Positions 1-64,000 of a stretch of 64,000 bases of DNA are shown here, in pieces. The stretch spans positions 183 through 64,182 of the forward strand of contig CAWUKF010000001.1 of assembly GCA_963922745.1 (NCBI GenBank). The letters run 5' to 3'. Source of the stretch: an uncultured Sphingomonadales bacterium. Lineage in GTDB: Bacteria; Pseudomonadota; Alphaproteobacteria; Sphingomonadales; Sphingomonadaceae. Below the pieces are notes generated by a model that did no database searches, was not told the origin of the DNA, and saw nothing but the letters and a program-made list of their open reading frames with translations. The position numbers and the translations under genes are program-made. Each line of letters begins with the position of its first letter. The first letter of the stretch is position 1.

Positions 1-75
1 TTCCATCCGTTTCAATCCGTCGACCAGACGATCCGAGACAGGTTCCTTGCCTACAATTCCAATAATTCCGCACAT
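1..75 (-). CDS. glmS: Glutamine--fructose-6-phosphate aminotransferase, 5' end only (runs off the window)
   Basis: Not in the ORF track. The minus strand from ATG at 75 reads MCGIIGIVGKEPVSDRLVDGLKRME, the N-terminal Ntn-hydrolase (Cys1) signature of GlmS; it lies downstream of glmU. Confidence 0.9.
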   Translation of the reverse strand, partial: MCGIIGIVGKEPVSDRLVDGLKRME

Positions 76-94
76 GGTTTTGGGGTCTTTCGCT

Positions 95-460
95 TCAGAG
101 TGTATAAGGTACGCGAATTCCCGGCATGCTTGCCGGGAAGTCGACAGTGTTGCGCGTGATCAGGATCGCACCATTAACCTGCGCCGTAGCGAGGATGTAG
201 GCATCCAGCAACTTCATCCGTGTCCGGTGACGAATATCCGCCGCGGCGGTTGCGATCCGCTGATCGATTTCGATGACTTCGAAGGGAGATATCGCTTGCT
301 GGATGACGCTTCGATGTTCCAGCGCCTCGCCGGCGAGAATTTCGGTCCATACGATCCTGCTTATCCGGTGGCGGCGGTATCGCGATATCTCCGCCCGCGC
401 CAGTGGCTGTCGCTTCAGCCAGTCGATCAGGATATTGGTGTCAAAGAAAGGATCAGACAT
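95..460 (-). CDS. vapC: VapC-family PIN-domain toxin
   Basis: 121 aa with the PIN acidic motif pattern FFDTNILID...EILAG...LLDAYILATA...LITRNTVDF; 3 nt downstream of a small antitoxin gene. Confidence 0.9.
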   Translation of the reverse strand: MSDPFFDTNILIDWLKRQPLARAEISRYRRHRISRIVWTEILAGEALEHRSVIQQAISPFEVIEIDQRIATAAADIRHRTRMKLLDAYILATAQVNGAILITRNTVDFPASMPGIRVPYTL

Positions 461-463
461 CAG

Positions 464-712
464 TTAGATATCGTCATGGGTTGTGCGATTCTCTCGCAGA
501 TCACGCTGATATTGCAGACCGTCGGGGATATCCTCTCGATCAGCCCACAGCCCGTACCCCCGGTCGATCCAGCTTCGGTCATCGGTCTTCTGGGCCAGAA
601 AAAGACGGATCGCCTCCCGTAACAGCGAGGCACGCGAGCGTTTCTGGCTCGCGCCGAGCGCGTCCAGCTTGTCGATATCTTCGTCGGGCAGATCTGCGAG
701 AATACGGGTCAT
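464..712 (-). CDS. vapB: Ribbon-helix-helix (CopG-type) antitoxin, VapB
   Basis: 82 aa; MTRILADLPDEDIDKLD...SRASLLREAI is an RHH pattern; C-terminal GLWADREDIPDGLQYQRDLR; directly upstream of the PIN gene. Confidence 0.8.
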   Translation of the reverse strand: MTRILADLPDEDIDKLDALGASQKRSRASLLREAIRLFLAQKTDDRSWIDRGYGLWADREDIPDGLQYQRDLRENRTTHDDI

Positions 713-747
713 TGATATACTGATATCATATCATGATATCATGTCAA
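713..747 (-). promoter_or_regulatory. Putative vapBC promoter with overlapping TGATATCA operator palindromes
   Basis: Minus-strand TTGACA at 747-742, starting 35 nt before the ATG at 712. TGATATCA palindromes at 721-728 and 734-741 lie between the -35 box and the start codon. Confidence 0.6.
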
Positions 748-759
748 TCGGGAACGCAC

Positions 760-1395
760 TCAATATTCCAGTTCGACGACTCCATCTTCCGACGTCGCGG
801 CATAAAGCTCGGACTTGTCATAATCAATCGGCCGAACATCAGGATCGGAACAGGAATGACGGGCGACAGTCTTGCCGGCCTTGCGGACGAATATGCCGTC
901 TTCAATGGCTGGATCGTTCGGCTCGCCAGGCGCGAAATTGGTCCGGATCACTCTACTATAGATGATATATTGGGTGTCCCCGCGCCGGAATTGCAGTTGT
1001 GCTTCGCCGCCGCCCGAATAGGGCACGGAAGCAAATTGGATACGGTCGGCACTGTCCGGTCCCGGCCAGGCCAGCTCTGGCACTTGCCCGACTTTACCGT
1101 AGCGATATTGCGCGACGACAGAGCCAGTCCCGTTTTTCAGACCACATACGGAAGCCATTTTCTTGTTTTCGAGCTGGCAGGAGAACAGGACATCCTCGCC
1201 CGGTGCACAAAGACCGGTGCCTGACAAGGTGGAGGTTGTGCCCGCCGGTTCTTCCGACTGGGGCTCCTTCTCTTGAACCAGCGGATCAGCGGAAGCCACT
1301 GACTCTTCTGCCGATTCCGCGTCCGCCGGAGCGGACTTCTGATCACATCCAGATAAAATGATAGCGACCGTCGCAACCACCAAAGCCATCTTCAT
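760..1395 (-). CDS. Uncharacterised lipoprotein
   Basis: Lipobox-like IILSG-C after a hydrophobic N-terminus, an acidic linker and a domain with four further Cys; ATGA overlap with the glmU stop. Confidence 0.75.
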   Translation of the reverse strand: MKMALVVATVAIILSGCDQKSAPADAESAEESVASADPLVQEKEPQSEEPAGTTSTLSGTGLCAPGEDVLFSCQLENKKMASVCGLKNGTGSVVAQYRYGKVGQVPELAWPGPDSADRIQFASVPYSGGGEAQLQFRRGDTQYIIYSRVIRTNFAPGEPNDPAIEDGIFVRKAGKTVARHSCSDPDVRPIDYDKSELYAATSEDGVVELEY

Positions 1396-2750
1396 GATTT
1401 TTTCTCGGCAGCCTTTTTCTTCAGCATCGCGTCGCGAAATTTCCCGGCCCAGCCGATTTTGACGGTTTGCTCTGCTCTGACAAGCGCCAGATCGTCGCTC
1501 GCCACATCCTTGGTCAGCGTGGCTCCGGCTCCGACGATGGCACCCTCGCCGACCGTCACCGGCGCGACCAGCGCGCTGTTCGATCCGATAAACGCGCCCT
1601 TGCCGATCACGGTCTTATATTTGAAATAGCCGTCATAATTGCAGGTGATCGTGCCGGCGCCGATATTCGCGCCCTCACCTATTTCCGCGTCGCCGAGATA
1701 GGTCAGATGGTTCGCCTTGGCACCCTTGCCGAGGCGGGTCTTTTTCATTTCGACAAAATTGCCGATCTTGGAACCCTCCTCCATCACCGAGCCCGGACGG
1801 AGTCGAGCGAACGGACCAACCTTGGCGTTGGAGCCGATGGTTGCGCCTTCGATATGACTGTGACCGAAAATTGTGCTGCCGCTGCCAATCGAGACCCCGG
1901 GGCCAAATATCACATTGGGTTCGATCACTACATCAGACGCGAGCTGCGTATCGCTGGCAAACCAGACCGTGTCGGGCGCTACCAGGGTAACTCCGTCGGC
2001 CATCGCCTGCGCGCGGCGACGGATCTGCCAGGCGTTCTCTACCGCTGCCAGTTCGGCGCGGCTGTTGACCCCGGCGACCTCGGCCGGGTCGTCGACCTCG
2101 ATCACGGCGCTTTTCTGGCCAGGCAGCATCACGATGTCGGGCAGATAATATTCGCCGGCGGCATTGTCATTGCTGATCTGGTCAAGCAGGATGAACAGGT
2201 CGGTGGAGCGCGCCGCCATCAGGCCACTGTTGCAAAGGTTGACCTTGCGTTCCGCGTCACTGGCATCCTTATATTCGACCATCTTCTCGATCTCGCCCTG
2301 CTCGTCGGCAATGATCCGGCCATAGGCGCCCGCATCCTCGGGACGGAAGCCGAGCACGACCGCACGCGGGTCGGAGCCATTGTTGAGCCGGTAAATCATG
2401 TCGCGCATCGTGTCGGCGCTGACCATCGGGACGTCACCGTAAAGGATCAGAACGTCACCAGCGAAACCCTTGAGCGCGTCATGCGCCTGCGCAACCGCAT
2501 GGCCGGTGCCGAGCTGGTCGCTCTGAACGGCAATCGCCACCTTTCGGCCCTCCACACTCGCCTCGATCTGTTCGCGCCGTGCACCGACCACCACCACCGT
2601 ACGCTCAACACCAATCGAATCGACCGTATCGAGCAGATGATGCAGCATGGGCTTGCCGGCAATCGGATGCAGAACTTTGTGCATTTCCGATTTCATTCGC
2701 GTGCCTTGGCCAGCGGCCAATATGATTGCGGCGAGCGGGCGATCTGTCAT
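1392..2750 (-). CDS. glmU: Bifunctional UDP-N-acetylglucosamine diphosphorylase / glucosamine-1-phosphate N-acetyltransferase
   Basis: ILAAGQGTRMKS...KVLH motif, GEYYLPD, hexapeptide repeats, HLTYLGDA and GTITCNYDG. Confidence 0.97.
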   Translation of the reverse strand: MTDRPLAAIILAAGQGTRMKSEMHKVLHPIAGKPMLHHLLDTVDSIGVERTVVVVGARREQIEASVEGRKVAIAVQSDQLGTGHAVAQAHDALKGFAGDVLILYGDVPMVSADTMRDMIYRLNNGSDPRAVVLGFRPEDAGAYGRIIADEQGEIEKMVEYKDASDAERKVNLCNSGLMAARSTDLFILLDQISNDNAAGEYYLPDIVMLPGQKSAVIEVDDPAEVAGVNSRAELAAVENAWQIRRRAQAMADGVTLVAPDTVWFASDTQLASDVVIEPNVIFGPGVSIGSGSTIFGHSHIEGATIGSNAKVGPFARLRPGSVMEEGSKIGNFVEMKKTRLGKGAKANHLTYLGDAEIGEGANIGAGTITCNYDGYFKYKTVIGKGAFIGSNSALVAPVTVGEGAIVGAGATLTKDVASDDLALVRAEQTVKIGWAGKFRDAMLKKKAAEKKS

Positions 2751-2861
2751 GGTTTACTCCGGAGCAAGTTGGTAGATTGGCGGCCTGAGGCAACCATTTG
2801 CAGCGGCTAATGCCATGCAAACCGGGCTGAAGCCAGACCGTTTATCCGTATATATTCACGT

Positions 2862-3896
2862 TCATTTCGTTGGCTTTCCGCCTTTGCGCCATTTGGTCCA
2901 CAAATGGCGGGCAAGCATCAGCGGCGGCATCCGCAGCCAGTGGGAGCGGATGTAAAAGGCAAGGCGTATCGCTTTCCGTGTTTCCCGGCCATAGCCGTCA
3001 CGAGCCAGCAAACGCCGGACATAGAGATAGTCGACAAACCGGGCCTTTCCGGAGCGATATTTGTGTACCGGCGTATGATAGAGGCGGGCCGCCAGTCGCA
3101 GGGCCCGTTCCATTTCCGGAACGAGGTCGTGGATTTTAGCGCGTTCCTCCAATTCCGTCCAAAATCCCTCGTCAGCTTCGGCAAATTGCCGCACCAGCAG
3201 GTTGATGTCCCACAGGTTGCGCAGCCCCCCGGCGAGATCGCCGTCGGCGAACATATGGGCAATCGAATGCAGAAGCATATCGGCTGGTGCCATGACATGG
3301 AGACCGCTGTCCTGCTCTACCGCGCTGTCCAGAATCGCGTCGGCGTCCGGCGTGGGGCGGGCCGTCAGCGGCAATATCGTGTGATGCACATCGATCATCC
3401 GGTCGCGCTCGCGGTGAATCAGCGGCGGCAGCTCGTGCATATGCTCACGATAATAGCGGTCGTCATAGGGGTCCGGTTTGACCCATTCCCAACCGGCGTC
3501 GAGCAGGGCACTCTCGACCACCGGCAGATCATCGCGTGCCACCATGATATCGAGATCGCCGATACTGCGCCCCACGCCGGCCGAGAGATTTGCGGCCACA
3601 TAGGCGGTGCCCTTCATCAGCACGGTCTTACCCGGATAATTCGCCAGGGCCCTGCGCGCGCAGTCCGCTTCCCATAGCGCCTGACGACGCGCCAGATCAT
3701 GGGCTTCAATAGCGTCCTGAAGAACAGCACGCACCTTATCCGGCACGCGCACATCGGCGAGCCGGTGGGCCAGCGAGCCGATCAGCGATTCCGCACGCGC
3801 GATGCTGATCAGTTCCGGCCATTGGCTATTTTCGAGCATCCCAACGCTGGCCGGATCCCGCAAAGCCCGGACAAGAACATGCGCATCGCCAATCAT
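2862..3896 (-). CDS. Nucleotidyltransferase family protein (NTP_transf_5-like), HPr-rel-A system
   Basis: LMKGTAY...RSIGDLDIMV (KG and DxD motifs) and IDVHH. Start placed at the ATGA overlap with the kinase stop (3893-3896); the ORF track starts at 3911. Confidence 0.8.
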   Translation of the reverse strand: MIGDAHVLVRALRDPASVGMLENSQWPELISIARAESLIGSLAHRLADVRVPDKVRAVLQDAIEAHDLARRQALWEADCARRALANYPGKTVLMKGTAYVAANLSAGVGRSIGDLDIMVARDDLPVVESALLDAGWEWVKPDPYDDRYYREHMHELPPLIHRERDRMIDVHHTILPLTARPTPDADAILDSAVEQDSGLHVMAPADMLLHSIAHMFADGDLAGGLRNLWDINLLVRQFAEADEGFWTELEERAKIHDLVPEMERALRLAARLYHTPVHKYRSGKARFVDYLYVRRLLARDGYGRETRKAIRLAFYIRSHWLRMPPLMLARHLWTKWRKGGKPTK

Positions 3897-4762
3897 GGCA
3901 GTTGGCTCCACAGGCTTTCGATCAGTTCTTCCGCCTGTTCGATCGACTGATAATCCATAGCCCTGGCCGGCACCTGATCGACGAAACCGGTCAGAGCGCG
4001 AAATCCGGCCTCACCGAGTGCCACATAATTGGTCGATGCCTGGGTCAACCGAATGAAGATTTCCGCCTGTCCCATGGGCCGGAGCTCCGGATCATGACCG
4101 AAACGGGGAAATAGCAGCAGCGCCGGTCTGGCCGGGTCGCCCATTCGGTCGATCGCCGCCTTCGGGGGCACCAGATGGCGGATATCGCCCTTCGGCGTGC
4201 CCTTCATCTCGGGGCCAAACCGGTCATTCGGGACAAGTTCCTCCATCGCCGCTATCGCCTGGTTTTTCAGGCTGATCAGCCGCGGAAACGGTACCAGACT
4301 GCCCGACGTCAGATCCAGCAGGGCAAATTCATCCCCCATGAACCGCCATCCTTTCTCCGCGAGCATCGCAGACAGCGTCGATTTGCCCGACCCCGACAGG
4401 CCGGTCATGACCATCGCCTTGCCGTTCTTTTCGACACTGCTTGCGTGAAGCAGCAAATGCCGCCGCCAGCCAAGCGCCATCTGCAGATTCATGCCCATTT
4501 CGGCAGCCAGCAACCCCTGGGCCAGCGGCAGCGGCGCGGCGTCAGGCAGCCAGAAATCGCCACTAATGTGCACCGAAGGCCGGATATAGCGTCGCCAGGG
4601 TCTGCCGGCTTCAAGCCGCACCGTGAAGTCGACGATGCCGTCAGCAGGTGCGGGATATTTGGCGTACAGAGCTTCCAGCTGATCCAGAGGCTCGCGCCAG
4701 GCAGAGACGATCCGGAAGGAGGCAGGCCCGATCTTGAGCAGAATCCGGTGCATATTTCGCAT
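3893..4762 (-). CDS. HprK-related kinase A
   Basis: LLLHASSV...GLSGSGKSTL...GWRFMGDE gives the HPrK-type His, Walker A and acidic pair; it lacks the N-terminal domain of true HprK and sits between PqqD and nucleotidyltransferase genes. Confidence 0.85.
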   Translation of the reverse strand: MRNMHRILLKIGPASFRIVSAWREPLDQLEALYAKYPAPADGIVDFTVRLEAGRPWRRYIRPSVHISGDFWLPDAAPLPLAQGLLAAEMGMNLQMALGWRRHLLLHASSVEKNGKAMVMTGLSGSGKSTLSAMLAEKGWRFMGDEFALLDLTSGSLVPFPRLISLKNQAIAAMEELVPNDRFGPEMKGTPKGDIRHLVPPKAAIDRMGDPARPALLLFPRFGHDPELRPMGQAEIFIRLTQASTNYVALGEAGFRALTGFVDQVPARAMDYQSIEQAEELIESLWSQLP

Positions 4763-5046
4763 CAGTCCAAAACTCTCGCGACCAGCCCCAGATCGGCCAG
4801 TTCAGCCAGCCGGGCGTCGACGATATTTCCAGTGTCGCCGCCAGATTCGAAATCAAATCCGGCCTCCAACCGTGCCACGATTTCGGATGCCGAGAGCGCT
4901 GCATCGGCCATGACTTCGAGGATAGCGGGTGCGGGATCGGCCAGCATATGAGTGATCCCCGAGGGTCGATGAAACAGCAGCGTCATGCTGTCCAGTTCAT
5001 GCCAGATCAGATCATCTTTCGGCGCTGCCCGATATTTCTGGGTCAT
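4762..5046 (-). CDS. Stand-alone PqqD-family / RiPP recognition element protein, HPr-rel-A system
   Basis: 94 aa; LLFHRPSGITHML (three-strand region) followed by helices ending LAELADLGLV, the typical PqqD winged-helix pattern; TGATG overlap with the kinase. Confidence 0.85.
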   Translation of the reverse strand: MTQKYRAAPKDDLIWHELDSMTLLFHRPSGITHMLADPAPAILEVMADAALSASEIVARLEAGFDFESGGDTGNIVDARLAELADLGLVARVLD

Positions 5047-5118
5047 GGTGGCTTACCTGCGATTCTGCTCGGACATGCCGTTCTGATAGCAGGCAAATGT
5101 TAAAATGGGGTGGGATTA

Positions 5119-5550
5119 TCAGCGCGGCATCTGTAGCGAAGCATAGCAGGTGAAGCCGGACTGGCCGGCCTGCAGGCGCCGGATATAATTTACATAGGCC
5201 TGGGACTGTTCGTAGGATGTGCCCGGAAGCGTCCGTCCGTTCATCGCCTGCCGCACTTCTTCACCGGTGAAATTGCGCCCCGCAGGCGCGAATGCGCCGG
5301 GCGTGTCGGGCGAAACGACGGTGCCATCCGCAGCAATATGCCCGCCCATCGAACGATTGTCGGGAACCGGAATTTCGCAATTGAGCACGGAACCAGCGGT
5401 TTGAGCCAACGCCGGTTTGATGCTGACCACCGCCGATGCGGTAATCGCCCCCATCATCAAGGCACGACGGCGGGTGACAATGCCGAGATTCTGGTCGGCC
5501 TTGACTGGCAAGTCAGATGGACGGTTATCGGTCATTGCGTTTCTATCCAT
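5119..5550 (-). CDS. Tat-signal small protein; candidate substrate/precursor of the adjacent PqqD-kinase-nucleotidyltransferase genes
   Basis: TRRRALMMG twin-arginine-like motif, hydrophobic stretch and PALA|Q cleavage site; the mature part is bracketed by SVLNC and GFTCYASL. Start may be at 5535. Confidence 0.7.
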   Translation of the reverse strand: MDRNAMTDNRPSDLPVKADQNLGIVTRRRALMMGAITASAVVSIKPALAQTAGSVLNCEIPVPDNRSMGGHIAADGTVVSPDTPGAFAPAGRNFTGEEVRQAMNGRTLPGTSYEQSQAYVNYIRRLQAGQSGFTCYASLQMPR

Positions 5551-5774
5551 GATTCTACTAGCTTTAGATATCCGCTCATTAGCAGAAATCGGGCAGAAAG
5601 CGAGTAAACAGTCTGCCGCTAAAATCTGCGTCTACAATCGGGACATAGACAGGAAAATCGTTAACAAGACCTCTATATCTGGGCCCTGCGGACGGCGGCA
5701 CCCGAAATATTCCGATTGCCGATCCGCTGCGGCAAAGCCTAGATGGATGGCATGACTGTATCAGAATCGGCCAG

Positions 5775-7046
5775 ATGACCTCGGTTTCCCCTTTTCGGCT
5801 GCTCGTTGCGATGGCTTTCGTTCTCGGCGGTGCCATTCTCGCGGGCGAATTACCCCAATCGGGACAGCAGTTCATCTTTGTCTTCGCCAGCGGCGCGATC
5901 GCCCTGTTCATAGTCCTTCAGGATAGGCCAGCGCCACCTCTGCCAGACCCGGCTGCGCTCGAACGACAGCGCAAACGGATTCTCTATCAAGGGCGGTCTG
6001 AGGCCTATCAGGACATCATAAATCCGATCACCGACCCGATATTGCTGGTGCGGAACGCAAAGGTCGCCGCCGCCAATCCCGCAGCGGCGAAAGTCCTTGG
6101 CAATCATATTGTCGGTGAGGATGTGCGCATCGCCATCCGGCACCCTGCCGCAGCGGACCGTCTGGCCAATCCGGATGCCCAGCACAGCGGAGAGCCGATC
6201 CTGCTGGTCGGGGTCGGCAGCACCGAACAGCGTTGGGAGCTGCGTATCAACACGCTTCAGGATGGCCTGAAACTGGTCCAGCTTTCGGACCGAAGCAGCC
6301 GCTATGCAACAGAGCGGATGCGCACCGACTTTGTCGCCAATGCCAGCCATGAACTACGCACCCCGCTCGCTGCAATCAAAGGTTTTCTGGAGACTCTGGA
6401 AGACCCCAAGGCTGGCAAGGATGATGCGACCCGCGCCCGCTTTCTCAAAATCATGTATGACGAGGCCGATCGAATGCAGCGGCTGGTCGAGGACCTGATG
6501 TCGCTTTCCCGAATCGAGGCGGCGAAGTTCGAACTTCCTTCGGAAAAGATCGACCTCAGCGATCTGATAGGGGAAGCCCGCGATTTCTACATCAACAGTC
6601 GGGGCAAGAAAGAGAGCGAAATACTGGTCGTGCTTCCTGATTCCATTCCCCTGATCCACGGTGATCGCGCGCAACTGTCTCAGGTCGTGAACAATCTGCT
6701 CAGCAATGCCTTCAAATATGGGAAGAAGGGCGCGCCCGTTACAATAAGCCTCTCATCCAACAGCGCCGGAACGATGCTTTGTCTTGCCATCACCGACCAG
6801 GGAGACGGCATTGCACCGGAGCATATCCCGAGACTCACCGAACGCTTTTATCGCGTCGACAAGGGGCGCAGCAAATCCATAGGCGGGACCGGTTTGGGCC
6901 TTGCCATCGTCAAGCATATTACCGAGCGGCATGGCGGACGCATGGAAATCACCAGTGCGCTCGGAACCGGCACGACGGTGTCGATCATACTTCCGATCGC
7001 CAGTAATTCGCCTGACAATGGAGAGGCTGCTGATGCTGCCGCCTGA
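5775..7046 (+). CDS. phoR: Phosphate regulon sensor histidine kinase
   Basis: DFVANASHELRTPL H-box, NLLSNAFKY N-box, G-boxes and HIPRLTERFYRVD; first gene of the pst cluster. Confidence 0.92.
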   Translation: MTSVSPFRLLVAMAFVLGGAILAGELPQSGQQFIFVFASGAIALFIVLQDRPAPPLPDPAALERQRKRILYQGRSEAYQDIINPITDPILLVRNAKVAAANPAAAKVLGNHIVGEDVRIAIRHPAAADRLANPDAQHSGEPILLVGVGSTEQRWELRINTLQDGLKLVQLSDRSSRYATERMRTDFVANASHELRTPLAAIKGFLETLEDPKAGKDDATRARFLKIMYDEADRMQRLVEDLMSLSRIEAAKFELPSEKIDLSDLIGEARDFYINSRGKKESEILVVLPDSIPLIHGDRAQLSQVVNNLLSNAFKYGKKGAPVTISLSSNSAGTMLCLAITDQGDGIAPEHIPRLTERFYRVDKGRSKSIGGTGLGLAIVKHITERHGGRMEITSALGTGTTVSIILPIASNSPDNGEAADAAA

Positions 7047-7094
7047 CATGGCTTTTCCAACAAAAAGGCCTGAGTGGACGCATCTCCTGACCCC

Positions 7095-7123
7095 TTGTCA
7101 CATAATTGTAACATATCTGTAAT
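7095..7123 (+). promoter_or_regulatory. Pho box (three half-sites) upstream of pstS
   Basis: TTGTCAC-ataa-TTGTAAC-atat-CTGTAAT: three CTGTCAT-like heptamers at 11-bp period with A/T spacers. Confidence 0.88.
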
Positions 7124-7228
7124 GATCAGGACATTGCCCCTCCCTAGAAACCTGCCAAACGCACCTGCAAAGGCGGTCCCTGGCAGATTATGTACCGGGT
7201 CGGCGACGAATCAATTGGGGATTATTCC

Positions 7229-8272
7229 ATGTTAAGAAAAATCGCGCTCCTTGCGACAGCCTGCCTTGCCGTTTCCGCATGTCAGGACCAGGCTTCGGGG
7301 GGCCAGGGCGGGACCCGCAGTGAAATAAGGATCGTTGGTTCGTCCACCGTTTTCCCCTTTGCCAAGGCCGTCGCCGAGCAATTCAGCATTAACGGCGCGC
7401 ACTCTTCGCCGATTCTGGAATCGACCGGCACCGGTGGCGGGATGAGTCTGTTCTGCGCTGGCGTTGGAGCGGATACCCCTGATATTGAAAATGCGTCGCG
7501 GCGGATCAAGGCGTCGGAACTGGAAATGTGCCAGAACAATGGCGTTACCGGCGTGGTAGAGATTCAAGTCGGCATCGACGGGATCGCCATTGCCCAGGCG
7601 AATAACGGCCCTTCCTTCTCGCTGACCCCGGTGCAGATATACAAGGCGATCGCCGAACGGCCGTTCGGCAAGGAAAATAGCGCGAAGAACTGGTCGGATA
7701 TCGATCCCGCGCTTCCTGCCTATCCGATCAGTGTCTATGGTCCGCCCTCGACATCCGGGACCCGGGATGCCCTGACCGAACTGATCATGGAAGTGGGATG
7801 CGTTACGGACCCGGCAACCAAGGCACTCAAGGAAAACAAGAAGGCCGAATTTGATGCGGTCTGTCACGAGGTCCGGGCCGACGGTGCCTATATCGACGCG
7901 GGCGAGAATGACAATCTGATCGTCCAGAAGCTGAAAGCCAATCCCAACAGCGTCGGCATTTTCGGCTACAGCTTTCTGGAAGAAAATCTCGACAGCGTGC
8001 GCGGTATTCCGGTTTCCGGCGTCAACCCGACCTATGAGGCCATTGCCTCCGGTCAATATCCCGGCGCCCGCCCTCTCTACATCTACGTCAAAAAGCAGCA
8101 TATCGGCGTGATCCCCGGCCTGAAAGAATATGTAATGGAATTCCTCAACGCCGGCGACAGGGATGGTTATCTGGTCAAGGCAGGTCTGATTGCGTCACCG
8201 GACGATGTGCGGAAAAAAATGATCGAAGTGGCCCAGGATATGACCCCTCTGTCGCCAAGCGAGCTGAAATGA
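7229..8272 (+). CDS. pstS: Phosphate ABC transporter substrate-binding lipoprotein
   Basis: Lipoprotein signal ending AVSA-C, then IVGSSTVFP, ESTGTGGG and GPPSTSGTRD. Start set at ATG 7229 behind GGGGA. Confidence 0.95.
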   Translation: MLRKIALLATACLAVSACQDQASGGQGGTRSEIRIVGSSTVFPFAKAVAEQFSINGAHSSPILESTGTGGGMSLFCAGVGADTPDIENASRRIKASELEMCQNNGVTGVVEIQVGIDGIAIAQANNGPSFSLTPVQIYKAIAERPFGKENSAKNWSDIDPALPAYPISVYGPPSTSGTRDALTELIMEVGCVTDPATKALKENKKAEFDAVCHEVRADGAYIDAGENDNLIVQKLKANPNSVGIFGYSFLEENLDSVRGIPVSGVNPTYEAIASGQYPGARPLYIYVKKQHIGVIPGLKEYVMEFLNAGDRDGYLVKAGLIASPDDVRKKMIEVAQDMTPLSPSELK

Positions 8273-8333
8273 TCGCCTGCGTGGGATCTCCAGTTTTGCA
8301 GATGATTTTGAACCTAGGGCGGAACCAGATATA

Positions 8334-9719
8334 GTGACCAGTGCGACGCTTCTTTTTCTCGTGATCGGGCTGGGCCTGATGGCGTGGTTTTTCGGGCGCC
8401 TCAAGGCAGCCGGCCTGCAGACCCGTGACGTCGGCTCCCGCTCGGTGCTGCATTCGCTTCCCAATTACCATGGCTGGTATGTCGCCTTGTGGGCGATACT
8501 GCCCGCGCTCATTTTCATGGCCGTCTGGAGCTTCGTCAGTCCGGCGCTGATCACCGATGCCGCGCTGACCAGCCCCGCTGCCGCGCAATTGCCGCAGGAG
8601 GGTTTCGCCCGGGCGGCAATATTGTCGGAGGCGCGCGCCATTGCCTATGGCAATCAGGTCAATGCCTTCAACCCGCTGTCCCAGTCGATGGTGGAGCCCT
8701 ATCGAGAGGCCATCACCTATTACCAGATGATCGGAGCGGTCGCGGCGCTGTTGCTGGTTTTTGCCTGCGGCGCCTATGCTTGGCTGAAAATCAAGCCCGA
8801 TCTGCGGGCACGAACGAAAATCGAGCGGGTGACCATGCTGCTGCTGCTGCTCGCGTCGCTGATCGCAATCATCACTACGGTCGGCATTTTCCTCTCGCTG
8901 GTCTTTGAAACGGCCCGCTTCTTCTCGATGGTTTCGCCGATCGATTTCCTGTTCGGTACCGAATGGAATCCGAAGGCGGTTGCGGGGCCCCGGGGCGAAA
9001 CCGGATTTGGTGCCATCCCCCTGTTCTGGGGAACCGTCTTCATCGGCGCGATCATCGCGATGATCGTGGCAATCCCGCTCGGATTGATGAGCGCGATCTA
9101 TCTAACGCAATATGCACCGGCAAAACTCCGGTCATGGATGAAGCCGATCCTGGAAGTGCTCGCGGGCGTGCCGACCGTAGTCTATGGCTATTTTGCGGCG
9201 CTGACCGTGGCCCCTGCCCTGCGCGACTTTGCGGTTTCCATCGGCATTTCCAATGCGTCTTCGGAATCAGCCCTGGCAGCCGGCGTCGTGATGGGCATCA
9301 TGATCATCCCTTTCGTTTCGTCTATGGCCGATGACAGTATCGCTGCCGTGCCAAGCGCGATGCGGGACGGATCGCTGGCGATGGGTGCCACGCACAGCGA
9401 AACTATCAAGAAGGTGCTGATCCCCGCCGCCCTGCCCGGTGTCGTCGGCGGCGTGCTGCTGGCGGTGAGCCGGGCGATCGGTGAAACGATGATCGTGGTG
9501 ATGGCCGCGGGCCTGGCTGCCAACATGACCGCCAACCCCTTCTCCAGTGTGACCACGGTGACCACACAGATCGTGCAGCTGCTGACCGGTGACCAGGAAT
9601 TTGACAGCCCCAAAACCCTGGCGGCCTTTGCCCTCGGTCTGGTGCTGTTCATCGTCACCCTGTTGCTCAATCTGATCGCCCTGCGCGTCGTCAAAAAATA
9701 TCGGGAAGCATATGAATAG
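8334..9719 (+). CDS. pstC: Phosphate ABC transporter permease
   Basis: Multiple TM segments, LAGVPTVVYG and SRAIGETM; operon position. Confidence 0.95.
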   Translation: MTSATLLFLVIGLGLMAWFFGRLKAAGLQTRDVGSRSVLHSLPNYHGWYVALWAILPALIFMAVWSFVSPALITDAALTSPAAAQLPQEGFARAAILSEARAIAYGNQVNAFNPLSQSMVEPYREAITYYQMIGAVAALLLVFACGAYAWLKIKPDLRARTKIERVTMLLLLLASLIAIITTVGIFLSLVFETARFFSMVSPIDFLFGTEWNPKAVAGPRGETGFGAIPLFWGTVFIGAIIAMIVAIPLGLMSAIYLTQYAPAKLRSWMKPILEVLAGVPTVVYGYFAALTVAPALRDFAVSIGISNASSESALAAGVVMGIMIIPFVSSMADDSIAAVPSAMRDGSLAMGATHSETIKKVLIPAALPGVVGGVLLAVSRAIGETMIVVMAAGLAANMTANPFSSVTTVTTQIVQLLTGDQEFDSPKTLAAFALGLVLFIVTLLLNLIALRVVKKYREAYE

Positions 9720-10974
9720 TCTCACCGACACAGGCCGCCGTCCGACGGACTGGCAAGGCGCTGACATGCAGAAGCGGATCGCCGGGCGCTATGCGGCCGA
9801 ACGCCGGTTCAAGGCGATGGGCATCGCGGCAATCGTGCTGTCCGCTGGTTTTCTGGCTTTCCTGCTGGTGGTCATGGTCGGCAACGGATTCCGCGGCTTC
9901 ACACAGACCGAACTGCCGGTTCAGATAGATTTTCCGGCTGTCACCGGCGGCGCCTCTGCCAGCCAGTTCGTGGGAAACAATGCCGAGGCCAATCTGCAAA
10001 CCCTCGGGTTGCGGGATATTGTCGATAGCAGCATTGAAATCGAATATGGCCGGCAAGGCTCCGAACTGTTCTCGCAGGGCGGATGGACTGCGGTCAGCGC
10101 TGCAATCCTGAACGATCCGGAGATCGTCGAACGGAAGGCCACTGTCTACCTGCCGGTCGCGTCGGATATCGACGTCGCCTACAAGGGCAGCGGGACCGCC
10201 GAAGCCGAGGAGCAGGTCCGGAAACTGGACGGCCAGCTTTCGACCGGCTTCAACTGGAATTTCCTGAGCAATTCGGACGCCACCGACCCGATGCAGGTCG
10301 GCATTTGGGGCGCGTTCAAAGGCTCGCTGATCACCATGATCGTGACCTTGATGCTGGCCTTTCCGGTTGGTGTACTGGCGGCACTATATCTCGAGGAATA
10401 TGCGCCCAAGAACCGGCTGACCGACCTGATCGAGGTGTCGATCAATAATCTTGCGGCCGTTCCTTCGATCATATTCGGCCTCCTCGGTCTGGCGGTGTTT
10501 CTGAATTTCTTCGGCATGCCCAGGTCCGGCGCGCTGGTCGGCGGTCTGACCCTCGCCCTGATGACCATGCCGGTAATCGTCATTTCCGGTCGCAACGCGG
10601 TCAAATCGGTTCCGCCCTCGATCCGCGAGGCCGCGCTCGGAATCGGTGCAAGCCCGCTGCAGGTCGTGTTCCACCACGTCCTGCCACTGGCCCTGCCCGG
10701 CATATTGACCGGCACCATCATCGGCATGGCACGCGCTCTTGGCGAAACTGCCCCGCTGCTGATGATCGGGATGCGGGCCTTCATCGCCACGCCGCCGGAC
10801 GGGATCACCGACCCGGCCACCGTGTTGCCGGTCCAGATATTCCTGTGGTCGGATGAAGTCGACCGCGGCTTTGTCGAGAAGACCTCGGCAGCGATCATCG
10901 TGCTATTGTTGTTCCTTCTGGTCATGAATGCCCTCGCGATTTATCTTCGCAATCGTTTCGAAACGCGCTGGTAG
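9712..10974 (+). CDS. pstA: Phosphate ABC transporter permease
   Basis: [20 protein letters not shown] and [10 protein letters not shown]; overlaps pstC. Confidence 0.95.
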
Positions 10975-10981
10975 GCCGACG

Positions 10982-11824
10982 ATGCATGACGAACCAAAAA
11001 CTCTCGAACCGAGCGAAAGCGTAAATATGACAGATTCGGCCACCCCAGCCATGACCACCGGAAGCGGAACGCCGAAAATGACGGCACGCCATGTTGACGT
11101 ATTCTATGGTGACAAGCAGGCAATCAACGATGTGTCGATCGACGTGAACATGGACGCAGTCACCGCCTTCATCGGTCCGTCCGGCTGTGGCAAGTCGACC
11201 TTCCTGCGCTGCATGAACCGGATGAACGATACCATTCCGATCGCCCGCGTCACCGGCGAGATCAAGTTGGAAGGCGAGGATATCTATGCCTCGCGAATGG
11301 ACGTGGTGCAGCTGCGCGCCCGGGTCGGCATGGTGTTCCAGAAACCCAATCCTTTTCCCAAGTCCATTTATGACAATATTGCTTATGGTCCACGCATTCA
11401 CGGGCTGGCGACCGGCAAGGAAGATCTCGACGAGATCGTCGAATCGTCGCTCCAGCGCGCCGGTCTCTGGGGCGAAGTGAAAGACCGATTGCAGGACAGC
11501 GGCACCGCCTTGTCGGGCGGCCAGCAGCAGCGCCTGTGCATCGCCCGCGCGATTGCCGTCGATCCCGAGGTGATCCTCATGGATGAGCCCTGCTCGGCGC
11601 TCGATCCGATCGCTACCGCCAAGATCGAGGAACTAATTCACGAACTGCGCGGAAAATATGCTATAGTCATCGTAACCCATAATATGCAGCAAGCCGCACG
11701 CGTCTCCCAAAAAACAGCGTTTTTCCATCTCGGCACTCTGGTGGAATATGGCGAGACGACCGATATATTCACCAATCCGCGCGAAGAAAAAACGCGGGAT
11801 TATATCACTGGTCGCTACGGCTGA
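10982..11824 (+). CDS. pstB: Phosphate ABC transporter ATP-binding protein
   Basis: [32 protein letters not shown] and YITGRYG. Start uncertain (10982 or 11027). Confidence 0.96.
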
Positions 11825-11847
11825 TTTATCGATGAACAGGATTAAAA

Positions 11848-12579
11848 ATGGTCAATAGTGGCACAGAACATACCGTAAAAGCGTTCGATTCGGACATCAA
11901 CGAATTGCGGGGCATGGTCGCCGAAATTGGTGGCCGCAGCGAGCAGGCCATTGCCAAGGCGATGCGCGCTCTGGAAAAGAGCGATCTCGAGCTGGCGGCT
12001 GAAGTCGTGCGCGAGGACAAGCTGATCGACGATCTCGAAAAACGGATCGACGAGCTGACTTTCCAGACAATAGCATTGCGCGCGCCGATGGCCGACGACC
12101 TCAGGGAATTGATCGCGACGTTCAAGATATCCGGCGTGGTTGAACGGATCGGTGACTATGCGAAAAATATTGCCAAGCGGGTGCCTCTGGTTACCCAGAC
12201 GCATCGACTGCGCCCGATATCGTTGCTGCCGTCCATGTCGAAAATTGCCAGCGAACTGGTCCGCGACTCGCTCGACGCCTTCGCCAGGCGCGATGCCGAG
12301 CTGGCGATGGAAGTGAACCGGCGCGACCAGATCGTGGACGATTTCTACAACAGCATTTTTCGCGCCGTGATCACCCATATGATCGAAAATCCGAAGGATA
12401 TTGGCGAAGCGGCGCATTTGCTGTTCATTGCCAAGAATCTCGAACGGATCGGCGACCACGCGACCAATGTCGCGGAAATGGTCTATTTTGCCGCGACCGG
12501 TGAGCCGATGCCCGAGCGGACCCGCGGCGAAAACCCGGCGACGCCGAACGACAAAGCTGTTGAAGACGAGGCCAACTGA
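11848..12579 (+). CDS. phoU: Phosphate signalling complex protein
   Basis: Two repeats, ERIGDYAKNIA and LERIGDHATNVAE. Confidence 0.96.
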   Translation: MVNSGTEHTVKAFDSDINELRGMVAEIGGRSEQAIAKAMRALEKSDLELAAEVVREDKLIDDLEKRIDELTFQTIALRAPMADDLRELIATFKISGVVERIGDYAKNIAKRVPLVTQTHRLRPISLLPSMSKIASELVRDSLDAFARRDAELAMEVNRRDQIVDDFYNSIFRAVITHMIENPKDIGEAAHLLFIAKNLERIGDHATNVAEMVYFAATGEPMPERTRGENPATPNDKAVEDEAN

Positions 12580-13280
12580 TGCCCAACGCAAAATTACTGC
12601 TGGTAGAAGATGATGCCGCCCTTGCGGAACTTCTGAGCTGGAACTTCAAAAAAGAAGAATATGACGTGATCCACACCCCGGATGGCGAGGAAGCACTTCT
12701 GCTGGTCCAGGAACATCGGCCAGACGTGATCCTGCTCGACTGGATGCTGGAGAGCCTGTCCGGCATCGAGGTCTGCCGCCGCCTCAGAAGATCCTCGGAA
12801 ACCGCCAATATTCCGATCATCATGCTGACCGCCCGCGGTGAGGAAGAGGACAAGATTCGCGGCCTTGAAACCGGTGCCGACGACTATATCACCAAGCCGT
12901 TCAGTCCGCGCGAGCTGATTGCGCGGGTGAAGGCCGTGCTGCGCCGGGTGCGCCCTGCCCTAGCCGGGGAAAAGCTGAGCTTCGGTGATCTGGAAATGGA
13001 CACCGTCGGCCACAAGGTCAAACGCGCCGGCGACACAATTCCGCTGGGACCGACCGAGTTTCGCCTGCTCCGCCATTTTCTTGAACATCCCAACTGGGTC
13101 TTTTCGCGCGAACGGCTGCTTGACAGTGTATGGGGCCAGGACAGCGATATCGAGCTCCGGACAGTCGACGTCCATATCCGGCGGCTGCGCAAGGCACTAA
13201 ATGCCAATGGCCGGTCGGATATCATCCGTACGGTGCGGTCGGCAGGCTATGCGCTCGATACCGACGCCGCTGGCGGATAA
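12579..13280 (+). CDS. phoB: Phosphate regulon response regulator
   Basis: Receiver domain (LLDWML, GADDYITKPFS) plus OmpR-type wHTH (LGPTEFRLL, RTVDVHIRRLRK). Confidence 0.96.
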   Translation: MPNAKLLLVEDDAALAELLSWNFKKEEYDVIHTPDGEEALLLVQEHRPDVILLDWMLESLSGIEVCRRLRRSSETANIPIIMLTARGEEEDKIRGLETGADDYITKPFSPRELIARVKAVLRRVRPALAGEKLSFGDLEMDTVGHKVKRAGDTIPLGPTEFRLLRHFLEHPNWVFSRERLLDSVWGQDSDIELRTVDVHIRRLRKALNANGRSDIIRTVRSAGYALDTDAAGG

Positions 13281-13319
13281 TCTGCAGCAGTCACCGCTCT
13301 TGGCGGATATGTCTGACGG

Positions 13320-13673
13320 TTAGTCGGCCACCAATTTCAACAATTTGCGCTCGACCGGGGCCAACACCCCCGCCAGTTCATGGCCGCGCTTCAATATTTG
13401 TCCCTGCTCGCCGTGCAATGACCACATACCCTGGCGGTTGCGTTCGGCGGGGCGCTTTTCGATCCGGATCTGCGGCCGTTCCGAGGCGCGGCGAAAGGCA
13501 GCAAACACGGCCACATCACGGCGCATATCCATGGCATAATCCTTCCAGTGACCGGCAGCGACCATGCGGCCATAGAGGTTGAGAATACGGTCCAGTTCGC
13601 GACGCTCGAAACCCACCTGGGATGGACTACCCCGCTGCGGAAAGGGAGATATGTTGGAGTCCGTGAAACGCAT
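13320..13673 (-). CDS. DUF2794-like conserved protein
   Basis: FERRELDRILNLYGRMVAAGHWKDYAMD...GQILKRGHEL is typical of this alphaproteobacterial family; coupled to cysE. Confidence 0.8.
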   Translation of the reverse strand: MRFTDSNISPFPQRGSPSQVGFERRELDRILNLYGRMVAAGHWKDYAMDMRRDVAVFAAFRRASERPQIRIEKRPAERNRQGMWSLHGEQGQILKRGHELAGVLAPVERKLLKLVAD

Positions 13674-14377
13674 CAGGCGCTGTCACGCCCCTTTTTCTGG
13701 ATGTCTTCCTCGCCCCCATTGCGCTCCTGGGCGAAGGCGGCAAGTCGCTTCTGCAGCTGCTCCATTTCGCACTGTAAAATCTCCAGCTTTTGCGTCGAGG
13801 GATCGAAAATCTCGCTGCAGGGCGTGCCATAGGGAACGAAGTCCTTCTGATATTGCTGCGCTTCGACGAGCGTCGGGCGGGCGCGAACGCCGACCATCGT
13901 CGCCCCTTCCGGCACGTCCTGGGTGACCACGGCATTGGCACCGACGCGGGCTCTTTTACCCACCGTGATCGGCCCGAGAACCTGCGCTCCGGAGCCGAGA
14001 ATGACATCATCTTCGATCGTCGGATGGCGCTTGCCGCCCACACCGTTGGTCGGATTGGTGCCGCCGAGGGTTACGCATTGATAGATGGTGACATTGTCGC
14101 CGATATGAGCGGTTTCCCCAATGACCGTGAAGCCATGGTCGATAAACAGATGCCTGCCGATCTTCGCGCCTGGGTGAATATCGATGGCGGTAAGAAATCG
14201 CGCGATATGGTTTACCAGGCGGGCAAAGAAATAAAGCTCGCCCCGAAACAGCCAATGGGCAACCCGGTGGAGACCGATTGCCAGCACCCCGGGATAGAGC
14301 AGCACTTCCCAACGGGATCGCGGAGCGGGATCGCGCGCCTTGATGGAATCCAGATAAGCGCCTAGTTCCCGAAACAT
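13673..14377 (-). CDS. cysE: Serine O-acetyltransferase
   Basis: RDPAPRS...YPG, DIHPGAKIG, VTLGGT and KRHPTI hexapeptide fold. Confidence 0.93.
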   Translation of the reverse strand: MFRELGAYLDSIKARDPAPRSRWEVLLYPGVLAIGLHRVAHWLFRGELYFFARLVNHIARFLTAIDIHPGAKIGRHLFIDHGFTVIGETAHIGDNVTIYQCVTLGGTNPTNGVGGKRHPTIEDDVILGSGAQVLGPITVGKRARVGANAVVTQDVPEGATMVGVRARPTLVEAQQYQKDFVPYGTPCSEIFDPSTQKLEILQCEMEQLQKRLAAFAQERNGGEEDIQKKGRDSA

Positions 14378-14495
14378 ATATTCCCTCCGGATATTGCCGA
14401 ATAGTCAAACTAGGCACGACAAGCGCCCATTTCCAGTCTTTTTTTGCAACCGAACCGGGATGACCCTTTTCAAAGCGGTCATTATCACTATATTA

Positions 14496-14529
14496 GATCA
14501 ATATTCTTCTATTGATCGAAAGCCTCGAT
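14496..14529. promoter_or_regulatory. Palindromic operator-like sites in the cysE/oxyR divergent region
   Basis: GATCAATA-N6-TATTGATC (14496-14517) and ATCG-N7-CGAT (14515-14529), the latter containing a LysR-type T-N11-A; ends 1 nt before the oxyR ATG. Confidence 0.5.
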
Positions 14530-14530
14530 A

Positions 14531-15454
14531 ATGTCGACCTACCTTCCCACTCTCAAGCAGCTACAATATCTGGTCGCACTCAAGGAGCACGGCCATTTCG
14601 GCAAGGCAGCCGAATCCTGCTTTGTCACCCAGTCGACATTGTCCGCAGGGATAAAGGAACTCGAAGCCTTGCTGGATATCGTGCTGGTCGAGCGCACACG
14701 CCGGGTCGTCCGCTTCACCGAACTGGGCAACCAGATGGTTGAAAAGGCCTACCGTATCCTCCGGGAAGCGGAAGAGCTGTCGGAAATGGCGCGGTCAGCC
14801 GGCAAACCTCTCGCAGGCGATATCAGGATGAGCGTAATTCCCACCATCGCACCCTTTCTCCTGCCGCGTCTGCTGCCGCAACTGCGCAGGGAACGACCCG
14901 AGCTGAAACTCTATCTCAAGGAGGAAACCAGCCAGGCGGCTTGTGATTCGTTGCACCATGGCCATGCGGACTGTGTGCTGCTTGCCCAACCCTTTCCTTG
15001 CGGAGATGTAGAATCGGAGATTCTGTTCAGTGACGAGATTCTCGTGGCCTTCCCGAAAAACGACCCGCGGGACCCGCCGCTTGAGGTCGATCCGGCGCAG
15101 ATCGACGAGACGCAACTGCTTCTGCTGGAAGACGGACACTGCCTCAAGGACCATGCTCTGGCCGCCTGCAACCGCCCGGAATTGCGCGCCTCCGCCCGGA
15201 TGATGGGAACCTCGCTGCACACTCTGGTGCAGATGGTCGATAACGGCCTCGGTCTGACCCTGCTTCCCAAGATGGCGATCGACAGCGGCATTTTGAACTA
15301 TACGGACATTGTCGCCAGGCCCCTGACCTCTGACCGGGCAACACGGGACATCGCTCTGGTCTGGCGGAAGAACAGTCCGCGGCGCAGCGAATTTCAGCTA
15401 TTGGCGGAAATCATGAAGGGTGCGCGGAACTGGGAGTCAAAGGCGCACGAATAA
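14531..15454 (+). CDS. oxyR: LysR-family hydrogen peroxide-inducible regulator
   Basis: LysR HTH (HFGKAAESCFVTQSTLS), IPTIAPFLLP and LLEDGHCLKDHALAAC with the OxyR C-x8-C redox pair. Confidence 0.88.
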   Translation: MSTYLPTLKQLQYLVALKEHGHFGKAAESCFVTQSTLSAGIKELEALLDIVLVERTRRVVRFTELGNQMVEKAYRILREAEELSEMARSAGKPLAGDIRMSVIPTIAPFLLPRLLPQLRRERPELKLYLKEETSQAACDSLHHGHADCVLLAQPFPCGDVESEILFSDEILVAFPKNDPRDPPLEVDPAQIDETQLLLLEDGHCLKDHALAACNRPELRASARMMGTSLHTLVQMVDNGLGLTLLPKMAIDSGILNYTDIVARPLTSDRATRDIALVWRKNSPRRSEFQLLAEIMKGARNWESKAHE

Positions 15455-15463
15455 AAGATGCTT

Positions 15464-15907
15464 CTAATTCTTCCATTTTGATGCGGCCGCGATATCCGAT
15501 TCCCGCTCCTCGATCCATTTCGTGCCCCCATCGCTGCGGGATTCTTTCTTCCAGAAGGGGGCGACAGTCTTCAGCTTGTCCATGATGAATGAACAGGATT
15601 CCATCGCCGCCTCGCGGTGATCGGATCCGGTCACGACCAGCACGATATTCTCTCCAACCGCCAATATTCCGACCCGATGGATGATCGTCACCGCACGCAG
15701 GGACCAGTCGGCCAGAGCCTGTTCGGCAATTTCCGTGAGCGCCTTTTCGGTCATCGCCGGATAATGTTCGAGTTCGAGCGAGGCTATATCGCCGTCGTCC
15801 CGGACCTGACCGACAAAATTGGCTATAGCACCACCGCCCTGCGCAGCCACCTGCCGCGTTTCCGCACCTATGTCGAAATCTTCCGGGCCGACCGCGATCC
15901 TGATCAT
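15464..15907 (-). CDS. moaE: Molybdopterin synthase catalytic subunit
   Basis: LELEHYPAM, IHRVG, HREAA and KLKTVAPFWKKE. Confidence 0.95.
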   Translation of the reverse strand: MIRIAVGPEDFDIGAETRQVAAQGGGAIANFVGQVRDDGDIASLELEHYPAMTEKALTEIAEQALADWSLRAVTIIHRVGILAVGENIVLVVTGSDHREAAMESCSFIMDKLKTVAPFWKKESRSDGGTKWIEERESDIAAASKWKN

Positions 15908-16167
15908 CCGCCCGTAACCGGCGGAAAAATCGCCAGCTCCGTGGCCGACCCGATCGGGGACGACAAAAGACCATAATCCTGATCAAGGGCGAAGCGCAAT
16001 TTGCCAACATCGGAAAAAATGTCCGCATAGGTCGGGGCCCGCCCCGACAGGATTCTCACCACGTCGCCAATCGTTTCGGTTTCGTCCTCCAGCAGCATCT
16101 GCTCATGGTCGATGCCAAGCCGTTCTCGCACCCAGGCGAAATAGACGATGTTGAGCGAGCGCGTCAT
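15904..16167 (-). CDS. moaD: Molybdopterin synthase sulfur carrier subunit
   Basis: C-terminal 87 aa of ORF 15904..16602: MTRSLNIVYFAWVRERLG...ELAIFPPVTGG; the ATG overlaps the pgsA stop. Confidence 0.93.
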   Translation of the reverse strand: MTRSLNIVYFAWVRERLGIDHEQMLLEDETETIGDVVRILSGRAPTYADIFSDVGKLRFALDQDYGLLSSPIGSATELAIFPPVTGG

Positions 16168-16739
16168 CAGTCCATGTGCTTCAGGCCGACACGCAGATAG
16201 TCCCATCCGGTAATCAGCGTCAGAATGGCTGCTGCCCAGAGGGTCCAAAGACCGACGGTCTGCACGACAGGGAAATGCGGCAAGCCCCCGGCCAGTATCA
16301 GGGCGCCGAGAGAAATCATCTGAAATCCGGTTTTCCACTTTGCCAGCTGGGACACCGGCACGCTGACCTGCAAGCCGGCCAGAAACTCGCGCAGGCCGGA
16401 TACCATGATCTCGCGCAGCAGGATCACAATGGCGGCGATCGTGTGCCATCCATTGATGTCGCGGGTGAAGATCAGCATGAGGACGACGGCTGCTACCATG
16501 ATCTTGTCGGCGATCGGATCGAGAAATATCCCGAGCTTCGACACCGTTCCCTGCGTCCGGGCCAGATAGCCGTCGAAATAGTCGGTGACCGCCATCAGGC
16601 AATAGAGACCAAAGGCCAGCAAATAGTCGATCGGCAAGGGCTGCTCGGCGAATTTGTTGAAGTTCGGCCAGAGCAGGAATACCAGAATCGGAACCGCAAA
16701 TATCCGCGAGAGTGTCAATATGTTAGGCAAATTCAGCAT
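16167..16739 (-). CDS. pgsA: CDP-diacylglycerol--glycerol-3-phosphate 3-phosphatidyltransferase
   Basis: MLNLPNILTLSRI and TDYFDGYLAR...GIFLDPIADK, the CDP-alcohol phosphotransferase motif. Confidence 0.95.
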   Translation of the reverse strand: MLNLPNILTLSRIFAVPILVFLLWPNFNKFAEQPLPIDYLLAFGLYCLMAVTDYFDGYLARTQGTVSKLGIFLDPIADKIMVAAVVLMLIFTRDINGWHTIAAIVILLREIMVSGLREFLAGLQVSVPVSQLAKWKTGFQMISLGALILAGGLPHFPVVQTVGLWTLWAAAILTLITGWDYLRVGLKHMD

Positions 16740-16908
16740 CGCGGCTTTCGCATAAACGGATTTGCCCGAAATGAAAATTGATTCAGCAGACTGAGGCCGA
16801 TTCATCGTGCTCGCCCCCGGACGATCTAGCCGTCGAGTTGACGTTAGGACTGAATGGGCTAAGGGTAAACCGACGCTCCTTTTTCTCCTAGAACAGAGTT
16901 TTCATTTT

Positions 16909-18195
16909 ATGCAGAATACGGCGCATTTGCTGCGGACGAAACGGTTTTTGCCACTGTTCCTGACGCAGCTTCTTGGAGCATTTAACGACAATCTGTTCAA
17001 ATTCTCGATGGTGATCCTGGTGACCTACGGCATCTACCAGAGTGAATCCGAGGATTTCGCCTTCAATGCCCTGGCTTCCGGGCTCTTCATCCTGCCGTTT
17101 TTCCTTTTTTCGTCGCTCGCCGGCCAGTTGGCGGACAATTATGACAAGGCACGGATCACCCGCCTGGTAAAAACGCTTGAGATATTCATCGCGGTGATCG
17201 GCGGGGTCGGTCTTTGGCTGCACAATATTCCGGTGATGCTGACCGCCCTGTTTCTCCTTGGCCTGCAATCGACCTTTTTCGGCCCGATCAAATATGCGGT
17301 GCTTCCGCAGCACCTCGAGAAGGACGAGGTTCTTGCCGGAACCGGCCTGGTGGAAGCCGGTACTTATATCGCAATTCTCGCGGGAACGATTCTGGGTGGC
17401 ATCATCATCGATCGCGACGGCAATGGCGTCGAGATTGCGATTGTCACGGTCTTTCTGGTGGCGCTGATTGGCCGGGTCGCGGCGCAGTTCATGCCGCCGG
17501 CGCCGGCCCAGAAGGAAGTTGAGAAAATCGATTTCAATTTTGTCCGCTCGTCGATCAGCCTGATCTCAGCGACCTTGCATGTTCGGAAATTGTATCTGGC
17601 GATCATCGCGATCAGTTTCTTCTGGACGATCGGATCGGTCATGATCATCCAGTTTCCACCGCTGGTCGAGAATGTGCTCACCGCGACGCCGGAAGTGGCC
17701 AGCCTGTTCCTCGGCGTATTCTCTATGGGCATTGCAATCGGCTCGGTTCTCGTCAACCGTCTCTTGAAAAGCCAGGTGTCGGCGCGCTTTGCTCCGGCAA
17801 GCGTCATCCTGATGGGTGTCTTTGTCGTGATTCTCTATTTTATAGCCCACAGCTGGCAGGGCCTGCCCGATGGCCAGCTATACACGTTTGAAACATTCAT
17901 CGTTCATGACGGGGCATGGGCGTTGCTCGGCACGCTCGGCGGCGTATCGATATTCGGCGGCATGTTCGTCGTGCCGCTGTATGCCTTTCTGACAACGACC
18001 GTCGACATCAGCCAGACGGCCCGGACGATTGCCGCCAACAATGTAGTCAATTCGGGCTGCATGGTGCTGGGTGCCCTGGTCGCCCTGGGTCTCAGCATGC
18101 TCGGGGTGTCTACCACCGAACAGCTTCTGCTGGTGGCCGCCATGTGCCTGGTGGCCGCATGGCTGGGGCAGCAACTGCATCGCGCCTGCGACTGA
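16909..18195 (+). CDS. MFS transporter, LplT/Aas-type lysophospholipid transporter-like
   Basis: RFLPLFLTQLLGAFNDNLFK, FFGPIKYAVLP and ARTIAANNVVN; about 12 TM segments. Confidence 0.8.
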   Translation: MQNTAHLLRTKRFLPLFLTQLLGAFNDNLFKFSMVILVTYGIYQSESEDFAFNALASGLFILPFFLFSSLAGQLADNYDKARITRLVKTLEIFIAVIGGVGLWLHNIPVMLTALFLLGLQSTFFGPIKYAVLPQHLEKDEVLAGTGLVEAGTYIAILAGTILGGIIIDRDGNGVEIAIVTVFLVALIGRVAAQFMPPAPAQKEVEKIDFNFVRSSISLISATLHVRKLYLAIIAISFFWTIGSVMIIQFPPLVENVLTATPEVASLFLGVFSMGIAIGSVLVNRLLKSQVSARFAPASVILMGVFVVILYFIAHSWQGLPDGQLYTFETFIVHDGAWALLGTLGGVSIFGGMFVVPLYAFLTTTVDISQTARTIAANNVVNSGCMVLGALVALGLSMLGVSTTEQLLLVAAMCLVAAWLGQQLHRACD

Positions 18196-18213
18196 CCGCC
18201 AGTCAGGGCGTCC

Positions 18214-18438
18214 TCAGAAAATGAACATGTAGAAGGCCGTAAAGAAAGCCAAAAAGCTTAACAGGAAGAGGCTGGCATCGTCACCAAAACTGCTGGCTCT
18301 GGCAAGCGCTCTCGCTTCCGACTCATGTTCCTCTCTCGCGATTTGCACGATTGCCATTGGCAGGCTTTGACGAAACGGGTGTCGTATCGCTTCGTCGTGC
18401 AGAACCAGAGGTCTTAATCTGTGTCTTTCCATGACCAC
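18214..18438 (-). CDS. Small protein with a C-terminal membrane anchor
   Basis: 74 aa filling an otherwise empty gap; ends in DDASLFLLSFLAFFTAFYMFIF. Confidence 0.55.
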   Translation of the reverse strand: MVMERHRLRPLVLHDEAIRHPFRQSLPMAIVQIAREEHESEARALARASSFGDDASLFLLSFLAFFTAFYMFIF

Positions 18439-18440
18439 TG

Positions 18441-18493
18441 GTTAACAGTTTGTTATGCATGTTTGCGAGTCCGAATTTCCCCTCGATGGTTAA
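18441..18493 (-). promoter_or_regulatory. Putative CtrA binding sites
   Basis: Minus strand ATAA-N7-TTAAC (18456-18441; one mismatch to TTAA-N7-TTAAC) and the half-site TTAACCAT (18493-18486). Confidence 0.45.
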
Positions 18494-18736
18494 CGTCTTG
18501 ATTTGGAACAGCGTTGAAAATCCACGGTTTTCAGACCGGGCTGGGTGGCAAGAACGGAGTAAGGCCGGCAAGCTGCGAAAAGCCGTATCTCTCCGGGTGA
18601 AACGCAAATCTGTGTGATCTTTGCAACGAAAGGCGGAGATTCCTTTTTTCAGCAATAAGATGGTTGATTTCAGCATCCTATTATGCCAATGCTCCCCGCG
18701 TATTGAATGAAATGCGAAACCCCAAAGGAGCTAATT

Positions 18737-18976
18737 ATGCGTTTCGGTAAAATTGGAATGGCTGCAGCAGCAGCCGCATCGCTTGTAAGCGCACCTGTCC
18801 TGGCACAGGCTTCGCAGCCTGTATCGTCTGTTTCACGCACCAGTGCAACCGTCGAAGGCGAGAACAATGTTGAAGGTGGCTCGGGCATTATCATTGCTAT
18901 CCTCGCTGCAGCAGCAGTGATCGGCGGCATCATTATCGCAGCCGACGGCAGCGAAAATACGCCGACCTCCCCCTGA
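18737..18976 (+). CDS. Small exported hydrophobic protein
   Basis: AAGGAG RBS, Sec signal ending PVLA|Q, hydrophobic core GIIIAILAAAAVIGGIIIAA, and its own terminator. Confidence 0.75.
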   Translation: MRFGKIGMAAAAAASLVSAPVLAQASQPVSSVSRTSATVEGENNVEGGSGIIIAILAAAAVIGGIIIAADGSENTPTSP

Positions 18977-18999
18977 ACCAGTTCAGACACGAATTTAAG

Positions 19000-19029
19000 A
19001 ATGGCGGCCGATCGGTCGCCATTTTTTTT
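19000..19029 (+). terminator. Intrinsic terminator
   Basis: AATGGCGGCC-gatc-GGTCGCCATT hairpin running into a T tract. Confidence 0.8.
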
Positions 19030-19102
19030 GCATATTCGATTGGCAAGAACCGGCCATCTGGCGACAAAATATCGTTGATCCGGTCGACCAGCGAAGCCTT
19101 TG

Positions 19103-19131
19103 GTTGCACATCCGCACCCGATTACCCATAT
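19103..19131 (+). promoter_or_regulatory. Putative RpoH (sigma32) promoter of hslVU
   Basis: GTTGCA-N16-CCCATAT, 8 nt before the ATG at 19140; hslVU is a known heat-shock operon. Confidence 0.5.
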
Positions 19132-19139
19132 CCCGTTTC

Positions 19140-19706
19140 ATGACAGAAAATCAGCAACATGGCCTGCTGCAATGGCATGGCACCACAATCCTATCGGTAC
19201 GAAGAAATGGCAAGGTCGTGGTCGTCGGCGACGGTCAGGTGTCTATGGGACAAACCGTCATGAAGCAGAACGCCCGCAAGGTCAGGCAACTGCACGACGG
19301 CTCGGTAATCGGCGGCTTTGCAGGTGCTACCGCGGATGCCTTCACCCTGTTTGAACGGCTGGAAGCGAAGCTCGAGCGGCACAGCGGACAATTGATGCGC
19401 GCCGCCGTCGAGCTTGCCAAGGACTGGCGCACCGACAAATATCTGCGCAACCTGGAAGCGCTGATGATCGTGGCCGACAAGGATATCACGCTGATCCTCA
19501 CCGGCAATGGCGATGTACTGGAACCCAATGAAGGCATTGCCGCAATCGGGTCCGGCGGAAATTTTGCTCTGTCTGCGGCCCGGGCCCTGATGGACTATGA
19601 GAAGGATGCCGAAAAATTGGCCAGAAAGGCGATGGAGATCGCTGCGGAAATTTGTGTCTACACGAATGACCAGATCACGATCGAAACGCTCGACAGCGAT
19701 ATCTAG
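19140..19706 (+). CDS. hslV: ATP-dependent protease, peptidase subunit
   Basis: HGTTILSVR with the catalytic Thr, [25 protein letters not shown] and IGSGG. Confidence 0.97.
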
Positions 19707-19740
19707 CGCACCTCCGCCCCCAAATATTGAACGAAGAGAA

Positions 19741-21048
19741 ATGAGCATGCAGGCGAACCTGACCCCCAAAGCCATCGTCAAGGCGCTGGACGAACATATT
19801 ATCGGCCAGCAAGACGCCAAGCGCGCGGTAGCCGTCGCACTGCGCAATCGCTGGCGCAGACAGCGGCTGCCCGCTGATCTGCGCGAGGAAGTAACGCCGA
19901 AAAACATCCTGATGATCGGCCCCACCGGCTGCGGCAAGACCGAAATCTCCCGACGCCTGGCCAAGCTCGCCGACGCCCCCTTCATCAAGGTCGAGGCAAC
20001 CAAGTTCACCGAGGTCGGCTATGTCGGCCGTGATGTCGAGCAAATTGCCCGCGATCTTGCAGAGGAAGCGGTCCGGCTGGAGCGCGAACGGCGGCGACAG
20101 GCAGTGCACGAAGCCGCCGCCGAAGCCGCGATGAAACGGCTGCTCGACGTGTTGTGCGGCGAGAACGCAAGTGAAGCAACCCGGGAGAGCTTTCGCCAGC
20201 GTGTCGTCGACAATCACATGAACGACACCGAGATCGAAATCGAAGTCGAAGATACGCCCAATATGCCAATGGATATCCCCGGCATGGGTGGCCAGGTCGG
20301 GATGATCAATCTTTCCGACATGATGGGTAAAGCGCTGAACCAGAACCGCCTGAAACGCCGCAAGATGCGCGTCGCCGACGCCTGGGACAAGCTGGTCGAA
20401 GAGGAATCCGACAAGCGACTTGACGATGAAGATATCTCGCGGGCGGCAATATTGGACGCTGAATCCAACGGCATTGTCTTCCTTGACGAAATCGACAAGA
20501 TCGCGGTCAGCGACATGCGCGGCGGATCGGTCAGCCGGGAAGGCGTCCAGCGCGACCTCCTGCCGCTAATCGAAGGAACAACGGTTGCGACCAAATATGG
20601 CCCAATGAAAACCGATCATATCCTGTTCATCGCCTCTGGCGCTTTTTCCATATCCAAGCCCAGCGACATGTTGCCAGAATTGCAGGGCCGCCTGCCGATC
20701 CGGGTGGAACTGCGGGCGTTGACCGAATCCGACTTCGTCAGGATATTGACCGAGACAAAGGCCAATCTGCCGGAGCAATATATTGCTCTGCTTGGTACCG
20801 AAGATGTCAAGGTCAGCATCACCAAGGACGCGATCGAAAAGCTTGCCGAAATTGCGGCTAACGTCAACGAGACCGTCGAGAATATCGGCGCACGTCGGCT
20901 TCAGACCGTGATGGAAAAGCTGCTTGAAGAAATCAGTTTCACCGCAGAAGACCGGACTGGTGAGGAAATCAGCATCGACAAGGCCTATGTCGAGAAGCAA
21001 CTGTCGGACGTGGCCAAGGATACCGATCTGTCAAAATATGTTTTGTGA
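19741..21048 (+). CDS. hslU: ATP-dependent protease, ATPase subunit
   Basis: [33 protein letters not shown] and ENIGARRL. Confidence 0.97.
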
Positions 21049-21172
21049 TGATACAGGCGGGTCATCGACCGGGTCCTGTCGGGCGTCGGGGCTATCGTTC
21101 CGCATCTGCTTCATTTGTTCGATACTGTAACGGAACGCTGATGAACCGCGAACCCGCTGAAGATAAAGCAGG

Positions 21173-21826
21173 ATGGATATTGTCATGATACGAACAGCCA
21201 CTACATTTTCTTTACTAGCCTCGGCCCTGGCCTTGTCTGGCTGCTCCGAGCCGGCGTCCAGCGACCAGATGGAAAGCGCTGAAAATGTTGAGAGCAAGCC
21301 GGAAACGATCGTTGCACCAATTACCGAGGCAGACAGTATCGACGCTGGACTGGCTGTTGGCGAACAGGTTCCCATGAAGGCCAGCCTCCTGCTGGACGGC
21401 AAGGAGACCACATTGGGAAAAATACTGGATCACGGCCCTGCCCTGATTGTCTTTACGCGATCGGTCGAGTGGTGCCCCTATTGCCAGACCCAGCTGAAAT
21501 CGATCAACGGAATCGTCGGGGACCTCAAGGACCGTGGATATCGTCTTTACGGCCTCAGCTATGACAGCCCGGACCAGCAGGATCGTTTCTCCAAAAACCA
21601 GATGCTGCAATATGAGATGCTGTCAGACGAGCCATCGACGGTGATCAATGCCTTCGGCATACGCGACCCCCAATATACCGAGGGACGAGCGGTGGGCGTA
21701 CCTTATGCATCGGTATATCTGATCGACAGCACCGGCAAGATTCTCGCCAAAACCGTGTCGGGCGATTATAAAAAGCGACCCAGCAACGACCAGATTCTCG
21801 CACTGGCGGATTCGATCAAGGGCTAA
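21173..21826 (+). CDS. Peroxiredoxin-like (AhpC/TSA, redoxin) lipoprotein
   Basis: Lipobox ALSG-C; FTRSVEWCPYC thioredoxin-fold motif; LSYDS and LSD. Confidence 0.75.
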   Translation: MDIVMIRTATTFSLLASALALSGCSEPASSDQMESAENVESKPETIVAPITEADSIDAGLAVGEQVPMKASLLLDGKETTLGKILDHGPALIVFTRSVEWCPYCQTQLKSINGIVGDLKDRGYRLYGLSYDSPDQQDRFSKNQMLQYEMLSDEPSTVINAFGIRDPQYTEGRAVGVPYASVYLIDSTGKILAKTVSGDYKKRPSNDQILALADSIKG

Positions 21827-21829
21827 GAC

Positions 21830-24763
21830 CTAATTGCTGCCGGCGGCTTCCATCGGCTCTGAGACCGGCTCATTGTCATTGGCGGCCAGACGATCGGATT
21901 CGGGCAGGACGACAAGTTTCCATTCTTTCTTGTCTTTGAGATATTTGATGGCAAGGGCCTGCACTTCCTCTGGTGTGATCACCGTATAGTCGCTGAGCAG
22001 ACTTTGCAGGGCGACAAATTTCTGGGGATTGTAGCTCGCGCCTTCCATCTGGCTCATCCAGAAACTGTTACCACTGCTCGCTCTGGCAATCAGCTGGCGC
22101 AAGGGCTCCACCACCCGCTGCAGTTCGTCGGCGCTCACCGGCTTTTCCCTCAAATCCCTGGCGATCATTTCTACCACATCGTAAAAGCGGTCGATATTAT
22201 CGGGTGTCAGCTGGCTCTGCGCCCCGATATAGCCGCCTGTTTCAAAATCGACCGGCCAGCTGTTGATGACCTGCGGACTGTAACTCGCTCCCTGCTGTGA
22301 GCGGAGGATTTCAAACAAACGGTCATTGAAAATTGACGTTAGCACCTCGAGCCTGCGACTTTCCCGGACATCTTCCAAACCGCCACCAGTCGGCCAGGCA
22401 ACCATTGCGGCCGCCCGTTCCTTGTCACCCTTGTGCACCAGGATTTCCGGCCCCGCCTGCGGTTCAGGGAATTGGGGGGACGTGGCATCTGCCGGAACTG
22501 CACTAAACTTCCGCCGTTTCAGAGCCCCAAACGTCTTGAGAACAGCATCGACCGCCTCGTCCCGGTCGAAATCGCCGAACAGCATCAGCTCGATGGGACC
22601 GCTGGCCAATATCGGCTGCCAGAATTTCTTGAAATTTTCTGCGGTCAGCTTGCTGAAATCCTCCTTGTTGGGAGTCTTCCAGCGCGGATCCTTGCCATGC
22701 ACGAGCCATTCCAGATCACGCTCGAGAACGGCCTGTGGAGAAGCAGAAAAGCTGTCATAGCCAATCAGCGCCGCCGCCTTGCTGCGGATCACGGGCGCCG
22801 GGTCCCAGCGCGGAAATTCCAGTTTGGCTGCAATAAGGTGTAGCTGGTCCTCTAGATCCGAGGGCCGCGTATCCGCAGTAATCTCGAATGCGTCATTGTC
22901 GATATCGAATCCCAGGCCAATCCTGCGACCGGTGGTGATCTTGTCGAGCTCTTCCTGCCCGAGGTCGCCCACACCGCTCGCCATCAGCGCCATCGCACCC
23001 GACCAGGCGAGGGTTTGCTGCGTCGAGGACAGCCCGCTATAGCCGTGACCGAAACGGGCATTGACCATGATTTTGTTACGCTCCGCCGTATTCGGGAACA
23101 GCAGCACCCTGACGCCATTGCTCAATTCCAGCTGCTCGACATCGAAACGCTCGATTTTTCGGGAGGCCTTGATAGTCCCCTTCTTGCCAATTTTTTTCAG
23201 CGACTCAAAGCCAATGTCAGACTGGACGACTCGGACGTCGCTGGCTGCCTCAACAGTGTTTTGCAGCGCCTTGGCAAGCCGGGCCTTTCCACCATCAATC
23301 GCATCGGGCGATGTCAGCAAGGCGCGTGTCGATACACCCGAGAATAGCTTGCGCGTTGAATCGAGCAGCCGCTTCGGCGTGTAGAGATCTCGCATCGCGC
23401 GGAACACGTCCAGGGCAACCTGCGGCGTCGCGACGGTCTCGCGAATATCGACTGCATTGATTATATTGTCGGCCTGTTTTCGCGCCGCTTCGGTTTGATA
23501 GCTCTCGACTCCGATCGCCAAAGCGGCATCAAATTCGGCTATTTCCCGGGCAATATCGGCCTCGGATGGCGCTCTGGTGGTGGCGTCGGCGATTACCGCC
23601 CGGACATCCTTAAGCGCCGCCTCCCAGTCGTCGCCGAGCGGAACGATACTGATAAAGGTGCCGTCGATCGAGCGGCTGACATCGTCCTGCCCGACGCTTG
23701 CCTGCAGGTAGCTGCCCCCTGCCCTGGCGCGGGTTTCCAGTCTGCGATTGATCAACTGCAGCGCGAGAAGGTCGATCAATATCTGCTGGTTGTAAACGAT
23801 TGTATCTTCTACCTGCTCCCACGGCCGCTCGATGGCCATGGAAATGAACCGGGGCAAGGTCGGCTCGACCACAACCCGGCTGATATCGGCCGTCTCCTTA
23901 GGCTGGCCAAAATCGGGAATAGTGCCGGCCTCGCCCTCGCCTCGCCATTGCGAAAAATGCTTGTTCAGCAGCTCCTCGAACATGGCCGGATCGCCATCGC
24001 CAGCGATCACGATCACCGTATGCTCCGGACGGTACCAGCGTTGGTGAAACAGTTGCAGCATCTGCGGGGTCGCGGCGCTCAGCGTTTCCGGGGTACCGAT
24101 CGGGGCGCGGTTGGCAAGGCGCTGTCCGGCAAAGAACAATTCCCTTGTGGCGTTCTGTACCGCGGTCTGGGGGCCGGCACGTTCGCGCAATTCAGCCAGC
24201 ACTACCGGGCGTTCGGCGTTGACCGCCGTGATACTCAGTCCGGGAGAGCTAACCATACCCGACAATATTTTCAGGCTCTCGTCGAGGCTGGCCCTGGTGG
24301 CATTGGGCAGATCAAGCTTGTAGACGGTTTGCGTCGGTGTGGTTTCGGCGTTGCTGTCGCTGCCAAATGTCGCGCCGAGGCGCTGCCAGACACGCTTTGC
24401 CTCGCCGTCGGGAACATGGGTCGAACCGCGGAACGTCAGATGTTCCATGAAATGAGCGAATCCCTGCTCCTCGTCCGTCTCCATCAGCGAACCAACATCG
24501 ACTCGCAAGCGGATCGACACCTGCCCGGGCGGAACACCATTGCGTTTGACCGCGTAGCGCATGCCGTTGTCGAGTTCTCCGAAGGTCCAGCTTTTGTCCA
24601 CCGGGATATCGCTGTTTTTGTAGAGCCAAGGGGTCTCGCTATCGTCTGCCGGCTTTTCTTTTGCTGGCGTTTGCGCGAAGCCGATGGTGGGGATCGTCAG
24701 CAAGCAGAGCAGCAGCAGGACAAGGGGCAAGGTCCGCAGGGCGGAGGAAGCTATTGTTTTCAT
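21830..24763 (-). CDS. M16 family zinc metallopeptidase (PqqL/pitrilysin-like), exported
   Basis: Signal peptide, GELDNGMRY, the inverted zinc motif HFMEH, and a second M16 half (LSNGVRV). Confidence 0.9.
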   Translation of the reverse strand: MKTIASSALRTLPLVLLLLCLLTIPTIGFAQTPAKEKPADDSETPWLYKNSDIPVDKSWTFGELDNGMRYAVKRNGVPPGQVSIRLRVDVGSLMETDEEQGFAHFMEHLTFRGSTHVPDGEAKRVWQRLGATFGSDSNAETTPTQTVYKLDLPNATRASLDESLKILSGMVSSPGLSITAVNAERPVVLAELRERAGPQTAVQNATRELFFAGQRLANRAPIGTPETLSAATPQMLQLFHQRWYRPEHTVIVIAGDGDPAMFEELLNKHFSQWRGEGEAGTIPDFGQPKETADISRVVVEPTLPRFISMAIERPWEQVEDTIVYNQQILIDLLALQLINRRLETRARAGGSYLQASVGQDDVSRSIDGTFISIVPLGDDWEAALKDVRAVIADATTRAPSEADIAREIAEFDAALAIGVESYQTEAARKQADNIINAVDIRETVATPQVALDVFRAMRDLYTPKRLLDSTRKLFSGVSTRALLTSPDAIDGGKARLAKALQNTVEAASDVRVVQSDIGFESLKKIGKKGTIKASRKIERFDVEQLELSNGVRVLLFPNTAERNKIMVNARFGHGYSGLSSTQQTLAWSGAMALMASGVGDLGQEELDKITTGRRIGLGFDIDNDAFEITADTRPSDLEDQLHLIAAKLEFPRWDPAPVIRSKAAALIGYDSFSASPQAVLERDLEWLVHGKDPRWKTPNKEDFSKLTAENFKKFWQPILASGPIELMLFGDFDRDEAVDAVLKTFGALKRRKFSAVPADATSPQFPEPQAGPEILVHKGDKERAAAMVAWPTGGGLEDVRESRRLEVLTSIFNDRLFEILRSQQGASYSPQVINSWPVDFETGGYIGAQSQLTPDNIDRFYDVVEMIARDLREKPVSADELQRVVEPLRQLIARASSGNSFWMSQMEGASYNPQKFVALQSLLSDYTVITPEEVQALAIKYLKDKKEWKLVVLPESDRLAANDNEPVSEPMEAAGSN

Positions 24764-24886
24764 CCAGCGGATATAAGCAGGCCCAATGTTACTGGCCAGT
24801 GAATATTCCCGGGATAAAGGCATCGTGCCCCTGCGGTTTTCTGTTTAACCCTTGATTGAAGCGATGATAGTCGCCAGATACCATTC

Positions 24887-25459
24887 ATGCTGATTGAAAC
24901 CGAAAAAACACCAAATCCATCGACCCTGAAATTTCTTCTGGGTCAGCCGGTCATGTCCGACGGAACCCGCGATTTCGCGTCACCGGAGGAGGCCGAGATA
25001 TCGCCCCTCGCCGAGGCCCTGTTCACGCTCGGTGATGTGACGGGTGTATTCTTTGGATCGGACTTCATCTCGGTGACATGTGGACCGGGCGCCGACTGGA
25101 GCGAACAGAAGCCGCAGGTGCTCAGCATCCTGCTCGATCATTTCTCCGCAGGGCTGCCGCTTTTCAAGCCGGGCAGTGCTGGCGACATCATCGTGCCACC
25201 GGAAGAAGAAGTGCATGACGATCCCGAGGATGCCGACATCGTCGCCCAGATCAAGGAACTGATCGAGACGAGGGTGCGGCCCGCCGTGGCCAATGATGGC
25301 GGTGACATCATCTATCGCGGTTTCAACAAGGGCACTGTCTTTCTCAAAATGCAGGGCGCATGTGCCGGATGCCCGTCATCCACAGCCACGCTCAAGCACG
25401 GCATCGAGTCGCTTCTGAAACATTATGTTCCCGAGGTTACCGAAGTCCGCGCCGCCTAA
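24887..25459 (+). CDS. NifU/Nfu-family Fe-S carrier (Nfu_N + NifU-C)
   Basis: TEKTPNPSTLKF and VRPAVANDGGDI...GACAGCPSS. Confidence 0.92.
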   Translation: MLIETEKTPNPSTLKFLLGQPVMSDGTRDFASPEEAEISPLAEALFTLGDVTGVFFGSDFISVTCGPGADWSEQKPQVLSILLDHFSAGLPLFKPGSAGDIIVPPEEEVHDDPEDADIVAQIKELIETRVRPAVANDGGDIIYRGFNKGTVFLKMQGACAGCPSSTATLKHGIESLLKHYVPEVTEVRAA

Positions 25460-25484
25460 TCCTCCCCAATACAAGGACAAATCA

Positions 25485-26078
25485 ATGAATTCTCCACTGG
25501 GCCAAGCAGCGCTGGATCAGCTGTTTCTAAAAGCACGCACCTATAACGGCTATCTCGACAAGCCCGTGACCGTGGAACAGCTCCACGCCATCTGGGACCT
25601 GATGAAGATGGGGCCAACCAGCGCGAATATGCTGCCGGCACGGCTGATCTGGTGCCACAGCCAGCAGTCGCGCGATCGACTCGCGGACCTGTCATCGGAA
25701 GGCAACCAGGACAAGATCCGCAAGGCACCGGCAGCTGTGATCATCGGCATGGACCAGAATTTTCACGACCATCTGCCCGAGCTGTTTCCGCACGCCGACG
25801 CCAAAAGCTGGTTCGAGGGCGATGCCGAAGCGCGCAAGGTCCATTCGATGCGAAACAGCTCGCTGCAGGGTGCCTATTTCATTCTCGCTGCGCGCGCACT
25901 CGGCCTCGATACCGGCCCAATGTCCGGCTTCGACAATGACGCCGTCGACAAGGAATTTTTCGGCGATCAGCCTAATGTGAAATCCAATTTCATCTCAACT
26001 TTGGGCTATGGCGATGCTTCAACGATTTTCGATCGCAGCCCTCGCCCGGACTTCGACAAATTTAACAGCCTGATCTGA
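25485..26078 (+). CDS. rutE: Malonic semialdehyde reductase-like nitroreductase
   Basis: LDQLFLKART, MGPTSAN, RNSSLQGAYFILAARALGLDTGPMSGFD and RSPR. Confidence 0.85.
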   Translation: MNSPLGQAALDQLFLKARTYNGYLDKPVTVEQLHAIWDLMKMGPTSANMLPARLIWCHSQQSRDRLADLSSEGNQDKIRKAPAAVIIGMDQNFHDHLPELFPHADAKSWFEGDAEARKVHSMRNSSLQGAYFILAARALGLDTGPMSGFDNDAVDKEFFGDQPNVKSNFISTLGYGDASTIFDRSPRPDFDKFNSLI

Positions 26079-26085
26079 CCGGTTG

Positions 26086-26712
26086 ATGGGCGAGCGACTT
26101 CTCGCAATCGACACCGCCACCGTCGCCTGCTCCGTCGCATTGTTCGATGATGGCGCGCTATTGGCTGCCGACTATGCCGAGATCGGTCGCGGCCATGCGG
26201 AAAAGCTGATTCCCGCCATCGCTCAGCTTCCCGGTCACGGTCGGGCCGACCGGATACTGGTCAATTGCGGACCGGGAAGCTTTACTGGCGTGCGCATCGG
26301 TATTTCCGCTGCCAAAGCGCTTGCCCTGGCCTGGGGAGCGACGGTCCAGGGCTATAGCTGTCTGTCGCTGGTTGCGGCCCAGGCCAGAGATCAACTGGAC
26401 GAAGCTCGCCCGATCTGCGTCGCGATGCACGCGGGACATGGCGAATATTTCGTGCAGAATTTTTCCGCTTCCGGTGATCCGATTGCCCCGTTTGCAACGC
26501 TAACGCCGGAACAGGCGGCCAGCCAGTTGGCGGCCGACGTAATCGTCGGCTCTGCGGCCGCTGAACTGGCAGGCGCAACGGGCATCGATACGCATTTTTC
26601 GATATTGCCAAACGCCGCGCATATCTCTTTAGTGGCCAGCGAGATGAAAAACCTGCCTGCCAAGCCGAATTACGGGCGCGAGCCGGACGCCCAGCCTGCG
26701 AAATCCGCCTGA
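26086..26712 (+). CDS. tsaB: tRNA threonylcarbamoyladenosine biosynthesis protein
   Basis: LAIDTAT, GRGHAEKL and GPGSFTGVRIG. Confidence 0.93.
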   Translation: MGERLLAIDTATVACSVALFDDGALLAADYAEIGRGHAEKLIPAIAQLPGHGRADRILVNCGPGSFTGVRIGISAAKALALAWGATVQGYSCLSLVAAQARDQLDEARPICVAMHAGHGEYFVQNFSASGDPIAPFATLTPEQAASQLAADVIVGSAAAELAGATGIDTHFSILPNAAHISLVASEMKNLPAKPNYGREPDAQPAKSA

Positions 26713-26715
26713 GCG

Positions 26716-27219
26716 ATGGCCAGTCGCCAGTGCCCGTGGGACGATGATGGCTTGGGTCCCATCGAAATACGGACCGGAGACCTTAGCCATCTGAATGCAG
26801 TCATGCAGGTCATGGATCGGGCCTTTCCCAAGACTTACGGCGAGGGATGGAACAATCATCAGTGCCGTTCCATGCTTTCGATGCCGAATGCGAAGCTGTT
26901 AATCGCATCGCGGCAGGACATCGTCTGCGGTTTCGTCATCAGCCGGCAGGCAGCGGACGAGGAAGAATTGCTGATGATCGCTGTGGCACCAGAGTACCAA
27001 GGTCAGGGCATAGGATATCTGTTGCTCGACCATATGCTTGAGAGGGCGCGGGCCCATCAAGTTGCGTCCGTATTTTTGGAGATGAGAGCCGATAATACTG
27101 CCGAAAAACTATACACCAAATTCGGCTTCCACCGCATCGGATTGAGAAAGGCCTATTACACGGGTCCCGATATGGAGAAATATGACGCGGTTACTTACAA
27201 GGCAACGCTTTCCGTTTAA
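26716..27219 (+). CDS. rimI: RimI-like GNAT N-acetyltransferase
   Basis: ELLMIAVAPEYQGQGIG, FLEMRADN, LY..FGF..IGLRKAYY; follows tsaB. Confidence 0.8.
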   Translation: MASRQCPWDDDGLGPIEIRTGDLSHLNAVMQVMDRAFPKTYGEGWNNHQCRSMLSMPNAKLLIASRQDIVCGFVISRQAADEEELLMIAVAPEYQGQGIGYLLLDHMLERARAHQVASVFLEMRADNTAEKLYTKFGFHRIGLRKAYYTGPDMEKYDAVTYKATLSV

Positions 27220-27328
27220 AAATATCGCTGATTGGTTTGACAGTTGCGGTCCCAGATAGTTTGTGCAAATACCGACGAGCAGATAATGCAATATAAAAAA
27301 TAATAGTCGCAACTTAAGGTAATAGAAT

Positions 27329-27745
27329 ATGACAGAGGAAGAAATTGCTCTGAATGAGACGCTAATAACGCTCACTTCAGACATCGTTGCAGCACATGTC
27401 AGCAACAATAGCGTAGCGGTATCCGATCTACCGCTTATCATCAGCAGTGTTCATGGGGCCCTCGCGAACCTTTCCGGTCAGGCGGCTGAACAAGCCCGGC
27501 CCGAGCCCGCGGTTCCGATCAAGGCATCGATCAAGCCAGATTATGTCGTTTGTCTGGAAGATGGCAAGAAGCTGAAAATGCTGAAGCGCCACCTCATGAC
27601 TCACTATGGCATGACGCCGGAAGACTATCGCGCAAAATGGGGATTGCCGAACGATTATCCGATGGTTGCGCCCAACTACGCTGAAAAGCGCCGCCAGCTT
27701 GCCAAGGCCATAGGTCTCGGCAAGAAAAAGGGCAAAACGAAATAA
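27329..27745 (+). CDS. mucR: MucR/Ros-family zinc-finger regulator
   Basis: LTSDIVAAHVSNN, VCLEDGKKLKMLKRHL and DYPMVAPNY. Confidence 0.95.
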   Translation: MTEEEIALNETLITLTSDIVAAHVSNNSVAVSDLPLIISSVHGALANLSGQAAEQARPEPAVPIKASIKPDYVVCLEDGKKLKMLKRHLMTHYGMTPEDYRAKWGLPNDYPMVAPNYAEKRRQLAKAIGLGKKKGKTK

Positions 27746-27857
27746 ACCATTTGTTGCAGCACGGAATTCGGAAAATTGCGGCGCTTTTGCCGTAATTTTC
27801 CCTTTGCAATATCCGCGACCCCGCATAGAGTCTTCGCCATCGTAACGGGAAGGTTGC

Positions 27858-28280
27858 ATGCCGCAAAAAATTGATCTTGAAGCATTATGCGCGGAAAAGG
27901 GACTCCGCATCACCGACCAGCGTCGGGTGATTGCGCGCGTTATTTCCGATGCCGAGGATCATCCTGACGTCGAAACTCTGCACGAGCGGGCCTCGGCGGT
28001 CGATTCCCGAATCTCGATCGCGACCGTCTACCGGACGGTTCGCCTGTTTGAAGAAGCAGGAATTCTGGACCGCCATGATTTTGGTGACGGACGCGCCCGT
28101 TATGAAGCCGTACCGGAATCTCATCATGATCATCTGATCGATGTCGAAACCGGAAAAGTGATAGAATTTGTCGATCCGGAGCTGGAAGCCCTGCAAAAGC
28201 AGATAGCCGAAAAACTCGGCTACCGGCTGGTTGATCATCGCATGGAGCTTTATGGCGTATCTCTCGCCAGAAAAAGCTGA
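27858..28280 (+). CDS. fur: Fur-family transcriptional regulator
   Basis: GLRITDQRR, DHPDVE, SIATVYRTVRLF and HHDHLID. Metal specificity (Fur versus Mur) cannot be read from the sequence. Confidence 0.88.
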   Translation: MPQKIDLEALCAEKGLRITDQRRVIARVISDAEDHPDVETLHERASAVDSRISIATVYRTVRLFEEAGILDRHDFGDGRARYEAVPESHHDHLIDVETGKVIEFVDPELEALQKQIAEKLGYRLVDHRMELYGVSLARKS

Positions 28281-28281
28281 G

Positions 28282-29106
28282 GTGCCCTATCCAGACCCGG
28301 ATGCACGACCTTGTGACACCCATCCAATGGCCTATCGACTGTGGGACGGAGCGACCCCGATGGGTTATATAAGATTCACCTTGCGCATGATGCTGATTTT
28401 TGCGGCGTTGTTCGTCTGCATCCCCTTTTACTACCTTTGGCGGCTATTGCGCCTGCCCAATCCCTGGCCCCGGACATTTCTCAAAATCGCCGCTTTCGCC
28501 TGCGGCGCGCGGGTAAAGATTGTCGGCACTCCGATCCGCCGCGACGTATTCTTCATTTCCAATCATCTTTCCTGGGTGGATATTGCGATCCTTGGAGGCC
28601 ATAGCGGAACGGCCTTTGTTTCGAAGGAAGAGATTGGCAACTGGCCGATCATCGGCTGGCTCTGCAAGTTGAACGACACGGTGTTCGTGTCCCGCTCCGA
28701 CCGGATGGGCGTGGCGCAGCAGATCAACCAGTTGCGCGACGCGCTCGAGGAAACCTGGGCGATCACCATCTTTCCGGAAGGCACCACGACCGACGGCTCC
28801 ACCCTGCTCCCGTTCAAGGCTCCGCTGCTCAAGGTCCTCGAACCGCCACCGCCAGGAATCATGGTGCAGCCAATTTTTCTGAACTACGGCAAAAATGCGT
28901 ACGAGATTGGATGGACGGGCGAGGAAAGTGCGCCATCCAACGCCTGGCGGCTTCTGACCCGGCCAGGCAGCTTTGTGGTTGACGTCCATTTTCTGGAACC
29001 CTTTGATCCGGCCCATTATTCGGGACGGAAAGAGATTGCGGCAGAGGCCCGGCGCAGAATAGCGGTGCCGCTTTCAGCTTCCCTGGGGGGAAAAGCCATT
29101 GTATAG
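28282..29106 (+). CDS. Lysophospholipid acyltransferase (PlsC/OlsA-like)
   Basis: SNHLSWVD (HX4D) and IFPEGTT. Start uncertain. Confidence 0.88.
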   Translation: MPYPDPDARPCDTHPMAYRLWDGATPMGYIRFTLRMMLIFAALFVCIPFYYLWRLLRLPNPWPRTFLKIAAFACGARVKIVGTPIRRDVFFISNHLSWVDIAILGGHSGTAFVSKEEIGNWPIIGWLCKLNDTVFVSRSDRMGVAQQINQLRDALEETWAITIFPEGTTTDGSTLLPFKAPLLKVLEPPPPGIMVQPIFLNYGKNAYEIGWTGEESAPSNAWRLLTRPGSFVVDVHFLEPFDPAHYSGRKEIAAEARRRIAVPLSASLGGKAIV

Positions 29107-29115
29107 CCGCGGTCT

Positions 29116-30453
29116 ATGACCCAAGCCGATCCCAAAAAATTTCATATCAAATCCTTTGGTTGCCAGATGAACGTCTATGACGGCGAGCGCATGTCCGAAC
29201 TGCTCGTGGACCAGGGCATGAGCGCCGCCGAAAATGGCGAGGACGCCGACCTTGTGGTCCTCAACACTTGCCATATCCGCGAGAAGGCAGTCGACAAGGT
29301 CTATTCCGATATCGGGCGGTTGCGCCGCAAAGACGGATCGACCCCGATGATCGCGGTGGCGGGCTGCGTCGCCCAGGCGGAGGGAAAGGAAATTTCCCGG
29401 CGTGCGCCGAGTGTCGATATCGTCGTCGGGCCTCAGGCCTATCATCGCTTGCCCGAACTGATGGAACAGGCAAAATCCGGCAAGAAGGCGCTCGATACCG
29501 ACATGCCCGCCGTGTCCAAATTCGATATTCTGCCGTCCCGCGGCAAACAGGCTCGCCCCACGGCATTCCTCACGGTGCAGGAAGGGTGCGACAAGTTCTG
29601 TACCTATTGTGTAGTCCCCTACACCCGGGGCGCGGAAATTTCACGGCCATGGAATGATCTGGTCGACGAGGCCAAGGCGCTGGTCGATGGCGGTGCGCGG
29701 GAAATCACGCTGCTGGGACAGAATGTCAATGCATGGACTGGGCAGGATGACAAGGGCCAGAGCCAGGGTCTGGATGGCCTGATCCGGGCGCTCGACCAAA
29801 TTCCCGGCCTGAAGCGCATTCGCTACATGACGAGCCATCCAAATGACATGACCGAAGGCCTGGTCGCCGCGCATGGCGACGTCGAAAAGCTGATGCCTTT
29901 CCTGCACCTTCCCGTCCAGTCCGGCAGCGACCGTATCCTGAAGGCGATGAACCGGTCGCATAGCGGCCAAAGCTATCTCGACATTCTCAAGAAAATGCGC
30001 GCCGTAAGACCTGACATCGCGCTTTCGGGGGATTTTATCGTCGGCTTTCCCGGTGAAACCGAACAGGATTTCGAGGAAACGCTGCAGATTGTCCGCGAGG
30101 CTCGTTATTCACAGGCTTTTTCGTTCAAATATTCGCCGCGTCCGGGGACACCGGCGGCGGGCATGGCTGAACAGGTCGCACCGGAGGTGATGGACGAACG
30201 GTTGCGGCGCTTGCAGGCATTGCTGAACGAGCAGCAATATGAGTTCAACCAGGCTACAGTGGGACGGACGACCGATATTCTGCTCGAGCGAACGGGAAAG
30301 CTTGACGGCCAGCTTATCGGGAAAACGCCGTGGCTGCAGTCGGTTCATATCATTTCGCCGGATCTCCAGATCGGAGATCTGGTTGAAGTCGAAATCACCC
30401 AGGCCGGCCCTAACAGTCTCACCGGCCAGATCAGAGAAAGACTAGCAGCCTGA
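29116..30453 (+). CDS. miaB: tRNA-i6A37 methylthiotransferase
   Basis: SFGCQMNVYD, NTCHIREKA, the radical SAM motif CDKFCTYC and a TRAM domain. Confidence 0.97.
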   Translation: MTQADPKKFHIKSFGCQMNVYDGERMSELLVDQGMSAAENGEDADLVVLNTCHIREKAVDKVYSDIGRLRRKDGSTPMIAVAGCVAQAEGKEISRRAPSVDIVVGPQAYHRLPELMEQAKSGKKALDTDMPAVSKFDILPSRGKQARPTAFLTVQEGCDKFCTYCVVPYTRGAEISRPWNDLVDEAKALVDGGAREITLLGQNVNAWTGQDDKGQSQGLDGLIRALDQIPGLKRIRYMTSHPNDMTEGLVAAHGDVEKLMPFLHLPVQSGSDRILKAMNRSHSGQSYLDILKKMRAVRPDIALSGDFIVGFPGETEQDFEETLQIVREARYSQAFSFKYSPRPGTPAAGMAEQVAPEVMDERLRRLQALLNEQQYEFNQATVGRTTDILLERTGKLDGQLIGKTPWLQSVHIISPDLQIGDLVEVEITQAGPNSLTGQIRERLAA

Positions 30454-31484
30454 TGGCACAAAAACCCAAAGCCGCGACGGCGGGAAAACTGATCAAGATG
30501 GACCTGGAATTTGACGATCCCCAGATATTGGGTGACCTGTTCGGCGAATATGACCGGAATATTGTCGCGATCGAAAACCGGCTCGGCGTCTACATCGCGG
30601 CGCGCGGGACGAAGTTGAAGATCGAGGGCGAGGAAGAAGCCGTCGCACAGGCACGGGATGTCCTGACCGGTATTTACAACCGTCTGGAACAGGGCCAGGA
30701 AATTGACAACGGCGCGGTCGAGGCGATCATTGCGATGGCCGCTGATCCGCGCGTCGCCAAGGTGGCGAAGCAGGCGGCAGCCAGCACGAGCGACAACAAG
30801 AACAACGTCGCGGACGCACCGAAGGTGATGATCCGGACCCGCAAGAAGACAATTTTCCCGCGCTCGGTACGCCAGGCGCATTATATGGAAGCGCTGGCGC
30901 GGGACGACATGATCTTTGCGCTGGGTCCTGCAGGGACGGGCAAGACCTATCTCGCGGTGGCCCAGGCGGTTTCGCAACTGATCAGCGGTTCGGTGGACCG
31001 GCTGATCCTTTCGCGTCCGGCAGTCGAGGCGGGCGAGAAGATCGGCTTCCTGCCCGGCGACCTGAAAGAGAAAGTCGATCCGTTTCTCCGTCCGCTCTAT
31101 GATGCGCTCTATGATACCTTGCCGGCCGAACAGGTGGAGCGCCGGATAGAAAGCGGCGAGATAGAAATTGCACCGATTGCCTTCATGCGCGGCAGAACCC
31201 TGTCCGATGCGTTCGTGATTCTCGACGAAGCGCAGAATACCACGGCGGCCCAGATGAAAATGTTCCTGACCCGCTTTGGCATGAACAGCCGGATGGTGAT
31301 CTGCGGCGACCCCAAGCAGGTCGACTTGCCCAGAGAAGCCGTGTCCGGCCTCGCCGACGCAGTATCCAAGCTGGAGGGCATAGAAGGCGTGAGCTCGGTC
31401 CAGTTCGGTGCCAGCGATGTGGTCCGCCACCCCTTGGTTGGGAAAATTGTTGAAGCCTACGAAGGCAAAGATGCTCCAGACTGA
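30453..31484 (+). CDS. phoH: PhoH-family ATPase (YbeZ-like)
   Basis: GPAGTGKTYLA, RPAVEAGE and AFMRGRT. Confidence 0.93.
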   Translation: MAQKPKAATAGKLIKMDLEFDDPQILGDLFGEYDRNIVAIENRLGVYIAARGTKLKIEGEEEAVAQARDVLTGIYNRLEQGQEIDNGAVEAIIAMAADPRVAKVAKQAAASTSDNKNNVADAPKVMIRTRKKTIFPRSVRQAHYMEALARDDMIFALGPAGTGKTYLAVAQAVSQLISGSVDRLILSRPAVEAGEKIGFLPGDLKEKVDPFLRPLYDALYDTLPAEQVERRIESGEIEIAPIAFMRGRTLSDAFVILDEAQNTTAAQMKMFLTRFGMNSRMVICGDPKQVDLPREAVSGLADAVSKLEGIEGVSSVQFGASDVVRHPLVGKIVEAYEGKDAPD

Positions 31485-31986
31485 ACTGAGCGCCTCTTCA
31501 CAATGGGACAGCGGCGCCGACTGGGAGGATCTGGCCGAGCGGGCCGCTGATGCGGCGATCCGCGCTTCTTCCCATGCCGATCTCCTGCTACGGAATTTTG
31601 CTCTCGAAGTGAGCGTGAAGCTCTCCGACGACAGCGAGGTCCATGCCCTGAACAAGGCCTATCGCGGCAAGGACAAGCCGACCAATGTCCTGTCCTTTCC
31701 ACAGATCCAGCCCGATCTTCTGGACGCGCTTTCCAACACCGACGACGGCGAGGCTTTGCTGGGAGATATTATCCTGGCCTACGAGACATGTCGCGAGGAG
31801 GCATCAGCCAAGAATATCGCCTTTTCCGATCATATTGCACATTTGATTGTGCACGGGTCCCTGCATTTGCTAGGATATGACCACGAAAACGAAATAGAAG
31901 CAGGGTTGATGGAAAATTGCGAAATCAACGCGTTGGCAACGCTCGGCATTGCCGATCCCTACTCAGAACAAGCACACAGCAGGTAA
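31471..31986 (+). CDS. ybeY: rRNA maturation RNase
   Basis: RGKDKPTNVLSFP and HGSLHLLGYDH. Confidence 0.95.
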   Translation: MLQTELSASSQWDSGADWEDLAERAADAAIRASSHADLLLRNFALEVSVKLSDDSEVHALNKAYRGKDKPTNVLSFPQIQPDLLDALSNTDDGEALLGDIILAYETCREEASAKNIAFSDHIAHLIVHGSLHLLGYDHENEIEAGLMENCEINALATLGIADPYSEQAHSR

Positions 31987-31999
31987 ACAGAATATCAGA

Positions 32000-32938
32000 A
32001 TGACCGACGTTGAAAATGACAATGGCTCCGGCACGGCGCGCAGCAGCAGCCAGTCCAGGGAGGAAGAAGAACCCGGGCGAATATGGCGGAGCCTGAAGGC
32101 TCTGCTGTTCGGCAATACCGACGACAATAGTCTGCGAGCGCAGATCGAAGAAGTTCTCGACGACCACGAAAACGACACGGAATCCGACTCCAATAGCAAG
32201 GCGGACATATCACCGCTGGAACTCGAGATGCTGCGCAACATGCTGCATTTCAGCGAGCATCGGGTCGACGATATCGCGGTGCCCCGGGCGGATATAATCG
32301 CCATTGAGGTGACTTCCCCATTTAGCGATTTCGTCGATATATTCTCAGAGCACGGCCACAGCCGGATCCCGGTCTACCGGGAGAATCTGGACAACATCAT
32401 CGGCATGATCCACATCAAGGATATCTTTGCGATCGTCGCCAAGGGCGGGCCTTTCCCGGATGACATAACGCCGTTTCTGCGGCAGCCGCGCTTTGTTCCG
32501 GAATCTATGGGTGTGCTCGACCTCCTCGCCGAAATGCGCGCGACCCGGATCCATCTGGCGATTATTTTCGACGAATATAACGGGACGGAAGGCTTGGTCA
32601 CGATCGAGGATATTGTCGAGGAAATTACCGGCGAGATCGAGGACGAGCATGACGATGAGCCGGTTCCCCTCCTGGTCCAGATGGACGACGGGATATGGGA
32701 AGCGGATGCCCGCGCAGAACTGGATGATGTTGGCGAGAAGATCGACCCCGCTTTGGAAGAAATCGATGAGGACGTCGACACAATCGGCGGCTTGTCCTTC
32801 GTGCTGGCCGGCCATATTCCAAGAGTGGGTGAGCGGCTGGAACATCCCAGCGGATGGATTCTGGAAATTACCGAAGCGGACGATCGCCGGGTCACTCGTC
32901 TGCGCCTGTATCCGCCGCCGACAACGGACAGCGAATAG
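32000..32938 (+). CDS. corC: CBS/CorC-HlyC domain protein (CorC/YbeX-like)
   Basis: HSRIPVY and GLVTIEDIVEEITGEIEDEHD; conserved position after ybeY. Confidence 0.85.
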   Translation: MTDVENDNGSGTARSSSQSREEEEPGRIWRSLKALLFGNTDDNSLRAQIEEVLDDHENDTESDSNSKADISPLELEMLRNMLHFSEHRVDDIAVPRADIIAIEVTSPFSDFVDIFSEHGHSRIPVYRENLDNIIGMIHIKDIFAIVAKGGPFPDDITPFLRQPRFVPESMGVLDLLAEMRATRIHLAIIFDEYNGTEGLVTIEDIVEEITGEIEDEHDDEPVPLLVQMDDGIWEADARAELDDVGEKIDPALEEIDEDVDTIGGLSFVLAGHIPRVGERLEHPSGWILEITEADDRRVTRLRLYPPPTTDSE

Positions 32939-32943
32939 GCCGG

Positions 32944-33597
32944 TCAAGCCTCGGCCAGTTGCGCAGCCCGGATCCGCCAGCTTTCTGCCAGCAATGAATT
33001 GGCGGAAAGCGCCCTGAGATCCTCGCGATTGTCCGCGTGCTCACCGGCGATGATCATCCCGAACAACCGGTCCAGCGGCCAGTCAGGCATTGGTCTTTCC
33101 TGCTGAACCATCCCGTCCCCTGCCCGCACGAGTCCTTCCTCCAAGACCCGAAAATAGCTGCCTGAGCGGCGTGTCTGGATCACGGATTTTAGAACATCCC
33201 GCTTGCCGAAACGGTGATTGAGTTTCCAGCAAGGCTGCCGCGCGTGGCTGCATTGGATCAGCGCTTCGCCGACCCGAAAAATATCCCCCAGACAGAGCCG
33301 GGATTCGACCAGTTGCGTGCAGTTGAAATTTTCACCGAAGGCCCCCGGCTGGTCCAACAGGCGCAGATCCGGATATTTGGCTTGCCAATATCCATAATGT
33401 TCTGCGGGGTAGAGATGGACCGCCTTGTCGGGTCCGCCGTGGTGCACGGGATCGGCTACCCGATTGCCTTCAAGACCCTCGAAACGAAGCATCAGGGGTT
33501 GATCTGTCGCGGTTTTGGCGATGGCGCTCATCTCTCCATCTTCGCGAAAGGGTTTTGGTGTGCCTGTCAGCACATGGTCAAGCCGAGTCCGGATCAT
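32944..33597 (-). CDS. MOSC domain protein (YiiM-like)
   Basis: HHGGPDKAV, GAFGENF and RQPCWKL. Confidence 0.88.
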   Translation of the reverse strand: MIRTRLDHVLTGTPKPFREDGEMSAIAKTATDQPLMLRFEGLEGNRVADPVHHGGPDKAVHLYPAEHYGYWQAKYPDLRLLDQPGAFGENFNCTQLVESRLCLGDIFRVGEALIQCSHARQPCWKLNHRFGKRDVLKSVIQTRRSGSYFRVLEEGLVRAGDGMVQQERPMPDWPLDRLFGMIIAGEHADNREDLRALSANSLLAESWRIRAAQLAEA

Positions 33598-33661
33598 TTG
33601 CGTCTGCTAGCCGAGCAAGTTCACAATGGCAATTCACCGCTGACTATGCTTGAAGGTTTCG

Positions 33662-34843
33662 ATGGAAATCAATGACCTTCGCATTGCCCTGTACAGCGGC
33701 AATTATAATTTTGTCCGCGATGGCGCCAACCAGGCGCTCAACCGGCTGGTCGACTATCTGCTGCGGCAGGGGGCGGCCGTGCGCGTCTATTCTCCCACTA
33801 CCGATACGCCGGCTTTCGAACCAACGGGTGATCTGGTCAGCGTGCCCTCGGTCGCCTTTCCCGGACGCGGCGAATATCGTTTTCCGACTCGTATTTCGGG
33901 CGATGTCCGAAAGGATCTCGAGCAGTTCAATCCCAATATCATGCAAATATCCAGTCCCGACCGCGTCGGGCATAAGATGGTATCCTGGGCCCGGCGCAGG
34001 AATATACCGGTGCTGGCCTCTGTGCACACACGGTTTGAAACCTATCCCCGCTATTATAATCTGGCCTTTCTGGAACCGGTGATCGAGGCGATATTACGGC
34101 GCCTGTACCGCCGGTGCGATGCCCTGGTTGCCCCGTCGGAATCAATGGCTCAGGTTCTGCGCGACCAGCGAATGAACTATGATGTCGGTATCTGGTCGCG
34201 CGGCGTTGATCGCGAGATATTCAATTCCGGTCGTCGCGATCTGCCATGGCGCCAATCGCTGGGGATCGCGGATGACGAACCAGTCATCGGCTTCCTGGGT
34301 CGGCTGGTGATGGAAAAGGGGCTTGATGTCTTTTCCGATGCGATAGACGAACTGAAGCGGCGCAACGTAGCACATAAGGTGCTGGTGATCGGCGAAGGAC
34401 CGGCTCAGCAATGGTTTGAAGACCGGATCCCCGACGCCATTTTTGCCGGCTTTCAGCAGGGCAGTGATCTTGGCCGGGCGGTCGCCAGCATGGATATGCT
34501 GTTCAATCCCTCTATCACGGAGACCTTCGGCAATGTCACCCTCGAAGCCATGGCCTGCGGCCTGCCGGTCGTCGCGGCAAAGGCCACCGGCAGCCAGAGC
34601 CTCGTAAAAAATGACGTGTCCGGAAAGCTGATCACGCCGGGGGCGGTACGCGGCTTCGCCGATGCACTGCAGCTCTATTGCGATGACGTTGACCTGCGCC
34701 ATGCCCATGGCTCGGCCGGGGAAAAGCGGGCGGAAGAATATAGCTGGGACCAGATCAACAATGCGGTGGCGCAGACCTATATGCGACTGGTGCGCCAGCG
34801 CCAGGCCGGCCATGGGCCGATCAAGCAGTCCGCCGTCCGCTAG
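33662..34843 (+). CDS. Glycosyltransferase family 4
   Basis: GRLVMEKG and ETFGNVTLEAMACG (EX7E motif). Confidence 0.9.
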   Translation: MEINDLRIALYSGNYNFVRDGANQALNRLVDYLLRQGAAVRVYSPTTDTPAFEPTGDLVSVPSVAFPGRGEYRFPTRISGDVRKDLEQFNPNIMQISSPDRVGHKMVSWARRRNIPVLASVHTRFETYPRYYNLAFLEPVIEAILRRLYRRCDALVAPSESMAQVLRDQRMNYDVGIWSRGVDREIFNSGRRDLPWRQSLGIADDEPVIGFLGRLVMEKGLDVFSDAIDELKRRNVAHKVLVIGEGPAQQWFEDRIPDAIFAGFQQGSDLGRAVASMDMLFNPSITETFGNVTLEAMACGLPVVAAKATGSQSLVKNDVSGKLITPGAVRGFADALQLYCDDVDLRHAHGSAGEKRAEEYSWDQINNAVAQTYMRLVRQRQAGHGPIKQSAVR

Positions 34844-34845
34844 CC

Positions 34846-36165
34846 ATGCCCGGATTGTTTGACGACGAACAAGAGCCGCAACCGGGGTCTGGCAGCATGC
34901 CAGATGCACCGCTGGCCGACCGCTTGCGACCACGGCAGCTGTCCGACATCGTCGGCCAGGACCATCTCGTGGGAGCGGAGGGAACAATTGGCCGCATGGT
35001 CACCGCAGGCCGGCTGTCCTCGATCATTCTCTGGGGCCCTCCCGGCACGGGCAAGACCAGCCTGGCGCGGCTGCTGGCTGACCAGACGGAACTGCATTTC
35101 AAGGCGATATCAGCGGTTTTTTCAGGCGTAGCGGATCTGAAAAAGGTCTTTTCCGAAGCCGAAATGCGGTTCCAGTCCGGCAGGGCCACCCTGTTGTTCG
35201 TCGACGAAATTCATCGGTTCAATCGGTCACAGCAGGACAGCTTCCTGCCCTATGTCGAGCGCGGCACGGTGGTGCTGGTCGGGGCGACAACCGAGAATCC
35301 GTCCTTCGAACTGAACGCCGCCTTGCTCAGCCGAACCCAGGTGCTGATCCTCAACCGACTGGACAGCGATGCCCTGGGCCGGCTTTTGCAGCGAGCCGAA
35401 AGTCTGGAGGGCAGAACGCTGCCCCTTACCGACGAGGCCAGGGATGCCCTGGTCGCCAGCGCAGATGGCGATGGCCGTTTTCTGCTGAACCAGGCAGAAA
35501 CGCTCTTCTCCTTGGACATCAACGAACCTCTCGATCCAGCGGCGCTGGCCAAAACCCTGCATCGCCGTATGCCCGTCTACGACAAGGACCGGGAGGGACA
35601 TTACAACCTGATTTCCGCGCTGCACAAAGCATTGCGGGGATCTGACCCGCAGGCTTCGCTCTACTATCTCGCCCGGATGCTGGTTGCTGGAGAGGAGCCG
35701 CTCTATGTGCTGCGCCGGATTGTCCGCTTTGCCAGCGAGGATATCGGCCTCGCAGATCCGCAGGCGCTGGTCCAAGCGCTGGCGGCCAAGGATGCCTATG
35801 AATTTCTCGGCAGTCCCGAAGGGGAACTGGCCATCGTACAGGCCTGTCTCTACTGCGCCACTGCCCCCAAATCCAATGCCGCCTACAAGGCGCAGAAGCA
35901 GGCCTGGAAGTCCGCCCGGCAAACCGGCTCGCTGATGCCGCCGCAGAATATCCTCAATGCTCCGACCAAGCTGATGAAAGACATTGGTTACGGGTCGGGA
36001 TATAGCTACGATCACGAAAGCGATGATGGGTTTTCCGGTGACAATTACTGGCCCGAGGACATGCAGCCGGAAAGATTTTATCAGCCGGTCGACCGGGGTT
36101 TCGAACACAAGATCCGCGAACGGCTTGATTATTGGGAGAATTTGCGTGCGAAAAAAACTGGTTAG
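34846..36165 (+). CDS. rarA: Replication-associated recombination protein A
   Basis: PLADRLRP, WGPPGTGKT, DEIHRFN, GATTENPSF and ASEDIG. Confidence 0.95.
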   Translation: MPGLFDDEQEPQPGSGSMPDAPLADRLRPRQLSDIVGQDHLVGAEGTIGRMVTAGRLSSIILWGPPGTGKTSLARLLADQTELHFKAISAVFSGVADLKKVFSEAEMRFQSGRATLLFVDEIHRFNRSQQDSFLPYVERGTVVLVGATTENPSFELNAALLSRTQVLILNRLDSDALGRLLQRAESLEGRTLPLTDEARDALVASADGDGRFLLNQAETLFSLDINEPLDPAALAKTLHRRMPVYDKDREGHYNLISALHKALRGSDPQASLYYLARMLVAGEEPLYVLRRIVRFASEDIGLADPQALVQALAAKDAYEFLGSPEGELAIVQACLYCATAPKSNAAYKAQKQAWKSARQTGSLMPPQNILNAPTKLMKDIGYGSGYSYDHESDDGFSGDNYWPEDMQPERFYQPVDRGFEHKIRERLDYWENLRAKKTG

Positions 36166-37546
36166 CCTTTGTGTTGTCAGCGCGCTGTTTTCTGGCAGTG
36201 CCTTGGCCCAAGATGGGGAATCGGTCCGCTATGACCGCGCTCTGGCGGCAGGTTATAAGGCGCAATTTATCTGTTCCGGCCTGTGGAATGGCGGAAAATC
36301 ACTGGCAGATATCAAGGCGGATGAGCTCACCGGCATTTACGACAGGATTGCCGATATCGTTCCCACACTGGAAGAGGAAGTGGATGAGGCAGAACGGCAG
36401 GTCCGTGTCCGTTTTGCCGACGATGCGCCGCCGCGCGCTGCGATCTGGAATCGCAAGAGTGGTTGCACCGCAATGCCGATCGGGCTCGGCGGGATAAAAG
36501 CCGGCCCGCGGACCAAGATGCGTGAATTTCATGACGACCTGCCGTGGCCGATGGGGGATCGAGATGCGCTTGCGCAGAAACGGGCCGGATTAACGGGCTA
36601 TGAGATCGTTGCCGCGCGGGCATTCCAACCCCAGGCCTTTGGCGGAAAAACCAGCGCTGTGCTCATTTTGCATAACGGCAAAATCCAGACAGAAAAATAC
36701 AAGGTCGGTCATGATCTGCACACCGGGCAGCGCACCTGGTCGGTCGCGAAATCCATCGCCGGCACCTTGATTGGCCATTCCGTGCAGCACGGCATGGTCG
36801 ATGTAAGTGCCACAACCGGCCTGCCGCAATGGCAGAAATTCGGCGATCCGCGCCAATTCATCACAATCGACAATCTCATGCGCATGGCCAGTGGGCTGAT
36901 CAGCGACACGGCCGGTAATCGAACGGACGCAATCTATATGGGTGGCACCAGCGCGAGTGAACAAGCACCCATCTGGCCGCTGCTTTACCAACCTGGCACC
37001 AGGTTTCGCTATGCCAATAATGACATATTGTTGGCCGTGCTTGCCGCTCAGGCCGGGCATCTGGACAAAAACGCCAGGCTTGAGAACGACATGCCCGCAG
37101 ACCATGATTTCGATCCTTATGGTTTCTTCCAGAAACTGGGCATGACTCGCACCTATGCGGAGACGGACTGGCAGGACAATTACATCCTTTCCAGCCAGGT
37201 CTGGACCACCGCGCGCGATCTGGGCCGTCTGGGACAGCTATATCTGAACAACGGCCTTTGGAACGGCGAGCGGCTGCTGCCGGAGAACTGGCGGGAATAT
37301 GTCAGTACGCCATCGGGACCGCAGCCGGAAGATGGCAAGTTTGGCTATGGGGCAACCTTCTGGCTGATGAACAAGTCCGAGGGAATACCGAAGGACGCCT
37401 TTGCCGGCTTTGGCAACCGCGGCCAGTATCTCGTAATCATTCCCTCCCTCGATCTGGTCATCGTCCGGCGCGGCTATGACAGCAGCGAGAACCGCTTTGA
37501 TATCGAAGCCTTCACCCGGGAAATTGTCGCAGCGGCCAAATCGTGA
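36146..37546 (+). CDS. Exported serine hydrolase (beta-lactamase family)
   Basis: GTG start behind GGGAGA, signal peptide, WSVAKS (SxxK), FRYANN and GFGNRGQ. Confidence 0.85.
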   Translation: MRKKLVSLCVVSALFSGSALAQDGESVRYDRALAAGYKAQFICSGLWNGGKSLADIKADELTGIYDRIADIVPTLEEEVDEAERQVRVRFADDAPPRAAIWNRKSGCTAMPIGLGGIKAGPRTKMREFHDDLPWPMGDRDALAQKRAGLTGYEIVAARAFQPQAFGGKTSAVLILHNGKIQTEKYKVGHDLHTGQRTWSVAKSIAGTLIGHSVQHGMVDVSATTGLPQWQKFGDPRQFITIDNLMRMASGLISDTAGNRTDAIYMGGTSASEQAPIWPLLYQPGTRFRYANNDILLAVLAAQAGHLDKNARLENDMPADHDFDPYGFFQKLGMTRTYAETDWQDNYILSSQVWTTARDLGRLGQLYLNNGLWNGERLLPENWREYVSTPSGPQPEDGKFGYGATFWLMNKSEGIPKDAFAGFGNRGQYLVIIPSLDLVIVRRGYDSSENRFDIEAFTREIVAAAKS

Positions 37547-38541
37547 CTGGTCCCTATCGCGCTGCCACTTGCACCGCCCTGAGTGGCCCGGAGTCCATCC
37601 AGATTCTGGAGACAGAAGCACGCCCTCTGAACGACGGCGAAGTCCGGATCCGGGTTCGCGCCGCCGGCCTCAACTTCCCCGACCTGCTGATGACGCAAGG
37701 CAAATATCAGTTCCGGCCCGATCCACCGTTCGTACCCGGTCTGGAAGCGGCAGGTGAAGTGATCGAGACGGCAGCAGACGTGCACAGCCTGAAAATCGGC
37801 GATTGCGTTATGGCTGGCGGCAAGGGCGGCGCACTGGCGGAACAGTGGATCGTGCCTGAGACCGCCGTCACTCCCCTGCCATCGGCGCTCTCGTTCAGCG
37901 AAGGGGCTTGCTGGCAGACCGCTGCCTCGACCGCATGGCATGCACTGGTCGAGCGCGGTCAGCTTGGGGCGGGTGAGAGCATCCTGATTCTCGGCGCGAG
38001 CGGGGGCGTCGGCATGGCAGCCGTCAAGATGGCAAAGCATATCGGCGCAATCGTTATCGGTACCGGATCAAACGAGGAAAAGCTGCAGGCCATTGATCAG
38101 GCCGGGGCCGACTATCTGCTTGATCCGTCCGACCCAAATCTGGCCGCCAAAGTCAAGGATTTGACAGGGGGACGCGGCGTCGATTTGGTCTTTGATCCGG
38201 TCGGCGGTGATCTGGCGCTGACCGCGACCCGGGCGATTGCCTGGAACGGTCGCTATCTTATCGTCGGCTTTGCCAGCGGCACCATCCCCTCCTTTCCGGC
38301 CAACCACGTTCTGATCAAGACCTACAGCCTGATCGGTGTCCGAGCGGGCGAAGCACCGCGCCGCGATCCGGAACTGGCCCAGCGGCAAGGCGCGGCGTTA
38401 CGCGACCTCGCAGCTATAGGGGCAATGCGTCCGCATATCTCCCATCGCTTCGCTCTGGCCGATACAGCGGAGGCGCTGGCCGTGCTGGAACGACGCGAGG
38501 CCGTCGGTCGGGTCGTCGTGGAAATTGAGACAAGCTCCTGA
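37543..38541 (+). CDS. NADPH:quinone oxidoreductase family (MDR)
   Basis: GLNFPD, PFVPGLEAAG, GASGGVG and GFASG. Confidence 0.9.
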   Translation: MTGPYRAATCTALSGPESIQILETEARPLNDGEVRIRVRAAGLNFPDLLMTQGKYQFRPDPPFVPGLEAAGEVIETAADVHSLKIGDCVMAGGKGGALAEQWIVPETAVTPLPSALSFSEGACWQTAASTAWHALVERGQLGAGESILILGASGGVGMAAVKMAKHIGAIVIGTGSNEEKLQAIDQAGADYLLDPSDPNLAAKVKDLTGGRGVDLVFDPVGGDLALTATRAIAWNGRYLIVGFASGTIPSFPANHVLIKTYSLIGVRAGEAPRRDPELAQRQGAALRDLAAIGAMRPHISHRFALADTAEALAVLERREAVGRVVVEIETSS

Positions 38542-38657
38542 TTTCCTACCAGTTTTTAAATCGGAATTTGGCCAACCCGATATTGGCTCCTGTCAATTGA
38601 CGCGATAACATGCTATTGGCATATTACAAGATAACCACCACTATTAGGGGAAGCGAA

Positions 38658-39905
38658 ATGGATGGTATGCGAATAGGCAATTATGCTCTGGATACGGAGC
38701 TGATGATGGAATGGGGGGAGAAGCTTGGTCTTGCCCTGATCATCCTCGTCGGCACATGGGTTCTTGCAAAGGCCGCGAAATGGACCTTTGCCAAGCTCGT
38801 CGACAATGTAAAATTCCTGCAGCGGGATACCTCGTCCGGAGCATCTGTTGGCGAGGCGCTCGGCAAGATCGTCTCCTTGCTGATCTGGCTGTTCGGTCTG
38901 CTCATCATATTGCGCGTTCTCGGACTGGGCGGCGTGGATGCGCCGATCCAGACCCTCCTCAACTCGATCATGGGCTTCGTTCCCAATCTTCTCGGGGCAG
39001 CGATCATATTCTTTATCGGGATAGTTGTCGCACGGATCGTCAGGGACCTTGTCGTGACATTTCTGCAGACAGTCGATTTTGACAAATGGGCCAATCGCGG
39101 TGGGATCGATACGGTTACCGGTAATTCGGCGATCAGCAAGACGATCGGTACGATCATCTATGTTCTGATCATCATTCCGGTAGCAATCCTTGCGCTGGAG
39201 GCGTTGAATCTGGAATCGGTCTCCGGGCCAGCCAGCGATATGCTCCGTATGATCCTCGAGGCGATTCCGAATATCATCGGCGCTGCCATCATCCTCGGTA
39301 TCGGCTATCTGATCAGCAAATTCGTTGTCCAGATCATCACCGAGATCCTGCCGGGACTTGGCGTTGACCGGTCGGTCGCCGCGCTGGACATCCTGCCGGC
39401 AAACACCTCGCTAACCTCCGTGGTCGCGAGAATTGCCCAGGTCGCGATCATGCTGTTCTTCGCGATAGCGGCGATGCGGTTGCTCGGCTTTGCCGAACTG
39501 ACATCGATACTGGACCAGGTACTCGAGCTCGGCGGACGCGTAATCTTTGGTGCGATCGTAATCGCGGTTGGTTTCCTGATTGCCAACATGCTGTCCAAAA
39601 TTATCGGCGGAGCGGCCGAGGGCGGTATGGCAGGGACGATTGTCCGCTATGCGACGATCATCCTGTTCACCTTCATGGGCTTGCAGTTCATGGGTGTCGG
39701 ACAGGAAATCGTGCAGACGGCCTTTACCGCATTGGTCATCGGCGGTGCGGCAGCTGCGGCACTGGCCTTTGGCTGGGGTGGTCGCCATGTTGCGGGCAAG
39801 GTGCTGGAAGACCTCCACGCCAATCCGCCAAAGCCGAAAGCGCCCGTCGCCAGCAAGCCCGCTGCGCGCAAGCCAGCAGCCCGGAAACCGGCTGCCAAGA
39901 AATAG
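38658..39905 (+). CDS. CmpX-like membrane protein with repeated TM helices (MscS-associated type)
   Basis: Repeated PN(L/I)(L/I)GAAII units, AFGWGG near the C-terminus and a basic KPAAR tail. Confidence 0.75.
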   Translation: MDGMRIGNYALDTELMMEWGEKLGLALIILVGTWVLAKAAKWTFAKLVDNVKFLQRDTSSGASVGEALGKIVSLLIWLFGLLIILRVLGLGGVDAPIQTLLNSIMGFVPNLLGAAIIFFIGIVVARIVRDLVVTFLQTVDFDKWANRGGIDTVTGNSAISKTIGTIIYVLIIIPVAILALEALNLESVSGPASDMLRMILEAIPNIIGAAIILGIGYLISKFVVQIITEILPGLGVDRSVAALDILPANTSLTSVVARIAQVAIMLFFAIAAMRLLGFAELTSILDQVLELGGRVIFGAIVIAVGFLIANMLSKIIGGAAEGGMAGTIVRYATIILFTFMGLQFMGVGQEIVQTAFTALVIGGAAAAALAFGWGGRHVAGKVLEDLHANPPKPKAPVASKPAARKPAARKPAAKK

Positions 39906-39923
39906 GCGCTCCACATCGAATTG

Positions 39924-39961
39924 GAAAAGGGCGGATCCGAAGGGGTCTGCCCTTTTCTTTT
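39924..39961 (+). terminator. Intrinsic terminator
   Basis: GAAAAGGGCGGATCC-gaag-GGGTCTGCCCTTTTC followed by TTTT. Confidence 0.85.
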
Positions 39962-39982
39962 GCCCTGCGGATCCGCTAGAGA

Positions 39983-40861
39983 ATGGCAGTGCGACACTTC
40001 TCCCATTTTGCCTGCGTCGACTGGTCCGGTGCCCGATCGGAACGACCCGACGGCATCGCAGTGGCCTTGATCGGTCCAGACGGTCCGCCTTCCCTGCTCT
40101 GCCCCAAACCGCGCTGGTCGCGCCCGGATGTTCTGGCCTGGCTATCGCGACTGGCGGCAACGAGCCAGGACATATTGATCGGGTTTGACCTGTCCATGTC
40201 CCTGCCCTTTCTGGACCAGGGTGCTTATTTTCCGGAATGGCGGCATAGCCCCGACAATGCGAAGGCCCTGTGGAATATGGTCGATTGTCTGTCCAGCGAT
40301 GATCCGCATTTAGGCGTCAGCACTTTTCTCGAGCACAGCGAGGCAAAGCGCCATTTTCGCCACAGCCGCGATCATGTCGGCGACCTGTTCGGCCAGGGCG
40401 TGGGCCGTTTGCGGGAAGTCGAGCGCCATCAGCGGCAAACCGGACAAGCGAATAGTGCCAGTTGTTTCAATCTGGTCGGTGCCGCCCAGGTCGGAAAATC
40501 CAGTCTTACCGGCATGCGGCTGCTGCACCAGCTTGGCGGCACCATTCCGGTCTGGCCTTTTGACGCCATCCCCGAACGCGGACCCGTCATTGTCGAGATC
40601 TATACCACCATCGCCGCACTGGCGGCCGGCCTGCCGAAGGGCCGCAGCAAGATACGCGACCGCGCGGGCCTCGAACAGGCTCTCGAACGGCTGGAAACAG
40701 CCCCGCCGGCACCACTCCGGCGCTACGACGACCACAGCACGGACGCCCTGATCACCGCCGCCTGGATGAAGCGGATGGCAGCCGACAGGTCGCTCTGGAA
40801 TCCGCCGGCCATGACCGAAGAGGTCGCACGAAAAGAGGGCTGGACCTTTGGCGTGGTTTGA
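39983..40861 (+). CDS. Uncharacterised protein, DUF429/RNase H-like fold suspected
   Basis: Spaced acidic motifs CVDWSGA, IGFDL, VEIY and STDAL. Confidence 0.6.
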   Translation: MAVRHFSHFACVDWSGARSERPDGIAVALIGPDGPPSLLCPKPRWSRPDVLAWLSRLAATSQDILIGFDLSMSLPFLDQGAYFPEWRHSPDNAKALWNMVDCLSSDDPHLGVSTFLEHSEAKRHFRHSRDHVGDLFGQGVGRLREVERHQRQTGQANSASCFNLVGAAQVGKSSLTGMRLLHQLGGTIPVWPFDAIPERGPVIVEIYTTIAALAAGLPKGRSKIRDRAGLEQALERLETAPPAPLRRYDDHSTDALITAAWMKRMAADRSLWNPPAMTEEVARKEGWTFGVV

Positions 40862-40891
40862 CGCTAATAGCGCGCAGCAATTCCAGTGCAT

Positions 40892-40967
40892 GCCGAATTA
40901 GCTCAGCTGGTAGAGCAACCGCCTTGTAAGCGGTAGGTCATCCGTTCGAGTCGGATATTCGGCACCA
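40892..40967 (+). tRNA. tRNA-Thr(TGT)
   Basis: 76-nt cloverleaf GCCGAAT...ATTCGGC-ACCA; anticodon arm ACCGC-CTTGTAA-GCGGT; TTCGA loop. Confidence 0.97.
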
Positions 40968-41152
40968 GCCTTCCCCGCTGCGGGACCTGCAATGGAAATG
41001 GGCTTTTCTGCAGTTGCAGGTTCGGGAAATCAACAATACCGAAAGTCGCCCCAGCGAAAAACCGAACCAGATCTGCCCAGCAAAATTGAACTCAGATATC
41101 TGCTGGATTTCTATTACATGGCTATTTGACATTTACGGCCTATTGTCAGGAT

Positions 41153-41452
41153 ATGGCTCCCGTCCAATTCCTCCTCCCACTGCTGGTGATTGCCACGATG
41201 CCGTCAGCTCAGGTGCTCGCGCATGGAGGACGGACCGCCGCTGACGGCTGTCACAATGATCGTCAGAATGGCGGCAGACACTGCCATGGCGGCGGATCCG
41301 TTGCACCTCAACCGGCCCGCCCCACCGGGTCGCGGGACTATTATCCCAATTGTACTGCGGCCAGGGCTGCTGGTCCGACTCCCATATATCGCGGCCAGCG
41401 CGGATACGGTCGACATCTCGACCGGGATGGGGATGGAATCGCTTGCGAATAA
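41153..41452 (+). CDS. Excalibur calcium-binding domain protein with an N-terminal HGG...GCH...HCH (YHYH-like) motif
   Basis: Signal peptide, HGGRTAADGCHNDRQNGGRHCH and YPNCTAARAAG...YGRHLDRDGDGIACE. Confidence 0.85.
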   Translation: MAPVQFLLPLLVIATMPSAQVLAHGGRTAADGCHNDRQNGGRHCHGGGSVAPQPARPTGSRDYYPNCTAARAAGPTPIYRGQRGYGRHLDRDGDGIACE

Positions 41453-41473
41453 TCAGAGCGGAGGGGTTTCGCA

Positions 41474-41507
41474 GATACAAAAAGCCCCGCCGGTTTCCCG
41501 GCAGGGC
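41474..41507 (-). terminator. Intrinsic terminator of TonB-dependent receptor 1
   Basis: Minus strand GCCCTGCCGG-GAAA-CCGGCGGGGC-TTTTT. Confidence 0.8.
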
Positions 41508-41532
41508 GTCCAGTTCAACCTTCAATTGGTGA

Positions 41533-44481
41533 CTAGAATTTGAAGCCGGCACCGATACCGTAGCGGCGTGGTTCCAGCGTGAAGATATTGGTGTACAGAC
41601 CGGAAGACTGATCGGTCACATAGAGTCCGGTTTCGGCATTGCTGTCGAAGATATTCTGGATGAAACCGCGAATATACCAGCGATCATCCGTCCCGTTCAA
41701 CTGCATCTGGGCATTTGCCTGAGCATAGCCCTTGATCCGGTTGACGTTGCCGTTGAAGATACTGCCGAAACTTTCTCCGGTATAGGCCAGGTCGACACGT
41801 GGAACCAGGCTCATGCCATTGTCGAAGTTCAACGTATATTGAACACCGGCAGAGAATTTATACTGAGGTGCCTGTGGCAACTGGTTGCCCTTGATGTTCT
41901 TCGGAATGCCGGCAGCGAAATATTCGATACCGCCAAAGGCTGCCGGGTTAATCCCGGCTCCGGCAAAGGCGCCCGCAGCTGCGGCTTCCAGCACACTACA
42001 AATACCAAATGCGCCTGTAGAAGCAATGCCACCATTGGCCGGGAAGGACGTCGTTGGTTGCAGATTTGCACCAGCTGCCACACCTGGCACGAGACCCGCG
42101 TTGATGACGGTGGTAATGGTGTTGACAAACTGATTGACGCCAGCGGCACTACCGGACGTCGAGGCCACTGCGCAATTGGACGCGTTGGTAATGTCCTTGA
42201 TGATCACCGCGTCCGAGCGGTTTCCGCCAAAGTCACGCGGATCGCTGTTGAACGTATCGCCCTTGACCTTGGTATGGAGATAGCTGAATCCCATGTTGAT
42301 CAGCCAGTCCGGATCGGGCCGGACAATGGCCTCGACTTCGGCACCGTAGATATCGGCATCGATATTCTCGTTGACCGCAGTTCGCGCCACAATCTTGCTG
42401 AGCTGCAAATCCTTGTACTTATAGTAGAAGGCGGTCAGGTTAAGTTGCAGAGCCCCATCGCCGAACGTGTTTTTCGACCCGATTTCAAACGCGTCAACCT
42501 GCTCCGGACGGAACGATTCGGGCACCGCGAAGATCGGTTGCAACGGCGGGTTCAAACCACCGGACTTGTAGCCGCGAGAATAGGATGCATAGACCAGATT
42601 GTCGTCCGTGATCTTATAGTCGAGCACCGCGCGACCCGTAATCTCGTTGAACTTGACCTGCCGGTTCTGGAAAATCTGGTTGCCCGGTGTGCCAGGGTCC
42701 GCATCGAATGATCCGACATAAGGCGATTCAAACGCGTTGGTGGTCTGGCTGTACGGGACAAGGAAACTCGCCAGAGTAGAACGCGCCTGGACGTTTTTCT
42801 TGTCGTTGTTGTACCGCAATCCACCGGTCAGCTTCAGCTTGTCGCTGATGTCGAAATAGACCTCACCGAACAGGCCATAGGACTTGACGGTCAGATCATC
42901 CGTGTTGTTGCGGAAATAGGGCGTGCCCAGGAAAGAGGGCGGCAAACCACCACTCAGCGAAGTAAAGCTGCCGAGCAAACCGGTCACATAATCGATCGCG
43001 AACGCATTCACATAATAGCTGTTCTCGGTCAGATGGTAGTCGGCATAGATACCACCGACCAGAAAGTTGAATGGACCATCGAAATCGCTGGAGATGATGG
43101 CTTCCGCCGACCAGCTGCTATTGTTCTGATTCGAACGGTCATATTGCAGCGGTGTTGTCGCGCAATTACTGTTGCCGCCGAACGATCCCAGTCCGATGGT
43201 ATCGGATTCCGAAGTACACAATACGCCATTCGGCCCGTTCGGAATGATCGCTGCCGCTATGGGAGCGAAATAGGAGGCTGGCAGACCAGGAACGAGGCCT
43301 GCAGCAGCGGCAGCCAGCGTATTCAGGGCCGGCGCATAGATATCCCGACGACCGATATTGTTGTTATAGTCCTGCCGGGAATCCAGCTTCACCTTCTGAT
43401 AGGTGCCGGACAACTGGGCGCTAATCGGACCGAAATCATGCTCGATCTTGCCCTGGAACGTCAGTTCGCTGGTAAAATATTGTGGCGTGAAAGCCGTGTT
43501 CACAGTGCGTGAATCGGCAGGAATGGAAACACCGGAATATTGATCAGGGCCGTAGAGGCTGCCCAGAGCAAACGCTGTCGGGATGCCGCGGATTGCGAGG
43601 AATTCTCTTGAAGACAGGGCGGCTGTGAATGTCGAGTTGGCGTTGAACGCTTCCGCATTGCGCGAATTGTTCAGACAGCCGAGGATGCCTGTCGGGTCTC
43701 GTTGGCAATATTGTTTCTGGATACGCATCCGGTTGTCGTTTTCACGGAAATAGGACGCATAGAGATCGACCGTTGTGTCGGCAGTTGGTTCGAAACGCAA
43801 CGATCCGCGGATGGAGTAAAGATCGCGGTCATCGAGCTTCGGGCCGCCATTGAGATTTGTCGTATAGCCGTCGCGTTTCACGTAAACGCCAGCCCCGCGG
43901 AACGCGATCGTGTCGCCCAGCGGAATATTGACCATGCCCTTGACCTTGATGGCATTGTAATTGCCATATTCCGCATCGCCGGATGCCTGGAATTCTCCCA
44001 TTCTGGGTTTGGCGGTGACGACATTCACAACGCCGGCGGTCGCGTTGCGGCCAAACAGGGTGCCCTGCGGACCGCGCAGGACTTCCACACGCTCAAGGTC
44101 GAAAAACTCCGTTTCAAACAAACGGGTGGAAAACAGTGGCGAATCATTGAGGTGGATCGCCGTCGCCTGGTCACAGGAAACGCCGACGCACAGATCGCCA
44201 ATTCCGCGAATCGTGAAGCTGGAACTGGTGAAGTTGGTTTTGGTAAAGGTGATATTCGGAAGGGTCAGCTGGAGATCGGAGCTATTCTCGATCTGTTGTG
44301 CTTCCAGCGCCGCTCCCGAAAATGCGGAGACCGCGATCGGAACATCCTGAGCACTTTGTGCCTGCCTTTGTGCGGTAACGATAATGACATTGTCATCAAG
44401 GGTACCTTCTTGATCCTGTGCCATCGCAGGCACGGACATTGCAGATAAAGCTGTAGCGGCTAACAGTAGCGATTTACGCAT
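41533..44481 (-). CDS. TonB-dependent receptor 1
   Basis: Signal peptide, TonB box VIIVTAQR, plug motif RVEVLRGPQGTLFGRNA and C-terminal GFKF. Confidence 0.95.
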   Translation of the reverse strand: MRKSLLLAATALSAMSVPAMAQDQEGTLDDNVIIVTAQRQAQSAQDVPIAVSAFSGAALEAQQIENSSDLQLTLPNITFTKTNFTSSSFTIRGIGDLCVGVSCDQATAIHLNDSPLFSTRLFETEFFDLERVEVLRGPQGTLFGRNATAGVVNVVTAKPRMGEFQASGDAEYGNYNAIKVKGMVNIPLGDTIAFRGAGVYVKRDGYTTNLNGGPKLDDRDLYSIRGSLRFEPTADTTVDLYASYFRENDNRMRIQKQYCQRDPTGILGCLNNSRNAEAFNANSTFTAALSSREFLAIRGIPTAFALGSLYGPDQYSGVSIPADSRTVNTAFTPQYFTSELTFQGKIEHDFGPISAQLSGTYQKVKLDSRQDYNNNIGRRDIYAPALNTLAAAAAGLVPGLPASYFAPIAAAIIPNGPNGVLCTSESDTIGLGSFGGNSNCATTPLQYDRSNQNNSSWSAEAIISSDFDGPFNFLVGGIYADYHLTENSYYVNAFAIDYVTGLLGSFTSLSGGLPPSFLGTPYFRNNTDDLTVKSYGLFGEVYFDISDKLKLTGGLRYNNDKKNVQARSTLASFLVPYSQTTNAFESPYVGSFDADPGTPGNQIFQNRQVKFNEITGRAVLDYKITDDNLVYASYSRGYKSGGLNPPLQPIFAVPESFRPEQVDAFEIGSKNTFGDGALQLNLTAFYYKYKDLQLSKIVARTAVNENIDADIYGAEVEAIVRPDPDWLINMGFSYLHTKVKGDTFNSDPRDFGGNRSDAVIIKDITNASNCAVASTSGSAAGVNQFVNTITTVINAGLVPGVAAGANLQPTTSFPANGGIASTGAFGICSVLEAAAAGAFAGAGINPAAFGGIEYFAAGIPKNIKGNQLPQAPQYKFSAGVQYTLNFDNGMSLVPRVDLAYTGESFGSIFNGNVNRIKGYAQANAQMQLNGTDDRWYIRGFIQNIFDSNAETGLYVTDQSSGLYTNIFTLEPRRYGIGAGFKF

Positions 44482-44647
44482 TTCTCTCTCCCAAATCCCG
44501 TTATTCTTATTGGACAGAGATGCTTTTGCTCTTCTCTCCAACGGGTCGATAGTCAACTAATCGCGCAATTAAGTCCAGACAGAAATACAAAAAATGCACC
44601 GCGTCATTACATTTTTGCACCGGTGGCAGGAAATTTGATGCAATTTG

Positions 44648-44683
44648 GATACAAAAAGGCCCTGCCAGTTTCCTGACAGGGCC
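44648..44683 (-). terminator. Intrinsic terminator of TonB-dependent receptor 2
   Basis: Minus strand GGCCCTGTCAG-GAAA-CTGGCAGGGCC-TTTTT. Confidence 0.8.
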
Positions 44684-44707
44684 CATTTTTATAATTTTAG
44701 TTCAATG

Positions 44708-47263
44708 CTAGAATTTGAAACGAACGACACCGCCATATGTGCGCGGCGGGCTCGGATAGCCCGAGACCGTTCCCGACTGGGCAACCCCATCGAACACGGT
44801 CGTGATAAATTTGTCGTTGAGCAGATTGCGGACATAGCCGCCAACTTCCAGGCCGTTTTCCAGCTTGAGCGTCATCGACCCGTTCACCAGGTTGACCTCG
44901 CGGCTGAAAATCTGGGTATTGCCCAAAGCCGCGTTAAACGTCGGCAAGCCATTGTTGATCGGCGTGTTGCTTTCATGGCTATAGTCGACGCGCGTTATCA
45001 GCATGTTCCCGCTCGCACCGAATTCGTGCGAATAGGTTGCCGAAGTCGAAATGGCGAACTCGGGTATCCCGCCTGGGGTTTTACCGGTCAGATTGCCCAG
45101 CACGCTGCCCGGGAAATCGTCGAACAAAGGATCAAGATAGGTCATCGCAAAGGTGAAGACCAGGCCCTGGGTCGGGGTGATGGTGCTGTCAAATTCGAAA
45201 CCCTTGACCGATTGCTGGCCTGCATTCTGCAGAGCAAAGCCGGTGCCGGTGAAGGCGAGGCTCTGAAAGCCCTTGATCGTCTGGTCGAACAGCGCGAGGT
45301 TGAAGCCGAAACCTTCCCACTGCCCCTTGACGCCAACTTCATAAACCGTGGCATTCTCCGGTCCGGCAAAGCGCGAACCGCTTCTCAGATTGGGAAGCGC
45401 CAGACCGGCATCAAGAATCGGCGACGACGGTGCTGCGAATGTCGATCCGCCTGGTCCGGCGAGGAAATCGCTGCTCGAAGGCCTGCTGTCCCGCGACAGG
45501 TTCACCGAGCTCGCCTTGAAACCCGTAGCGTAGCTGGCATACACGTTGACTTCGTCGGAAATCCGATAAGCCGCGCGCAGCAGGTAGGTGAACTTGTCAT
45601 CGCGCGTCTTGCCGTCCTCGACCGCGTTCGGAATGGTCAGGAAAGGCGGCTGGAACTGGAAGGGGGCCAGACCGAGCAGCGGATTGGCCGCCGACTGCGC
45701 TGCAGCAAGCAAAGCCGCCTGGTTGGCCGCCGGAAGTGCCTGGAACTGGGCACGCGTGGCGACGGTGCCACCGGTCGCAGCAACGATGAACGCATCGACC
45801 AAGTTGACCTGACCCAGCGGATCGAAGCTCTGCTGAGCGAGTGCAAAATCCTTCTTGTCGTCAGTATAGTTGAAGCCACCCGTCAAGACGAGGCCATCAA
45901 CCGGCTCAAAATCAACCGTGCCGAAAATCGAATAGGAGCGATTGTCCATTGAAAACTGCTCCGATGTAAGCAGCGGCGTACGGAAAATCGATTCCTGTGG
46001 CAGGCCAAGAGCCGCCTCGACACCATTGAATACGCTCGGGTTGCCGGCGATTACGTCGGCCGGATTGCCGCCGGCCAGGATTTCGAAGAAGTCACGAATC
46101 TGGCTGCCGTTGTCGATCTGACTTCTCTGCGAGATGCTTTCATCGAAATAATAGCCGCCGAGCAGGAAGTTGATCGGACCGTCAAAGTCCGATGCGACGC
46201 GGAATTCCTGGGTCAGTGTCTTGACCTTCTGGTTGCGGGTTTCGTTCGCAATATCCAGGCTGCTGTAGTCGATGTCGGATACGAACAGGTTCTTCAGTTC
46301 CCGGTAAGACGAGATCGAGGTGAACGAAAGCGCACCCGCCTGATAGTCAACCTGCAGCGAGCCGCCGTAATTGTCGACCTTGTTGATTGGAACCTGATTG
46401 AGATAGGCATCATAGCCGAAACGATCGGTCGAGAATTGCCCGCCGAGCAACTGGATCGCTCCGGCGGTCGGGCCGGCTACGATGGTGGTCACCTGGCAGC
46501 AAATTTCATCAATCCGAGAAAAGTCGCCGATAGCGCGAATCTTCAAATCCGGTGTTGGCTCAAACAAAAGCTGACCACGAGCAGCCCACCGGTTCCGGTT
46601 ATTCTGCTCTTCGTCCAAATTAACAATCTTGGCGTAACCGTCGCGACGGTTATAGCTGCCGTCGATCGAGAAGGCGATATTCTCGGTCAGCGGGCCGGTG
46701 ATATCGCCCTTGAGAACGACGTTGTTGTAGTTGCCGTAAACGGCTTCAACGGATCCGCCAAATTCGAATTGCGGTTCACGGGTAATAACGGAGATCACGC
46801 CGGCAGAAGCGTTTTTGCCGAACAGCGTCGATTGCGGGCCGTTCAGCACCTCGATGCGCTGCACATTGGGAAGATCGGACAGGGCCGCCGCTGAACGCGA
46901 CCGGAACACGCCGTCGATAAACACGCCGACAGATGGTTCGATTCCGAAGTTGTTGTCGCCATTGCCGAAGCCGCGAATGATGAAGGTCGATGCAGAAGAT
47001 GTCTGGAGCTGGCTGACACGCAGCGAAGGCGTGACCGTTTGCAGATCCAGAACGTCACGAATTTGCGCGTTTTCAAGGGTGTCGCCGGTTGTCACCGAAA
47101 CCGAGATCGGGGTTTCCTGCAAGCTGGTCGTGCGCTTGGAAGCAGTGACGATGATGACATTGTCTTCGAATGTCTGCTCGTCCTGTGCGTCCTGGGCGTA
47201 GGCCGGAACAGAGGCAAGCACGCCACCGAGCGCCGTGGCGGTCAAAAATTTTGCGATTCTCAT
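44708..47263 (-). CDS. TonB-dependent receptor 2
   Basis: AGGAG RBS, signal peptide, VIIVTASKR, RIEVLNGPQSTLFGKNA and C-terminal RFKF. Confidence 0.95.
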   Translation of the reverse strand: MRIAKFLTATALGGVLASVPAYAQDAQDEQTFEDNVIIVTASKRTTSLQETPISVSVTTGDTLENAQIRDVLDLQTVTPSLRVSQLQTSSASTFIIRGFGNGDNNFGIEPSVGVFIDGVFRSRSAAALSDLPNVQRIEVLNGPQSTLFGKNASAGVISVITREPQFEFGGSVEAVYGNYNNVVLKGDITGPLTENIAFSIDGSYNRRDGYAKIVNLDEEQNNRNRWAARGQLLFEPTPDLKIRAIGDFSRIDEICCQVTTIVAGPTAGAIQLLGGQFSTDRFGYDAYLNQVPINKVDNYGGSLQVDYQAGALSFTSISSYRELKNLFVSDIDYSSLDIANETRNQKVKTLTQEFRVASDFDGPINFLLGGYYFDESISQRSQIDNGSQIRDFFEILAGGNPADVIAGNPSVFNGVEAALGLPQESIFRTPLLTSEQFSMDNRSYSIFGTVDFEPVDGLVLTGGFNYTDDKKDFALAQQSFDPLGQVNLVDAFIVAATGGTVATRAQFQALPAANQAALLAAAQSAANPLLGLAPFQFQPPFLTIPNAVEDGKTRDDKFTYLLRAAYRISDEVNVYASYATGFKASSVNLSRDSRPSSSDFLAGPGGSTFAAPSSPILDAGLALPNLRSGSRFAGPENATVYEVGVKGQWEGFGFNLALFDQTIKGFQSLAFTGTGFALQNAGQQSVKGFEFDSTITPTQGLVFTFAMTYLDPLFDDFPGSVLGNLTGKTPGGIPEFAISTSATYSHEFGASGNMLITRVDYSHESNTPINNGLPTFNAALGNTQIFSREVNLVNGSMTLKLENGLEVGGYVRNLLNDKFITTVFDGVAQSGTVSGYPSPPRTYGGVVRFKF

Positions 47264-47477
47264 GAGTTTCTCCTGCACCCGGCATTATGCCTTGGGTGTA
47301 ATCTGAAAATGGATTTGAATGGAACGGACCGAGCCGCCTACCCAAGCGCCGCCCCTTCTATATATCGCAGCAATAGTCCAGCCAAGACGCCGGTAATAAT
47401 GACGCTTAGCAACGCATTTTCACAAGACGGCCCAATATCGTTGCAATCAAGTCACAACTATTTGAATTTTCGGAAAA

Positions 47478-47562
47478 TGGTGCCCCTGGCCCGACTCGAA
47501 CGGGCACTCCTTGCGGAACTCGATTTTGAGTCGAGCGCGTCTACCAATTCCACCACAGGGGC
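47478..47562 (-). tRNA. tRNA-Leu(CAA)
   Basis: 85 nt, GCCCCTG...CAGGGGC-ACCA; anticodon arm CTCGA-CTCAAAA-TCGAG; long variable arm. Confidence 0.97.
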
Positions 47563-47665
47563 ATTATGGCTGTGTCAATTGACGGTCAGCGAAATCGGGG
47601 CCCTGTTAGCGAACCGCTTATCGGCTGGCAACGCTTTTTCCCAACCAGCGCAACCGGGGCACAAA

Positions 47666-48427
47666 TCAGGGGAGCGCAGCTCCGATCGCCGCCTGGAATA
47701 GCCAGAGCGGAAAGGCCGCGATCGCCATAAGGCTGCCCAGCGGCAAGATGCTGTCGGCGGACACCGCCCTGCCGCGCAGCCTCCAAGAGAACGCCACCAG
47801 CAGGCCGACCAGACTGGCACCGAGAATTACCAGGGGAAGCATCTGCCAACCAAGCCAACAGCCGATCGCGCCCAGCATCTTCGGATCCCCTGCACCGAGG
47901 CCTTCCCGGCCCCTGACCATCCTGTACAATGCGGCGACAACCGCCAGCGAAGCAAATCCGGCGATGCCGCCGATAAGCCGCTCCTGCAGCATCGGGCCGA
48001 GCGACAGCAGCCCGGTGCCCAATCCGGACAGGGCCAATAGAACTGTCAGGCTGTCGGGCAGCCAATGGTGTTTCACATCCAGTGCAGCAAGCGTGAGCAG
48101 CAACCACCCGAATAGCGCCCCGGACAGGCCTCCGATCCCCGGCGATACGAATAGCGCCAGGCCGCCGATCAGGCCTGCGGCAAGCTCAACCGCAATATGG
48201 TCGGTGGCAATTTGCGCGCCGCATTGCCGACATCTGCCCCGCTGCGCCAGGAAACTGACGACGGGAATAAGCTCCCAGCCGCGCAATTGGTGACCGCAAC
48301 CGTCGCAGGATGAGCGGCCGCCGATCACTGACCGCTGCTCGGGCCAGCGGACAATCAGCGTCGCCAGGAAGCTGCCGATGATCAGACCGAGCAGGGCGCC
48401 GGACAGAGGCGGGTAAAAAGCGGGCAA
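47666..48427 (-). CDS. pilD: Prepilin peptidase, A24A family
   Basis: GSFL, RSSCDGC...IPVVSF...GRCRQC zinc site, LDVKHHWLPD and GLGAGDPKM; TTG start behind GGGAG. Confidence 0.88.
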   Translation of the reverse strand: MPAFYPPLSGALLGLIIGSFLATLIVRWPEQRSVIGGRSSCDGCGHQLRGWELIPVVSFLAQRGRCRQCGAQIATDHIAVELAAGLIGGLALFVSPGIGGLSGALFGWLLLTLAALDVKHHWLPDSLTVLLALSGLGTGLLSLGPMLQERLIGGIAGFASLAVVAALYRMVRGREGLGAGDPKMLGAIGCWLGWQMLPLVILGASLVGLLVAFSWRLRGRAVSADSILPLGSLMAIAAFPLWLFQAAIGAALP

Positions 48428-48578
48428 CGAACGCTCCCATGAAGATATTGCGACCGATTGGCATGGCCAGGGCTGGCTTTCAATGCCGCAATTGAAAAAG
48501 CGCAAACGCGCGCCTATGTGCGTTGCAAGAATCGAGCGCGCAGCCAGCGTGCATTAGCAAAGCCAGAAAGGTCCCGAC

Positions 48579-49769
48579 ATGTCCAGTTCCGATCCGATCG
48601 TCATTCTTTCCTACGCCCGCACGCCGATGGGCGGCATGCAGGGCGCACTTGGAGAGGTCAGCGCCTCCCACCTTGGTGCGGTCGCGGTGAAGGCGGCAGT
48701 CGAACGAGCCGGAATCGCCGGTGGAGACGTCGAACGCATCTATATGGGCAACGTCCTGTCCGCTGGCCAGGGCCAGGCCCCTGCCCGCCAGGCGGCGATC
48801 TATGCCGGCCTGCCGCAGTCGGTCGAGGCGACCACCGTCAATAAAATGTGTGGCTCCGGTATGCAGGCTGCAATCATGGGTGCCGAAGCGCTGGCGGCCG
48901 GCTCGATCGACATGATTGTTGCCGGCGGCATGGAGAGCATGACCAACGCGCCTTACCTGCTGCCCAAGATGCGCAGCGGCGCCCGTTTGGGTCATACTGA
49001 GGCCAAGGACCACATGTTCCTCGATGGCCTGGAAGACGCCTATGAACCCGGTCGGGCGATGGGCAGCTTTGCCGAGGAAACCGTCGGGGAATATCAACTG
49101 ACGCGGGAAGCGCAGGACGAATATTCGATCGAGTCGCTGGCCCGTGCCAAGGCTGCCGTCGAAGGCGATGCCTTTGATGACGAGGTTGTTGCGGTCGAGG
49201 TCAAGAGCCGCCGTGGCGATGTCACAGTCGACAAGGACGAGCAGCCGTTGAAGGGCAATCCCGACAAGATTCCGCAGCTTCGTCCGGCCTTTGCCAAGGA
49301 CGGCACGATAACAGCGGCAAACGCCTCTTCGATTTCGGACGGTGCCGCGGCGATGGTGCTGACCCGTGCCAGCGTGGCCGATGCCAAGGGACTGAAGCCA
49401 GTCGCCCGGATCGTGGCCCATGCGGCCCATGCGCACGCCCCTTCGAAATTCACCACGGCACCGGTTCAGGCGATCCAGAAAGTGCTCGACAAGGCCGGCT
49501 GGTCGGTCGGCGACGTCGACCTCTGGGAAGTGAACGAGGCCTTCGCCTGCGTCGCGATGTTCGCGATGCAGGATATCGGTATCAGCCGCGACAAGCTCAA
49601 CGTCAACGGCGGCGCCACGGCGCTCGGCCATCCGATCGGTGCCAGCGGTGCCCGCATCATGGTGACCCTGATTGCTGCCCTGAAAAAACGTGGCTTAAAA
49701 AAGGGCGTGGCGGCTCTGTGCATCGGTGGCGGCGAAGCCACAGCGGTCGCGCTGGAACTGCTGGACTGA
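48579..49769 (+). CDS. Acetyl-CoA C-acyltransferase (thiolase)
   Basis: NKMCGSG, NEAFA, GHPIGASG and LCIGGG. Confidence 0.95.
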   Translation: MSSSDPIVILSYARTPMGGMQGALGEVSASHLGAVAVKAAVERAGIAGGDVERIYMGNVLSAGQGQAPARQAAIYAGLPQSVEATTVNKMCGSGMQAAIMGAEALAAGSIDMIVAGGMESMTNAPYLLPKMRSGARLGHTEAKDHMFLDGLEDAYEPGRAMGSFAEETVGEYQLTREAQDEYSIESLARAKAAVEGDAFDDEVVAVEVKSRRGDVTVDKDEQPLKGNPDKIPQLRPAFAKDGTITAANASSISDGAAAMVLTRASVADAKGLKPVARIVAHAAHAHAPSKFTTAPVQAIQKVLDKAGWSVGDVDLWEVNEAFACVAMFAMQDIGISRDKLNVNGGATALGHPIGASGARIMVTLIAALKKRGLKKGVAALCIGGGEATAVALELLD

Positions 49770-49770
49770 T

Positions 49771-50247
49771 CTATTTTAGCGGTTCGTCGCCCCAGACATC
49801 GTCGATGCTGATATAGCCCCTGCGCCCGGTGACATCGAACAGGCACCAACCCTTTTCGCACTGGGTCAGGCTGCCCACAACCCCGGGTTCGGCACGCCAG
49901 ATGATCTTGGCATTGCCATTGGGATTCGCGCGCATGGCCACCGGCTTGCCGCTGGTCGCCAGCACCAACCCGGTCCGCGAGGCACTGAGCAGCCGCGCGT
50001 GCATCCATCCCTGGGTGCCCTCGTGGTCCTCGACCTTGCGCCAGGATTTGTAGCGGGCCAGGATTTTGACCGGCAGCTTCTCTCGCTTGTAGATCCACAT
50101 CGTTGGATATTCGGTGGACGGGCCGGTGCGCATCCGCGCCTCGGGTTCGTCGATCGAAGCCCAATAGGGAGGCTCCTCCTGTGCGCTGGCGGCGGTTGGC
50201 AGCAACAGACCCGATATGATGATGAGCAGGATTGCCAGATTACGCAT
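49771..50247 (-). CDS. Exported tandem bacterial SH3-domain protein
   Basis: Signal peptide, MRTGPSTEYP, WRKVEDHEGTQGWM and a terminal VWG. Confidence 0.85.
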   Translation of the reverse strand: MRNLAILLIIISGLLLPTAASAQEEPPYWASIDEPEARMRTGPSTEYPTMWIYKREKLPVKILARYKSWRKVEDHEGTQGWMHARLLSASRTGLVLATSGKPVAMRANPNGNAKIIWRAEPGVVGSLTQCEKGWCLFDVTGRRGYISIDDVWGDEPLK

Positions 50248-50357
50248 GATGATTGGTTTCTCGATCCCCGGTTGTGTCGTGCATAGCCGAAAAGTCTCGC
50301 CGGCTTCAAGCGTCGCCTGCTTGACCTGAACCGAAATTCGGGCATAGCAACAGGTCT

Positions 50358-51356
50358 ATGCCAGACTCATCACCATGCACGAATCCCCGCGTCATCATCA
50401 CCCGCGAATTGGCGGACTCCAATCAGAATCGCATGTGCGAACTGTTTGATGCTGTGCCCAATTATTCCGACCGGCCATTCACCCGCGACGACCTGATCTC
50501 GGCGATGGCGGATTGCGATGTGCTGGTCCCGACCGTCACCGATCATATCGATGCGGAAATGATCGCCAATGCTCCGGACCGGCTTCGCCTGATCGCCAGC
50601 TTCGGAGCCGGCGTCGACCATATCGATCTGGCTGCCGCCCGGGCAAAAAAAATCCTCGTGACCAACACGCCGGGAGTTTTCACCGAAGATACTGCCGACA
50701 TGACCATGGCTCTGATCCTGTCGACGCCGCGCCGCCTGTCGGAAGGCGAGAAACTGATCCGGTCGGAACAATGGGAAGGGTGGAAGCCGTCCGGCATGCT
50801 CGGCCATTGTATCGGCGGCAAGAAGCTCGGTATCATCGGCATGGGCCGCATCGGCCAGGCAGTGGCCCGCCGCGCATCCGGCTTCGGCCTGTCTATCGTC
50901 TATCACAATCGCCGCCAGCTGCCGCCGGCGGTAGAGGAATCGCTACGCGCCAGTTTTGTCGACAATCTCGATGACCTTATCCGAGAATGCGATATCATCA
51001 CGCTCCATTGTCCCCACACCGCCGAAACCCATGAAATGATCAATGCCGCCCGGATCGGCATGATGAAGCCGTCCACCTATCTGATCAACACCGCTCGCGG
51101 CGATCTGGTCAACGAGGATGCCCTGATTGATGCACTACAAAACGGACGGATCGGCGGCGCCGGGCTCGACGTTTACCAGAATGAGCCGAATATCGATCCG
51201 CGCTTCCTCACGCTCAAGAATGTCGCGCTGCTGCCGCACATGGGAAGCGCCACCTTTGAGGGCCGGGAAGCGTCCGGGGAGCGGGTCATCACCAACATCC
51301 GGGTGTGGGCCGACGGCCATCGCCCGCCGGACCAGGTGCTGGATGGCTGGGTCTAA
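50358..51356 (+). CDS. D-isomer specific 2-hydroxyacid dehydrogenase (glyoxylate reductase-like)
   Basis: TNTPGV, GMGRIG, INTARG, GLDVY and LPHMGSAT. Confidence 0.92.
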   Translation: MPDSSPCTNPRVIITRELADSNQNRMCELFDAVPNYSDRPFTRDDLISAMADCDVLVPTVTDHIDAEMIANAPDRLRLIASFGAGVDHIDLAAARAKKILVTNTPGVFTEDTADMTMALILSTPRRLSEGEKLIRSEQWEGWKPSGMLGHCIGGKKLGIIGMGRIGQAVARRASGFGLSIVYHNRRQLPPAVEESLRASFVDNLDDLIRECDIITLHCPHTAETHEMINAARIGMMKPSTYLINTARGDLVNEDALIDALQNGRIGGAGLDVYQNEPNIDPRFLTLKNVALLPHMGSATFEGREASGERVITNIRVWADGHRPPDQVLDGWV

Positions 51357-51456
51357 GCTTTACGTTGAGTCCCCTGCCTGTCTCGACTAGAAATTTGCCA
51401 CAATCTGATTCGCTAGAGCGATAAGGCCTAACAAGATAATAGTTGCAGGGGACGTC

Positions 51457-52773
51457 ATGAAATATCCAGTCAAATCCTCCGGATTGGCCCTGGCCGCGAT
51501 ATGGGCGACCTCGCCCCTGCAGGCGCAGCAAACCATCGATCCGGCGATCGCCGACGTCGCCAACAGCGGTGATACCGCCTGGATATTGACTGCCAGCGCG
51601 CTGGTGTTGCTGATGACCCTGCCCGGTCTGGCGCTGTTCTACGGCGGCCTGGTCCGCGCGAAGAATTTTCTCTCGGTGCTGATCCAGTGCCTGGCGGTGG
51701 TCGGTGTCTGTTCGGTCCTCTGGATCGTCGTCGGCTACACGCTTGCCTTCGGTGGCGTCACCAACGGATTTCTGGGCAACGGCATGAACTGGATGCTAGC
51801 CAATCTCGGCAATGTGCGGCAGGCGACCTTCATTCCGGAATCGACCTTCGTCCTGTTCCAGATGACCTTTGCCGTGATCACCCCGGCGCTGATGATCGGA
51901 GCCTGGGTCGAGCGCGCCCGGTTCGGCTGGGTCGTCGCCTTTTGCGCCCTCTGGTCGCTTGTCGTCTATGCGCCGGTCGCTCACTGGGTCTGGGGCGGCG
52001 GCTGGTTGAGCGGTCTCGGCGTGCTTGATTTTGCCGGCGGCATTGTCGTGCACACCACGGCGGGTGTCTCCGCGCTGGTCGTCGCGATCATGCTCGGCAA
52101 GCGGATGGGCTGGCCGAAAACCCTGATGCTGCCCCACAGCCCTGCCCTGACCGTTGCCGGTGCCGCGATGCTCTGGGTCGGCTGGTTCGGGTTCAACGGC
52201 GGCTCCGCCCTGACCGCGACAGATGACGCAGCTGCGGCGATCATCAATACCCATATTGCCGCCTCGATGGCAGCGCTGGTGTGGATCCTGATCGAGAAGT
52301 TCAAGGTCGGCAAACCGACCGCCGTCGGCGTTGCAACTGGCGCTATTGCCGGGCTGGCAACGATCACCCCCGCAGCCGGATTCGTCGGTCCCGGCGCATC
52401 GATCCTGATCGGCGCGGCCGCAGCGATCGTCTGCTTCATGGCGGTCGGTCTGGTCAAGAACGGCTTCAAAATCGACGACAGCCTCGACGTCTTCGCGGTC
52501 CATGGCGTCGGCGGCATGCTCGGCAGCCTGCTGCTTGCGCTGTTCATCGGCAGCGGATTTGGCGGCACCGGCTATCCCGAAGGCATGGCCTTTGGCAGCC
52601 AGTTTGTCGCCCAGCTGATAGGGGTTGGCGCGGTCGCCATCTGGTCGGCGGTCGCAACCTTGATCCTCGGATTCGGTATCAGCTTCATCCTGCCGATGCG
52701 GGTCAGTGAGGACGACGAGCGCGATGGTCTGGACATTTCCAACCATGGCGAACGGGCATGGGATCTGGATTGA
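51457..52773 (+). CDS. amtB: Ammonium transporter
   Basis: FQMTFA, DFAGGIVVH, WFGFNGGS and DDSLDVFAVHG. Confidence 0.93.
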   Translation: MKYPVKSSGLALAAIWATSPLQAQQTIDPAIADVANSGDTAWILTASALVLLMTLPGLALFYGGLVRAKNFLSVLIQCLAVVGVCSVLWIVVGYTLAFGGVTNGFLGNGMNWMLANLGNVRQATFIPESTFVLFQMTFAVITPALMIGAWVERARFGWVVAFCALWSLVVYAPVAHWVWGGGWLSGLGVLDFAGGIVVHTTAGVSALVVAIMLGKRMGWPKTLMLPHSPALTVAGAAMLWVGWFGFNGGSALTATDDAAAAIINTHIAASMAALVWILIEKFKVGKPTAVGVATGAIAGLATITPAAGFVGPGASILIGAAAAIVCFMAVGLVKNGFKIDDSLDVFAVHGVGGMLGSLLLALFIGSGFGGTGYPEGMAFGSQFVAQLIGVGAVAIWSAVATLILGFGISFILPMRVSEDDERDGLDISNHGERAWDLD

Positions 52774-52813
52774 GCCAGACCGCTCTCCCGGCGGGAGAAA
52801 CAGGGATATCCGG

Positions 52814-53269
52814 CTAAAGCTCGAGGTGCAGGAACTGGTTGAAGGCGGTCGGCTGGTAATCCCCGAACGGTTGGCCGTTCCGGAAGCCCCGCTTGCGATA
52901 AAGGCTCAGCGCCGGCTCGAATTCCGCGCCCGATCCCGTTTCGAGACTCAGCCGCTTCAACCCGCGTTGCTTTGCTTCGCGGATGATATGGTCGAGGATC
53001 GCAAGGCCGACACCCTTGCGCAGATGCCGGCGGTCAGTGCGCATCGACTTGATCTCGCCTGCCGCTGACGACAATTGCTTGAGCGCGCCTATGCCCATCA
53101 GGACATCATCATCCCAGGCGGTCCAGACCGAAATGCTCGCCGCCTGCAAACCGGAAAGGTCCAGCGCATAGACGCTGTCCGGCGGCGAGTTTTCGTGCAT
53201 TCCCGCAAGATGCTCGGCCAGCAGGTTCTGCACCTGCCGGTCGCTCAGATCATCAAGCCGGATGTCCAA
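52814..53269 (-). CDS. GNAT N-acetyltransferase (YedL-like)
   Basis: HLAGMHENSPPDSVYALDL, EIKSMRT and SLETG. Confidence 0.88.
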   Translation of the reverse strand: MDIRLDDLSDRQVQNLLAEHLAGMHENSPPDSVYALDLSGLQAASISVWTAWDDDVLMGIGALKQLSSAAGEIKSMRTDRRHLRKGVGLAILDHIIREAKQRGLKRLSLETGSGAEFEPALSLYRKRGFRNGQPFGDYQPTAFNQFLHLEL

Positions 53270-53270
53270 C

Positions 53271-54674
53271 TCAGTCGCCAGTCAGGATGCGGTCCATCAG
53301 CTGCTGCACCGTCGGCACAAAACCGTTGGAATAGAAAGGATCGGTCCCGAAATTATAGGCACCATGGCCGGCAAACATCAGATGCTCCTCGACCGGCGCG
53401 CCATGCACGATTTCCTGCAGGCTCTTCTGAATGCAGAAGCTGCGCGGATCGGCGAGCCGCCCGGTGCTGTTGTTGTCATGGTCCTTCCAGGCGGAAAAGC
53501 CGCAGTGCGACAGGCAGCCCATGCAGTCGGCCTGGTCCTTGCGGATCATCTTCGATTCTTCCGGCGTGGTAAAGACGAGCGTATTGTCCGGCGTCTTCAT
53601 CGCCATGGTGAAGCCGAGACCGTCCCACTCGCGCGCGCGCAGCAGATCATTGCGGGTGACCCAGAAATTCTTCCCCCGCACACCGACATCAAGCTGGTGG
53701 GTATGTTCGCCCGCCTTCTCCGTCGAATAGGGAATCTGGCGCTCCGACCGCGCTTCCAGGCTGCGCAGAAATTCGTTGCGAACTGCGGAACTGTAAAAAC
53801 CGGTTGGCGAGAATTTGTGCAGCAATATGTCGCCTTCCTTGATCTTGGTCAGCTCGCTCTTCCAGCTTTCCGGGATCGGGCTTTCCTTGGTCAGCAAGGG
53901 TCTCGTGCCGAACTGGAAGGCAATCTGTCCCAGTTCCTCGCTGTCGATCCAGTCCTGCCAGTCGCGCAGATGCCAGACGCCGCCGGCCATGATGATCGGC
54001 ACGCTGTCGGCGATGCCCTCGCCACGCATCGTCTCGCGCAGCGCCTTGACCCGGGGATAGGGATCCTCCGGCTTCCTCGGATCTTCGGCATTGGACAGGC
54101 CGTTGTGCCCGCCCGCCAGCCACGGATCCTCGTAGACCACGGCTGCCATCAGATCGGGTACCTTGTGATAGGCCCGCTTCCACAGCGCCCGGAAGGCGCG
54201 GGCGGAACTGATGATCGGCAGATAGTTCACGCCATATCGCTGCGCAATTTCGGACAGCTTGTAAGGCATGCCTGCGCCACAGGTGACGCCCGCGACCATG
54301 CCCTTGGTCTGTTCGAGCACGCCTTCCAGCACCGGCTGCGCGCCTCCCATTTCCCAAAGGACGTTGATATTGATCGCCCCCTTGCCGTTGGCAATTTCAT
54401 AGGCACGGGTGACCTGCTCGACGGCACCGGCGATCGCATATTCGATCAGTTCCTGATGCCGTTCCTCACGCTTTCTGCCATGATAGATTTGCGGGATGAC
54501 ATTGCCATCCTCGTCATAGCTGTCCGCATTGACCGCGGACACGGTGCCAATGCCACCGGCGGCGGCCCATGCTCCCGAACTTGCGTGATTGGTGGCGGCA
54601 ACGCCTTTTCCACCCTCGATCAGCGGCCAAACTTCGCGACCGTTATACTGAATGGGTTTTAAGCCCTTGAACAA
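53271..54674 (-). CDS. Nitronate monooxygenase/FabK-superfamily flavoprotein with a C-terminal Cys cluster
   Basis: EGGKGV, GAGMP, AGGHNG, AGGV, GTR and CMGCLSHC...FC; TTG start with GAGGAG RBS. Confidence 0.85.
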   Translation of the reverse strand: MFKGLKPIQYNGREVWPLIEGGKGVAATNHASSGAWAAAGGIGTVSAVNADSYDEDGNVIPQIYHGRKREERHQELIEYAIAGAVEQVTRAYEIANGKGAININVLWEMGGAQPVLEGVLEQTKGMVAGVTCGAGMPYKLSEIAQRYGVNYLPIISSARAFRALWKRAYHKVPDLMAAVVYEDPWLAGGHNGLSNAEDPRKPEDPYPRVKALRETMRGEGIADSVPIIMAGGVWHLRDWQDWIDSEELGQIAFQFGTRPLLTKESPIPESWKSELTKIKEGDILLHKFSPTGFYSSAVRNEFLRSLEARSERQIPYSTEKAGEHTHQLDVGVRGKNFWVTRNDLLRAREWDGLGFTMAMKTPDNTLVFTTPEESKMIRKDQADCMGCLSHCGFSAWKDHDNNSTGRLADPRSFCIQKSLQEIVHGAPVEEHLMFAGHGAYNFGTDPFYSNGFVPTVQQLMDRILTGD

Positions 54675-54755
54675 TGAACTCTCCTCTTGTCCCCAAATGC
54701 CGATATAGACGGCGGTGCATCAAAATGCTCGAAAAAAACTCTGTTAGGAATTTCG

Positions 54756-55901
54756 TTATCTGGTCGTGCCGAAATCGGCCCGCCCCAGCGCATGGCCATA
54801 TAGCAGGCCATAGCGACCCAGCATCTTGCTCTCGTTATATTCCGCCTGCGCCTTGATCCTGTTCTGCATTCCCAGATCTTCCCGCAGTTGCTGGTGCTGA
54901 ACCAATGTCACAAGCGATTCTACAAATTTGCCTTCGTCGCCCAGCGCCTTGATAAAGCCCTTGTTGGCCTGCGATACCATCGACCCGATATCGCCGACAT
55001 CCGTCGCAGCCACCGGCAAGCCGGCCGCCATCGCCTCGATCAGGGAGATCGGAAATTGTTCGCTGTCGGAAGATAGCGCAAAAATGTCGAAAAGGCCAAT
55101 ATAGCGAGCCGGGTCGGCAAGAAAGCCGGGCATCAGGAGGCGGTCGGCCAGGCCAACCCGCTGGGCTTCTGCCAATATGACATCGCGCTCGGGGCCTTCG
55201 CCCACGATCACCAGCCGGACATTGTCACCGGCAGCGGCACAGGCCCGGACCAGTCGCGGCAGATTCTTGATCGCGCGCAGTCCGGCAACCGTCCCGACCA
55301 CAACTTCGCCCTCGCGGCGGATGAAGCCCGGCAAGGCACCGCGCTGCGGCTTTTTTTCATAGCGCTTGACGTCGATGCCGTTCGGAATCCGGTGAATTTT
55401 CTGCTCCGGCTGCTTCCATACCTCGCCGGCAATGCGCGCCAGCCGCTCAGATGGCACGACCAGCGCCTGCGACGCGCCGAGCGCGAACTTGCGAAACCAG
55501 TTTCTCTTCCAGTTGAGCTTTTCCCGCTCGTCTTCGTTAAACCCGTCTTCGTGGTGGATCAGCGGGGGCAGTCCCTCCACCCGTGAAAAAAGCGTCCGCG
55601 CCATGACCCCGTCCATCGATCCCCAGTTATAAGAGAGGATAAGATCGAACTGACGAAAATAGGTGACGAACTCGCGATAACGTTTGAGCGACGGCTTGCC
55701 TGCCAGCGACGGTGCATCCTTCGGAAAGGTGACATTGATATTGCTCGCAATCCCCTCGCGAGCGGAAAGACTGTCGGGCTCGGCAGACAAGATGACATGC
55801 TCCGCGGCCTCGCCGAAATGGTTCATCAACCGGACGGCACGCGCTTCCTTGCCGCCAAGGTTGAACGTGCTGTGCAGATGCAGGATTCTGGCTGGTTTCA
55901 T
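54756..55901 (-). CDS. Glycosyltransferase family 4
   Basis: GGKE, IPNGID and EQFPISLIEAMAAG. Confidence 0.9.
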   Translation of the reverse strand: MKPARILHLHSTFNLGGKEARAVRLMNHFGEAAEHVILSAEPDSLSAREGIASNINVTFPKDAPSLAGKPSLKRYREFVTYFRQFDLILSYNWGSMDGVMARTLFSRVEGLPPLIHHEDGFNEDEREKLNWKRNWFRKFALGASQALVVPSERLARIAGEVWKQPEQKIHRIPNGIDVKRYEKKPQRGALPGFIRREGEVVVGTVAGLRAIKNLPRLVRACAAAGDNVRLVIVGEGPERDVILAEAQRVGLADRLLMPGFLADPARYIGLFDIFALSSDSEQFPISLIEAMAAGLPVAATDVGDIGSMVSQANKGFIKALGDEGKFVESLVTLVQHQQLREDLGMQNRIKAQAEYNESKMLGRYGLLYGHALGRADFGTTR

Positions 55902-55932
55902 ACGGCTTTTTGTCGGCTTTCCGAAAACAAGA

Positions 55933-56796
55933 TCAGTCGATGCGGTGCAGCAATTGGGCAATCGCGTCAAGCGAAGCGGGTTCCTCCAGGGTCGGCGCGT
56001 GACCGACGCGAGGAACCGTCACCAGCTCGCCCCTGTCCAGCTTTTCGAGCATTTTTCGCGCTGTTCTTTCACTGAACAAATCCGACAATTCTCCGCGCAG
56101 AATCACCGTCGGAATATCCTTCATATGCTCCAGCGCATTCCAGAGCGCGCCACTGCCGCCGCCCTTGCCGTCGAACGGCTCGGCGATCTTCATGTCATAA
56201 TCCAGCTTGATCCGTCCCGAACTGTTCATCCGGTAGATTTTCTTGGCAAAGCCGATCCAGTCCTTCAGGGTAAAATCGGGAAATATGTCGCCGTTATTTT
56301 CGGCCAGATCCCGACCGGCATGGGCCCAGGTGTCGAAATTGCGCCCCTGCCCGACGTTGGAGGCGATCCGATCAAGCCCGGTCTGGTCCAGCTCCGGTCC
56401 AATGTCGTTGAGCAGCGCTCCGGCCACCCGCTCGGGAGCGATTTTGCCGAGCAGCATGGTCACGATCCCACCAAGCGATGTGCCAAGGAATATCGCTTTG
56501 GGTATTTCCAGCTCATCCATCAGCATGATGATATCGGAAACATATTGCTTGGGATTGTAGGTCGCGGTGTCCTTGGCATATTCGCTGTCGCCTCGGCCGC
56601 GCAAATCCACCATCAGGATACGGCGCTCGCCGTTGAATATCGCTCCGAGATGCCGAAAATCGCGGGCATTGCGCGTCAGGCCAGGCAAGCAGATAACCGG
56701 TATCTTGCCGCTGTCGGACGGATAGTCCCAGGCATGCAGCTTCAATCCGTCATCGGATTCCCAGTAAACGTCCTGATATGATTTTTCTTCACTCAT
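55933..56796 (-). CDS. Alpha/beta fold hydrolase
   Basis: LPGLTRNARDF, DLRGRG, the GTSLGG nucleophile elbow and GHAP. Confidence 0.9.
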   Translation of the reverse strand: MSEEKSYQDVYWESDDGLKLHAWDYPSDSGKIPVICLPGLTRNARDFRHLGAIFNGERRILMVDLRGRGDSEYAKDTATYNPKQYVSDIIMLMDELEIPKAIFLGTSLGGIVTMLLGKIAPERVAGALLNDIGPELDQTGLDRIASNVGQGRNFDTWAHAGRDLAENNGDIFPDFTLKDWIGFAKKIYRMNSSGRIKLDYDMKIAEPFDGKGGGSGALWNALEHMKDIPTVILRGELSDLFSERTARKMLEKLDRGELVTVPRVGHAPTLEEPASLDAIAQLLHRID

Positions 56797-56856
56797 GCTG
56801 CATTGGGCCCTGTCTTCGCACTTGCTGCGCGACCGATTAGCCGCCACTGTTGGAAA

Positions 56857-58257
56857 ATGCCATATAAACCGCAATTCGAGCCCGGCAAGAGCGCCTATCG
56901 ACCAGATGTACAGATCACCCGCCTGGGAGAGGAGATCGGCGATCCGGTGCACGCCGCCGACTTCCCCGACCATATTCTCCGCTTCCGGAATGACAGGTGG
57001 GATCAGAGTGTCGGACTGCACGATCTGAACGATGACCAGTGGATCGCCCATTTTGGCCGGTTCGAGCCGCTCCCGGACAATCTCGACCCGCCACTGGCGC
57101 TACGTTATCACGGGCATCAGTTCCGCACCTATAATCCCGAAATCGGCGATGGCCGCGGCTTTCTGTTTGCGCAGCTGCGCGATCAGGAAAATCGGCTGAT
57201 GGATCTCGGAACCAAGGGGTCGGGGACCACGCCGTGGAGCCGGAGCGGCGACGGGCGACTGACACTCAAAGGTGCGGTGCGCGAGATTCTCGCGACGGAA
57301 ATGCTGGAAGCGCTCGGCGTCAACACCTCGAAGACATTTTCGGTGGTCGAGACCGGCGAGAAGCTGATGCGCGGCGACGAGCCCTCGCCCACCCGTTCGG
57401 CGGTAATGACCCGGCTGAGCCACGGCCATGTCCGGGTCGGCACCTTCCAGCGCATTGCCTACGAGAAAAATGAGGCGATGATGCATCGGCTGGTCAGCTA
57501 TTGCCTCGAACAATATTATGGCGGCGTTCAAACCGAAAATCCGGCAGAAGAATTGTTCGCCCATGTCGCGCGAGAGGTGGCCAGTCTGGCAGGGGCCTAC
57601 ATGACGGCGGGTTTTGTCCACGGCGTGCTCAACACCGACAATATCAACATCAGTGGCGAAAGTTTCGACTATGGCCCGTGGCGCTTCACGCCATATTGGG
57701 AGCCAGGCTTTACCGCGGCCTATTTCGATCATGAAGGCCTCTATTGCTTTGCCCGGCAACCCGAGGCACTCCACTGGAACCTGGCGCAATTTGCTGGTGC
57801 CCTGCGGCTGATCGCTGACAGCGAGCCGCTGGTCGAAACGCTGGAAGCCTTTCCGAAAGCCTATGGCACAGCGTTCACGGAGCATTTCTGTTGGCGGCTG
57901 GGCATCGAGTCCGAAGGGTTCGAAAAGGATCGCGAACTGGTTGTCGCGGCAGAAAAAGGGCTGGCGCAGCGAACCATCCAGATTGACCGCTTCTTCTTCG
58001 ACTGGGGCAGGACCGGCGATCTTGCCTCCCCGACCGACAATTCTGAGGAGTTTACCGATTTTCGGCGATTGATCGCCGATCGTTCGCGCAACCGGATGCC
58101 CGTCAGCAGCTACTGGCAAAAACCCGAGCCCTGTTCGATGCATATCGAGGAGGTGGAGTCGATCTGGGCCGCCATCGCGGCAGACGACAACTGGACTCTG
58201 CTTTCGGAAAAAATCAGGGATATCCGCGATATGGGCGCGGCATTGCGCAAAGGCTGA
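56857..58257 (+). CDS. selO: Protein adenylyltransferase SelO/YdiU
   Basis: YHGHQF, GDGRG, KGSGTTPWSR.GDGR, GFVHGVLNTDN and DYGP. Confidence 0.92.
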   Translation: MPYKPQFEPGKSAYRPDVQITRLGEEIGDPVHAADFPDHILRFRNDRWDQSVGLHDLNDDQWIAHFGRFEPLPDNLDPPLALRYHGHQFRTYNPEIGDGRGFLFAQLRDQENRLMDLGTKGSGTTPWSRSGDGRLTLKGAVREILATEMLEALGVNTSKTFSVVETGEKLMRGDEPSPTRSAVMTRLSHGHVRVGTFQRIAYEKNEAMMHRLVSYCLEQYYGGVQTENPAEELFAHVAREVASLAGAYMTAGFVHGVLNTDNINISGESFDYGPWRFTPYWEPGFTAAYFDHEGLYCFARQPEALHWNLAQFAGALRLIADSEPLVETLEAFPKAYGTAFTEHFCWRLGIESEGFEKDRELVVAAEKGLAQRTIQIDRFFFDWGRTGDLASPTDNSEEFTDFRRLIADRSRNRMPVSSYWQKPEPCSMHIEEVESIWAAIAADDNWTLLSEKIRDIRDMGAALRKG

Positions 58258-58393
58258 GAAGAGTTCAGTCGCTAGGGCTGCCGGTACAAGAAACCGTCGC
58301 CAAGTGGCTGGATTTTTAACCGCTTTAGTCTATCGTGACAGATGTGGCATGAAGACGTTAACCAGAACAAGCAGATAGAAAACCGAGGCGAAT

Positions 58394-59839
58394 TTGAGCG
58401 ACCTGATTTCCATCGAACCGGCGACCGGTGCGACCTTGTGGACCGGCAGCAGCGGTGATGCCGATGCCGTCGTGGACCAGGCGCGTGACGCTTGGCCGGG
58501 ATGGGCCGCGACAGCGCTGCTCAAGCGGATCGAGGCAGTACGGCGTTATGGCAACCGTATCCGGGCGGACGGCGACGAGCTAGCGGAACTGATCGCGCGC
58601 GAAACCGGCAAGCCGCTCTGGGAAGCCCGCACCGAAGTAGAATCGGTCGTCAAAAAGGTGGATATCTCGGTCAATGCCTTTGCCGAGCGCACACCCCAGC
58701 GCCAGCTCTCCAGTGCGCCCAATATGCGGGCAGCTTTGCGCCACAAGCCGCATGGCGTTCTCGCTGTGCTTGGTCCGTATAATTTCCCCGCCCATCTCCC
58801 CAACGGGCATATCGTTCCGGCGCTCATTGCCGGCAATACGGTCATCTTCAAGCCGTCGGAAAAGACTCCTGCGGTTGGTCAATATCTGGTGGATGCATTT
58901 GAAAAGGCCGGTCTTCCTGCCGGTGTGGTCAATATATTGCACGGCGGTCCTGACATCGGCAAACAGCTGACCGCCAACGAGGGCCTCGACGGCGTCCTGT
59001 TCACCGGCTCCGCCCGTACCGGCATTGCCCTCAATCGGCAGTTTGCCAACCGCCCGGACAAGATATTGGCTCTGGAAATGGGCGGCAACAACCCCATCAT
59101 CGCCTGGGACACGGATGACATCCACAGCGCTGCCGTATTGATCGTGCAGTCGGCCTTCCTGAGCGCCGGGCAACGCTGCTCGGCGGCAAGCCGCCTGATC
59201 GTCAAGGATAGCCTCTATGACCGCATCATCCGCGAGGTAAAGCATATTGCCGACCGCCTGATCATCGACGAGCCCTTCGCCTCGCCAGCCCCGTTCATGG
59301 GGCCGGTTATCGACAATGAAACAGCGGACGGCCTCACCGAGAGTTTTCTGGCGCTGATGAGTCACGGCGGCAAGCCGATCAAGCATATGGCACGACCGGT
59401 AGCGGGACGCCCTTTCCTCACGCCCGGGATTATCGACGTCACCGATCTCGACGAACGGCCCGATATCGAACTGTTCGGTCCGATCCTGCAGGTCGTTCGC
59501 GTCGCCGATTTCGAGGATGCGATCGCAGAGGCCAATAACACGCGCTACGGCCTGTCATCGGCCCTGATCGGCGGAACCGCTCAGCAATATGATCAATATT
59601 GGGCGAACAGTCGCGCCGGCATTGTCAACTGGAACAAGATGACCGTCGGCGCGTCGTCGGACGCTCCGTTCGGCGGCATCGGTCTGTCGGGAAATCACCG
59701 CCCCAGCGCGTATTATGCAGCCGACTATTGCGCCTATCCGGTGGTGTCGATGGAGGCCGAGCAGGCCCGCGCCTCGATCGGAGTGGGGCTGAAGGACGAA
59801 GCCACTGCCGCCAGCGAGGAGCCGGCGGCTGCAAAATAG
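58394..59839 (+). CDS. astD: Succinylglutamate-semialdehyde dehydrogenase
   Basis: GPYNFPAHLPNGH, ALEMGGNNP, SAGQRC and GNHRPSAYYAADYCAYP, characteristic of AstD. Confidence 0.9.
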   Translation: MSDLISIEPATGATLWTGSSGDADAVVDQARDAWPGWAATALLKRIEAVRRYGNRIRADGDELAELIARETGKPLWEARTEVESVVKKVDISVNAFAERTPQRQLSSAPNMRAALRHKPHGVLAVLGPYNFPAHLPNGHIVPALIAGNTVIFKPSEKTPAVGQYLVDAFEKAGLPAGVVNILHGGPDIGKQLTANEGLDGVLFTGSARTGIALNRQFANRPDKILALEMGGNNPIIAWDTDDIHSAAVLIVQSAFLSAGQRCSAASRLIVKDSLYDRIIREVKHIADRLIIDEPFASPAPFMGPVIDNETADGLTESFLALMSHGGKPIKHMARPVAGRPFLTPGIIDVTDLDERPDIELFGPILQVVRVADFEDAIAEANNTRYGLSSALIGGTAQQYDQYWANSRAGIVNWNKMTVGASSDAPFGGIGLSGNHRPSAYYAADYCAYPVVSMEAEQARASIGVGLKDEATAASEEPAAAK

Positions 59840-59883
59840 CTCAGCTTAGGCAACCCCAAAAACTTCTGTTTTGAACATGCGGG

Positions 59884-59901
59884 TCGATACGCGCATATCG
59901 A
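59884..59901. promoter_or_regulatory. Palindrome immediately upstream of the cys operon
   Basis: TCGATA-N6-TATCGA ending 4 nt before the ATG at 59906. Confidence 0.35.
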
Positions 59902-59905
59902 TCTT

Positions 59906-60697
59906 ATGGAAAATCTATCAAACAGGACCGCCGGCGCGGGAAAAGTCTATCTGGTTGGCGCGGGTCCGGGTGACCCTGACCTTCTGACGCTGAAAGCCGC
60001 CCGGCTGCTCGGACAGGCCGATGTGATCGTTCATGACGGTCTGGTCAGTCAGGAAATACTGGCTCTCGCTTCTCCGTCCGCGCGCCTGATTTCGGTCGCC
60101 AAGAAGCGCTCGCTGCACAGCGTCCCGCAGGACCAGATCAACCAGATCCTGGTCAGCGAAGCCGGCAGGGGCCAATTGGTGGTGCGTCTCAAGGGCGGCG
60201 ATCCGTTCATTTTCGGTCGTGGCGGCGAAGAAGCCGATGATTGCAAGGCCGCCGGGGTCGAAGTCGAAATCGTACCCGGCATCAGCGCTGCTCTCGGTTG
60301 CGCGGCTCAGGCCCGCATGCCGTTAACACACCGCGATGCGTCCAGCGCGGTGTCCTTTGTCGCCGGGCAGTGCAAGGGCCTGTCCGACCAGAACTGGTCC
60401 GGCCTGGCCGGCAAGGGTCGTACTCTGGTGATCTATATGGGCGTCGCCAACGCCGAAGCGATTGTAGAAAAATTGATCGCCGATGGTGCCTCGCCCGACC
60501 TGCCTGTGGCGGTCCTCGAGAATGGCACGCGCAGCGATTTTCGCGCGCTGCGGACGCTGCTGACCGATCTCGGTGATCTGGTCCGGCGCGAGAATGTCAG
60601 GAGCCCGGCGTTGCTCGTTGTTGGAGAGGTAGCCCGCTACGGCGATGCCGAAGACAAGTTTCGTGAATTTGCCCGGATGGCAGGAGTTGGCGCATGA
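59906..60697 (+). CDS. cobA: Uroporphyrinogen-III C-methyltransferase
   Basis: VYLVGAGPGDPDLLT, RLKGGDPFIFGRGGEE and PLTHR. Confidence 0.93.
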   Translation: MENLSNRTAGAGKVYLVGAGPGDPDLLTLKAARLLGQADVIVHDGLVSQEILALASPSARLISVAKKRSLHSVPQDQINQILVSEAGRGQLVVRLKGGDPFIFGRGGEEADDCKAAGVEVEIVPGISAALGCAAQARMPLTHRDASSAVSFVAGQCKGLSDQNWSGLAGKGRTLVIYMGVANAEAIVEKLIADGASPDLPVAVLENGTRSDFRALRTLLTDLGDLVRRENVRSPALLVVGEVARYGDAEDKFREFARMAGVGA

Positions 60698-60990
60698 AGA
60701 TTTTGACCGGAAACGATCTCAAGACCGGTGACGTGATCTGGTGGACCGGCCTCGACTGGTCGCGCTTCGTCAAGGATGCGAGCGATGTCGGCGACCAGGG
60801 CGATGCAATCCTGCACCGGGAGGAAGCCGCTCGCCGGGTGAACGCCCCCTATGTGATCGACGCCGAACAGACAGACGACGGCCCGCGACCGGGCCATATC
60901 AAGGACCGGGTGCGCGCGCTCGGACCCACCGTCCGTCCCGACCTGACATTGAAACCGGCCGATCCCGATGCCGGCGAATGGGTGATCTGA
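60694..60990 (+). CDS. DUF2849-like protein
   Basis: MKILTGNDLKTGDVIWW...RALGPT; usual position upstream of the sulfite reductase in Alphaproteobacteria. Confidence 0.8.
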   Translation: MKILTGNDLKTGDVIWWTGLDWSRFVKDASDVGDQGDAILHREEAARRVNAPYVIDAEQTDDGPRPGHIKDRVRALGPTVRPDLTLKPADPDAGEWVI

Positions 60991-60991
60991 C

Positions 60992-62626
60992 ATGTATCAA
61001 TATGACCAATATGACCAGAAGATGGTCGACACGCGAGTCGAGGAATTCCGCGACCAGGTGAAACGGCGCATCGCCGGCGAGCTGACCGAGGACCAGTTCA
61101 AGCCGCTGCGACTGATGAACGGCCTCTATCTGCAGCTCCACGCCTATATGCTGCGGGTTGCCATTCCCTATGGCACGCTGAGCAGCAAGCAGATGCACAT
61201 GCTCGCCCATATCGCGCGCAAATATGATCGTGACTATGGTCATTTCACCACCCGCCAGAATATTCAGTATAACTGGATCAAGCTGGCCGATGCCCCCGAT
61301 ATTCTCGCCGACCTGGCCTCGGTCGAGATGCACGCGATCCAGACCAGCGGCAATTGCATCCGCAACATTTCCTCCGACCAGTTCGCCGGCGCTACCGCCG
61401 ACGAAATCGCCGATCCGCGTCCGTGGGCAGAATTGTTGCGGCAATGGTCCAGCTTTCACCCGGAATTTTCCTATCTCCCCAGGAAATTCAAATTCGCTGT
61501 GATCGCCAGCGACACCGACCGGGCAGCCATGCGCCTGCACGATATCGGTATCCAGCTGGTCCACAATGACGCGGGCGAACTGGGCGCGAAATTCTTCGTC
61601 GGCGGCGGCATGGGCCGCACCCCGATGATCGCTCCGGAAATCCGCGACTTCGTCCCGGCTGAGGACCTGATCAGCTATGCCGAGGCCTGCCTGCGCGTCT
61701 ACAACCGCTACGGCCGGCGCGACAACAAGTACAAGGCTCGGATCAAGATCCTCGTCCACGAACTCGGCAAGGAAGAATATACCCGCCAGGTCGAGGAAGA
61801 ATTTGTCCATATAAAGCAGCTGAACCTCGACCCGCCGGTTGCCGAGCTGGCGCGGATCACCGAATTTTTCGCCGACCCGCCGTTCGACAAGCAGGCCAGC
61901 GACGAACTGGACCTGTCGGATCCGGACTTTGCGCTCTGGGTCGATCAGAATGTCTCCGCACACAAGCAGCCCGGCTATGCGATCGCGACGATCAGCCTGA
62001 AACCACGCGGCGGCATTCCCGGCGATGCGTCGTCGGCGCAGATCGATCTGATGGCAGATCTCGCGGAGCAATATAGTTTTGACGAGTTGCGCGTAACGCA
62101 CAGCCAGAACATCGTCCTGCCCCACGTCAAGAAGAGCAACCTCTATGCGCTCTGGCAGAAGCTGGACGAAGCGGGCCTGGCCCCGGCCAATCTCGACCTG
62201 ATTACCGACAGCATCGCCTGCCCCGGTCTCGACTATTGCAGCCTTGCCAACGCCCGTTCGATCCCCCTCGCCCAGAAGATCAGCGAACGGTTCGCCGATC
62301 TCGGCCGGCAACGGGAACTGGGCGAACTCAAGCTCAAGATATCGGGCTGCATCAACGCCTGTGGTCATCACCACGCTGGCCATATCGGCATCCTGGGCGT
62401 CGACCGCAAGGGAACGGAAAATTACCAGTTGTTGCTCGGCGGATCGGGCGCGGAAGATGCCAGCCTCGCCAAGATTACCGGACCCGGCTTTACCGAGGAC
62501 GGCGTGATCGATGCGATAGAAACGGTGACCGATCTTTACTTGGCGGAACGCGAGGACGGCGAGCGCTTCATCGACACCTATCGCCGTGTCGGCATGGAAA
62601 AGTTCAAGGAGGCCATATATGGTTGA
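60992..62626 (+). CDS. cysI: Sulfite reductase hemoprotein (nitrite/sulfite reductase)
   Basis: HFTTRQN, LPRKFK and the siroheme/4Fe-4S motifs ACPGLDYC and SGCINAC. Confidence 0.93.
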   Translation: MYQYDQYDQKMVDTRVEEFRDQVKRRIAGELTEDQFKPLRLMNGLYLQLHAYMLRVAIPYGTLSSKQMHMLAHIARKYDRDYGHFTTRQNIQYNWIKLADAPDILADLASVEMHAIQTSGNCIRNISSDQFAGATADEIADPRPWAELLRQWSSFHPEFSYLPRKFKFAVIASDTDRAAMRLHDIGIQLVHNDAGELGAKFFVGGGMGRTPMIAPEIRDFVPAEDLISYAEACLRVYNRYGRRDNKYKARIKILVHELGKEEYTRQVEEEFVHIKQLNLDPPVAELARITEFFADPPFDKQASDELDLSDPDFALWVDQNVSAHKQPGYAIATISLKPRGGIPGDASSAQIDLMADLAEQYSFDELRVTHSQNIVLPHVKKSNLYALWQKLDEAGLAPANLDLITDSIACPGLDYCSLANARSIPLAQKISERFADLGRQRELGELKLKISGCINACGHHHAGHIGILGVDRKGTENYQLLLGGSGAEDASLAKITGPGFTEDGVIDAIETVTDLYLAEREDGERFIDTYRRVGMEKFKEAIYG

Positions 62627-63044
62627 TGCAATCCGTTTGCGCGATGACGAGGTTCATGAAGAACCGGCGGTTTCGCTCGATTCCTTCCTGGATCAATCGA
62701 ACGCCACCGCCGTGCGCATCGAGGCCGGCGAAGACGCCCGGCAATTACTGCCCTTTCTCGATCGCCTGTCGCTGATCGAAATCGATTTCACCGTGTTCGG
62801 CGATGGCCGCGGCTATTCCTCAGCGCAAATCCTCCGCGAGGCCGGCTATACCGGAGAACTCCGCGCCAGCGGCGATGTCTTGGTCGACCAGATTGCCTAT
62901 ATGCGGCGCTGCGGTTTCGATGCCTTTGCGCCGGACGCCCCGATCAATCCCGAGGACATGCAGGCTGCTCTCTCCCGCTACGAGCATGTCTATCAAGCAA
63001 CCTCGGACCAGCGCACCCCCATCTGGAGTCTCCGTCATGGCTGA
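62619..63044 (+). CDS. DUF934-like protein
   Basis: FGDGRGYS, GELRASGDVLVDQ..YMRRCGFDAF; lies between cysI and cysH. Confidence 0.88.
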   Translation: MVDAIRLRDDEVHEEPAVSLDSFLDQSNATAVRIEAGEDARQLLPFLDRLSLIEIDFTVFGDGRGYSSAQILREAGYTGELRASGDVLVDQIAYMRRCGFDAFAPDAPINPEDMQAALSRYEHVYQATSDQRTPIWSLRHG

Positions 63045-63819
63045 AGCAGCACGCAAGATTGACACGATTGATGTCCGCCCCGATTTTACCCAGGCCGACG
63101 CCGATGCCCTGAACCAGCGGTTCGAAGGCGTTGACACCTCCACCATGCTCAAGGCGCTGTTCGACGAACGCCAGCTCGGAGAGGTTGCTGTCGTATCGTC
63201 TTTCGGTACCGAAAGCGCCGTCCTGCTCCACCTGGTGGCATCGGTCGACCCGACCATTCCGGTAACCTTTGTCGACACGCTGAAAATGTTTCCGGAAACC
63301 CTCGCCTATCGCGAGACGTTGGTGAAAACCCTGGGCCTCAAGAACAGCAATGTTGTCACGCCCGATCCGACGGTACTGGCGGAGAAGGACGAAAACGGTC
63401 TGCGCTGGTCCTTTGATCCGGATGGCTGCTGCGAGATCCGCAAGGTCGAACCGCTGGCTCGCGCCAAGGCTGGTCTCAACAGCTGGATTTCGGGACGTAA
63501 GGCGTTTCAGTCAGTAACCCGCAACAATATCCCCCGCTTCGAGATTGATGATGGTCGGCTGAAGATCAATCCGCTCGGCGACTGGATCAAGGACGATCTT
63601 GAAGCCTATTTCGAGAAACATGATCTGCCGCGCCACCCGCTCGAAGCGGAAGGTTATCTGTCGGTCGGATGCGCCCCGTGCACTTCCAAGGTACTGCCGG
63701 GCGAAGACCCCCGGGCTGGCCGCTGGCGCGGATGGGACAAGTCCGAATGCGGAATTCACGAAGATGTCACGACTGTTCCGAACCGCGATGACAATGGTGC
63801 GAATGACCCGATCTTTTAG
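63037..63819 (+). CDS. cysH: APS/PAPS reductase
   Basis: SSFG, CCEIRKVEPL, SVGCAPCT, RAGRW and ECGIH. The CC...CxxC pattern points to the Fe-S (APS reductase) type. Confidence 0.93.
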   Translation: MAEAARKIDTIDVRPDFTQADADALNQRFEGVDTSTMLKALFDERQLGEVAVVSSFGTESAVLLHLVASVDPTIPVTFVDTLKMFPETLAYRETLVKTLGLKNSNVVTPDPTVLAEKDENGLRWSFDPDGCCEIRKVEPLARAKAGLNSWISGRKAFQSVTRNNIPRFEIDDGRLKINPLGDWIKDDLEAYFEKHDLPRHPLEAEGYLSVGCAPCTSKVLPGEDPRAGRWRGWDKSECGIHEDVTTVPNRDDNGANDPIF

Positions 63820-63853
63820 GGCCGAGCCTTTTTGCGTCGTCAGGGCTGCCTGA

Positions 63854-64000
63854 TCAGATTTCCGGAATGTCCCGCCGCGTGAATTTCATCGTGACCAGCA
63901 GGAAGAACAGGCTCACGGCAATGATGGAGCCGGCAATGGACCATTCGCGCAGGGCCCCGCGGTCAAGCCGGACCTGAGCCTCCCTGCCAGTGACATAGCG
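63854..64000 (-). CDS. 3' end of a membrane protein (starts beyond the window)
   Basis: Open minus-strand frame RYVTGREAQVRLDRGALREWSIAGSIIAVSLFFLLVTMKFTRRDIPEI* with one TM segment. Confidence 0.5.
   Translation of the reverse strand, partial: RYVTGREAQVRLDRGALREWSIAGSIIAVSLFFLLVTMKFTRRDIPEI

Follow-up and report, generated by a model that had tools for sequence, protein, structure and literature searches.

On what do the enzymes of an HPr-rel-A neighbourhood act? NCBI annotation uses the HPr-rel-A family names with no substrate assigned, and the locus discussed here would supply one. It belongs to a 64,000-nucleotide stretch from an uncultured Sphingomonadales bacterium (GCA_963922745.1, contig CAWUKF010000001.1), hereafter the window, and comprises the following features:

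5119..5535 (alternative start 5550), minus strand: candidate substrate ORF, 138 aa (143 aa from 5550)
4762..5046, minus strand: stand-alone PqqD/RRE-type chaperone, 94 aa, TIGR04353
3893..4762, minus strand: HprK-related kinase A, 289 aa, TIGR04352
2862..3896 (ORF 2862-3911), minus strand: nucleotidyltransferase-fold protein, 344 aa, PF14907
5404..5475, minus strand: leader T21-A44, predicted to be a Tat signal; candidate handle for the RRE
5377..5391, minus strand: S49-x3-C53 motif, invariant, right after the predicted cleavage site
5137..5160, minus strand: S126-G-F-T129-C130-x-A-S133 motif, invariant, C-terminal, with alternative acceptors and the second Cys

A first-pass annotation of this DNA had placed the four minus-strand ORFs and two translational overlaps as we find them. 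Read directly on the sequence, the overlaps are TGATG (4760-4764) and ATGA (3893-3896); the chaperone stop overlaps the kinase start, and because of the ATGA overlap we set the start of the nucleotidyltransferase at 3896 (344 aa). The same annotation had recognized in the trio a PqqD/RRE protein, an HprK-type kinase and a nucleotidyltransferase, and the family models agree: the chaperone ORF scores 57.6 bits with TIGR04353 (cut-off 35), the kinase ORF 250.7 bits with TIGR04352 (cut-off 200) and the transferase ORF 163 bits with PF14907 (cut-off 31.2). The Pfam PqqD model found no match in this 81%-complete genome. All four cassette genes are single copy in their own genome, where they are flanked on one side by glmU, a lipoprotein gene and an RHH/PIN pair, and on the other by phoR-pstSCAB-phoU-phoB. 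The nearest relatives are Parasphingorhabdus records.

We favour, with a probability of about 0.64 for the whole, a reading in which the upstream protein is what the enzymes modify. The PqqD/RRE protein would bind the conserved twin-arginine leader of the 138-aa protein; the kinase would then phosphorylate in the cytoplasm an invariant Ser, most likely S49; the transferase would extend this Ser phosphate; and the modified protein would be exported by Tat, cleaved at A44 and closed by a disulfide.

The upstream ORF is a real gene. Its homologues number 3265 among 3320 candidates, and the median dN/dS of residues 21-138, calculated against 22 close relatives, is 0.08. The gene had been proposed where we find it but with 143 aa; its start is probably at 5535 (138 aa) rather than at 5550, because the first ATG is conserved in no more than 12 of the 24 close relatives, and 138 aa is also the length of the identical protein in the database. 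No Pfam or NCBIfam family matched the protein, Rfam gave no match, and its Atlas neighbours are unnamed clusters. The structure model is weak (pLDDT 63, pTM 0.48), and a fold search with it returned no match. Among 31 aligned sequences, residues 2-20 form a variable, acidic n-region (16% identity), followed by segments of 72% (21-44), 85% (45-58), 59% (middle) and 91% identity (113-138). The mature domain has about 94 aa and two Cys.

Judging from their joint inheritance, the four genes almost certainly act together. From 542 kinase relatives 80 loci were retained, and in 79 of them the ORF lies upstream of the chaperone, the exception in the DNA examined being L059. Kinase and transferase mark the identical 96 of the 201 genomes of the order; in the window's own family (f1) kinase, transferase and ORF are present in the identical 37 of 128 genomes, and the losses coincide inside three genera (14/16, 4/7 and 2/3). 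The cassette was lost cleanly, as a block, from between phoR and glmU: the distance separating these two genes is 0.9-1.4 kb in four of five cassette-free genomes of the three split genera, against 3.0 kb in the window, and the two such gaps that we inspected hold a HAD/gph-type gene and zero cassette genes. In four genomes (G282, G476, G508 and G575) the ORF is 160-690 kb away from the kinase and yet retained; in the two of them inspected it adjoins phoR, and this arrangement, seen in genus g7, may be a single event. As the genomes are kin, all these counts overstate the independent events. A twin-Arg, two-Cys ORF had been expected to co-occur with the trio; it does so, and it is lost with it.

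Outside the family the ORF profile matched 7 of 72 genomes, few because the ORF diverges. The order-mates for which upstream DNA was available nevertheless all carry an RR-leader ORF before the kinase (11/11). Further away, 52 of the 401 Pseudomonadota genomes sampled contain a TIGR04352 match above cut-off (G324 being counted in the denominator alone), and the best 30 distant Pseudomonadota loci include 25 where an RR-leader ORF lies at most 2.3 kb upstream of the chaperone, by a rule drawn up after the sequences had been seen and satisfied by 119 of the 8011 ORFs of the own genome. At L107 the upstream ORF was found by profile, and at L098 one lies 2.2 kb upstream (L149); no RR-leader ORF was detected in the DNA examined of three of the 30 loci (L100, L101 and L108). 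Profiles built from the leaders of distant loci do not rank the ORF among their top matches in its own genome, so that its kinship across classes rests on intermediates and post hoc motifs.

The genomic surroundings of the cassette may point to the cell surface. An exosortase match (E<=1e-50) exists in 94 of the 96 kinase-bearing genomes, the two exceptions being fragmented, and the cassette is absent from 58 exosortase-bearing genomes. Outside the family, all 42 kinase-exosortase pairs located on the same contig are 4.1-14.5 kb apart, 16 more genomes having the two genes on separate contigs or without a listed position. XrtA-system genes occur at 16 of 20 distant loci, as called on a single scanned representative per BLAST cluster; in the own genome the xrtA locus, on contig C3, is unlinked from the cassette. 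We give slightly better than even odds to the idea that the exported protein would act in the XrtA exopolysaccharide/surface system.

Several other contextual marks were considered and rejected. Adjacency to glmU is not a specific marker, many flanks being devoid of glmU and this gene remaining by phoR after cassette loss. Pho regulation was set aside: Pho-box-like repeats occur at 7095-7123, before pstS, with none in 5550-5775, and genome-window matches are at chance level. Sigma-54 control fared no better, with no site in the window and one in 13 of 76 relatives, where shuffling gave up to 14. The PrsT marker was too noisy in the own family, and the search for PEPxxWA-CTERM gave zero matches anywhere, controls included.

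The link with exosortase could also be understood if the ORF were a partner or an output and the enzymes had another task: either producing or activating a small compound (a sugar phosphate or a nucleotide sugar) intended for the XrtA exopolysaccharide, or modifying different exported proteins, e.g. PEP-CTERM. The near-confinement of the cassette to exosortase genomes, close to xrtA outside the family, agrees with this, and so do the glmU or glmS genes that adjoin it in many Sphingomonadales, the glycosyltransferase-like gene between ORF and chaperone at L060 (the gaps at L071 and L077 are similar in size) and the ANT(2'') fold, which is the nearest small-molecule match of the transferase (Z 9.9). 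However, the enzymes are tracked 1:1 by the ORF and not by xrtA, a stand-alone RRE points to a peptide client, and the invariant Ser next to the leader fits the logic of the linear polyphosphorylated peptide (LPP) clusters of Bacillota; we regard this explanation as clearly unlikely.

The leader T21-A44 is made of RRRALMMG, a 15-residue uncharged stretch, a basic residue and an A-L-A cleavage-type site. A permissive TatFind-like rule is satisfied by 78 of 78 close homologues and by 27 of 33 distant leaders (6/33 fail), and TatC is encoded in the genome. On these features the protein is probably exported by Tat and cleaved after A44 by ordinary signal peptidase, which would replace the LppS and LppD of LPP clusters. 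Leader and mature part are about equally well conserved (74% and 72% identity at 25 loci with both ORF and PstS), whereas at the same 25 loci the PstS signal is less conserved than the mature PstS (47% vs 65%). That the leader serves as the RRE handle is reasonably likely. It contains neither Tyr nor Trp, so that no [Y/W]xxP or YxxPxVL...S precursor motif can be recognized, and where distant leaders have Pro, the own clade has Ser, Ala or Thr. The predicted complex of the chaperone with the leader (residues 15-56) scores 0.27 against a mark of 0.32.

Could the protein be modified without being exported? The RR-hydrophobic stretch would then be solely an RRE leader, and the product cytoplasmic or membrane-anchored. 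Such a role would suit a leader that, unlike the PstS signal, is conserved like the mature part, and none of 15 leaders reaches the TIGR01409 cut-off (best 13.8 vs 16.7, for a distant member). The features of an export signal are nevertheless retained, i.e. the twin Arg, the uncharged stretch, the basic c-region and the invariant A42-x-A44; the paired invariant Cys suit an oxidising compartment; and the shared neighbours include no dedicated peptidase or exporter. We find the absence of export quite unlikely, and keep Tat export in the favoured reading.

Which residue would receive the phosphate? The hydroxyl and Cys residues invariant among the 31 aligned sequences are S49, C53, T78, Y114, Y117, S126, T129, C130 and S133, and S49-x3-C53 is present in 31/31. 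A set of 40 distant full-length homologues was chosen beforehand to contain RR and a C-terminal C-x-x-S; 34 of these have a Ser at -4 from their first Cys. The spacing between leader motif and this Cys is not fixed and spans 13 to 33 residues. Among 33 distant upstream ORFs, 25 have [ST]-C-x-x-S close to the C-terminus and 7 have S-x-(F/W/Y/N)-x-S right behind the leader; one or the other of these Ser motifs, picked after inspection of the sequences, occurs in 31, against 1.3 in shuffles. The ORF is probably the Ser substrate of the kinase. S49 is the leading candidate acceptor, favoured because of the analogy with Ser3 of LppA, with S126, T129 and S133 as alternatives. A disulfide between C53 and C130, formed after export, also appears fairly likely.

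The fixed Ser-Cys spacing (4 residues, 34/40), set against the variable leader-Cys distance, would also be accounted for if the enzymes made of Ser a leaving group (phosphate, then NMP) and Cys closed a thioether ring within S49-x3-C53 or C130-x2-S133. This is very unlikely: no lyase or cyclase is found among shared neighbours, and what LppK, PsmK and PsmN, the relatives that have been tested, leave on the Ser is phosphate or hexose (PMC13381572, PMC6993621).

Both enzymes retain their catalytic motifs. H106, G124-K-S-T129 and D144-E145 of the kinase are invariant across 22 aligned homologues, as are K95-G96, D114, D116 and D169 of the transferase across 23; the DxD of the latter is present in 35 of 35 homologues. 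A strict kinase regular expression, which matched 18 of 37, was left unused. Searched by sequence against solved structures, the transferase found nothing and the kinase matched in the P-loop region alone; the chaperone profile retrieved LppB (9x8z) weakly, at E 0.54. The transferase was modelled with confidence (pLDDT 92), and the best fold matches of the model are MenT1 (Z 13.1, 175 aligned at rmsd 2.6) and TglT (Z 10.6); at 10-17% identity with MenT1, TglT and ANT(2'')-Ia, this is a resemblance in fold that does not establish a function.

Although MenT1 and TglT are the best folds, a MenAT- or TakA-TglT-like toxin-antitoxin pair, the kinase silencing a nucleotidyltransferase toxin, is hardly credible: the cassette is single copy at stable chromosomal sites in each of the 96 genomes, plasmid records number 4 of 72,556 and phage records none, PADLOC has no match for the transferase, the chaperone and the ORF would be left unexplained, and the position at -2 from the first catalytic Asp, which we take to be the phospho-acceptor of MenAT/type VII systems (PDB titles name S78 and T39), has no conserved Ser/Thr in 35 homologues, being Ile here and mostly hydrophobic elsewhere, with a minority of Ser/Thr/Ala.

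Within the favoured reading, the transferase would, by analogy with PsmN, put a sugar or sugar-phosphate on the phospho-Ser, to which we give a little less than even odds. A wider proposal would make of the cassette a widespread proteobacterial glycosylation route, where the Tat signal is the RRE leader and where a folded mini-protein gains in the cytoplasm a Ser-(pyro)phosphate-sugar, is then exported, closed by a disulfide, and serves to prime or organise the coat of exosortase-A exopolysaccharide; taken in full, this is doubtful.

How does the cassette compare with known systems? The trio had been equated with the HPr-rel-A neighbourhood, and rightly so: both NCBIfam models score above cut-off and the gene order is identical. 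The neighbouring nucleotidyltransferase, which we take to complete the TIGRFAM definition as its third gene, is present in the window as the PF14907 gene. The difference is the added fourth gene, which belongs to no family; in the RefSeq record of Sphingomonas parapaucimobilis (NZ_CP155749.1), the trio bears HPr-rel-A names and the fourth gene is a "hypothetical protein". A literature search, mostly of open-access papers, found no paper on the cassette, its substrate or its product.

Lasso peptide tailoring offers a first parallel. In pseudomycoidin, according to PMC6993621, PsmK phosphorylates and the NTP-transferase PsmN is required for a hexose on phospho-Ser. The pseudomycoidin/paeninodin clusters share with the cassette an HprK-family kinase and a DxD NTP-transferase; their lasso cyclase, B2 peptidase and C-terminal Ser are absent here, the ORF ending in ...SLQMPR. 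The only match to the lasso macrolactam cyclase in the 81%-complete genome scores 220.7 bits (cut-off 525) and lies in the xrtA locus of contig C3. The two S26 peptidases of the genome are on contigs C29 and C158, with none beside the cassette or among shared neighbours, where no exporter is found either, the nearby Pst being a phosphate importer. These genome and neighbour searches confirm that, as first annotated, no lasso cyclase, leader peptidase or exporter is adjacent. With MenT1/TglT and ANT(2'')-Ia, the catalytic-domain fold is alike and the gene context different.

The closest tested system is that of the LPP clusters of Bacillota (LppA/K/B/S/D/N), described in the main text and supplements of a 2026 report (PMC13381572) as cyclase-free and endowed with an RRE, a kinase resembling HprK, an NTP transferase, an SpI peptidase and an exporter. 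According to these texts, LppK adds 1-4 phosphates to the core Ser3, just behind the leader, LppN failed to yield a product in heterologous expression, the clusters are located in capsule loci, and LppK and LppN fall under TIGR04352 and PF14907. Ser phosphorylation thus has a direct precedent, since LppK, also of TIGR04352, phosphorylates a precursor Ser. Both systems have a discrete RRE, a TIGR04352-type kinase, a PF14907 transferase and no cyclase, and both have a precursor of 35-200 aa with a conserved N-terminus, a Ser right behind the leader and a link to polysaccharide loci. The YxxP leader, the cluster-encoded SpI peptidase (LppS) and the MsbA-like exporter (LppD) are absent from the cassette, which has instead, unlike LPP as reported there, a leader of the twin-arginine type and a mature domain that carries two Cys and is conserved at its C-terminus. 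The cassette's inheritance is vertical and single-copy, whereas LPP clusters are reported to spread patchily. The main text of PMC13381572 contains none of the words "Tat", "twin-arginine" and "proteobacteri", and its supplements mention neither TIGR04353 nor "Sphingo".

The first-pass annotation had spoken of an undescribed modification system. This stands for the proteobacterial Tat version; the chemistry of a cyclase-free RRE, kinase and NTP-transferase set is, on the evidence of PMC13381572, already known in Bacillota. The cassette belongs to HPr-rel-A and is LPP-like in logic, while lacking what defines LPP and lasso clusters. Now that a definite substrate can be proposed, with four residues as possible acceptors and an analogue already tested in Bacillota, it is open to experiment, and could expose the chemistry of PF14907, for which the LPP study (PMC13381572) saw no activity. 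It is a Tat-leader variant distinct from LPP and, if our reading is true, could be the first example of a RiPP leader that is also an export signal.

Between the ORF with the twin-arginine (RR) leader and phoR lies a palindrome that is conserved among relatives, and which in the window occurs at two places.

5630-5644, palindrome GTC(C)-N7-(A/G)GAC, ORF-phoR intergenic region
5600-5612, same motif, same intergenic region

This palindrome was found in 54 of 75 relatives, against 1.6 among shuffles; a further, near-identical copy lies at about position 5978 of contig C26. As the motif is retained 5' of phoR also in a locus devoid of the cassette (L152), it may serve to regulate phoR. Further along, pstS is preceded by three Pho-box-like repeats in tandem (7095-7123).

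On the glmU side, the cassette is flanked by the following genes, of which that of the lipoprotein was found in a minority of close relatives only.

95-712, RHH (CopG) gene next to a PIN gene, together a toxin-antitoxin module of the VapBC type
760-1395, lipoprotein of 211 aa without family, overlapping the stop of glmU

The layout of the cassette varies among the compared loci. In Sphingobium loci, a 394-aa ORF (L060:4479-5663), assigned by eye as a probable GT4 glycosyltransferase-like protein, sits between the ORF and the chaperone, and L071 and L077 display a gap of similar size. Elsewhere (L120:8731-10245) one cassette is preceded by two RR-leader ORFs, which are tandem paralogues. In beta/gamma loci (L141, L131, L136), a ThiF-like gene (PRK08223) and the exosortase-associated acyltransferase TIGR03694 are recurrent close to the cassette. 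Plasmids of Vibrio alfacsensis also carry the cassette (L157:6878-9945), there preceded 5' by a 270-aa hypothetical gene and distant from every exopolysaccharide gene listed.
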